64,000 nucleotides of DNA, taken from contig CANFJX010000008.1 in assembly GCA_947447665.1 (NCBI GenBank), positions 69,149 through 133,148 of the forward strand, in the 5' to 3' direction. The position numbers and the translations under genes are program-made. The notes under the pieces are model-generated. The model searched no databases and was not told where the DNA came from. It saw nothing but the letters and a program-made list of their open reading frames with translations. Numbering within the stretch: the stretch's first letter is position 1; each line of letters begins with the position of its first letter. Shown here in pieces: positions 1-64,000 of this stretch. Source of the stretch: Bacteriovoracaceae bacterium (GTDB lineage Bacteria; Bdellovibrionota; UBA1018).

Positions 1-18414: not shown

Positions 18415-20484
18415 ATGAACTCATCCCCCTGTTGCTCAGAACCAAACATGATTCAACCCGGAACAGAAACAGGCCCCTCGCCGATGGACCTGGAAATCGC
18501 CGATATGACCCGCAGATTTTGGATTGGTGCGGCCTTCTCACTCCCTCTACTTATTTTATCGATGTTGGATCTTTTAGCGAATCATTCCATCCAGATTTGG
18601 ATTGAATTAGCGTTGGCAAGTCCTGTGGTCCTTTGGGCTGGATCACCTATTTTTAAAAGAGGCTGGCAGTCGGTTAGGGACCAAAGCCTGAACATGTTTA
18701 CCCTGATTGCGTTAGGGACGGGTATTTCCTTTGGCTTTAGTATCATTGCTACACTCCTTTTTACCTTCCTGCCCAGCTCTCTATCTCCGATTCTAACGAT
18801 GCACTCAGGTCGAGTGGAGGTCTACTTTGAACCTGCGGCCGTCATTGTAACTTTAGTCCTTTTGGGGCAAGTCCTAGAACTCAAGGCTCGAGGGCAAGCC
18901 GGAGCTGCCATTCGTGCCCTTCTTCAGCTTGCACCCAAATCGGCTCGCATCATTCGGAGCGGTGGCACGGAGGAGGACGTAAGCATTGAAACGATCCATG
19001 TCGGTCATCTTTTACGGGTGCGACCGGGCGAAAAAATCCCTGTAGATGGCATCGTTCAATCTGGTCAGAGCTCGGTGGATGAATCGATGATCTCTGGCGA
19101 GTCCCTGCCTATTGAGAAAACTGTAGGCTCCCGAGTCTCCGCAGGAAGCTTAAATGGAACTGGCAGCTTCACTCTCAAGGCTACTCGAGTCGGTGCTGAG
19201 ACATTGCTCGCTCAAATCGTAAGGAGCGTAGCCGAGGCACAGAGAACTCGCGCGTCGATTCAGCGCATCGCAGATCGAGTCTCGAGTATTTTTGTCCCGG
19301 CAGTTATCCTGATCTCGCTGATCACTGGGTTGATCTGGACCCTGTTCGGGCCCGAGCCTCGCTTAGCTTATGCAGTTGTGAATGCGGTTGCTGTCCTTAT
19401 CATCGCTTGCCCCTGCGCTCTGGGTCTTGCAACCCCCATGTCGATTCTCGTCGGAACGGGCGAAGGAGCGCGCCATGGAATCCTCTTCAAAAACGCCGAA
19501 GCACTGGAGACCTTACAAAAAATCGATACCCTGATCGTGGACAAAACCGGAACCCTCACCGAAGGAAGACCTCGGCTCGTATCGCTCCTAGCGTTTCCAC
19601 ACTTTTCAGAATCTCAGGTGCTTCAGTACGCTGGAAGCATTGAAAAAAGCAGTGAGCACCCGCTCGCGGCCGCCATCCTAGATGCGGCAAAAGGGCGAGG
19701 AATTGATACCAATCTCCTCACTCAAAATTTTAAATCTATCACAGGCCAAGGCGTAACCGCCCAGATTAACTCTCAGGCTGTCGCACTCGGGAGTATCGAG
19801 CTCTTACGATCTCTAAGGATCGACTCGTCCAAGCTCGAAGGGCAATCAGCCCCTCTCCTTGCCAACGGACAGACCGTCATCTACCTCGCAGTCGAGCGAG
19901 AGATTGCTGGAATACTTGGAGTTACTGACCCTATCAAGTCAACTACGCCCCAAGCCCTTCAAACAATCAAAAGGGAAGGCATCAACGTTATCATGCTCAC
20001 AGGCGACCATCAGGCAACAGCCAAGTCAGTCGCTAATCAGCTTGGAATAGTAGAGTTCATGGCTGGCGTCAGACCAGAAGAAAAAAGCGAGTTCATAAAA
20101 AAACTCCAATCCCAAGGGCACTGGGTCGCTATGGCGGGAGACGGAATCAACGATGCCCCTGCACTCGCTCAGGCTCAAGTAGGAATCGCAATGGGCACGG
20201 GAACTGATGTTGCGATCGAGAGTGCTGGAATTGCACTAGTCAAAGGTGACCTCCGATCAATTGCGTTAGCGAGAAAAATTAGCCGAGAAACAGTGAAAAA
20301 TATTCGTCAAAATCTTTTTTTCGCTCTCATCTATAATCTTTTTGGGATCATCATCGCCTCTGGAGCACTTTACCCTTTATTTGGAGTCTTACTCAGCCCC
20401 ATGATTGCCAGCGCGGCCATGAGCCTCAGCTCCGTATCCGTGATTACCAATGCACTCAGATTAAGAAATATTCAGACCACTTAG
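18415..20484 (+). CDS. heavy-metal (Cu+/Ag+-type) P1B-type ATPase without an N-terminal HMA domain
   Basis: CPC motif in a TM helix ([13 protein letters not shown]), [25 protein letters not shown]. No GMTCxxC metal-binding domain; the N-terminus has a CC pair instead. Confidence 0.85.
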
Positions 20485-21309
20485 ATCCACGAGGAGGTCC
20501 CAGAGTTTTTTTCTCTCTTGTTTTGACTCTTTCGTCCAAGGTAGCAGATGGGTTGGAACCTGCTTTCGGTCGAACCAAAATTTCCCGCTAATATTTTTTA
20601 CCGAGTCTGAAGCAGCTAGCCAAATAGCAGTATCAGCCCCCTGAGCGGGGGTCCTCAGTCTCGATTTCAAGAAACCCCAAAACGTCGGAAGCGATTTTTT
20701 TACCCCCGGCGTCGCAGCCCATCCGGGGTGCATCGCATTAAACTTAACCCCTGAGTAGGACTCGTTGGTTGCCCACAATTCATTCAGAATGACTTGAGCG
20801 CGCTTTGTATTGGCGTAGGCAGTAACCCCGCTGTAACTCCCTTGGTCGGCTTGAATATTTTTTAAGTCCAGTGGCTGAAGGTACATCCCACCTGAGGAGA
20901 CCGTGATTACTCTTGCATCTTGGGAGGCCCTGAGCTTAGGCATCAGTAAATAAGTAAGAAGGAAGGGGCCCACACCATGGGTAGCGAGGGTCATCTCAAT
21001 CCCCTCTTTCGTCACACTCCGAGCGCTCGGGAGAATCCCTGCATTGTGAATCAGTACGTCAACTCTCGGCTCTGAAAATTGCTCTACAAAATTTCGAACC
21101 GACGACAAGTCGGAAACATCCAGCTGAGCAAATGACACGAATTGATTTTGAGTTTGTTCTTGGATTTTTCGCGCTGCCTCCGCCCCCTTTTCAGGATTTC
21201 TGCAGAGTAAGACCACGCGAGCCCCCAATTTTGCCAGCCCGATTGCGGTCTCATAACCAAGCCCAGCGTTCGCACCTGTTACCAGGCACACTTTACCATC
21301 CAGGCGCAT
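20461..21309 (-). CDS. SDR family NAD(P)-dependent oxidoreductase (retinol-dehydrogenase-like)
   Basis: [18 protein letters not shown] Rossmann motif and NAG, YxxxK elements. Likely start MRLDGK, internal to the track ORF. Confidence 0.8.
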
Positions 21310-21600
21310 TTTTTGATCCCTTGGATCAAAGTGCTTTTGATGACGCTCGTAACCAGAGCGATCAAAGGAAAAAAAGATTGAAAAATCGAGAAGTGCGTCA
21401 ATAGATATCATGGTGCAGACCCCCTTCTTAGCTCTTTACAAATACTCTGAGTCACTTGCAGTTGTCCAGAAATTGCCGAAAAGGCAGACTAATTCAGAAT
21501 CATCCCAATTCTCGCTAGGAAGGGCGAAGCAATGCGTGTTAAATTGCAAGTAATTTGCCCCAAAAATTTGAACAAATCTAAATCTTACTGAGGCTATTTC

Positions 21601-22575
21601 GTGAGCACCAAAAACACTGAAAATCTGACAGCTCGAAAAAATGCTTGGATCATTACTCCAGCCTTCAATGAGGCGGAAAACATACAACAATTTTTGATTG
21701 ATCTGCATGGGAGCCTGGGCTCAGTGACTGATCAATATAAATTTACACTAGCGGTGATCGATGATGGATCAAGGGACCACACTCGACAAAAAGTTATCGA
21801 GAGTCGAAGCCTATTTGATGAGCAGTATTTTGATGTGAGATGTTTTTCGCTGATCCGCAACTTTGGTCACCAAGCTGCACTGACCTGTGGATTAATAGAA
21901 GCTCAAGATCATCATGCCGACGTGGTAGTAACTATGGATGCGGATGGAGAACATCCCCCTTCCATAATCTTAAAGCTACTAGAATTATGGAGCCAGGGAA
22001 TACCCATCGTCCACACTGTTCGCAATGAAGCTACTCATCTTCCCTATTTTAAAAGAGTTACCAGTCAATTGTTTTATTTTTTGATGAGACTCGGAGGCCT
22101 CAATATTAAACCAGGGATGGCCGACTTTAAAGCCTGGGATGGCATACTACTCAAACAGGTGGCATCTTTTCTTCCAAACTGCGGTTCTATCCGATTATTT
22201 TCGGTCTGGGTCTATTCGGACGGTCCACTGGTTTCATTTGACCAAGTATTTCGAGAAGGAAGAAAAAGTCGCTTTACTCTCAAAAAGATGGCTTCCTTAG
22301 CCACGAGAGGCTTTTTCTCATATACGGATCTACCCCTGCGGATGAGCACACTGATTGGTGGATGTACTTTATTTTTCTGCCTATTTTTTTCAATTTTCAG
22401 TTTAGTCGCATTCTCGATTGGTAAAACCCTCCCCGGATGGACGAGCGTTGTCATCCTCATTAGCTTTTTATCCGGGGTGCAAATTTTTTCGATCGGTTTA
22501 ATCGGCGAGTACCTGATTCAAAAAGTCTTCCGTTCCAATTTACCACTTTTCATCTTAAATAGAAAAAAAAGATAA
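21601..22575 (+). CDS. GT2 polyprenyl-phosphate glycosyltransferase (GtrB/ArnC/DPM1-like) with C-terminal TM helices
   Basis: AWIITPAFNEAENI...LAVIDDGSRDHT...DADGEH, plus two C-terminal TM segments as in GtrB-type enzymes. Confidence 0.8.
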   Translation: MSTKNTENLTARKNAWIITPAFNEAENIQQFLIDLHGSLGSVTDQYKFTLAVIDDGSRDHTRQKVIESRSLFDEQYFDVRCFSLIRNFGHQAALTCGLIEAQDHHADVVVTMDADGEHPPSIILKLLELWSQGIPIVHTVRNEATHLPYFKRVTSQLFYFLMRLGGLNIKPGMADFKAWDGILLKQVASFLPNCGSIRLFSVWVYSDGPLVSFDQVFREGRKSRFTLKKMASLATRGFFSYTDLPLRMSTLIGGCTLFFCLFFSIFSLVAFSIGKTLPGWTSVVILISFLSGVQIFSIGLIGEYLIQKVFRSNLPLFILNRKKR

Positions 22576-22582
22576 AATTAAC

Positions 22583-23458
22583 CTAAGGTTCTCGGTTAGC
22601 AATAACTATCTGAATATCATAGAGATTCAAATAAACCGACAATCGAAATAATGGCTTCAAAAACTTTCGTTTTGATTTAATCCTCGGAAAAATCGCAGCT
22701 ACATACTCGGCCAATGAGCGAGAATACCCGAAAAACGAATGCCTCAAAATTTTAAAGCCACGATTTTTAAAAAATAAATTAAAACTCAGGCGTGTTGGGT
22801 AACAAAGATGAGTAGGCGGGTGGAATTGCCGCCATTTCGCTCTCCTTAGCCAAGCCGTCAGACTATCTACTTGAACTGTAGTGAGTGCAACTGCTGCAGT
22901 TTTTTCCGCGTATCGCATAATTTGATCAAAGACTTGAGCAGGATTTTCCAGGTGCTCCCAAACATCCCAAGCCACAATTAAATCTGGCTTAAATTGCATT
23001 ATTTTTTGGCTAAGCTCAGGATCACTAGGACTCAGGACCGAGATTTTCTTTTTATGACAAATATCTCGACAATATCCAGAAATTTCAATGCCCAAGAGTT
23101 TAGTCGCACCCTTTTCACGACACAACTCCAAGAAGTCCCCTGACGCAGTTCCAATTTCTAAAATCTTGAACTCACTCATCGTTTTTTTCAGAGTACGCTC
23201 CAGCAAAGCTATTTTGCGTGCGAAATTCTTGCGATTTACATTTCTGGAATCGAGGTACCCTAAATACTCTGTGCCTTCGAAGTAATTTTCTTGATAATGA
23301 TCTGCAAGGGAAACACCCGAATTAATTGGATAAACGAAGGCCTGACATTTTTGACACTGGCGCGTTTTCGGAAACCAGGCGCTGCCATCTGAAAAATGAG
23401 CTTCCTGACCACAATTGTTACAGAATACAAGCTGACTTGCTAACATCGAAGCCTTCAT
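22583..23458 (-). CDS. class I SAM-dependent methyltransferase with an N-terminal zinc ribbon
   Basis: CNNCGQ...CQKCQ zinc ribbon, then a LEIGTASGDF-type SAM motif and a DLIVAWDVWEH motif. Confidence 0.7.
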   Translation of the reverse strand: MKASMLASQLVFCNNCGQEAHFSDGSAWFPKTRQCQKCQAFVYPINSGVSLADHYQENYFEGTEYLGYLDSRNVNRKNFARKIALLERTLKKTMSEFKILEIGTASGDFLELCREKGATKLLGIEISGYCRDICHKKKISVLSPSDPELSQKIMQFKPDLIVAWDVWEHLENPAQVFDQIMRYAEKTAAVALTTVQVDSLTAWLRRAKWRQFHPPTHLCYPTRLSFNLFFKNRGFKILRHSFFGYSRSLAEYVAAIFPRIKSKRKFLKPLFRLSVYLNLYDIQIVIANREP

Positions 23459-23642
23459 TTTTAAGCCTTTTGATACTTTCTAAGCTTTGGATCCTAGCAC
23501 TCCTTATATTCCATTAAAATGGGGAAATTTGAGATTGCAAATTTGTCACATTTTTAGATATTTTCTCTCACTAAAAACGTCATTGCCGGCTCGGACAACC
23601 TAAAAAACGGGAGTCGAACCATGCTATGTATGAGAGATCACC

Positions 23643-25358
23643 ATGACCAAATTGTTTCGCTGGTTCAAAACTTCGCTGTTGCTTAGAAATCAAATTATTG
23701 CCTTTTTTCTTTGTGCATTTCTAGCCCTGACTGCAACCCTACCAGCGTTTGAGACTGCCCTGAGATCTGAAGGAAGACTGTATTACCAAGCCACGGGAGA
23801 TCAGTCTTTTTACCTGTGGGCTATCGAGCGGGCTGAACACTCAAGCAGCTATTCTGAGTTTATTCATCAGTGTGACTGGAATCAGGCCGGATGCATCCAT
23901 CTCCAGTTTATGCCTCATGAGTGGAGGTCATTCTACTTTTTTGGGAGAGCCGGTGCCTATTTCCATTTAAGTTCTGAGGATATTGTGAAAATCACTCACC
24001 TCGCTCACCTCACCCTGAATACGATTTCTGGCTCTGCTCTCGTGACAGCTATCACCGGGGTACCTCTGCTAGCGGCTCCGCTCGGGTTATTAGTAGGGAT
24101 GCATCCATCTATTCTCGGTCGCTTGGGAGGGCACTTTCCACTGGTGGGGATTTGGCCTCTTTTTTTATTTGCCAGCATTTGTGTCGGGCTAGGGATAATC
24201 GCAGCCAAGGAATCGGATCGAAAAAAAACACAATGGTTAGCCTTGACCTGGACAGCTGCGATCGGGGCATTTCATTTGGTCGCTTTTTTTTCCTTCTACT
24301 ATTTAATGTTCGCAGCCGTAGTGGCACCGTTCTTTTTCCTGATTGGAGTTTGGACTGGCGGGCGAGATCTCAAGACCGCTTGGAAAAATTGGAAAAATAC
24401 AGTGCTTTCCAGAAATTTCCTACTTTTCTTTGCGCTGACATCGTTGATCGGTATTGGCATACTTTATCGCTCTTTCGGTTATGTGATCCTAGGCCAGGAT
24501 GGAATTAAAAATAGCGAAACAGCAAACCGCTCCATTTCCGATGTTCGACTCTATAGTGCAAACATAATGGACTACTTCAATGAAGGATTGAGAAGGGCCT
24601 GGAGCGCTTTGGGGCTTCCCGGAGGGAATAAAATCTTCGCTACGAGTAACCGGGGAGAAGGAGTGTCCTACATGGGGGACACTTTGATGTTTCTTTGTTT
24701 TATGACTCTGTTTTTAAGAATTAAACGAGCACGGAGACTCAACCACTTGGAGAGGTCCTGGTTTTTTGGCGCCCTTTTAATTGGCTTTTGGAGCACCCAA
24801 TGGGGAGGGTTGGTAGTACATGCGTTAATTAGCAGCGCACGATGCTTTGCCCGCCTGACTCCTTTAGTCATGCTTACTTTGGCGGTCTCAATCGGTTTAG
24901 TTTTAAAAGAATGGATAAGCTCGCTCAAAAATCCTCGGGCGACCGGAGTTCTTGTTTGTGCTCTGATCTCAATAAGTGCGGTTCATGAGATTTCTCAATC
25001 GGGACACCTCCAAGGAATCCGTCAAATGAACCTCAGCGACGATCCTAACTATACTTTAACTTGGAATAAATTAAGAGAGCACTGCAAAAATCATCCTAAG
25101 GCGTGGGTTGAGCTAAATCCTGCCGTCAATGATGTTTTGGCTGGTCCGTATATGCTTTATTTTTTGGCTGAGAATTCTGGCTGTCGCCTATTTCCAATCA
25201 AAACCCCGGGGATCAGCCTGCCGCCAAATAAAACTCCAGAGACAGGAAAAAGTGCCATTTCAGTAAATTGGGATGACAGGAATTACACTCTCCCTCTCTA
25301 TAGCGTTGAGTTGTTAACAGATTTTTCGCCAACAATGCCATCGACTCTTGACTTGTGA
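23643..25358 (+). CDS. large polytopic membrane protein, possible GT-C-type glycosyltransferase partner of the GtrB-like enzyme
   Basis: 571 aa, about 11 predicted TM helices then a C-terminal soluble region. No motif recognised. The function is inferred only from the neighbouring genes. Confidence 0.4.
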   Translation: MTKLFRWFKTSLLLRNQIIAFFLCAFLALTATLPAFETALRSEGRLYYQATGDQSFYLWAIERAEHSSSYSEFIHQCDWNQAGCIHLQFMPHEWRSFYFFGRAGAYFHLSSEDIVKITHLAHLTLNTISGSALVTAITGVPLLAAPLGLLVGMHPSILGRLGGHFPLVGIWPLFLFASICVGLGIIAAKESDRKKTQWLALTWTAAIGAFHLVAFFSFYYLMFAAVVAPFFFLIGVWTGGRDLKTAWKNWKNTVLSRNFLLFFALTSLIGIGILYRSFGYVILGQDGIKNSETANRSISDVRLYSANIMDYFNEGLRRAWSALGLPGGNKIFATSNRGEGVSYMGDTLMFLCFMTLFLRIKRARRLNHLERSWFFGALLIGFWSTQWGGLVVHALISSARCFARLTPLVMLTLAVSIGLVLKEWISSLKNPRATGVLVCALISISAVHEISQSGHLQGIRQMNLSDDPNYTLTWNKLREHCKNHPKAWVELNPAVNDVLAGPYMLYFLAENSGCRLFPIKTPGISLPPNKTPETGKSAISVNWDDRNYTLPLYSVELLTDFSPTMPSTLDL

Positions 25359-25364
25359 ACTCAA

Positions 25365-25727
25365 TCAACCTTTCGATTGAATCCCCTCTTTAGCAAGCGC
25401 CTGGCGAATCATTTCCCGCCGATCTCCCTGGATCTCAATCACCCCATCCTGGCCGTCCATCAAGTAGGTGCCACCCGAGCCGCATTTCTTTTTTAAAAGA
25501 GTCGTCAGGTTTTTTAGAAAAAGCTCGTTCTTAGGAAGTCGATCAATGACTGTGACAATCTTTCCACCCCTCCCCGCCTTTTCAATCCGCAGGATAGCAA
25601 TAAACCGATAGGTCTTTACGTCCACATCCGCAACGCAAATACATTCGGAGACTAACTCTTTACATTTAGCGCACTTTTTATTGAGGGCGGGATCGGTGGA
25701 ATATACAAGGCGGGTGTCCTTTGCCAT
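25365..25727 (-). CDS. translation initiation factor SUI1/eIF1 family (YciH-like)
   Basis: GRGGKIVTVIDRLP...KKKCGSGGT...IQGDRREMI is the SUI1 fold signature. Confidence 0.75.
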   Translation of the reverse strand: MAKDTRLVYSTDPALNKKCAKCKELVSECICVADVDVKTYRFIAILRIEKAGRGGKIVTVIDRLPKNELFLKNLTTLLKKKCGSGGTYLMDGQDGVIEIQGDRREMIRQALAKEGIQSKG

Positions 25728-25769
25728 AGTTTCTCAGCATTATCTTATCTCTACGGCCTAAGCTACGTC

Positions 25770-26378
25770 TTAAGTGATCCAAGCAAACACTTTAGCAGGG
25801 GCTCTCTCGGTTTCAGGTACTGAATGGGCAGAATACCCCACGACAATCGGCAACACCGGATGATAGCCCGCCGGTATCGAGAGCCGCTCCTTCCATTGAG
25901 GCTGACATAAAACGTCGCGGGCAAAGCCAACGGAGCAAGTCGCAAGCCCCATCTCATGTGCTTCAAGCATCAGATTCTCTGCTGCGAGGTAACAGTCCCC
26001 CACTGGCGAAAAACCTACCTCTTCTTTTGCGCAAATCACAATCAACGTGTTTGCTCCATAAAAAATATCAAAACCTGGATCATCCAAAGGGAGATGACCG
26101 AACTCCTTATGATGCGACTCATCCGAGATCTGCAGGAGATGATCCTTTGCTGCATCGGAAATTTGCTTCAGTAAAGCCGGACGCTGAATAACTACAAACG
26201 CCCAGGGCTGACGGTTCATGGCGCTCGGGGCGTGGATAGCCGCATCGATGAGAGTATGAACTTGCTTCTCGGTAACGGCCTGAGCAACATACTGACGGGT
26301 AGAACGCCGATAGTGAATTGCATCGTGAACACTCATAATCGGTTCGGCTAGATTGAGCTTCCTGGTTGATTGATTCAT
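25770..26378 (-). CDS. nitroreductase family protein
   Basis: RRSTRQY..., PSAMNRQPWAFVV and C-terminal nitroreductase-like segments. 202 aa. Confidence 0.8.
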   Translation of the reverse strand: MNQSTRKLNLAEPIMSVHDAIHYRRSTRQYVAQAVTEKQVHTLIDAAIHAPSAMNRQPWAFVVIQRPALLKQISDAAKDHLLQISDESHHKEFGHLPLDDPGFDIFYGANTLIVICAKEEVGFSPVGDCYLAAENLMLEAHEMGLATCSVGFARDVLCQPQWKERLSIPAGYHPVLPIVVGYSAHSVPETERAPAKVFAWIT

Positions 26379-26448
26379 AAACCCTCCTTTTTTATTTTAG
26401 AGCAGGGTTTGTGCCATCTGTGTCGAGCTCAGGAGCTGCCCAGGACGG

Positions 26449-27711
26449 TCAAAAATTAATACTCTTCTCGGGACGAGCTAAACTCTCCAGACGCTCGAGT
26501 TTTAGCCTCATCTCCTCGGGGATATGAGTGCCTGAACTTCCGGTATAACCCTCATAGGTGCTTTGCTCATAACGACGATAGCAGGTCTCGGCAGTGGGAG
26601 AATGGGGGATTTTTTGGATGCAGGCTTCATAGTAAATCTCATGAAGATCATCCAAATGAAGAGGCCGAAGGATATCATAACACATGCCAGCCAGAAAGAG
26701 GGCATCTTGGGAAAACCGTCCGTCAGGGGCTGTTTGCATTAACTCATGAAGAACTGCAGTCGCACGCAGGTACAAGACATCTGCAGAATGGTCCATCGGA
26801 TATTTTTGCAACTCCCGAGCCTGAGCAATGAGTTGCATCGCCTCAACATGGAGTCCTGCCTCAGTCAGGGCTCGCCTTGGAATTTCCTCGCGCCACTTAA
26901 CGATGGACACCTTCCACTGAGCGGCATCCTGCTTAAGGAAATAAGGAGCTTTTTTAGAAGCGATCACTCGCTCCACCAGGGCCTGCGCTTGGTCGGGATC
27001 TTTTTTAACTCGGACCGCGATCGCTAGTCCAGATCGAATAGCCTGCTCCCATTCGAGCGGGCGCTGAATCGGGGCAGAGGGATCATCCACTACCTTAAGA
27101 AAGGTATCGAGCGCTCGGTCGTACTGCCGAGTGGCCGCATAAAATCTGCCCTGCTCGAGCGCATCGAGTCCTTTGGACACAGGCTCCAAGGGAAGCGAAG
27201 CAAAACTAGGCCCGGAATTATTTCGGGTATGACAGGCAATGCAATAGCTCGATACTTGATTCAAAATACCGCGAGCATAAGCCCGATTCCCAGACTTAAG
27301 TGCCCAATAGGCCCTTTTTGTCTCATCTTGAAAAAGTCCGGAAACCATTTTGATGGTTGGATCTGCGTCTGGAGAGAGCCCTTTTTCGCTCATCTCATGA
27401 GCACGGTCCATGAGCTTTTTGGTATTTTTCTCAATCCGACTGTGATTCGCAGGTGCATTAAATCGCTGCTCACTGCTGGCGTCCGTCGTGAGTTCTACGA
27501 GGGCCCTGTAGAGATCCTGCATTTTTTCTCGCCATTTGGACTCATTCTTGTGACTCTTTTGTTCACCCGCTTGCGGACTAGCCTGGGCACTTGGCTGAGA
27601 TTTAGACGACTTGACCGTTTCAGCGATACCGAGCGACTGCCCTTCGATCAAGACCAATCCTGATAGAACTCCAAAAACTAAAATTCCATAGATATTTTTC
27701 ATCCGCATCAC
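26449..27711 (-). CDS. secreted hypothetical protein with a single CxxCH haem-c motif
   Basis: Signal peptide (MKNIYGILVFGVLSGLVLIEG) and one CIACH motif. The rest looks helical/TPR-like. Confidence 0.45.
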   Translation of the reverse strand: MMRMKNIYGILVFGVLSGLVLIEGQSLGIAETVKSSKSQPSAQASPQAGEQKSHKNESKWREKMQDLYRALVELTTDASSEQRFNAPANHSRIEKNTKKLMDRAHEMSEKGLSPDADPTIKMVSGLFQDETKRAYWALKSGNRAYARGILNQVSSYCIACHTRNNSGPSFASLPLEPVSKGLDALEQGRFYAATRQYDRALDTFLKVVDDPSAPIQRPLEWEQAIRSGLAIAVRVKKDPDQAQALVERVIASKKAPYFLKQDAAQWKVSIVKWREEIPRRALTEAGLHVEAMQLIAQARELQKYPMDHSADVLYLRATAVLHELMQTAPDGRFSQDALFLAGMCYDILRPLHLDDLHEIYYEACIQKIPHSPTAETCYRRYEQSTYEGYTGSSGTHIPEEMRLKLERLESLARPEKSINF

Positions 27712-27816
27712 CCCGGTGAATTACAATGATAGATCTCATTCATTCAGTCAATCATGTTTCTCACTTCTTGCCCTAAGTCTTGAATTTTTTTTTCATCACC
27801 GGTAGGGTGAGAGTCT

Positions 27817-28842
27817 ATGATGATTCGATTTTTCTGTTACTTCATCACCTTTTTATTGAGTCATCCACTGATTCATCCAGGAGTCGCCATGGGAGATACC
27901 CCAACCTACAAAAAGCCTTCCGCATCTGAACTTCGAACTCGCCTCACGCCTGAACAATATCGATGTACCCAAGAAGAAGGCACGGAACGCCCATTCGCCA
28001 ATGCTTACTGGAACCAGCATGAAGATGGGATCTACGTCGATGTCGTCAGCGGAGAACCTCTATTCAGTTCTTTAGACAAGTACGACTCAGGTACGGGGTG
28101 GCCTAGCTTTTTTAAACCCATCTCCCCCAGTGTTGTGAGAGAAAAGCCAGATCATCAACTCGGAGCAGAGCGTACCGAAATCCGCTCAACTACAGCTGAC
28201 TCCCACCTTGGACATGTCTTTGACGATGGCCCCCTACCCTCGGGCCGCAGGTATTGCACCAACTCAGCGGCGCTCAAGTTCGTCCCCCTCAAAGACATGA
28301 AAAGCCAAGGCTACGGACAGTTCCTATTTTTATTTACCAAGAAGGAAGGCTGGCAAACCGCCACGCTTGCAGGCGGATGCTTCTGGGGGATGGAGCACTT
28401 ATTTGGCGAACTTCCCGGGATCATCGAGACCCAAGTTGGTTATGCCGGCGGAAAAACCTCAAAGGCCACCTATGAGGATGTTAAAACAGGAAATACGGGA
28501 CATGCAGAGGCCCTGCAAATCCTCTTTGACCCCAAGAAGATCCAGTACGAAGACATTCTCCTTCGTTTTTTTAAGATTCATGACCCGACTACTCTCAATC
28601 GACAAGGAAATGACGTCGGGAGCCAGTATCGCTCAGCGATCCTGTATCAAAACGCTGAGCAGAAGGTGATTGCCGAGAAAGTTAAAAAACGGGTCGATCA
28701 ATCTGGAAAATGGGGAAAGCCGATCCGCACCGAGATCGTACCCGACACGACATTTATTCGAGCAGAGGAATATCACCAAAAGTACTTGGTCAAACATCGT
28801 GATGGGTACACCTGTCATTATGTTCGTAAAATAGACTTCTAG
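27817..28842 (+). CDS. msrAB: bifunctional peptide-methionine sulfoxide reductase MsrB-MsrA, secreted
   Basis: N-terminal signal-like segment. MsrB motifs ([15 protein letters not shown]) then the MsrA active site (GGCFWGME). Confidence 0.85.
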
Positions 28843-28890
28843 CCAAGCCAGGCGTTAGCCCTGGCTTGGGACTTGCTCTTCATATCCGTC

Positions 28891-29226
28891 ATGAATACAG
28901 GATTTAAGCAGTTCCTATTGCGCGGGAATGTCATCGATTTGGCCGTAGCCGTCGTGGTGGGGGGAGCATTTGGGACGGTCGTCTCAGCTCTCGTCAAAGA
29001 TCTGCTCACTCCGTTGATTGCAGCAATCGGCGGGCAGCCTGATTTCTCAGCCCTTGCCTTTACCATTCGAGGAAGCCGATTTGCTTATGGCGACTTCATC
29101 AATGCAATTCTCTCCTTCTTGATTGTTTCGGCTGTGGTTTATTACCTGGTCATACTCCCTATCAACCTCGTGGTCGAACGATCTAAAAAGGACGCCTCAG
29201 TATCGAAAATTCGTACCGGATCCTAA
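28891..29226 (+). CDS. mscL: large-conductance mechanosensitive channel MscL
   Basis: MNTGFKQFLLRGNVIDLAVAVVVGGAFGTVVSALVKDLLTPLI is the canonical MscL N-terminus. Start placed at the internal ATG 28891. Confidence 0.85.
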   Translation: MNTGFKQFLLRGNVIDLAVAVVVGGAFGTVVSALVKDLLTPLIAAIGGQPDFSALAFTIRGSRFAYGDFINAILSFLIVSAVVYYLVILPINLVVERSKKDASVSKIRTGS

Positions 29227-29295
29227 CATCTTCCTAGCAGGCGAAAAAGAGGATTTCGCACCCGCACGGTGTTGTGATATACGACTCACTCAATC

Positions 29296-32200
29296 ATGGC
29301 TAAAGTGACGAAAAAACGAACTCTACGCACGTTTCCGATCGTCGGCATGGGTGCATCAGCCGGAGGGTTAGAGGCCATCTCTCAGGTTCTGGCCGAACTC
29401 CCTGCCAATCTCAAATTAGCGATCATCGTGGTCCAACACCTCGACCCCACTCACAAGAGTCTCCTGGTCAAGATCCTCTCCAAAATCTCTAAACTCCCGG
29501 TTTTGGAAGTCAAAGATGGCATCCCTTTAGAAGCTGGAAAAGTTTACGTCGCCCCCCCTCATACTCAGGTGAGGCTGAACCATGGAGTTTTGAACCTTTT
29601 AGCGTCAGAGCTGAAGCAGAAACCCTCATCGACCATCGATTACTTTTTTCAATCCTTAGCCAGAGATCATAAATCTAAAAGTGTCGGGATTATACTCTCA
29701 GGAAACGGATCAGATGGCACTCTCGGACTCAAGGAGATTCGAACCCATCGAGGACTCACCCTCGCTCAGGATCCCACCACTGCCCAGCACCAAGAAATGT
29801 CCCAAAGCGCCATTGAAGCTGGCATGGCAGATCTTATTTTGAGCCCGCAAAAAATCGGAAGGAAACTCGTCGAGATCGCTCAACTTCAAGGCCTGAAGCT
29901 GCCGCAAAAAATCACACCCGCCTTAAAACCCAAGACCCCCCCCCAAGAAGCGTCAGATCTCGATGCAATTTTTTCTCTTTTAAAGAGTCAATTTCAGGCT
30001 GACTTTTCTCACTACAAACAGACCACTCTGAGGCGGCGGATTGAACGCCGGATGGCGATCCAAAAAAAGGAAACCATGAAGGAGTACCTTCAATTCCTTC
30101 AATCACAGCCCCAAGAACTCAAGAAGCTCTTTGATGATTTATTGATCCGGGTAACTGAATTTTTCCGTGATCCTAGGTCTTTTGAAGCCCTGAAGCAGAA
30201 AGTCCTTTCAAAAATTGTTAAAAACAAGGCTCCGGGTACCCCCATTCGAGTCTGGATCCTGGGATGCGCTACCGGCGAAGAAGCCTACTCAGTGACAATG
30301 AGCCTGGTCGAGACATTAGAAGAATTAGGAAAAAAGGCTCCCATCCAAATCTTTGCAACCGACCTGAGTGAAGCCGCAATCCAAAAAGCGCGGGCTGGCA
30401 TCTATCCCCCAAGCATTCGTAAAAACGTCTCCGAAGAACGCCTCAGCCGTTTTTTCACACTCCACGAACAGAGCTATAAAGTTAAAAAGGAAATCCGAGA
30501 GATTTGCCTTTTTTCGCGGCATGACGTGACGCTGGATCCCCCTTTTGTGAGACTTGACTTGATCTGTTGCCGAAATCTTCTCATCTATTTTGATTCTGAT
30601 CTCCAAAAGCGAATTCTCCCACTCCTCCTCTACGCCTTAAATCCGAAGGGATTTCTCTGGCTCGGTCGCTCCGAGTCCGTGGGTCGGCTCGCCCCCTTGT
30701 TTCGAGTAGCAGACAAGACTCATCGTTTTTACTTCAGAGATAAAGATCAAGTCGTTCCTCGCTTAGAATTCCCCACTCGGACACTTTGGGCGGGAAAACA
30801 TGAACTCAGCACGAGCCGTCCGGCGGGCTCATCCTGGGATGAATCCCGAATCCAGCAGAATGTGGAAGAACTTCTTCTGACCGAATATGCCCCTCCTGGG
30901 GTCGTCATTAACAGTCGAAATGAAATAATTATGGCAAGGGGGAACACCTCCCCTTACTTGCAGCTCCCCTCGGGCACTGCGAGCTTGAATTTATTTAAAA
31001 TGGCGAGGCTTGAGCTCATATCAGAACTCCGCATGGCTATTCAGGCGGCAAAAAAGAAAGGCTCGCCGATCAGAAAAAAGGGAATCGCCCTGGTCGACGG
31101 CGAACGGAAGAAATTCGTCACCCTCTCGATTTTTCCTTTCGCTCAAAAGGAGAAACCTCAAAAACAAGAATTCCTGGTCCTGTTTGAAAAAATTGGAACC
31201 GCCGAAACTCTCATCACAAAAAAAGAAGGGAAATTCAAACTCAGCAGTGCTTTAACCCTTTTTAAAAATAGCCGAATTCGGGAGCTCGAAGAGGAGCTCG
31301 CCGAAGCAAAAACTTATCAACAAACGGTGAGTGACGACTTCGAAGCCAACCAAGAGGAAATCACCTCCACCAACGAGGAACTCCAAAGTGCCAACGAGGA
31401 GCTCCAATCCACGATCGAAGAGTTGGAAACCGCCAAAGAGGAGCTTCAATCGACCAACGAAGAGGTCTCCTCGATCAACGAGGAGCTGCGGAACCGAAAC
31501 TCCGAACTACTTGAACTCAGTAATGACCTGGCCAACCTATTCGGAAACGTAGATCTACCCATAGTGATGGTCGGTCCAGATGGACGCGTCCGTCGGTTCA
31601 CTCCGAGGGCAAGCCAGTATTTTAACCTCATCCCGACTGACATTGGCCGACCCATTGGCGATGTCAAACCTAACTTTCAGGGCCCTGAACTTAGCCAACT
31701 CGTGACACAAGTCACCGAAGCCTTAACCCCCCAAGAACATGAGATCAGAAATAGTGAAGGCCGTTGGTTCAGGCTTCAAGTACGACCCTACAAAACCGCG
31801 GACCATCGAATCGAAGGTGCTGTCATCTCTCTCATCGACATCACCGCCCTTAAGCAAACTCTGATTGAGAGCCAAACCGCCCTCAGGTACGCCGCATCCG
31901 TCGCGGACACATTCCCGCTACCCCTAGTCGTTCTGGATGAGTCGCTTCGAATTCTCTCAGTCAATCAAGAGTTTTCCCGAGCCTTTGATTTCGATCCAAA
32001 TCAGGAACTCGGATCAGATTTTCTCACGACCATTGGTGATGGGGCTCAGCGCATCCCGGATCTGATCGATCGACTTAAAGAAGTACTTGCAGCCGACAAA
32101 CCACTCTCGCACTTCGAGGTGACCTATGACTTTTTCAAGCAAGGCCGCCGGGTCATCCTCTTTAGTGCCCAGCAGATTCGTTGGCAAGACCCGCTCCCTA

Positions 32201-33861
32201 AGGCCATCCTCGTTTCAATGGAAGACATTTCCAATCGCCGCAATCTAGAAAAAGACCTCCTCAGCTCCCAAGAGCGTTTTCGCCTCCTCATCGAGTCAGC
32301 CCAAGACGCTATTTTGATTATTGACTCGAACGGCAAAATTGAATTCGCCAATGCCCAGGCCAATCACTGGTTTGGGTATTCCGCAGGAGAGTTGATTCAT
32401 CTAGATGTTGAGACGCTCGTCCCTGATCGGTTTCGAAGCCAACATATTTCTTATCGAGAGACGTACCTCAAGAGTCCTGAGCCACGAACGATGACCAGCC
32501 GCACCGAACTCTGGGGTAGAAGAAAAGATGGAAGTGAATTTCCCGTAGAAATTTCTTTGAGCCCCATCTACTTTAATCACGAAGTTCGTATTGCTGCGAT
32601 CGTCCGAGACGTCACTGAAGCACGTCGGCTTTTGGACGAGAAAAAAGCGCTGTTCGAACAAGAAAAAATGGCCCATGCCGATGCTGAGCACGCAAGAGCC
32701 GAAGCCGTCCGAGCCAACGAAGCTAAGGACGTATTTCTCGCGATACTCTCTCATGAGCTCCGCACTCCCCTCACATCCATCTTAGTCTGGGCTCAGCTCC
32801 TGAAGCGGGGGCCAATCGATGTCGAAAAGATAAAAAGAGGGTTGGACACCATTGAGCAAAGTGCTCAGGCGCAGGGCCAACTCATCAACGACCTTTTGGA
32901 TATGTCTCGAATCCAATCTGGAAAACTCTCCCTCACTCTGAACACGATCGATCCTGCTCAAATCGTACGCGCTGCGATCGAATCCGCCCGTCCGCTGGCT
33001 GCTGCCAAAAAAATCAACATCGAAATGATCGACCAACTCCCGTCGGGTAAACTCCACGGAGACAGCGGCAGAATTCAACAGATCCTCTGGAATCTTCTCA
33101 ACAACGCGATTAAGTTCTCTCCTGAGTCGAGCCGAATCGAGGTCCTCATTTCTCAGACCAAGGAGCAAGCACGGAACTACGTCATGCTGCAGGTCATCGA
33201 CCACGGACGGGGAATTGATCCGAAATTTTTACCTTATTTATTCACCCGATTTTCACAGCAAGACAGCACATTGACGCGACTTCACGGTGGATTAGGAATT
33301 GGATTAGCTTTAGTGCAAGATCTAGCCAAAGCACACGGGGGCTACGTGGAGGCCGCAAGCAACGGTCCAGAGCAAGGAGCCCAGTTTACTGTGTATTTGC
33401 CTTTACTCCGCGAACGCCCTGAAATTCCTCATCAGAAAAATGAGCTCATTCAGGAAGATGAAATGCCGGCACCTGACTTGTCAGGCCTCAGGATTATCAT
33501 CGTCGATGACGAGCCCAGCTCTCTCGAGGCTTTCGTAGAAGTAATCCAATCTTTTGGGGGAGTCCCGATCCCCTGCTCTTCAGCAAAGGAAGCATGGAAG
33601 GCTTTGCAAAATAACCAACCTCACATCCTTGTGAGTGATATTGCCATGCCGACTGAAGACGGCTACAGCTTAATCCAAAGAGTCCGGTCCCTCTCCCCCT
33701 CCCAGGGAGGAAAGATCCCAGCGATCGCTCTGACCGCTTTTGCAGCCAATCATGATATTGAACGGGTATTAGAGGCCGGTTATCAAACCCATCTGGCTAA
33801 ACCCGTGAGTAGCTACGACCTGTGCCGAACGATTCTTCGACTCACTCGAAAATCGGGTTAA
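29296..33861 (+). CDS. multidomain chemosensory protein: CheB methylesterase + CheR methyltransferase + coiled-coil + PAS domains + HisKA/HATPase + receiver
   Basis: 1521 aa. CheB-like N-terminus (GASAGGLEA...), CheR SAM motif (VWILGCATGEEAYS), PAS regions, H-box (LSHELRTPL), G-boxes (DHGRGI, GGLGIGL) and a C-terminal REC (IIVDDEPS...SDIAMP). Confidence 0.85.
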   Translation: MAKVTKKRTLRTFPIVGMGASAGGLEAISQVLAELPANLKLAIIVVQHLDPTHKSLLVKILSKISKLPVLEVKDGIPLEAGKVYVAPPHTQVRLNHGVLNLLASELKQKPSSTIDYFFQSLARDHKSKSVGIILSGNGSDGTLGLKEIRTHRGLTLAQDPTTAQHQEMSQSAIEAGMADLILSPQKIGRKLVEIAQLQGLKLPQKITPALKPKTPPQEASDLDAIFSLLKSQFQADFSHYKQTTLRRRIERRMAIQKKETMKEYLQFLQSQPQELKKLFDDLLIRVTEFFRDPRSFEALKQKVLSKIVKNKAPGTPIRVWILGCATGEEAYSVTMSLVETLEELGKKAPIQIFATDLSEAAIQKARAGIYPPSIRKNVSEERLSRFFTLHEQSYKVKKEIREICLFSRHDVTLDPPFVRLDLICCRNLLIYFDSDLQKRILPLLLYALNPKGFLWLGRSESVGRLAPLFRVADKTHRFYFRDKDQVVPRLEFPTRTLWAGKHELSTSRPAGSSWDESRIQQNVEELLLTEYAPPGVVINSRNEIIMARGNTSPYLQLPSGTASLNLFKMARLELISELRMAIQAAKKKGSPIRKKGIALVDGERKKFVTLSIFPFAQKEKPQKQEFLVLFEKIGTAETLITKKEGKFKLSSALTLFKNSRIRELEEELAEAKTYQQTVSDDFEANQEEITSTNEELQSANEELQSTIEELETAKEELQSTNEEVSSINEELRNRNSELLELSNDLANLFGNVDLPIVMVGPDGRVRRFTPRASQYFNLIPTDIGRPIGDVKPNFQGPELSQLVTQVTEALTPQEHEIRNSEGRWFRLQVRPYKTADHRIEGAVISLIDITALKQTLIESQTALRYAASVADTFPLPLVVLDESLRILSVNQEFSRAFDFDPNQELGSDFLTTIGDGAQRIPDLIDRLKEVLAADKPLSHFEVTYDFFKQGRRVILFSAQQIRWQDPLPKAILVSMEDISNRRNLEKDLLSSQERFRLLIESAQDAILIIDSNGKIEFANAQANHWFGYSAGELIHLDVETLVPDRFRSQHISYRETYLKSPEPRTMTSRTELWGRRKDGSEFPVEISLSPIYFNHEVRIAAIVRDVTEARRLLDEKKALFEQEKMAHADAEHARAEAVRANEAKDVFLAILSHELRTPLTSILVWAQLLKRGPIDVEKIKRGLDTIEQSAQAQGQLINDLLDMSRIQSGKLSLTLNTIDPAQIVRAAIESARPLAAAKKINIEMIDQLPSGKLHGDSGRIQQILWNLLNNAIKFSPESSRIEVLISQTKEQARNYVMLQVIDHGRGIDPKFLPYLFTRFSQQDSTLTRLHGGLGIGLALVQDLAKAHGGYVEAASNGPEQGAQFTVYLPLLRERPEIPHQKNELIQEDEMPAPDLSGLRIIIVDDEPSSLEAFVEVIQSFGGVPIPCSSAKEAWKALQNNQPHILVSDIAMPTEDGYSLIQRVRSLSPSQGGKIPAIALTAFAANHDIERVLEAGYQTHLAKPVSSYDLCRTILRLTRKSG
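31354..31506 (+). repeat. in-frame 21-nt (heptad) tandem repeats, N-E-E-L-Q-S-x units
   Basis: aacgaggaactccaaagtgcc / aacgaggagctccaatccacg and related units. They encode TNEELQSANEELQSTIEELETAKEELQSTNEEVSSINEEL. Confidence 0.5.
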
Positions 33862-34487
33862 AAACCAGAGGCACTCGCTCTCTCACTTAGATCCTTTACT
33901 TTTTTATTAATATTCGAATATGATCTATTTCAAACAATCAACATGATCAAACAACTGTAGGCCGGAGATGTTATCAGCATCTCCGACCCCCAGACCGCTC
34001 AGGCTCTTTCAGCGGTTTTCATTGCAATGGACCCTGGCCCGCTCGATTAAGCGAGCTAGGTCGCCTATTCGAGTTCGTTTCATTCTCGAACAGGCAGGCA
34101 TCGAATTCCCAATTCAACATCCGACACCAAAAACTCCCTGGACTCAGAACCTCTTGTAGAGTCACGATCTCAGCTGTATTAATCCTCCGCTTTCGCGTTG
34201 GCTCTTGCCAGCATGACCACTGGAATAGTTCGAACAGCTATCCCTCAGAGAAGAAGCGCTTTTGGCACTTTTTCCGACCCCAATGTTTTTGGGTACACCG
34301 GGAATCCTCTCATGATAAAGCAAAAAAAATATTCACCATGAGCTAAGGATGAAGAAATAATCGTTCCATCATCCCTTTTCAGGAGAGAGACCCTTTCGAA
34401 CCTCTCACCATTTATCTTAATCTATTTCAAGTTTGATACCACTCTTGAACTCCCCGAGTATGACCTCGAGAAGCCCTCGAAAACCTC

Positions 34488-35036
34488 CTAAGCAGCTTTT
34501 TCGGACTTAATTTCCTTTTTATTCAAAAGCATTTTGCCCTCTTTAATTGGAATTTGCTTGGCAGGGGCCACCTCAACCTTAGGAAGGGCGATCTGCAGCA
34601 CGCCATCTTCAAAGCGAGCCTCAGCCTGATCAAAGTTCACGTTCGCAGGCAAAGTAAAGGAGCGCATAAAGTTACCAGAGAATCGCTCTTCTGTAAGGCG
34701 ACCCTTCACTTCCTCTCTCTTCTCCTTCTTTCGCTCACCGGAGACCATCAGCACCTGATCACGACACTCAATCTTAATCTCTTCCTTCTTTACGCCCGGA
34801 AGATCAAAACTTACCATAAAATGAGTATCGGTCTCATTAACATCACAGGGAGGAACAAACTCCCCCACTAACTCAGGCCACTCACCCTTGACGCGATTCA
34901 AACTCTGAGTAGGCTCTATGAGTAGATCATCAAAGAGATGCTCCATCCTCCTTTGCAAGCGAGTAATCTCTCGAAATGGATTTACGACATTGCGCTCACC
35001 ACTCCACAAACTTGGTAATAAATTTCGGATAGCCAT
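34488..35036 (-). CDS. Hsp20/alpha-crystallin family small heat-shock protein
   Basis: Alpha-crystallin domain (FMVSFDLPGVKKEEIKIE...GVLQIALPK) with a Lys-rich C-terminal extension. Confidence 0.85.
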   Translation of the reverse strand: MAIRNLLPSLWSGERNVVNPFREITRLQRRMEHLFDDLLIEPTQSLNRVKGEWPELVGEFVPPCDVNETDTHFMVSFDLPGVKKEEIKIECRDQVLMVSGERKKEKREEVKGRLTEERFSGNFMRSFTLPANVNFDQAEARFEDGVLQIALPKVEVAPAKQIPIKEGKMLLNKKEIKSEKAA

Positions 35037-35054
35037 AGAATCTCTCCTTTTTTT

Positions 35055-35540
35055 TTATGCTACTTTTTTGGTCTGTTCGACCGAAATTGCAATATTCCGA
35101 TCGATTTTTTTTAATTCTTCCTTGGGTACCACCTTGGAAGCCTCTGGAAAAATGCGATTCTCTTCCTCTTTAATATGTTCTTCAAAGGTCTGGCTCAGTC
35201 GGACCATTTGATTTTGAAACTGACGCTCGTCTTGAGCCACTGCAATGACACTATGTAACTCCTGCCTCAGGCGCTCGTGCTCCCTCCAAAAGCCATAGAC
35301 TTCACGTTTAAGCGGCTCGAAGTTTTCAAGGACCGGGTAGACGTGCCGCTCTTCGACCAAAGTATGGGCGTTAATTTCCGTCAGAATACGCTTCAGCAGC
35401 TCGGTGCGCTCCTGTATTGGAATTTTTTTTTGTACAGCCTGCAGTAAATTCCTAATATTTTTATGCTGATCGATTAAAATCGAAAAATGTTCCATAAATT
35501 TCCCTTCATTTGATTTCATTTCAACTGAAAAACGATTCAA
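35055..35540 (-). CDS. hemerythrin-like (HHE cation-binding) domain protein
   Basis: Spaced His/Glu pairs (DQHKNIRNLL, HTLVEERHVYP, EHIKEEE) as in hemerythrin-like domains. Co-directional with and 18 nt upstream of the Hsp20 gene. Confidence 0.6.
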   Translation of the reverse strand: MNRFSVEMKSNEGKFMEHFSILIDQHKNIRNLLQAVQKKIPIQERTELLKRILTEINAHTLVEERHVYPVLENFEPLKREVYGFWREHERLRQELHSVIAVAQDERQFQNQMVRLSQTFEEHIKEEENRIFPEASKVVPKEELKKIDRNIAISVEQTKKVA

Positions 35541-35569
35541 AGATCACTCCCTGCAACGCACATGCAAAC

Positions 35570-36292
35570 CTAAAACTTAAGATAGGTCGTAAACCACTTC
35601 CGAGCATGCTCAGAAACTGCATCCAATGCACCTGGCTGTTCAAAAAGATGAGTCGCGCCTGGAATAATTACCAGACTTGCTTGCTTCAATTTTTTCAGTG
35701 CTTTTTGATTCATTGCAATCACGATATCGTCATTTCCACCCACAATGAGGAGAGTGGGAGCAGTCACCTCGCTCAGGCGCGGAAGCGCCAAATCAGGCCT
35801 CCCGCCACGAGATACGACTGCTTGAATCATCGAACCTAATTCTGCCGCAGCCCACAGAGCTGCAGCGCCCCCCGTACTCGCTCCAAAGTACCCAACGGGT
35901 AAGTCTTTGGAAATCTCTTGGGATTTGACCCATCGAGTAGCTGCAACCAGACGGTCCGCCAAGAGCTCTATGTCAAAAACGTTCTCGCGATCTTGAGCCT
36001 CATCCCAGGTTAAGAGATCAAAGAGAAGCGTCCCTAAACGTCCCTCATTCAGATACTCAGAAACACGAACATTTCTGGGGCTCAGCCGACTGCTCCCACT
36101 CCCATGGGCAAAAACCACCATGCCTCTGCATTGAGAGGGAACGACAAGAGTACCGGGAAGCACCACAGAACGATCGACAATTTCAATATCTTTGGTAAAA
36201 AACTCTCCTGGCTCAACCTTCACTTTCTGATCCAAATCGACTGGTTTTTTTCGCTGTGATCGCAAACTCATAATTACCTCATCTAATTGCAA
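35570..36292 (-). CDS. dienelactone hydrolase-family alpha/beta hydrolase
   Basis: MVVFAHGSGSSRLSPRN..., nucleophile elbow GASTGGAAAL and a C-terminal His region. 240 aa. Confidence 0.7.
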   Translation of the reverse strand: MQLDEVIMSLRSQRKKPVDLDQKVKVEPGEFFTKDIEIVDRSVVLPGTLVVPSQCRGMVVFAHGSGSSRLSPRNVRVSEYLNEGRLGTLLFDLLTWDEAQDRENVFDIELLADRLVAATRWVKSQEISKDLPVGYFGASTGGAAALWAAAELGSMIQAVVSRGGRPDLALPRLSEVTAPTLLIVGGNDDIVIAMNQKALKKLKQASLVIIPGATHLFEQPGALDAVSEHARKWFTTYLKF

Positions 36293-36425
36293 TAATTAAA
36301 CTAGCCATATTCACGGTGCATCATTGGGGCCAATCGAGGGCCAAGTCAGGGTCAAATAAAAGATCAAGCAATTAGGACTAATTCATTTTGAATTTTTTGG
36401 CGAAAACCTTGCTTTAGCTATCACT

Positions 36426-37070
36426 ATGAAAACCTTTACCCCTCGACGCAAATACAAGCACCCCTTTAAGGAAACCGCTCGGCAAGACCCCTACCGGTCC
36501 ACCAGTAAACCCAAGAACCATCCGCAATGTCCCGCTTGTCATGCGGTGAATGTTCGTGGGCGCTGGCTATCTCAACAGCAAGTCGCTCGCCTGGCTCCTG
36601 CAAACAAGCCGTCCGAGGAACCTAAAAATGAGTTAAAATGTCCCGCTTGCCATCAAAAAGAAGACGAATTCGCTCTCGGAGTAGTTGAGTTAAGAGGAGA
36701 AGCGTGGAAACAAACTCAAGAGGAGGTATTAAACACCCTCAGAAACACTGAGACTATTGCTCGTAGCCGAAATGACCAAGAGCGAATTCTCTGGATCAAG
36801 GAGCTCAAAACCATGACTAAGATCTATGTCGCGCTCCCAGAACTGGCTAGACGAATTGGCCGAGAGCTAGAGAATAGTTTTCAAGGGTTCGTTGAATACT
36901 CACATTCACCTGAGGAACCCTACCTGAGAGTTCGATGGTGGTCTCAACTCCCGCACATGAAACATCGCCCAGGACACGCCCTTAACCCATCTCTTGAGGA
37001 AAAAAACTTAATCAAGGAACGAGGTCGGCCCCATAAATCTAAGTCTTTTCGATCGCGGAGCGGTGGTTAG
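36426..37070 (+). CDS. hypothetical basic protein with two CPACH zinc-ribbon-like motifs
   Basis: CPACHAVNVRGRW and CPACHQKEDE 45 aa apart. Lys/Arg-rich ends. Confidence 0.4.
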   Translation: MKTFTPRRKYKHPFKETARQDPYRSTSKPKNHPQCPACHAVNVRGRWLSQQQVARLAPANKPSEEPKNELKCPACHQKEDEFALGVVELRGEAWKQTQEEVLNTLRNTETIARSRNDQERILWIKELKTMTKIYVALPELARRIGRELENSFQGFVEYSHSPEEPYLRVRWWSQLPHMKHRPGHALNPSLEEKNLIKERGRPHKSKSFRSRSGG

Positions 37071-37131
37071 TCACATTATAATCAGGAAAAATTCGCTTTT
37101 TTATATTTTGTGTGTTAATTAAACGCCCATC

Positions 37132-37848
37132 ATGAAAAAAGTAAACTCAGTTACCCTGAAATTCAGTTTAATTTGTATTCAATTAGCGTTATTCGGTCTC
37201 CTACCGTCAGCCCATTCGGGAGTGGTGGTTGAGCTGCAAGGTAAACGGATTGAATTTACACGTGATGCTTCCCTATCTCTGCAGATTAACGCCGAGGACG
37301 ACATCCGCATCAGCTTAGACCTGCTGCGAGGAATGGTCAGCGAATCATCTCGCTGGACACTCGACACACGCGAAGAAAAACTCAATCAAGCCCTGGACCG
37401 CATGGAATGCTACATCGCCGCCAAGGATTTGGGAACCGAGGAGTTCAAACCCGAAATTAGTATTGGTGCCTCCTGCAAGGAAGCCTCCTACGCTGACTTG
37501 GACTTTAAGGGTGATTTTATTTTAGTAGTTAAAGTACTGAGCGACGACTTCTCTTTCGCCAAGCGCCGTAAACAAAAAATACCTCTAGTCGCCGAAACAT
37601 TCGTAGGCCTTTTCCGCAGTCAGTTTGCTTATACGCCTGAGGGATCGCCTCGTAGTGAATCGCCTGGTTTGTTTAGACTCGCAGAACGAATCCAAACATA
37701 CGGAGGGGACTCACCTCATGAGCTTCACCCGAGCCTCATCTCTCGTGCATCGCGAGGCGTTTGTCCATCACCTCGATCACGTGTGAGCTCAAGCTCTCCT
37801 TTTTGTCCAATTTTGTCTGAACCATTACTGCGCACGCCTAGTGAATAA
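37132..37848 (+). CDS. hypothetical secreted protein with a Ser/Pro-rich C-terminus
   Basis: Signal peptide MKKVNSVTLKFSLICIQLALFGLLPSAHS. No recognisable domain. Confidence 0.4.
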   Translation: MKKVNSVTLKFSLICIQLALFGLLPSAHSGVVVELQGKRIEFTRDASLSLQINAEDDIRISLDLLRGMVSESSRWTLDTREEKLNQALDRMECYIAAKDLGTEEFKPEISIGASCKEASYADLDFKGDFILVVKVLSDDFSFAKRRKQKIPLVAETFVGLFRSQFAYTPEGSPRSESPGLFRLAERIQTYGGDSPHELHPSLISRASRGVCPSPRSRVSSSSPFCPILSEPLLRTPSE

Positions 37849-38098
37849 GCCTCAGCAATAATTAGAGGTTAGTCACCTGTCAAAAAGTTCAGCACTTTAT
37901 CTCATCGTCTTCCGCTCTGATTCTGATCTAATTATTTACACTTTACAGATATAATTCAATAGTTTTAGGTACTTAAAATTTATAATTAGTGTAAATAAAA
38001 AACGGCACACAAGTTGCTCTAGTGCCCTCGTGCTTGTGGAAAAACTCCGAGAGTTGTCACATAAAAAAGAACAGACAAGCAGAAAGAGAGAAGCGTAT

Positions 38099-38800
38099 AT
38101 GAAGAAGTTGAATTTTATATCGGCGAGTTTGGTTATTTTCGCATCCCTAGCAACGGCGTGCGGTCCAGCGAATCCAATAGGCATCCCTGGCATCGGGATA
38201 GGATCGATCAACGGTAACTGGAACTATCAGGGCGCTGGCGGGGGCAATACGTTTTACGGGATCGTGCAGGCTGCCAACATGAATGGAGCAAATCCGAATA
38301 ATCCGGCTTTGACTCTGCTTCAGCAAATATCCTATGGCGGTAACTCAACTAGCATTAATCGTTTAAATATCGGAGGCGGAGGCGGTCAACTCATCATGAC
38401 CTACAACACTAACTGCACCGTAATGCTCCCTCTCAGCCTAACCTATTCAGGGGCCCAAGTTACCCTATCTTACTCAGGTGGACCCATCTCCTCCACTCCA
38501 ACGGTAGCCACTGTGGCGGGTCCTACCAATTGCGCTCTCCAGCAATCAGGATCATGGACGTCTTACTCCTCATCCACGACTGCAACCGGAACGAGTTATA
38601 CCTATTTTGCGCAGCCAGCCCCTTTCGGGACTTACAGCTACACGGTGAGTGGAAATTTCATGTCCTTAATGGTGGGCTCTTCTTATGGCCAAGGGTATGG
38701 TCAAGGGTACGGGCAAGGATATGGGCAAGGCTACGGACAAGGCTACTACGGGCAAGGCTACGGGCAGGGCTCTGGACAATCGTTGTCCTTCACTAAGTAG
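38099..38800 (+). CDS. lipoprotein with a C-terminal (YGQG)n Gly/Tyr/Gln low-complexity repeat
   Basis: Lipobox LATAC after the MKKLNFISASLVIFAS signal. C-terminus SSYGQGYGQGYGQGYGQGYGQGYYGQGYGQGSGQ. Confidence 0.5.
   Translation: MKKLNFISASLVIFASLATACGPANPIGIPGIGIGSINGNWNYQGAGGGNTFYGIVQAANMNGANPNNPALTLLQQISYGGNSTSINRLNIGGGGGQLIMTYNTNCTVMLPLSLTYSGAQVTLSYSGGPISSTPTVATVAGPTNCALQQSGSWTSYSSSTTATGTSYTYFAQPAPFGTYSYTVSGNFMSLMVGSSYGQGYGQGYGQGYGQGYGQGYYGQGYGQGSGQSLSFTK
38684..38770 (+). repeat. tandem 12-nt repeats (tatggncaaggn) encoding YGQG units
   Basis: Seven consecutive ggctacgggcaa-like units seen directly. Confidence 0.7.
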
Positions 38801-38854
38801 GCACTCAGGAGGCGCCTCGCGCTCGAGCAGACTGCCGTTTACTTCTTTGGCCCT

Positions 38855-39430
38855 TTACTTCTTAGATGGATGCTCTCCGACAACGCCTTTCGCCTTCTCA
38901 GCTGAGACGAACGAAAGGCCCATCCACTGTGCGGTCAAATCACTTGCCACTCTCGGCCAGCCCGATTGACCTCGGCATGCCTGCTTCGAAATCAGGGCCC
39001 CGTCTGTTCGTATCAGCCGAATCTTAACTGGCGACGAGCACTGAGGGCTCCCTTTCAATTCGTGATTCACGACCGAATGGATGCGATCTAACTGCTCCCG
39101 AGCCTGCTCAATTGAAATCAGCGGATGAAACTCGGAAAGTTTAAACCCTGCATGCGAAACAGTAATTTCCCCACTCCTGCCACCCTGAGCCGACAAATGC
39201 GCCATAAGACTTTGCGGACCCGCCCATTTTTCAGCCGGTCCGGGGTACTCAATGATTGCCTCGGTGAACGGTGGATTGCCGTCCTCATTTAATCGACCAT
39301 CCAGGACATTGCCGCCCTTTGATGAACCAAAGCAGCCGCTCAACCCCACCGATATGGAGAGAGCCGTCAGAGCTCCAAATACCCAATTGCCTGCGATCGA
39401 AACTAGATCACGCCTAGTTGAAAAAATCAT
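38855..39430 (-). CDS. hypothetical lipoprotein
   Basis: Signal plus lipobox (ALSISVGLSGC). 191 aa, no domain recognised. Confidence 0.4.
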   Translation of the reverse strand: MIFSTRRDLVSIAGNWVFGALTALSISVGLSGCFGSSKGGNVLDGRLNEDGNPPFTEAIIEYPGPAEKWAGPQSLMAHLSAQGGRSGEITVSHAGFKLSEFHPLISIEQAREQLDRIHSVVNHELKGSPQCSSPVKIRLIRTDGALISKQACRGQSGWPRVASDLTAQWMGLSFVSAEKAKGVVGEHPSKK

Positions 39431-40464
39431 TCACTTATCCCCTTCTCAGTCTTTGCAATTGCCTTCAGCTTTTTACCGAGGACATCATGTAAACAAGCCT
39501 TCCGCTTCTCATCCGTAAAAACAGGAAGCTGACATTTTGGTTCATCGAGATAGGCCGCCAAACTAGATGAAACACCCCAAGTGTTTTCTGACGAATTCTC
39601 AGCACTACAGTTTTTTTCTTCGACTTCTCCTAGGCACTTTAAGAGAGGAGACCAAACCGCTTGCACGCCTGAGTGAGCTAGCTCGCATGGACTCCAGGAC
39701 TGCGCTACGAGTCGGGTCATTTCAAAAGACGCCCGCTTTGAATCAAGCTCCATGAGTTTTAAGAACCCACCGCCCATTAAAAGCATCGGGGCCCCTTGAT
39801 CATCTCGAACCCATACTCCGATTCCCCGCCAACTCAAGTCAGGCTCCTCGACTGAGGCGTGAACCGGCTGTACGATTTTCAGTTCAGACACACGCTTTTC
39901 CATCGTCGCTCGCGCTTCTTTTGAGAGATTTTCAGCATGGTCCTTCAACCAGCTTGAGAGAATTTCTTTGGAGTGGTGAAAAGCTTTCACAGTGCGTCCC
40001 CACTCTTCAGGGGTGACCTGATTCTTAGTTACGCCTTCTCCTCGAAGCTCAAAGGACTGACAAACCCCATTCTTTTGAGCAAGACCGTGGGCCTGATGAT
40101 CTTGAGGCGAGAGCCTCAGCCCCCCACCCTTCTTATCAAGCCCGACTTGCGAGCCATCCATCTCATCACCATCATGCTCACCAGCATTCCCACCATCATG
40201 CCCACCAAGGGAGACCTCGACCGGCCTAGGGGCAGGGGCTGGGGTTGAGGACCAGACCTGACCTTCATGAGCTTCCGGTCCAGACTTCGAGCTGGATGAA
40301 TGGGAGGAAATTTTTCGTTGAAAAGCGCTAGACAACCCGGCCAAATCTGAACCTAACCGCTTAGGGAATTTTCCGATTCCAATGACAAAAATGATGGATA
40401 ATCCTGAAAAAAACAAGACCACTGGGATGACGACTCTAACCGTTTTCGGTGCCATAGGTACCAC
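39427..40464 (-). CDS. hypothetical membrane-anchored protein with a His/Asp/Gly-rich segment
   Basis: N-terminal TM. GGHDGGNAGEHDGDEMDG segment, possibly metal-binding. Confidence 0.4.
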   Translation of the reverse strand: MVPMAPKTVRVVIPVVLFFSGLSIIFVIGIGKFPKRLGSDLAGLSSAFQRKISSHSSSSKSGPEAHEGQVWSSTPAPAPRPVEVSLGGHDGGNAGEHDGDEMDGSQVGLDKKGGGLRLSPQDHQAHGLAQKNGVCQSFELRGEGVTKNQVTPEEWGRTVKAFHHSKEILSSWLKDHAENLSKEARATMEKRVSELKIVQPVHASVEEPDLSWRGIGVWVRDDQGAPMLLMGGGFLKLMELDSKRASFEMTRLVAQSWSPCELAHSGVQAVWSPLLKCLGEVEEKNCSAENSSENTWGVSSSLAAYLDEPKCQLPVFTDEKRKACLHDVLGKKLKAIAKTEKGISE

Positions 40465-40585
40465 TTTTCAAATTTTTTACTAAAATTAAAAACCTCAAAC
40501 TGTCCTCCTTATTTTTCGACAGATCCTGGCGTAAAATTAGAAAAATATTTGAATTCCCGTGAAAAAAAGGGATGATACGGGTCTT

Positions 40586-42502
40586 ATGTTTATCAAAAAG
40601 GTCTCTTATTGGGGTGTCATGTCCTGTGCTTTTCTCTTTGGCTGTCAAACGGCCTACCAAGCCACGGACTCTCAGGAGCCCCCTCGCTGGGAAGCTCCCT
40701 CCCGGCCCGAGGCCCATCCATCGACCCTAGAAACTTTAGCGATCCTCGGTACCAATGATATTCATGGCAACCTAGCCCCAATTCAAATGAAAACAGAAGA
40801 CGCAAAGAGTCAGATTTCATATGAAGCCGGGGGAGCTTCCACGTTAAGTGCCTACATTGACATCTTGAGATCCGAGTTTGGCGACCACCTCCTTTGGCTT
40901 GACGCTGGCGATGAGTTTCAAGGAACCCTCGAAAGCAATCCCTCGGGTGGGGCTACGATGGTTCAGTTTTTTAACTTTCAGAAACTTACAGCCGCGGCCA
41001 TTGGGAATCATGAGTTTGACTTTGGACTCCCTTCATTAAAAGAGCGAATGAAGGAAGCCCAATATCCCTTTCTCGCTGCAAATATTTTAGATGCAAAGAC
41101 GAGTGAGCGAGCCGCCCTCCCCAATACGTTGCCGCACCTCGTCGTGACTGCAGGAAATTTAAAAGTCGGAATTCTTGGGCTCTCCACCCTCGATACGCCG
41201 AAAACGACACGGGCTGCCAACGTCCAGTCACTCCGCTTCGAGAACTTAAAAACCGCAACACTCCGCGAGGTGGAGACGCTCCGCAAAAAAGGCGCGCAGA
41301 TCATCTTACTCACCGCCCATGTCGGCTTGGATTGCCCATCAGGTAGCCGAAACTCCGTAGCCTACCAACTTCGAAAACCGACTGACCTCCAAGAGGCCTG
41401 CAACACTCAAGACGAGATGGTAAAACTTATCGAATCCCTTCCCCCCGGAACAGTGGACGCAGTCGTGGCGGGACACTCACACACCATCGTTCATCACTGG
41501 ATTGCCGGGGTGCCCGTGGTTCAAGCGGGATCTTATGGTCGTTATTTAAATGTGATTTACCTCAGCTACGACACCTCAACTCACCGAATCATCCCAGAAG
41601 AATCTCGAATCGAAGGCCCTATACCTGTTTGCACCCACGTTTTTCAGAACCAAAACGATTGCAATGGGGATCGTCCCGCACCAAGAAATGGGAGAGGTCC
41701 TTTGGTTACCCCGAGATTCCATGGCAAACCCGTTCTACCCTCAGAGCGAGTCAAAGAATTGATCGACCCGATCCTCAAAACAGCAGACCAGTACAAAAAA
41801 AGGCCGGTCGGTTGGGCTGCTCATAAACTCGAACACTTCCTCTCAGCAGAGTCACCCTTGGGGAATCTCATGGCTGATGCGATACGCCAAAACACCCGAT
41901 CAGATTTTGCACTCATCAACTCAGGCGGGATCCGAGCTGCTCTCCAGCCTGGCACGATTACCTATGGCGATATCTTTAGAACCATGCCGTTTGATAATGC
42001 CATTGCGACGCTGCGAGTGACAGGCCGCGAACTGACTCATATCCTCAGAGTAGCAGAGAGCGGCTCACGGGGCCTCGCTTCGGTGTCCGGACTGACGCTC
42101 AAACTCATCGATTTATCCATGGAGGCCCCCATCGATGACCTCTCCGGTGAGGGGAAGTATGAAGTCTGGGAAACCAACCGCTTGCTCGACGTGCGAAAAT
42201 CCAACGGAGATGCCTTAATCCCTCAACAATACTACACTTTAGCCACAGTGGATTTCATCGTCGCCGGAGGTGATGATATGAAATGGCCAATGTCCAAGAT
42301 CCCGAGAGATCGAGTTCAGCCTGACACGGGCACCCTCATTCGGGACGCACTCGTGCAGTATGTTGAAAAAAGCGGTCCCATCAATACGGAGACTCATCCC
42401 ATGGTGGACCCAGAACACCCTCGAATCAGCTTTGGACGCTCCCTGCTCAAGAAAAACACCCGCCCTCACCGCCACCGGAAGCACCCTAAAAGAAGGGGCT
42501 GA
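40586..42502 (+). CDS. bifunctional metallophosphatase/5'-nucleotidase (UshA/CD73 family) lipoprotein
   Basis: Lipobox (CAFLFGCQ). GTNDIHGNL, GNHEFD and GHSH metallophosphatase motifs, then a C-terminal 5'-nucleotidase domain. Confidence 0.85.
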   Translation: MFIKKVSYWGVMSCAFLFGCQTAYQATDSQEPPRWEAPSRPEAHPSTLETLAILGTNDIHGNLAPIQMKTEDAKSQISYEAGGASTLSAYIDILRSEFGDHLLWLDAGDEFQGTLESNPSGGATMVQFFNFQKLTAAAIGNHEFDFGLPSLKERMKEAQYPFLAANILDAKTSERAALPNTLPHLVVTAGNLKVGILGLSTLDTPKTTRAANVQSLRFENLKTATLREVETLRKKGAQIILLTAHVGLDCPSGSRNSVAYQLRKPTDLQEACNTQDEMVKLIESLPPGTVDAVVAGHSHTIVHHWIAGVPVVQAGSYGRYLNVIYLSYDTSTHRIIPEESRIEGPIPVCTHVFQNQNDCNGDRPAPRNGRGPLVTPRFHGKPVLPSERVKELIDPILKTADQYKKRPVGWAAHKLEHFLSAESPLGNLMADAIRQNTRSDFALINSGGIRAALQPGTITYGDIFRTMPFDNAIATLRVTGRELTHILRVAESGSRGLASVSGLTLKLIDLSMEAPIDDLSGEGKYEVWETNRLLDVRKSNGDALIPQQYYTLATVDFIVAGGDDMKWPMSKIPRDRVQPDTGTLIRDALVQYVEKSGPINTETHPMVDPEHPRISFGRSLLKKNTRPHRHRKHPKRRG

Positions 42503-42534
42503 ACTCGAAATCAAGTTTGTGGTAAGCTCTTGGA

Positions 42535-44799
42535 ATGAAACCTGAACGCCACCCTTTTTCTGGTAGTGAGATTCTTGGTTCGATTGATCAGGCCGTAAAA
42601 AAGGACTTTGAGTCCAACCGGCGCATCCTTTCTTTCGAGGACTACCTCGGACTGGTCGCAGAAAATCCAAAGCAACAAACCCGGGGAGTCGCCCAATACA
42701 CGGTCGACATGATGGATCACTATGGGACCGAACCGGCATCCGAGTCTCAAATCAGGGCAGGGAGTGCTCATCCACGATTTAAGCTCTTTGACTTTCCGAT
42801 TGATGGAATCGCCCCTAAAGTCGTTGGCCACGAGGCGGTTCAAAATCATTTATACAAAACCCTGAAGGCCTTCGCTCGCCAGGGGCTCAACAATAAGCTC
42901 ATCCTTTTACATGGGCCCAATGGTAGCGCAAAAAGCTCAATGATCCATGCAGTCATGGCAGGGTTGGAGAATTATTCAAAACTTCCCGAGGGCGCTCTCT
43001 ACAGTTTCAATTGGGTATTTCCACTTGAACATTATACCAAGGGAAATATTGGGATCAATACCTACGCATCGAAGAGGGAGAACCTCACCTCTTATGCTCG
43101 CATCCCAGACGAGGAAATTGCGGCGCGCGTTCCCTGCGATCTCAAGGATCATCCACTCCTAGTGATACCTCAAGAGCAGAGAAAATCTTTCTTGGAACAT
43201 CTCCTCGGCGAAGATAAAGCCCAGGAGCTCTGGGGTCACCTCCCTCATTACCTAACCAAAGGTGATCTCTGTCACCGGTGTAAACAAATTTTTGATGTCC
43301 TGATCACCTCCAACGGCGGGGACTTCAAAAAAGTCCTCATGAACATTCAGGTCGAGAGGACTTACTTTGCTCGACGCTACCGAAAGGGACTCGTCACGAT
43401 TGAGCCTCAGCTCCACGTCGATGCTCAATATCAGCAACTTTCGATTAATAAAAACTTGGCATCTCTCCCTGCATCGCTCCAAAGCCTCAACCTTTTCACC
43501 CTCACCGGCGATCTCGTCGATGGCAATCGAGGACTGGTCGAGTACAGCGATCTCCTAAAAAGACCCGTCGATTCGTTTAAATATTTACTGAGTGCTTGCG
43601 AGACTGGAGCCGTCAATATCGGAAATACGATCGCCTATCTAGACACTCTCCTTCTGGGCTCTGCCAATGAGATTCAGCTCGATGCCTTCAAAGAGTTCCC
43701 GGACTTTACAAGCTTCAAAGCCCGAATCGAACTCATTCGAGTCCCCTATCTCCTCTCAACGAGCGATGAACAAGAGATTTACGAAGCTCAGCTTCAGCAA
43801 ATGGCGGGTGAAAAGCACGTAGCCCCTCACGTGTCCTGGACGCTCGCACTCTGGGCTGTGCTCACCCGACTCAAGAAACCTAATAGTATCAATTTTGCAC
43901 CGAACGTCAGCAGCCTAGTGGCTGCGCTCCGTCCCTTGGAAAAAGCTAAGCTCTACGACACCGGGGAACTCCCGAGCAACATCACTCCCGAAGAACGAAA
44001 GGTGCTCCGAGCCTCATTAGCTAAGCTTCGTGATGAATATACGAATGTCCCTTATTACGAAGGTCGAATGGGAGCATCGGCTCGAGAACTAAAAACCGTA
44101 CTTTTCGATGCAGCCCAAAACCCTGATTTTGCATGCCTCTCTCCGCTGGCCGTCCTCCGCGAGATCGAGGAACTCACCAAGCGAACGAGCGAGTATGAGT
44201 TTTTGAAACAAGACGTCAAAGACGGCTATCACAGCTCCATGGAGTTCATCCAACTCGTGCGCACGGAGTACATTAATCGAATTGATCGAGAGGTCCGTGA
44301 CTCAATCGGAATCTACGACTCTGCGCAGTGGGAGGAGTTCCTTAAGAAATATGTCCTCCAAATTTCGATCGCAATTAAGAAGGAAAAAGTCAAAAATCCG
44401 ATCACAGGCAAAATGGAAGACCCGGATTTTGCCCTGATTTCAGAGTTTGAAAAGATTGTCGGGGCGCCCGAGGAGTCTCGTGAAAAAGACTCCTTCCGAC
44501 AAAACATCATCTCTCAAATCGGAGTCTGGTCGCTTGATCACCCAAAAGAAACGATGAACTACGCCAAAGTTTTTCCAGACTTTTGGCGGAAGCTTGAAAA
44601 GCATTATTTCGAATCCCAAAAGGCCCTTCTCACTAAGATGAGTGATGCTCTCCTGGTCTACGACACCAGTGCTTCCGACCCGAGTTCGGAGGGCGGCATC
44701 CTGGCTCGGCAGACAGTAGAAAACATGAAATCCAAGCAAGGTTACTGTCAGTCTTGCGCACGTGAGGTCATCACCTTTTTGATGCAACAAAGGTACTGA
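42535..44799 (+). CDS. prkA: PrkA-family serine protein kinase (AAA-type P-loop)
   Basis: N-terminal PrkA pattern (ILSFEDYLGLVAENP...AQYTVDMMDHYG), Walker A (LHGPNGSAKSS), 754 aa. Confidence 0.8.
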   Translation: MKPERHPFSGSEILGSIDQAVKKDFESNRRILSFEDYLGLVAENPKQQTRGVAQYTVDMMDHYGTEPASESQIRAGSAHPRFKLFDFPIDGIAPKVVGHEAVQNHLYKTLKAFARQGLNNKLILLHGPNGSAKSSMIHAVMAGLENYSKLPEGALYSFNWVFPLEHYTKGNIGINTYASKRENLTSYARIPDEEIAARVPCDLKDHPLLVIPQEQRKSFLEHLLGEDKAQELWGHLPHYLTKGDLCHRCKQIFDVLITSNGGDFKKVLMNIQVERTYFARRYRKGLVTIEPQLHVDAQYQQLSINKNLASLPASLQSLNLFTLTGDLVDGNRGLVEYSDLLKRPVDSFKYLLSACETGAVNIGNTIAYLDTLLLGSANEIQLDAFKEFPDFTSFKARIELIRVPYLLSTSDEQEIYEAQLQQMAGEKHVAPHVSWTLALWAVLTRLKKPNSINFAPNVSSLVAALRPLEKAKLYDTGELPSNITPEERKVLRASLAKLRDEYTNVPYYEGRMGASARELKTVLFDAAQNPDFACLSPLAVLREIEELTKRTSEYEFLKQDVKDGYHSSMEFIQLVRTEYINRIDREVRDSIGIYDSAQWEEFLKKYVLQISIAIKKEKVKNPITGKMEDPDFALISEFEKIVGAPEESREKDSFRQNIISQIGVWSLDHPKETMNYAKVFPDFWRKLEKHYFESQKALLTKMSDALLVYDTSASDPSSEGGILARQTVENMKSKQGYCQSCAREVITFLMQQRY

Positions 44800-44816
44800 T
44801 CCATGAGTAAGAACCG

Positions 44817-45842
44817 ATGAACGTGTCCCACACTCTCACGTCTGATCAGTATTTAGTCACGCACTCAGTTGGCCCAAATCAACACGGCATCCGCTTGGAC
44901 TCATTTCTTAAGGAGCGATACCGAAAACGCTCAAGAGAACAACTCAAGCGAGCGATCGATGCCGGCATCGTGACCATCAAGAGAAACCAAAGCCCTCACC
45001 TCACCTTGGGTCGAACCAAGCCAAGCTATCAGCTCGTCCCTGGAGATGAAATCCTCGTCTTAACTGAACGAAAGCCTGAGCCCGATGTCTCGTTCGATTA
45101 TCAAATTCTTTTTGAGGATGAGAGCCTTTTCGTGATTAATAAGCCCGCCAACCTTCCTGTCCATCCGGCGGGCCGTTATTTTTTCAATACACTACTGATC
45201 CACCTCAAGACGCAGGGACACCAAAATCCACTCAAAATCGAGCACGAATTTTTTCTTGCTCACCGGATCGATAAAGAAACTAGTGGAGTTTTGGTTCTCA
45301 CAAAAACTAAAGAGGGCTGTGCCCATATTACTCGACAATTTGCTGAAAGAACGACGCAAAAACGTTATTTGGCGATTGTCCGGGGTGTTTGCCCGGAGCA
45401 GTTCGATGTCCCATTGGCAATGAATCGCGCGACGAACTCACTGATCGAACTAAAGATGGCCCCCCTACCTGAGAGTGAGGGAGGATTACCCTCCTTCACG
45501 GCTTTTAAGCGCCTTCAAACCAACGGACACTTCTCACTCGTCGAGTGTTTTCCAAAAACAGGGCGGCAACATCAAATCCGAGTCCACCTCGATGCGGTCG
45601 GACATCCCATCGTGGGAGATAAACTTTACGGCCTACCCGAACGAGAAGCACTCAGGTTCTACGAACGCCAGCATTTAACGCCCGAGGCGGAGGCTCAGCT
45701 CCTGCTTCCTCGACATGCGCTGCACGCTTCGTCGATTCGATTCACGCACCCCACGACCGGCAAGCGAATGGAATTCTCAGCGCCACTCACGGGAGACCTT
45801 CAAACCTTTATCGACACCACCACAGAGCCCTGGAGGGCATGA
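44817..45842 (+). CDS. RluA-family 23S rRNA pseudouridine synthase (RluD-like) with an N-terminal S4 domain
   Basis: S4-like N-terminus (RLDSFLKERY...), catalytic HRIDKETSGVLVL and an RluA-family C-terminus. Confidence 0.85.
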   Translation: MNVSHTLTSDQYLVTHSVGPNQHGIRLDSFLKERYRKRSREQLKRAIDAGIVTIKRNQSPHLTLGRTKPSYQLVPGDEILVLTERKPEPDVSFDYQILFEDESLFVINKPANLPVHPAGRYFFNTLLIHLKTQGHQNPLKIEHEFFLAHRIDKETSGVLVLTKTKEGCAHITRQFAERTTQKRYLAIVRGVCPEQFDVPLAMNRATNSLIELKMAPLPESEGGLPSFTAFKRLQTNGHFSLVECFPKTGRQHQIRVHLDAVGHPIVGDKLYGLPEREALRFYERQHLTPEAEAQLLLPRHALHASSIRFTHPTTGKRMEFSAPLTGDLQTFIDTTTEPWRA

Positions 45843-46420
45843 TGACGAGCAACCCGTTCGAACTATTTCAACTCTGGTTTCAGGAAGCGAAATCCCAGCA
45901 ACCCAAATATCCCGAAGCCATGACGCTGGCAACGTCCACACCCGACGGAAGCCCCTCGGCTCGAATGGTCCTGTTCAGAGGGCTCAACTCAAAGGGGATT
46001 TGTTTCTATACCAATTACGAGAGTCGAAAGTCCCGAGAGCTTCTCGCAAATCCTCGTGCGGCCCTCGTGTTTTACTGGTCTGTGCTGGATCGGCAGATTC
46101 GCGTCGAAGGTAGAATTGAAAAAACAACTGAACAGGAATCTGATGATTATTGGAATTCTCGCCCTCGAGACAGTCGCATCAGTGCCCTCTCCTCCGAACA
46201 AAGCCGAGAGATCTCGAGCCGTGAGGAATTAGAGAATCGCTTTTTTGAACTCCAGCAAAAACATAAAGACCAAACCGTCCCCAGACCCCCCCACTGGGGA
46301 GGTTTCTGCCTCGTTCCAGATCGTTTTGAATTTTGGGTGGAGGGAGCGCATCGTCTCCACGATCGATTCCTCTATACCCGAAGCGGAGAAGGCTGGATGC
46401 TCAAGCGCCTCTCCCCCTGA
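45839..46420 (+). CDS. pdxH: pyridoxamine 5'-phosphate oxidase PdxH
   Basis: NPFELFQLWFQEAK, MTLATSTPDGSPSARMVLFRG, RIEG...ESDDYWNSRPRDSRI and C-terminal WGG. Overlaps the upstream gene by 4 nt. Confidence 0.85.
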   Translation: MMTSNPFELFQLWFQEAKSQQPKYPEAMTLATSTPDGSPSARMVLFRGLNSKGICFYTNYESRKSRELLANPRAALVFYWSVLDRQIRVEGRIEKTTEQESDDYWNSRPRDSRISALSSEQSREISSREELENRFFELQQKHKDQTVPRPPHWGGFCLVPDRFEFWVEGAHRLHDRFLYTRSGEGWMLKRLSP

Positions 46421-47225
46421 GACGAGACTCAATCAGTCGCTCTGCCATCTCGACAAAGCCCGCGCCGCACTCGCGTTGAGTGATCCAAGTGGGGAAGAAC
46501 TGAAGTCGATCGAAGTATTTTTTTAAATTCGACACTCCTACCGAATATTTAAAAGTCGCGAACAAGGGTTCATCATTGGGAGAATCCCCAATATAAAGCC
46601 AACTCTCTATCGGAGGAGCAGAGCGATTCTGAGCCTGACTCAACCAGTGATCAAAGCCCTTTTTTTTGTCGTAATCACCAAACCACACGTTAACATGAAT
46701 ACTGGAAAGCTTGGCATGAGCTCCACGATCTCGACAAAACTGAAGCAATCTCTGAACTTCATCCTCAGGCCAGGGTGAAACGTCCTCGCAAATATCAATC
46801 GCAAGATCGAATTCACGGTAAGCCTGATCCGAAGCGGGCCGAGACTGAGGAAATAGGATCTGAATTTCTTTGCCGAGATCCTTTAACTTTTGTTGAAGCA
46901 CTGAATCCGAATCGCCCTTAGGAGTGTCGAGTCGCCGCTTCACGGTGTGGGCGTCTGAACCTGATTGATCAACAAAAAAAGTAAACGCACCGTTCTCCCC
47001 CACTACGGCATCGACGGGCCAGAAGCGAGCAATCAGGTCGCACCAACCTGCCGGGCGGCCCGTGATGGGGACCACATAGAATCCAGCTTCCTTCAGCTTC
47101 CAGAGGGCTCCGTAAGCCTCAGCGGTGAGCTGACCTTCGGTCGAGAGCGTATCGTCAATATCAAGGCAAACCCCTTGGATTTGAGCTAATTGCTGATGCT
47201 GAGATTTTCCAAACGGATGGGGCAT
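46401..47225 (-). CDS. HAD-IIB family hydrolase (sugar-phosphate phosphatase-like)
   Basis: DIDDTL motif I, ITGRP motif II and a C-terminal GDSPND motif. Confidence 0.65.
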   Translation of the reverse strand: MPHPFGKSQHQQLAQIQGVCLDIDDTLSTEGQLTAEAYGALWKLKEAGFYVVPITGRPAGWCDLIARFWPVDAVVGENGAFTFFVDQSGSDAHTVKRRLDTPKGDSDSVLQQKLKDLGKEIQILFPQSRPASDQAYREFDLAIDICEDVSPWPEDEVQRLLQFCRDRGAHAKLSSIHVNVWFGDYDKKKGFDHWLSQAQNRSAPPIESWLYIGDSPNDEPLFATFKYSVGVSNLKKYFDRLQFFPTWITQRECGAGFVEMAERLIESRLRGRGA

Positions 47226-48262
47226 GAGAGGTGGCACTGGGTCTTCTCCTTCTCGCAAGGTTCAACATGAATATTCACCGAGGTTTCGTAAAAAGCCCCC
47301 GAGAGCTTAGCCTCCATCTGATCACAAACCGAGTGTGAATCATTGACCGTCATATGACCACAGACCACGAGATGAAAGTCGATATGGCGAGTAGCGCCGC
47401 TCTTACGAGTACGAAGGTCATGAACCTCCAAGGAGGGCGCTTGGAAGCCACTCAGCAGTTCTCGAATCTGCTGAATTTCACTCTCAGGCAACTGAGTATC
47501 GGTGAGCTCCAAAACCGCGCCGCGAACCTGACGTAAGGATACATAGAGAATATAGATCGCCACGGAAAAGGCCGTCACCGAATCAATCCAGAGCCAGCCC
47601 GTCAGCCGCAACAGCACCAGAGCAACCAACACACCAACTGAGGAGACCACGTCGGATAAAAAATGAACCGAGTTCACCTGCAAGGCGCTACTCTCAGTGC
47701 TATCTGCCACTCGAGAGTTATGAAGAAAAACATAATAACTCAACCCAATCGATATCGCGATCACGCCTACTGCAAGACCAGGATAGAGGACCACCTCTGG
47801 ATGAAGCAAGTGATCGACCCCCTCATAAAAAATCAAGGCTGCTGCAAAAATTAACAGCAGCGACTCAAAGAGGCTTGATAAGGTCTCGATTTTGCCATGA
47901 CCAAAAGGATGCTCCGCATCAGCAGGTTTGCCAGCCTCCCGGATCGAGAAGTACGAAACCGCAGCAGAGACCAGATCCAAGCCCGAGTGAATCCCCTCGG
48001 ATAGGACGCCTACCGAATGAGAGAGCCAGGCAGCTCCCAGTTTGAGTGCTGTCAACACGAGAGTCGCCCCAAGAGCCAGGGACGCCGCTTGATGCCTTGC
48101 CTTAAGGGTAATAAGCCACCCCTCCCGAAATCGAAGTGTCCGAGCTGTTGATGCCCACCGTGATTTCAAACACGCTTCTAAAATGCTGACTATGTTGGAA
48201 AATCGATCCCACGGAGATAGACGACATCCACTGATAAAGTCCCGCACCCATCTGAACTCCAA
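47186..48262 (-). CDS. cation diffusion facilitator (CDF) family transporter
   Basis: Six TM helices plus a C-terminal cytoplasmic domain; HSGLD and HLVVCGHM motifs. The true start is probably internal (near 48100, non-ATG), because the upstream minus-strand OMP ORF overlaps 48102-48262. Confidence 0.7.
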   Translation of the reverse strand: MEFRWVRDFISGCRLSPWDRFSNIVSILEACLKSRWASTARTLRFREGWLITLKARHQAASLALGATLVLTALKLGAAWLSHSVGVLSEGIHSGLDLVSAAVSYFSIREAGKPADAEHPFGHGKIETLSSLFESLLLIFAAALIFYEGVDHLLHPEVVLYPGLAVGVIAISIGLSYYVFLHNSRVADSTESSALQVNSVHFLSDVVSSVGVLVALVLLRLTGWLWIDSVTAFSVAIYILYVSLRQVRGAVLELTDTQLPESEIQQIRELLSGFQAPSLEVHDLRTRKSGATRHIDFHLVVCGHMTVNDSHSVCDQMEAKLSGAFYETSVNIHVEPCEKEKTQCHLSCPIRLENLSISN

Positions 48263-48746
48263 GCGGAATCACTGAAAATGGTTCGACCGCCTGGACGTAA
48301 TCTGAAGTCACTGCAAAACTTTTATGAATATAGGCAAATCCCGTCGCTTGAAAAACCGCTAAGTTCGCCCACTCCACCAACATCCCCTTCGCGCCAAACC
48401 CCACGCCAGGCTGCTTGCCCGCGTCAGGAAATACGTCAAACGTCGCCGCACCCCCGATGCGGAGGCCCTTCGTTCCTGAGCCGGTGCCAAAGATCCCCGT
48501 CAAATTCGACGACTCTGAAATGCCACGGGTATACCGTAAATTCATCCCGAGACTCCCCCCCTGATTAAAAACCACCTCAGGTTCAAGCCCAACGGTAAAT
48601 TGATCTTGCGAGACGAAATGGGGCATCGTAAAAAAGCCAGCCCAGGCAGCGTGGGGAGACAACTGACTAAGTAAAGCGAAGGCAACTAGTCCTACTGCCC
48701 CTAGGCTAAACTTTTTTCTCAAGGTGGATGCACTAAAATGATTCAT
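48102..48746 (-). CDS. putative small outer-membrane beta-barrel protein
   Basis: Signal peptide (VGLVAFALLSQLSPHAAWA), alternating hydrophobic beta-strand pattern, aromatic-rich C-terminus. Confidence 0.45.
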   Translation of the reverse strand: MNHFSASTLRKKFSLGAVGLVAFALLSQLSPHAAWAGFFTMPHFVSQDQFTVGLEPEVVFNQGGSLGMNLRYTRGISESSNLTGIFGTGSGTKGLRIGGAATFDVFPDAGKQPGVGFGAKGMLVEWANLAVFQATGFAYIHKSFAVTSDYVQAVEPFSVIPLGVQMGAGLYQWMSSISVGSIFQHSQHFRSVFEITVGINSSDTSISGGVAYYP

Positions 48747-48844
48747 GACTGCCCTCCGAGCCAGTTGGGTTTTACTAGTTCAAACTCGTCCCTCAAAAGT
48801 CCTTCCCTACTGCCCGTAAGTCAATGATTTTTTGAGGAAACTGA

Positions 48845-49759
<915 letters not shown>

Positions 49760-49857
49760 AAACTGGATGAATTGAGTATTGACACGATCGCTGTTTCTTT
49801 GTATCCAAACAGGACATTTCTGACTTTCCCCAGGATCTCTAGCTGGGGACATCATGT

Positions 49858-49934
49858 GGTGGCCATAGCTCAGTTGGTAGAGCACCGGATTGTGATTCCG
49901 GTGGTCGCGGGTTCGAGCCCCGTTGGTCACCCCA
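49858..49934 (+). tRNA. tRNA-His (anticodon GTG), with G-1 and encoded CCA
   Basis: Cloverleaf checked by hand: acceptor GTGGCCA/TGGTCAC, D stem GCTC/GAGC, anticodon stem CCGGA/TCCGG with loop TTGTGAT, T stem GCGGG/CCCGT with loop TTCGAGC. An extra 5' G pairs with discriminator C, as is His-specific. Confidence 0.9.
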
Positions 49935-49986
49935 AATTTTAGTTAAACCAAACCCGTGTCCTCCGGTTCTTTACGCTTCATGGTGG
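49924..49986. repeat. copy 1 of a 63-bp direct repeat spanning the last 11 nt of tRNA-His plus 52 downstream nt (att-like)
   Basis: 60/63 identical to 50848-50910. Seen directly. Confidence 0.6.
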
Positions 49987-50155
49987 ACGCGTGTCCGAAA
50001 GCCTTCAGGAGGAAGCGTTTAGGGCCATGAATGCGTGCCGTAACTAATTCTAGCTCGGCTTGGGATTTGCCAATGACCTCTTCAAAGACCCGACCTTTGT
50101 TGTGGTTCACGATGATGGTGACGAATTTCTGGGATCGAAGTCCAGTGGGCAACAA
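49943..50155 (-). CDS. small conserved hypothetical protein (70 aa); paralog of the ORF at 50867-51046
   Basis: Ends ...STMKRKEPEDTGLV inside the repeat. The core FVTIIVNHNKGRVFEEVIGKSQAEL is ~70% identical to the second copy. Confidence 0.4.
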   Translation of the reverse strand: MLPTGLRSQKFVTIIVNHNKGRVFEEVIGKSQAELELVTARIHGPKRFLLKAFGHASTMKRKEPEDTGLV

Positions 50156-50272
50156 ATCAGCTCAAATGCCATCCATCCGATGCAGTTGCTAAAATTGGCC
50201 CCTGGTTCAATGGCGCAGATGGGACCTCAACTCAATAACTCTGCTGACCTCAAATTCCGCTTGTCAATTGAG

Positions 50273-50509
50273 TTAAGCCGCATCCTTGAGGCGCCTTACA
50301 CCATCTGCAATCAAAAGACGCATGAGCACCTGATAGGGAACACCGCGCTCTTGGGCGAGACTTTTAAGTTCTCCTAAAAGCTCATCTTCAAGGGCAACAC
50401 TGGTCGGCTTGCGGCGAGCACCCTTAAGACGGCTCATACCCTCAATAATTTCTTTAGGGTCAAACTCTACCTTATCGTATTCCTTCAAGCGTTTTGCGTA
50501 CTTCTTCAT
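50273..50509 (-). CDS. brnA: BrnA-type antitoxin (ribbon-helix-helix/CopG-like)
   Basis: MKKYAKRLKEYDKVEFDPKE...RKPTSVALEDELLGELKSLAQERGVPYQVLMRLLIADGVRRL is the typical BrnA architecture. Overlaps the upstream toxin gene by ~38 nt. Confidence 0.7.
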   Translation of the reverse strand: MKKYAKRLKEYDKVEFDPKEIIEGMSRLKGARRKPTSVALEDELLGELKSLAQERGVPYQVLMRLLIADGVRRLKDAA

Positions 50510-50837
50510 AAACTCGCTTCTCCTTCTGATTTGCCGGTCTTGAACTGATCGGACGAACCCGACCCTCACGCAGAGTAAAAACCACAGAAATGAACTTTCC
50601 CGAAAGTGACGGCCCGACCACACAAAGGCGCTCTTCATCTACTGCAGGGGTTACCTGTCGTCCAAGAGGTACTGCCATGCGAAGACTGAAGACAGACTCC
50701 ACCTCGTCACAGCCGACTCCATGCTTCGTCTTGCGCTTCGTAGAGTTACCCACATCCCATTCAAATTCGAACGACTCGCTTTGTAGATACCAGTAAGCTA
50801 ACCAGAGAATAAATTTGAACTGGCCCATATATAACAC
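50472..50837 (-). CDS. brnT: BrnT-type toxin (DUF497, RelE-fold ribonuclease)
   Basis: FEFEWDVGNSTKRKTKHGVGCDEVESVF matches the BrnT FEWDxxKxxxNxxKHGVxFxEA signature. The real start may be internal (near MGQFKF). Confidence 0.7.
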   Translation of the reverse strand: MLYMGQFKFILWLAYWYLQSESFEFEWDVGNSTKRKTKHGVGCDEVESVFSLRMAVPLGRQVTPAVDEERLCVVGPSLSGKFISVVFTLREGRVRPISSRPANQKEKRVYEEVRKTLEGIR

Positions 50838-50847
50838 TATAGTACAC

Positions 50848-50910
50848 TGGTCACCCCAATTTTTAGTTAAACCAAACCGGTGTCCTCCGGTTCTTCACGC
50901 TTCATGGTGG
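50848..50910. repeat. copy 2 of the 63-bp direct repeat (partial tRNA-His 3' end copy, att-like)
   Basis: Begins with tggtcacccca, identical to the tRNA 3' end. 3 mismatches versus copy 1. Confidence 0.6.
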
Positions 50911-51046
50911 CCCATTTAACGTTTTCTCGACCGGGGATATGTGCAGAGGCGACCACCAGTTCGGCTTGGGTTTTGCCAATCACAGCTTCAACCATTTTTC
51001 CTTTGCTGTGGTTGACGATCGTGGTGACAAACTGAGTTCTTCTCAC
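50867..51046 (-). CDS. small hypothetical protein, paralog of 49943-50155 (probable GTG start)
   Basis: Hand translation of the minus strand: (V)RRTQFVTTIVNHSKGKMVEAVIGKTQAELVVASAHIPGRENVKWATMKREEPEDTGLV*. Not in the ORF track under this frame/start. Confidence 0.3.
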   Translation of the reverse strand: MRRTQFVTTIVNHSKGKMVEAVIGKTQAELVVASAHIPGRENVKWATMKREEPEDTGLV

Positions 51047-51172
51047 TTCTTGTTTTTGCCATAAGCGTGCTCGTCGATACCAATTGCGGATGGCCAGGGA
51101 GCCCCTTCTTTTTCACGTCTGCCCTGTCGCAAGTTTTCGTAGTGAGCCTCATAGACAAAACGGGAAGAGACT

Positions 51173-52312
51173 CTAAAACCATTGCCCCGACCACAATCGG
51201 TCCAAAAAATCTCTCCACGGGTAGATCGTAATGCCATCGACTTTACGAACTTTTGGGTCTTGGGAAACTACAATGTAATTTTGGATCAATTCTTCTTCTT
51301 TTAATGCCTTTAATCCCTTGAGATGTTTTTCTTGAACCAAGCTAGTCGATTTGATTTCAATCGCAAGCACGTCCTGGACAATCAGATCAACCTCTTGGCT
51401 ATGAACACTCCGCCAATAAAATAATTCGAGATCTCTTCTCAAATAGGAGACGTAGGCGCGGACCTCGCAAATGATAAACTGTTCAAACGCCTTGCCAAAA
51501 AGCTCACTCCCCGGCAAGAGATCACGGCGTCGGGCCAAATAATTCGTCACCCCCAAATCGAAGAGATAAAATTTAGAGCGCGAGATCGCCTTGCGTTTTT
51601 TGGTTTTCCAGAATGAATGCAGTCTAAACCCAATCAGAGTGTCTTCCAAAATCTCTACGTAGTTGCCTACTGTTTTTGCTTTGACCTGTGCATCACTTGC
51701 AATGCCCTCGAGAGATAACTCTTCTCCCGACTGGAGCGCCGCCACCTCGAGGAACCTTGAAAATTGGTCCAATTTTCTAACTAAGGCTTCAGCCAGAATC
51801 TCTTCCTTGAGATAGATGCCTACATAGGCTTTTAAATCTTCTAAAAAATACTCAGACAAAAATACTTTCGGAATCCCACCCCGATTAACATATTGAGTCA
51901 GGTCAAAATTTGGAATTTCTCGATAAGTCAGAGGAAAAAGATTGGCCTCCCACACCCTCCCACCGAGGAGATTCGATTCGCTTTGCCGTTTTAACTTTCG
52001 AGCACTACTTCCAGTCAAGATAAACTTTAATCGTTGTCTTTCGATGAGCCGATGCACTGAGTCGAGCAAAACTGGAAGCTTCTGAATTTCATCCAAAACC
52101 ACGATACGGCCCGGCTCCGACAGGGCGAGCTCTTCTTCGAGTAAGGCCGGACGAGCCAGCAAACGAGAAAACGTACCCGGTTCTAACAAATCATAATAAA
52201 CCGTATTCTCGATGCCCTGCACGAGAGTCGATTTACCGGTCCCTCGGGGGCCGAAGAGAAAGAAACTGTTCTTTTCTATCAGGTTTTCTAGATTCAAAAT
52301 GCGAGTAAACAT
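51173..52312 (-). CDS. AAA-family ATPase with a C-terminal DUF4143-like domain
   Basis: Walker A (LFGPRGTGKST), Walker B (IVVLDEIQK), then a ~200-aa C-terminal domain as in AAA_14/DUF4143 ATP-binding proteins. Confidence 0.65.
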   Translation of the reverse strand: MFTRILNLENLIEKNSFFLFGPRGTGKSTLVQGIENTVYYDLLEPGTFSRLLARPALLEEELALSEPGRIVVLDEIQKLPVLLDSVHRLIERQRLKFILTGSSARKLKRQSESNLLGGRVWEANLFPLTYREIPNFDLTQYVNRGGIPKVFLSEYFLEDLKAYVGIYLKEEILAEALVRKLDQFSRFLEVAALQSGEELSLEGIASDAQVKAKTVGNYVEILEDTLIGFRLHSFWKTKKRKAISRSKFYLFDLGVTNYLARRRDLLPGSELFGKAFEQFIICEVRAYVSYLRRDLELFYWRSVHSQEVDLIVQDVLAIEIKSTSLVQEKHLKGLKALKEEELIQNYIVVSQDPKVRKVDGITIYPWRDFLDRLWSGQWF

Positions 52313-52377
52313 ACCTTTTATTAGAACCTAAGTTTCCAAAAAAATCCACAAATAGAAATAGAGTTTCCTGTAACAGG

Positions 52378-52496
52378 AGATTTTGGGGGGATTTTGGGGG
52401 CGATTTTGGGGACGGAGTAGGGATTTCCGTCTTAAATTCAGCCGCTTAGGTGAACTCCGTCCCCATGTACATAGGTGAGCTCCGTCCCCATGTACA
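52378..52496. promoter_or_regulatory. iteron-like repeat cluster: 3x gattttgggg (11-bp period), then ggggacggag and two ctccgtccccatgtaca copies; the first is the inverse complement of the core of the last two
   Basis: Seen directly at 52378-52411, 52407-52416, 52455-52471 and 52480-52496. Immediately upstream of the AAA ATPase start. Confidence 0.35.
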
Positions 52497-52510
52497 GATA
52501 ACGAGCGTGT

Positions 52511-52864
52511 TCATAGTACGGTGTTCTTCCAAGGCCCCGCATTATACACGTTACTAAAGCCTTTTCGCTTTAATAAGGCTAAAGCCATTCCGCTGCGCGT
52601 CCCAGATGCACAGCAGAGGACGATAGGTTTTTTACGATCAAGTCGATCCACTTCTCGCTCCAGCGCATCTAAAGGAATATTGAGACTTCCCTCACGGGCG
52701 CCGCTAGAGAACTCGCCTTGACTGCGAACGTCTACTACCACTGCCCCTTGCGCAAGAAGAGACGGAAGTTGTTTGCGCACCCAGCGAAACCTAAGAACGC
52801 GCCAGACGACGAGCCCAACCAGAACGGCAGGGATTAGATAGGTTTGTAGGTTTTCAAAATCCAT
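52511..52864 (-). CDS. rhodanese-domain protein with an N-terminal membrane anchor
   Basis: VVVDVRSQGEFSSG...IVLCCASGTRS is the rhodanese active-site loop (CxxGxR). Hydrophobic N-terminus. Confidence 0.7.
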   Translation of the reverse strand: MDFENLQTYLIPAVLVGLVVWRVLRFRWVRKQLPSLLAQGAVVVDVRSQGEFSSGAREGSLNIPLDALEREVDRLDRKKPIVLCCASGTRSGMALALLKRKGFSNVYNAGPWKNTVL

Positions 52865-52877
52865 AACTTGGCTCCCT

Positions 52878-53486
52878 TTATTTTACTTTCCTACAGATTA
52901 CTTGTGTTACGGCACTCAATCCAAAATGGCCTTTGCCCTCTTGAATCTCTCTTTCGATTTCATGGGCTACGACAAATGCTAGCCCTGAGAGTTCTTCGTG
53001 CAAGTCATGAAGGGTCATCATAAGACTTGAGTCCGAAGGTCCTCCCGTTTTAAGCCCCAGCTGCCTAGGGTGATAGGATTCCAAAAGCAAAACTCCCCCA
53101 GGACGGAGTCCCTCTAAGACAGCGCGATGAAGTTTCTTTCTCAGCTCCTTGGGGACGTGGCACCAAATGGAGATGATTCCATCCCATTTTCCAGGCTCTA
53201 TTTGGTAATCACCAAGGTCACTCACGATCGAAGCTACAGATACCCCCTTCATTTTCGCTAGCCGATCCATCTTATTCAAGCCGACTGCCGACCCATCGAC
53301 TGCTGTCACTTTAAGACCCAGGCCCGCAAGAAAGACTGCATTGCGACCTTCACCCTCGGCTAAACACAACACCTCTCCAACATTAGGGATCAGATTTGCG
53401 TTTGCCTTTAAAAAATCGTTAGGCTCAGTCCCATAATAAAATTCATCCGTACTGTATCTGGTGTCCCAGGTATTCATTGTTGCCAT
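52878..53486 (-). CDS. class I SAM-dependent methyltransferase (TehB-like small MTase)
   Basis: EVLCLAEGEGRNAVFLA (motif I), VDGSAVGL and VLLLESYHP segments. 202 aa. Confidence 0.7.
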   Translation of the reverse strand: MATMNTWDTRYSTDEFYYGTEPNDFLKANANLIPNVGEVLCLAEGEGRNAVFLAGLGLKVTAVDGSAVGLNKMDRLAKMKGVSVASIVSDLGDYQIEPGKWDGIISIWCHVPKELRKKLHRAVLEGLRPGGVLLLESYHPRQLGLKTGGPSDSSLMMTLHDLHEELSGLAFVVAHEIEREIQEGKGHFGLSAVTQVICRKVK

Positions 53487-53900
53487 TGAGTTACGGCCTA
53501 CTCTCTGGAAGAATGAAGCTCATTTTTTCGACCCAAGCGAATTGAAATTTCATAAACATCTCGTTTATATTTTATTTATTATTAATACAAATAAAGAGGT
53601 CATTCCTATATTTTCTCAACAGTAAATCTCTTTCAGAGCCCGCAGGAGTTTGACGATTTTTTGTCGCGTATTCCGTAATAAACATGTGCTCCGTCCCTCC
53701 TAGTGACAGGGTGAGAGAGAGATTTTAGAACCTGACTCACTTCGTCGCATTTTTCCAGTATAGCTTTCGATACATTGCTTTTCATAGGCCAAATGACCTC
53801 AGGAGGTCATCCTAGGTCAATTATCCTATAAGGATCCATTTCATATTATATTATGCTAATACGTTAGGAATTCAGAGGCTGTACGGAGCACCTCTGCTTT

Positions 53901-54248
53901 TCAAGCAATCTTCAACGTCAACATAGGCTTAATCATCTGCAGGAATGTAATCAACCGATCCAAGGTAAACTTCTGAATTCTATAATGAATAATTTCACTA
54001 ACACGAGTCTCCGAAGTGCCCAACACCTCCGCAAGTTCTCGTTGAGTCATCTTCTTCTTCTTCATAAAAACAAGAATCTGCTCACAAACATCATATTTAG
54101 CGCGGTCTAAGGGAGAGGCATCGGGAGACAAACCTTCGGACCCCTTCACACATGCCATCTTTTTCCGAATTAATTTTAATTCCTGTTCACTAGGAAACTT
54201 TGCCACGAGACCTCCTAAAAGCATTAATAATAACGATATAATCTTCAT
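53901..54248 (-). CDS. XRE-family HTH protein, HigA-type antitoxin
   Basis: MTQRELAEVLGTSETRVSEIIHYRIQKFTLDRLITFLQMI is a Cro/C1-type HTH typical of HigA antidotes. The start may be the internal MACVKG. Confidence 0.65.
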   Translation of the reverse strand: MKIISLLLMLLGGLVAKFPSEQELKLIRKKMACVKGSEGLSPDASPLDRAKYDVCEQILVFMKKKKMTQRELAEVLGTSETRVSEIIHYRIQKFTLDRLITFLQMIKPMLTLKIA

Positions 54249-54426
54249 CGGGATGCAAACACCAAACTAAACGATAGGGCTTCTGGCCAAAATAAAGTGG
54301 ATCATTTACAAAAATCTACCATCCTTCACCTGAAATCGAATCTGCCCCAAAGGTTCTGCCGTTCAACCCTTTCACCAACTCAAGAATCAACGAGTCATTC
54401 ATAGAATCTAAAATGATTAATCTCAT
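54190..54426 (-). pseudogene. RelE/ParE/HigB-like toxin gene interrupted by an in-frame TAG
   Basis: Hand translation: MRLIILDSMNDSLILELVKGLNGRTFGADSISGEGW*IFVNDPLYFGQKPYRLVWCLHPDEDYIVIINAFRRSRGKVS*. Toxin-like size and a Y-R-L-V...D...I...I C-terminal pattern. Immediately upstream of and overlapping the XRE gene. Confidence 0.3.
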
Positions 54427-54519
54427 AATGACTGTCAATGAGCACTCGATTGACTAGTTTTCCGTTGATCGTTAACCTTAGCAGGTAGTCTCGCCGCATA
54501 TACACTCTAGCCTACTCTA

Positions 54520-54539
54520 ACTTACGTTTAAACGTAAGT
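54520..54539. terminator. perfect 20-bp palindrome acttacgtttaaacgtaagt followed by a T-run (orphan terminator-like hairpin or binding site)
   Basis: Reverse complement equals itself. Followed by atattttttat. No plus-strand ORF of 60 aa or more precedes it. Confidence 0.3.
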
Positions 54540-54744
54540 ATATTTTTTATCCTGTTTTACATGACTTCGCCTATACCGAGCCGAATCATACCCGGAACAG
54601 CCCCCATGGGCCACACCAGGACCGCCCCAATCCGACCACGCCTGCTTCATGGCCGTCTATTGAAATTAAGAATCTGAATCACGGTCTTCCCATACCAAAG
54701 TCCCCCATTCTTGGTCGTCCCAGGCGACTATTTATAAAACAGCT

Positions 54745-55464
54745 CTAGGATTTGAGCTGGGACCGAAGGTGCTCTTGCGGCAGTCGAAACCAGGGTAACC
54801 CCGGTTTGAGATGGTGCAGATGATGGTACGCTCCGAAGTGATAACAGCTTACCAACGAGCTCCAGTAGGGCTGGACTGTATTGCGAGCATGGTGCTGGTC
54901 TTGAAAGGGTCGATTGCGTGAGTGGTGCGGGAGATAGGTTCCGAAGTAAAAGAGCTGGATTGCGCTTAAAAAGCTGGGGACCGCCCAAAACAACAGAACG
55001 TTAGGTTCTCTGAAGTGAAAGCCATGCATCAGAATTTGTGAGGCGATGGTCATCCATAAAAGCTGAGGGAGGCTCAGATAATGAGAAAAAAACCGGAGCA
55101 TCCAACTCAAGAATCCGGGTGAGTGACCCTGCTCGACTGAGTGAAAATCAGGGTCATTTTCAGAACCAACAAAGGCGTGGTGGTCGCTATGTTTGAGGAT
55201 AATGGAATCAAAGAGTAACCCGGCGTAGAGACCGGCTGCAATTCGACCGATCCACCGATTGACTCGAGGATAGTTCGGTGCCGCCGAACCATGACAAGCA
55301 TCGTGACTTGTGACAAAAAGCCCAACGCTTAGAAACTGTATCCAAGCGAACCATCCGAGGTTTCTAAAAAAATCAAAAGCAGAATAAATTTCCAAGTGAG
55401 TAAGCACATAGCTGACACTAAAAATCCAAGTAAGAATGATGCCAACTCCCATGAAAAGCGCCAT
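54745..55464 (-). CDS. crtW: beta-carotene 4-ketolase CrtW
   Basis: 239 aa. His boxes HDACHG, HSDHH, HHLHH, plus LYAG, NDPDF, SAIQLFYFGTYLPH and CYHFGAYHHLHHL...PWFRLP. Collinear with my recollection of Paracoccus/Brevundimonas CrtW. Confidence 0.8.
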   Translation of the reverse strand: MALFMGVGIILTWIFSVSYVLTHLEIYSAFDFFRNLGWFAWIQFLSVGLFVTSHDACHGSAAPNYPRVNRWIGRIAAGLYAGLLFDSIILKHSDHHAFVGSENDPDFHSVEQGHSPGFLSWMLRFFSHYLSLPQLLWMTIASQILMHGFHFREPNVLLFWAVPSFLSAIQLFYFGTYLPHHSRNRPFQDQHHARNTVQPYWSSLVSCYHFGAYHHLHHLKPGLPWFRLPQEHLRSQLKS

Positions 55465-55606
55465 AGACTCCTGAAGTTACCAAATAGGTCACAAAAATCC
55501 AGGCATTCCTGCCTTACACCTATCCCTCGGTTGCAGCACCTGGAGTATCAAGGAAATCGGAATTTTAATTGAAACAAGTAGTCGCAGCAGATACTATTCG
55601 GGAATC

Positions 55607-56404
55607 ATGATTTTGCTCGTTTTTATTAATTTAATTTCTATTTTTGGCTTCGCAACCTTTGGAATGCATCCAGAACTATTGGTCCGGTTTGAGTGGGCGC
55701 CGCCGATTTTTGCTGCATCCTATTCATTTTTTGCCCAGCTTCAGATCGCGGTTGGATTTGGAATTATGGCTTACGAATGCCAAAGGGCCTTTAAATCGCG
55801 TTGGATCAGATATTTGCTAGCTGCATCAGTCATTAGCTTTGTCATGGAATTTCTAGGGACAACTTTTGGGGTACCTTTTGGAAAATACTCCTACACTGCA
55901 CTTTTAGGATGGAAGATAGCAGGTCAGGTGCCATTACTGATTCCGCTGAGTTGGTTTTTTATGTCCCTTCCCAGCCTCTGGATTGCTGAACGTTTGCTCG
56001 GGGCCTATGGATCACCCTGGAGACGAGTTTTCCTGGGCTCACTCCTGCTCATGACCTGGGACTTCACTCTTGATCCTGCCATGAGTCACCTGACGCCATT
56101 TTGGCTCTGGGAAAGTTCGGGCTCAACCCTGCTCAATATGCCGATTTGGAATCTGGGAGGATGGTTTTTTACAGGGCTTCTCATTCTCTCGGCCTTTGAG
56201 CTTCTTGGATTTCCACGATCCCAACGTTGGTCAGACTCCCTCTTCCCTCTGAAGTTCTATTTCGCAAATCTTCTTCTCCCACTCGGTCTGGCTTTGGTAG
56301 CCCAGCTTTGGGTTTCGATTTTTGTCACTCTCGCAGTGATTCTGGGTTGCTACGGTCTTGCGCAGTTAACCAAAGAGAGCAGGCCCCTGCGGACGCCCTC
56401 ATGA
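55607..56404 (+). CDS. carotenoid biosynthesis membrane protein of the CruF family (carotenoid 1',2'-hydratase-like, Caroten_synth/DUF422)
   Basis: 7-TM, 265 aa. EFLGTTFGVPFGKYSYT matches the E.LGT.TG.PFG.Y.Y motif I recall for this family. Stop overlaps the next start (ATGA). Confidence 0.5.
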   Translation: MILLVFINLISIFGFATFGMHPELLVRFEWAPPIFAASYSFFAQLQIAVGFGIMAYECQRAFKSRWIRYLLAASVISFVMEFLGTTFGVPFGKYSYTALLGWKIAGQVPLLIPLSWFFMSLPSLWIAERLLGAYGSPWRRVFLGSLLLMTWDFTLDPAMSHLTPFWLWESSGSTLLNMPIWNLGGWFFTGLLILSAFELLGFPRSQRWSDSLFPLKFYFANLLLPLGLALVAQLWVSIFVTLAVILGCYGLAQLTKESRPLRTPS

Positions 56405-57075
56405 GGGGACAATACTCTGCCCGCTTTCGGAGGCTGTTTGATTTCTATCTCCAGCTCAAACTCAGGAGTGGCTTTGAGAAAGTGATCTTTGAGCTTGGGC
56501 AGATCCAAAATCAACTGAACCCTTCAGTACCCGTCCTATTCGTCTCCAATCATATGAGCTGGTGGGATGGTTTTTTTCTTTTAGAGCTCCAAAAAAAACT
56601 GACTCCAAATTTCAGCCACTTCACATTGATGCTGGAAAGTGAACTTACTCAATTCCCTTTTTTGCGCAAACTAGGGGCAGTCGGTTTGGTCCCCCATGAT
56701 CCATTCAGCGTGGCTCGGTCATTTTTGGAGCTTCGCCGCCTTCGCCGATCTTTGGGAGCCTTGAGTATTGGATTTTTCCCTCAAGGCGAGATCAGGCCTC
56801 AACAGTACCGGCCCCTCGGATTTCAAAAAGGGCTTGATCCTCTCATTCGCCTTCTCCATCCAATTCAGGTCGTACCGGTAGCTCTACACATCGAGCCCAT
56901 GCAAACGCCCAAGCCATCTGCCTGGATTCGGACCGGACGAATCAGGAGAAGTGACCAGGAAGCGATTCGAACTGATGACTTGGAGGACGAGATTCTCCAG
57001 TTACTAAAGATCTCCGCTCTTGATAAATCCTTGGAGCTCCTCCGTGGACCAATCGCTCAGGAGAGATCCGTTTGA
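56401..57075 (+). CDS. lysophospholipid-acyltransferase-family acyltransferase (CruD-like carotenoid glycoside acyltransferase candidate)
   Basis: NHMSWWDG is the PlsC-type HxxxxD catalytic motif. Translationally coupled on both sides. Confidence 0.6.
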   Translation: MRGQYSARFRRLFDFYLQLKLRSGFEKVIFELGQIQNQLNPSVPVLFVSNHMSWWDGFFLLELQKKLTPNFSHFTLMLESELTQFPFLRKLGAVGLVPHDPFSVARSFLELRRLRRSLGALSIGFFPQGEIRPQQYRPLGFQKGLDPLIRLLHPIQVVPVALHIEPMQTPKPSAWIRTGRIRRSDQEAIRTDDLEDEILQLLKISALDKSLELLRGPIAQERSV

Positions 57076-58208
57076 TTTCGCTGATCGCGATCATTTTCTT
57101 GATCCTTCTTTGCAGCATGGGCGTGTTCAATTATTTTACTGCAAAGCGACTCGAGGACTTCGATGGGTGCCCACCGACTGCTTCTGAAACCGTGAGCATC
57201 CTGATTCCTGCTCGAAATGAAGAGCAAAATCTCACAAAAATCTTGAATAGTCTCGCTCACTCCTCATTCCACCCCAAAGAGATTTTAGTTCTCGACGACC
57301 AGTCTGAGGATCGCACCTACGAGGTCGCGCAAACCCTACTAGCAGCGGGAAGTATCCCGTTTCAGGTCATCCGGGGCAAAGCCTGGAGCTTATCCTCCGG
57401 AATGACTGGCAAAAATCACGCCTGCCAGCAGCTTGCAGAACTTGCGAGTGGAGATGTTCTTTTATTTTGTGACGCAGACGTAGTTGCCAGCCGGGAAGCC
57501 GTGGGCAGAACGCTTTCGATCTTGAATCACTACCCCGAGGTCAGCGGTGTCACCGGGTTTCCTAGTCAAGATACGATCGGCATTCGTGAGCAACTCGTAA
57601 TTCCTTGGATTGTTCAAATTCCCATTTTTTTATCAGTTCCCTTGGCCTTTTCTTGGCGAACTCGGTTTGCGTCCCTACAAATCGGGAACGGGCAGTGGAT
57701 CGCCATTCGCAAAAAGGCTTATGAAAAATTAGGGGGGCACGGCGCCTTAGGGCGAGAAGTCTTGGACGATGTAGCCCTCGCTCGTAAGTTCACTCAAATG
57801 AGGCAACCTCCGATCATTCCAGTTCTTGCCGCGCAAGACCTTCGAGTCACGATGTATTCGAGCTGGGACCACCTGGTGGAGGGGTTCTCTAAGAATGTGA
57901 TTCCACTCTTTGGAGGCACCATTCCAAGATTTATCGCCTTAATCGTTTGGGTAAATTTCTTGTTTTTTTCGCCTCTCTGGCTCCTTGCTTTTCGCTGGCA
58001 GTGGGCTCTACTGAGCTTATTTTTAATCCTGGCCTGCCGGATCATCACCGCTCGAGCCTTCAAAAATCCTACCTGGGCTGCGCTGAGTCACTTTAAATCG
58101 CTCCTCTATTTAGACTTTTTGGTTACACTTGTGATTCGTCACAACTTAACTCAGCCGATCCGATGGAAAGGGCGCCAGTTAAAATCAGCAACCGATGAAA
58201 CTACTTAA
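57072..58208 (+). CDS. GT2 glycosyltransferase with an N-terminal TM (CruC-like carotenoid glycosyltransferase candidate)
   Basis: SILIPARNEEQN, VLDDQSEDRT and FCDADV (DxD). TTG start overlapping the upstream stop. Confidence 0.6.
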   Translation: MISLIAIIFLILLCSMGVFNYFTAKRLEDFDGCPPTASETVSILIPARNEEQNLTKILNSLAHSSFHPKEILVLDDQSEDRTYEVAQTLLAAGSIPFQVIRGKAWSLSSGMTGKNHACQQLAELASGDVLLFCDADVVASREAVGRTLSILNHYPEVSGVTGFPSQDTIGIREQLVIPWIVQIPIFLSVPLAFSWRTRFASLQIGNGQWIAIRKKAYEKLGGHGALGREVLDDVALARKFTQMRQPPIIPVLAAQDLRVTMYSSWDHLVEGFSKNVIPLFGGTIPRFIALIVWVNFLFFSPLWLLAFRWQWALLSLFLILACRIITARAFKNPTWAALSHFKSLLYLDFLVTLVIRHNLTQPIRWKGRQLKSATDETT

Positions 58209-59058
58209 ATCGAGAATTCCTTTTATTTTTGCATCTGCCGCCACTCTTGGGATGAGTGGCAATTCTCAATATGTCATTCCATTAATCGGGCTTGCTACGG
58301 TTGGAATTACCCACGGATCGGTAGATTATGAACTCGATCCATCCTCCAAGGATTCTCGACTCCTATTTTTTTCAGTTTATCTGATTGGAATGCTATCTTA
58401 TGGAGTGCTCTGGATAGCAAACCCAAGAGTCGCAATCATTGTTTTTATTATCTATTCTGCTAGTCATTTTGGTGAGTGCCAATGGAAGCAATCATACAGG
58501 AACACACCTAGAGATAACCTTCAAAGATCCATGGCATGGCTGTGGGGCCTTTTTGCAGCCGGTTTTTCGCCGCTTTACCACTGGGAAGAAACTCTACCCA
58601 TTCTTAACTTAATGATGGGTAGCGCTACCCGATTTTTGTGGTGGACGCCGGCAACCGCTCAGCTCCTCAGTTTTGCGCTCTTAGGAATGGCCTTAGTGGG
58701 TAGTCTGGCCTCGAAACCTCAGGAGGACTGGCTAGATGCCTTCACTTCATCCATTCTGCTCGCTTGGTTTTTGATTAAACTCCCGTTGCTTCCTGGATTT
58801 TTGTGCTTTTTTTCTTTTTGGCATTCATGGGACTCAATCTCCCACCAGATCCAAGCAAAAAACTGGAGTTTACTTGAATATTATAGAAAGGGATTCTTGC
58901 TGACGGTCGTCTCATGGATTGGAATTTTTAGTCTGATTTTTATACTAAATTACTTTGGCAAGTTAGCTAACTTCTGGTCTGCACTGTTTATGACCTTGGG
59001 TGCGCTCACAATTTCCCACTCACAAGCCATCAAACGCTTTTATGGAACGATCAAATAA
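58195..59058 (+). CDS. blh: Brp/Blh-family beta-carotene 15,15'-dioxygenase (retinal synthesis) candidate
   Basis: 287-aa polytopic membrane protein with four spaced His (ITHGSVDY, SASHFGE, WHSWDSISHQI). Sits next to the rhodopsin gene and is the last gene of the carotenoid operon. Confidence 0.5.
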   Translation: MKLLKSRIPFIFASAATLGMSGNSQYVIPLIGLATVGITHGSVDYELDPSSKDSRLLFFSVYLIGMLSYGVLWIANPRVAIIVFIIYSASHFGECQWKQSYRNTPRDNLQRSMAWLWGLFAAGFSPLYHWEETLPILNLMMGSATRFLWWTPATAQLLSFALLGMALVGSLASKPQEDWLDAFTSSILLAWFLIKLPLLPGFLCFFSFWHSWDSISHQIQAKNWSLLEYYRKGFLLTVVSWIGIFSLIFILNYFGKLANFWSALFMTLGALTISHSQAIKRFYGTIK

Positions 59059-59062
59059 AAAA

Positions 59063-59091
59063 GCCCGGCAAACTCATTGGGTCTGCCGGGC
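59063..59091. terminator. bidirectional rho-independent terminator hairpin between the convergent blh and rhodopsin genes
   Basis: gcccggca-N13-tgccgggc stem, flanked by aaaaaa upstream and tt downstream. Confidence 0.5.
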
Positions 59092-59115
59092 TTAAGACTT
59101 CTTGAACGAACTAAC

Positions 59116-64000: not shown

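Follow-up and report, generated by a model that had tools for sequence, protein, structure and literature searches.

What has been left behind at the 3' end of the tRNA-His gene of this Bacteriovoracaceae bacterium: a mobile element, or the debris of several? The window analysed here, a 64,000-nt stretch of DNA, holds an intact tRNA-His (GTG) gene on the plus strand at 49859-49934, called in common by ARAGORN and Rfam (RF00005, 67.9 bits), with an encoded CCA and G-1 at 49858. A repeat search of the window confirmed that the last 11 nt of the gene and the following 52 nt recur as a 63-nt direct repeat (49924-49986 and 50848-50910; 95% identity, with 3 mismatches at 49936, 49955 and 49972) at a start-to-start spacing of 924 bp. 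Between the copies lies a brnT-brnA toxin-antitoxin pair, which Pfam bears out (PF04365 and PF12441). The first-pass annotation had noted this arrangement and read it as the footprint of a site-specific integration that delivered the toxin-antitoxin module. We find that the "small genes" flanking the repeats are wrecked copies of ISL3-family insertion sequences (IS), so the locus is a decayed, immobile patch of mobile DNA rather than a working element. The reading we favour, with confidence about evenly balanced, is that of a decayed and now immobile integration hotspot at the tRNA-His 3' end, where an integrase made the duplication, two IS insertions came later and the integrase was lost.

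The repeat itself is composite. Its left edge is the first base of the tRNA-His 3' acceptor strand, at the T-stem/acceptor-stem junction, so that each copy includes the 7 nt of the stem, the discriminator and CCA. Tyrosine integrases that use tRNA genes cross over at subsites placed by Islander in the anticodon loop, the T loop and the T/acceptor junction ('J') (PMC4383910), and the edge of the repeat falls on the last of these. The inner 22 nt of each copy are an IS terminal inverted repeat, and the 63 nt therefore resolve into a tRNA end (11 nt), a flank (30 nt) and an IS end (22 nt). In copy R1 (49924-49986) these parts are the tRNA 3' end at 49924-49934, the flank at 49935-49964 and the right inverted repeat (IRR) at 49965-49986; in copy R2 (50848-50910) they are a displaced tRNA-His 3' fragment at 50848-50858, the flank at 50859-50888 and the inverted repeat at 50889-50910. 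The two inverted repeats differ at 1 of 22 positions. The claim of a 3'-end integration footprint thus stands in part, in that an intact tRNA gene is followed by a displaced 3' fragment in the same orientation with its junction at a crossover subsite. Against it, 22 of the 63 repeat bases belong to an IS end and, as described below, the junction of R2 with brnT cuts a promoter.

The repeat is confined to these two places. A 31-nt core pattern has two sites in the 64 kb, both of them the repeat copies, with 0 expected from shuffles. A third copy, for which the first-pass annotation had proposed a search, did not rise above noise within the window by exact 11-mer matching, by the 31-mer with 3 mismatches or by local alignment of the tRNA end plus flank; the viral contigs also lacked the 63-nt pattern, and neither a terminator nor an Rfam element was found inside the repeat. 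The motif GTTAAAC in the flank had prompted an integron attC reading, which fails on two counts: the tRNA end together with the inverted repeat of the IS explains 33 of the 63 nt, and the inverse core is absent. Blocks of perfect identity between the copies measure only 12-18 bp, making them poor recombination substrates. Past the 63-nt core, a weaker repeat of 77% identity follows (50052-50125 and 50958-51031).

The ORFs beside the repeats had been taken for small proteins about 70% identical to one another, sharing a tail ending in MKR(K/E)EPEDTGLV. Their identity is 57-58% by our measurement. For the 70-aa ORF (49943-50155), a word-indexed search of 5.8 billion proteins returned nothing beyond that ORF itself in the same organism; Pfam gave no match to the small ORF, and a profile search of 1.84 billion representatives yielded marginal matches only. 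These matches gained meaning only once the metagenome loci identified them as transposases, of which the ORFs are pieces. The full-length matches of the ORFs are 394-aa proteins that carry PF01610 (E = 5e-50) and score 240.9 bits with NCBIfam NF033550 against a cut-off of 180, with the fragments matching residues 114-216 and 168-206 of this DDE_Tnp_ISL3 transposase. The terminal inverted repeat reads GG(C/T)TCTTCACG..., and full-length relatives measure ~1.32 kb.

Remnant 1 (49965-50127, minus strand) was recognized by nhmmer (E = 8e-18 and 1e-5), by tblastn (residues 168-206) and by alignment of its right end to the relative L004. Positions 1265-1322 of the IS profile, at 49965-50022, directly abut positions 612-715, at 50024-50127; positions 716-1264 and 1-611 are missing, and the 70-aa ORF is a read-through of this fusion. 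Between remnant 1 and brnA lies an unassigned spacer (50128-50269) with neither an IS-profile match nor homology to other BrnTA loci (blastn module homology ends at ~50270), which is possibly IS sequence decayed further. Remnant 2 (50889-51204, minus strand; nhmmer E = 1.3e-66, tblastn E ~1e-37 in two frames) belongs to a different ISL3 lineage. A CCACCAT microhomology joins its IRR to IS-profile positions 463-742 (transposase residues ~114-216), a frameshift lies near 51046-51058 and the left end is absent; the 59-aa ORF at 50867-51046 and a 64-aa ORF are both pieces of it. Neither copy is intact: the window holds the right inverted repeat twice and the left one nowhere.

The first-pass annotation had proposed that an integrative element brought in, on its attP, a diverged homolog of the small-protein gene beside tRNA-His, and had named an old tandem gene duplication as the case that would refute this. 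The 57% identity of the two ORFs and an indel between them that is a multiple of three would suit such a gene pair. We nevertheless regard both versions as extremely improbable, in that the ORFs are fragments of 394-aa ISL3 transposases (residues ~168-206 and 114-216), one is frameshifted and both are internally deleted, database relatives of the small ORF as such are limited to these ORFs in the same organism, and the common C-terminus is translated non-coding DNA drawn from the IS terminal inverted repeat and the intergenic flank. The diverged homolog is nonexistent; what was taken for it is a pair of different IS remnants.

Comparison of the two remnants bears on how the repeat arose. Over 102 shared nt they are 68.6% identical, with an excess of differences at codon position 3 ([6,8,18], p = 0.02), and remnant 2 is nearer to metagenomic IS copies (81% and 77.5%) than to remnant 1. 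Their deletion junctions differ, marking independent internal deletions. The repeat has 3 mismatches in 63 nt as compared to 32 in 102 for the remnant segment (Fisher p = 2.4e-5), and this uneven divergence (5% versus 31%) rules out a simple old duplication. The composite repeat, its far lower divergence and the different lineages and junctions of the remnants are in keeping with the hotspot reading, as is the tRNA-flank habit of the IS clade described next. That reading requires, however, two insertions by different IS lineages at one and the same nucleotide, and no insertion-site consensus accounts for such precision; inverted repeats that differ at 1 of 22 positions would also fit a duplication of the whole 63 bp as a unit.

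The IS clade deserves description in its own right. In 13 of 14 evaluable loci the distance between the IS and a tRNA 3' end is 8-191 nt, and the orientation is convergent without exception. Members also leave tandem 8-nt copies of their own terminus, which implies repeated insertion at one spot, and an 8-bp target duplication is present in the relative L005. No sequence consensus at insertion sites was seen in the flanks of other IS copies, and no tRNA-end duplications accompany the IS at other loci. The clade is at most 30% identical to ISL3 transposases on sequenced plasmids. Literature searches returned nothing relevant on tRNA targeting by ISL3 or on BrnTA tRNA islands.

The toxin-antitoxin module is in better condition. 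The brnA gene (50273-50509, minus strand) encodes a 78-aa ribbon-helix-helix (RHH) antitoxin (PF12441, 29.7 bits with a cut-off of 28; PF01402) that is also called as 78 aa in conspecific contigs, and brnT (50472-50828, minus strand) encodes a 118-aa toxin (PF04365, 59.2 bits with a cut-off of 34.5). The genes overlap by 38 nt (50472-50509) in a toxin-first operon, and the combination of a BrnT_toxin domain with a CopG-type RHH antitoxin identifies a type II BrnT/BrnA system that is probably functional. More than 300 BrnT homologs were found; those among the 120 matches listed are 66-87% identical, several of them named Bdellovibrio or Bdellovibrionia. Many homologs lie on ~1-kb contigs. No BrnT relatives were found in viral contigs, and no deaminase neighbour in species-representative genomes. 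Alignment of the upstream regions of 10 BrnTA loci identified a truncated brnTA promoter/operator at 50829-50847 (minus strand): of the conserved 'TTGACn...TTAGTATAGTGTACTATAGTG' upstream of brnT, 'AGTGTACTATAGTGTTATAT' alone remains, and R2 takes the place of the -35 box and of the operator's first half. BrnTA module homology stops exactly at 50848. The R2/brnT junction cuts a conserved promoter/operator and is thus not a clean element end.

This illegitimate joint inside the promoter counts against the hotspot reading and raises the possibility that the 63-bp unit of tRNA end, flank and IS end was copied whole, with no site-specific recombinase involved. It might have happened through a 924-bp tandem duplication whose novel joint fused the brnT promoter to tRNA position 66, followed by a deletion between CCACCAT repeats that left the copied IS end joined to internal sequence of another IS already present; or it might have happened through one-sided, repair-type copying. 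We consider an origin of this kind rather unlikely. It would account for the presence of the IS inverted repeat within the high-identity block, for the fact that remnant 2 passes from inverted repeat to interior exactly at the 7-nt CCACCAT microhomology, and for the lack of an integrase between the repeats and among the window ORFs tested. It leaves unexplained why the boundary falls at the T/acceptor junction both here and at a tRNA-Arg elsewhere (L034), and why BrnTA is associated with a tRNA-Ser fragment at two further loci (L036 and L039); it also requires a second IS away from a tRNA, contrary to the habit of the clade, and at least two extra steps.

Related BrnTA modules in other Bdellovibrionota supply this wider context. 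In L034, BrnTA lies between the 3' end of tRNA-Arg and a 19-nt copy of it (the last 11 nt plus 8 nt) at a spacing of 1005 bp; in L036 and L039, it lies between tRNA-Ser and a displaced tRNA-Ser fragment, beyond which lies what is left of a tyrosine integrase, a C-terminal piece (PF00589, E = 9.5e-6). These tRNA-end repeats around BrnTA support the hotspot reading, although the orientation of BrnTA relative to the tRNA in the window is opposite to that in L034 and L036. No IS sequence was found in the other BrnTA loci, so their tRNA-end repeats do not depend on an IS. The IS had also been considered as the maker of tRNA-end repeats, and was rejected on the grounds that the other BrnTA loci carry no IS remnants.

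Two broader proposals draw on the same loci. The first is that the BrnTA module is an insertion cassette that duplicates 19-63 bp of its target, tRNA ends being only some of its targets, either through a long target-site duplication or through Campbell-type insertion of a small circle with short homology. At 78-80% identity, four other BrnTA loci share ~580 bp of module DNA, whose homology ends exactly at R2, and significant direct repeats surround the module in the window, in L034, in L047 (53 nt from a DUF167 gene's 5' end, spacing 677 bp) and in L031 (a 75-nt direct repeat equal to a group II intron 3' end); the frequency of BrnT homologs on ~1-kb contigs would agree. Nonetheless, this proposal appears decidedly improbable. 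The module-to-repeat distance varies from 0 to 396 nt, which means no fixed element ends, 4 of 9 BrnTA loci have no bracketing repeats, the L031 repeat is more simply two group II intron insertions, and the DNA between the repeats in the window also holds an IS remnant contiguous with the repeat. We know of no enzyme that makes such duplications, which further counts against it. The second proposal is that BrnTA islets are integrase-less Bdellovibrionota satellites, mobilised in trans into T-stem/acceptor junctions of different tRNA genes (His, Arg, Ser) as well as into gene ends, and that in the window they coexist with an ISL3 clade directed in a single orientation to the DNA immediately downstream of tRNA genes. 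It is a speculation that we think unlikely. Were it true, the ISL3 clade would be the prokaryotic equivalent of those eukaryotic retroelements that target tRNA genes, and the 63-bp repeat would document how the two targeting systems interact.

The surroundings of the locus speak on both sides of the hotspot reading. That no integrase lies between the repeats, as the first-pass annotation had stated, proved correct: only IS fragments and brnTA are there, and PF00589 had no match in the 30+ window ORFs tested. This absence weighs against the hotspot reading, as do the want of a third repeat copy in the window and the 924-bp length of the segment, far under normal island size. Five conspecific contigs are 100% identical at the locus and therefore show no empty site or polymorphism there, a further point against it. 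In the nearest other species (L018), an identical tRNA-His is followed by a plain terminator, with neither repeat nor BrnTA, which would fit the hotspot reading; the downstream genes of L018 are otherwise different from those of the window, and in relatives at ~53% identity the downstream regions are rearranged. Beyond R2, an AAA_14/DUF4143 ATPase gene identified by Pfam (51173-52312, minus strand), whose last codons run into remnant 2, is the first gene of an accessory stretch of lower GC that by composition reaches ~54.65 kb. This lower-GC stretch of accessory genes from 51 to 54.6 kb is likewise consistent with past integration.

In the hotspot reading, tyrosine-integrase recombination at the T-stem/acceptor-stem junction would have duplicated the tRNA 3' end and flank as one islet, or two related islets in tandem, integrated there, with the flank representing a conserved attP arm. 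Whenever integration restored the tRNA-proximal flank, an IS of the clade that targets tRNA flanks would have inserted at the same hotspot. Later deletions, some of them IS-associated, may then have cost the locus its integrase, the left ends of both IS copies and a portion of the brnTA promoter; the toxin-antitoxin pair survived, we propose, because its loss was counter-selected. In annotation, the proper label for the three 'hypothetical small proteins' is pseudogene fragment of an ISL3 transposase, and the att-like repeat should not be taken as evidence for an active element. The locus illustrates layered mobile DNA at a tRNA 3' flank and a toxin-antitoxin pair that outlives its carrier element. 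The more useful lead is the divergent Bdellovibrionota ISL3 clade, whose insertions lie almost exclusively 8-190 bp beyond tRNA genes, share one orientation and recur at a given spot. Should this hold up, it would be a naturally targeted DDE transposon that merits mechanistic study.

Among known systems, islands integrated in tRNA genes share with the window an intact tRNA at one end, a displaced same-orientation 3' fragment downstream (here 11 nt, 50848-50858), a fragment boundary at the 'J' subsite and accessory cargo in the form of a toxin-antitoxin pair. Islander admits islands of 2-200 kb and rejects candidates below 2 kb (PMC4383910); the 924-bp segment falls short of this length and has no integrase. 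It differs as well in that identity runs 52 nt past the tRNA to include an IS end, and in that the distal junction cuts a promoter. Another parallel is offered by the CIMEs of Streptococcus thermophilus. These remnants of integrative elements lack an integrase, retain flanking att sites and can be mobilised in trans, and the window resembles them in its short, recombinase-less segment between att-like direct repeats. The segment plausibly derives from a larger integrated element by deletion, or from tandem accretion; unlike in CIMEs, no cognate element or integrase was found here and one att-side junction looks damaged. With the ISL3 family the window shares flanking ORFs that are fragments of its PF01610/NF033550 transposase, whereas both window copies are dead and retain the right end only. 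The ISL3 family in general is not known to be confined to tRNA 3' flanks in one orientation, in contrast to the clade represented here, which sits almost exclusively there.

BrnT/BrnA is a type II system of a ribonuclease toxin and an RHH antitoxin, with its prototype in Brucella. The window pair conforms to it in its overlapping, toxin-first operon and in both domains, which score above the Pfam cut-offs, but its promoter has a tRNA fragment where the -35 box and the operator's first half would be. Toxin-antitoxin modules protect integron cassettes and genomic islands from being deleted. Although the repeats here are too interrupted, with perfect blocks of 12-18 bp, for efficient recombination, the window is comparable in that the toxin-antitoxin pair is the only intact cargo between the repeats of a decayed mobile region.

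The tRNA-His locus is a degenerate tRNA-linked islet accompanied by insertion sequence (IS) debris, real but ordinary, and more notable than the islet itself is an ISL3-family IS clade, met alongside it, that appears to be directed to tRNA genes. The tRNA-His(GTG) gene at 49859-49934 (+ strand; Rfam 67.9 bits), the sole tRNA gene of the window, is intact today. Its 3' end opens the first copy (R1, 49924-49986) of a 63-nt direct repeat whose second copy (R2, 50848-50910) lies beyond brnT and brnA. A repeat search (95% identity) and Pfam matches to both genes (brnT, PF04365, 59.2 bits; brnA, PF12441, 29.7 bits; both - strand) confirmed the first-pass annotation on this point, which had described a repeat starting in the tRNA-His end and recurring around the toxin-antitoxin (TA) pair with three mismatches; these fall at 49936, 49955 and 49972. 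The 31-nt core of the repeat is present at two places in 64 kb, where chance predicts none. The left edge of the repeat is the first base of the tRNA 3' acceptor strand, so that it takes in 7 stem nucleotides followed by the discriminator base and the CCA end; each copy is made of 11 nt of tRNA end, 30 nt of flank and 22 nt of an IS right end, and the 41 non-IS nucleotides differ at two positions between R1 and R2. A third copy of the tRNA end and flank, which had been thought worth seeking, is absent from the window. Blocks of perfect identity within the repeat are only 12, 18, 16 and 14 bp long, which makes the copies poor recombination substrates. A weaker 74-nt repeat (50052-50125 and 50958-51031, 77% identity) is offset by 18 nt.

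Two small ORFs adjoin the repeats, one of 70 aa (49943-50155) and one of 59 aa (50867-51046). They had been taken for small proteins about 70% identical, one being a diverged homolog of a chromosomal gene carried on an attP site; the measured identity is 57-58%, and the attP explanation is refuted, the ORFs being pieces of ISL3 transposases. The 70-aa ORF belongs to no Pfam family, and a search across 5.8 billion proteins recovered nothing beyond its own copy in a near-identical MAG. A metagenome scan seeded by an alignment of both ORFs returned 12 loci, in which the matching frame extends to proteins of roughly 394 aa that are identified as ISL3-family transposases by PF01610 (E=5e-50, with the ISL3 zinc ribbon) and by NCBIfam NF033550 (240.9 bits against a cut-off of 180). 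In tblastn searches, the full transposases matched the window in two places only: at 51204-50888 (residues about 114-220, split over two frames and hence frameshifted) and at 50140-50024 (residues 168-206). Full-length elements are about 1.32 kb long with terminal inverted repeats (IRs; GGCTCTTCACGGTTGATGGTGG), and the inner 22 nt of each direct repeat copy (49965-49986 and 50889-50910; GGTTCTT(T/C)ACGCTTCATGGTGG) is this IR, which occurs nowhere else in the window; no copy of the left-end IR is present there.

A DNA profile built from six full-length IS copies was used to map the remnants. Remnant 1 (49965-50127, - strand) consists of IS positions 612-715 (50127-50024) fused to 1265-1322 (50022-49965). 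Remnant 2 (50889-51204, - strand) carries positions 463-742 (51181-50903), which are joined to the terminal IR. Because an IR is fused to each, the shared peptide tail MKR(K/E)EPEDTGLV is translated IR plus intergenic DNA and not a conserved protein end. The last codons (51173-51204) of a DUF4143/AAA_14 ATPase ORF (- strand) overlap the left edge of remnant 2, so one and the same event may have truncated this IS and exchanged the native 3' end of the gene.

In remnant 1 the deletion joins codon ~207 to sequence 58 nt short of the IS end, and in remnant 2 it joins codon ~216 to the IR via CCACCAT microhomology; with internal junctions that differ, neither remnant can stem from the other. Across the 102 nt of transposase sequence kept by both they are 68.6% identical, their differences fall on the three codon positions as 6, 8 and 18 (a third-position excess, chi-square p=0.02), and remnant 1 is less similar to remnant 2 than are IS copies from unrelated metagenomes (L005, 81%; L004, 77.5%). 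By these values the remnants are two IS lineages, diverged while still coding, and no recent duplicate. The 63-nt repeat has 3/63 differences, as against 32/102 in the shared transposase segment (Fisher p=2.4e-5). Any model must join a young, shared block of tRNA end, flank and IR to two old and different IS interiors.

BrnT has more than 300 relatives, with 66-87% identity among the 120 listed, several of them named Bdellovibrio or Bdellovibrionia. The module DNA of about 580 bp (50270-50848), from 20 nt upstream of the brnT ATG to the brnA stop, is 78-80% identical in four other loci, and the homology stops exactly at the R2 edge. The window keeps only part of the conserved promoter/operator, TTGACn...TTAGTATAGTGTACTATAGTG: the tRNA fragment has taken the place of its -35 box and of the first half of the operator. 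Since the promoter is cut there, the R2/brnT junction is a secondary, illegitimate joint and no pristine element end. Both genes are intact and invariant across samples, and they are presumably active though the native -35 box is gone. Toxins counter-select the loss of TA cassettes, and the same may hold for BrnTA here.

Direct repeats also bracket BrnTA in other genomes, 0.7-1.1 kb apart. In locus L034 the distance from tRNA-Arg to the downstream BrnTA is about 380 nt, and past the module comes a 19-nt copy made up of the final 11 nt of this tRNA and 8 nt more (3443-3461 and 4448-4466; spacing 1005 bp). In L036 and L039 it lies 175 nt downstream of tRNA-Ser, with a displaced tRNA-Ser 3' fragment about 150 nt past brnA (L039:817-842) and, beyond that, a C-terminal tyrosine-integrase remnant (PF00589, E=9.5e-6). 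One locus, L031, has BrnTA between two group II intron 3' ends (3795-3869 and 4889-4962), and four further loci have no significant bracketing repeats. In L047, BrnTA lies between duplicated 53-nt stretches from a DUF167 gene's 5' end (2899-2951 and 3576-3628), which suggests a self-inserting cassette that makes long target duplications, but such a cassette has neither defined ends nor a known mechanism, and we consider it very improbable. The IS is absent from the compared BrnTA loci other than the window, so the tRNA-end repeats around BrnTA are independent of it. As a separate observation, a palindrome of about 280 nt with nested inverted repeats (arms of 46, 37 and 31 nt) lies between tRNA and brnT at L034:3422-3702; it contains the tRNA-Arg 3' end and downstream flank, then the reverse complement of both.

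The window and L034 repeats both begin exactly at the T-stem/acceptor-stem junction, one of three crossover subsites of tyrosine integrases and a very common one (Islander paper, PMC4383910). This recurrent boundary, at tRNA position 66, is left unexplained if the whole 63-bp unit was copied non-site-specifically, by tandem duplication or one-sided repair, with a later CCACCAT-mediated deletion into a second IS. Such copying, the chief rival reading, fits the damaged junction at the promoter and the position of the IR within the identity block, yet we regard it as unlikely. A history that we give about an even chance of being right is integrase duplication at tRNA-His, repeated IS hits on the flank, and deletions that left the TA pair. 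Tyrosine-integrase recombination at the T/acceptor junction would have doubled the tRNA end together with the conserved arm of the integrating element(s). The 30-nt flank would be the common attP arm of two related islets if these had integrated in tandem, and that would account for its 95% identity. With the same flank regained by the intact tRNA, a member of a tRNA-flank-targeting IS clade could have entered the same hotspot each time, placing two different IS lineages at one nucleotide. The IS left ends and the integrase(s) would then have been lost to deletions, along with most of the cargo and a piece of the brnTA promoter.

The annotation's statement that no integrase lies inside the repeats was borne out, nor did the 13 kb downstream or 20 additional window ORFs yield a tyrosine integrase; the locus has neither the integrase nor the size of an island. 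The upstream gene encodes a Bd3614-type deaminase, which places the organism in Bdellovibrionota. An empty tRNA-His site, which the annotation had proposed to seek in related genomes, was not found. Along 5.3-6.7 kb, five contigs from different samples that carry the identical deaminase match the window at 100% identity, and so offer no polymorphism and no empty site. In the nearest other species, whose deaminase is about 53% identical, synteny holds upstream but the downstream region differs. Locus L018, from a related species, has an identical tRNA-His with an ordinary terminator and then a Fic gene behind it, and neither the repeat nor BrnTA.

Right of R2, the stretch at 51-54.6 kb encodes the DUF4143 ATPase, a rhodanese, a methyltransferase and an HTH_37 antitoxin whose upstream toxin is interrupted. 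GC at 51000-54650 is mostly 38-46%, versus about 50% in the flanks, and returns to about 50% at 52.4-53.4 kb; the pattern fits a second, older accessory segment, for which no distal boundary repeat was found. The second TA-like pair spans 53901-54440 (- strand), with the HigA-like antitoxin ORF at 53901-54248 and, upstream, a RelE/HigB-like reading frame broken by an in-frame stop (...ISGEGW*IFVNDPLYFGQKPYRLVW...). Upstream of the ATPase gene, intergenic positions 52447-52496 hold two tandem 25-nt copies of TAGGTGA(A/G)CTCCGTCCCCATGTACA, 96% identical. Elsewhere in the window, a rhodopsin gene cluster in a Bdellovibrio-like genome (54745-59889; annotations from the identical contig L001) comprises fatty-acid-desaturase-type (carotenoid ketolase-like), Caroten_synth, acyltransferase, glycosyltransferase, BCD-family (PF15461) and bacteriorhodopsin-family genes. 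A RING-finger domain (zf-RING_2, E=1.3e-8) lies at the C-terminus of a 398-aa protein (9780-10976, - strand), and a TcdA/TcdB-type glycosyltransferase domain (E=5e-16) in a 395-aa protein (4880-6067, + strand), both eukaryote-like or effector-like domains in the genome of a predatory bacterium.

The IS copies were drawn from metagenomes and Bdellovibrionota/Oligoflexia MAGs (loci L002-L013 and L022-L030) and from the window. The IS right end lies 8-191 nt from a tRNA gene 3' end, always convergent, in 13 of the 14 evaluable loci; the neighbors are tRNAs Met, Val, Val, a truncated tRNA, Cys, Met, Ala, Arg, Leu, Arg, Ala and His, plus the His of the window. The probability of this association by chance is negligible, assuming about 50 tRNA genes in a 3.5-Mb genome. 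The insertion points show no sequence consensus. Beyond the right end, tandem 8-nt copies of the element's own terminus occur as two to three units of GAAGAACC in L022, L024 and L030, and as GATGAACC in L009, with 15 nt in L029; the one to two extra copies lie at L022:2413-2427, L024:645-660, L030:2652-2659, L009:4506-4513 and L029:3001-3015. An 8-bp target duplication, seen at the L005 element and ascribed to the family, would be expected to yield such copies on repeated insertion at the same spot, and they look like scars of repeated insertion at one site or into the terminus of a resident copy. We found no description of tRNA targeting by ISL3 elements in the searchable literature. The closest plasmid-borne ISL3 transposases are at most 30% identical to those studied here, and this divergent ISL3 clade of Bdellovibrionota/Oligoflexia looks like a tRNA-flank-directed DDE transposon.
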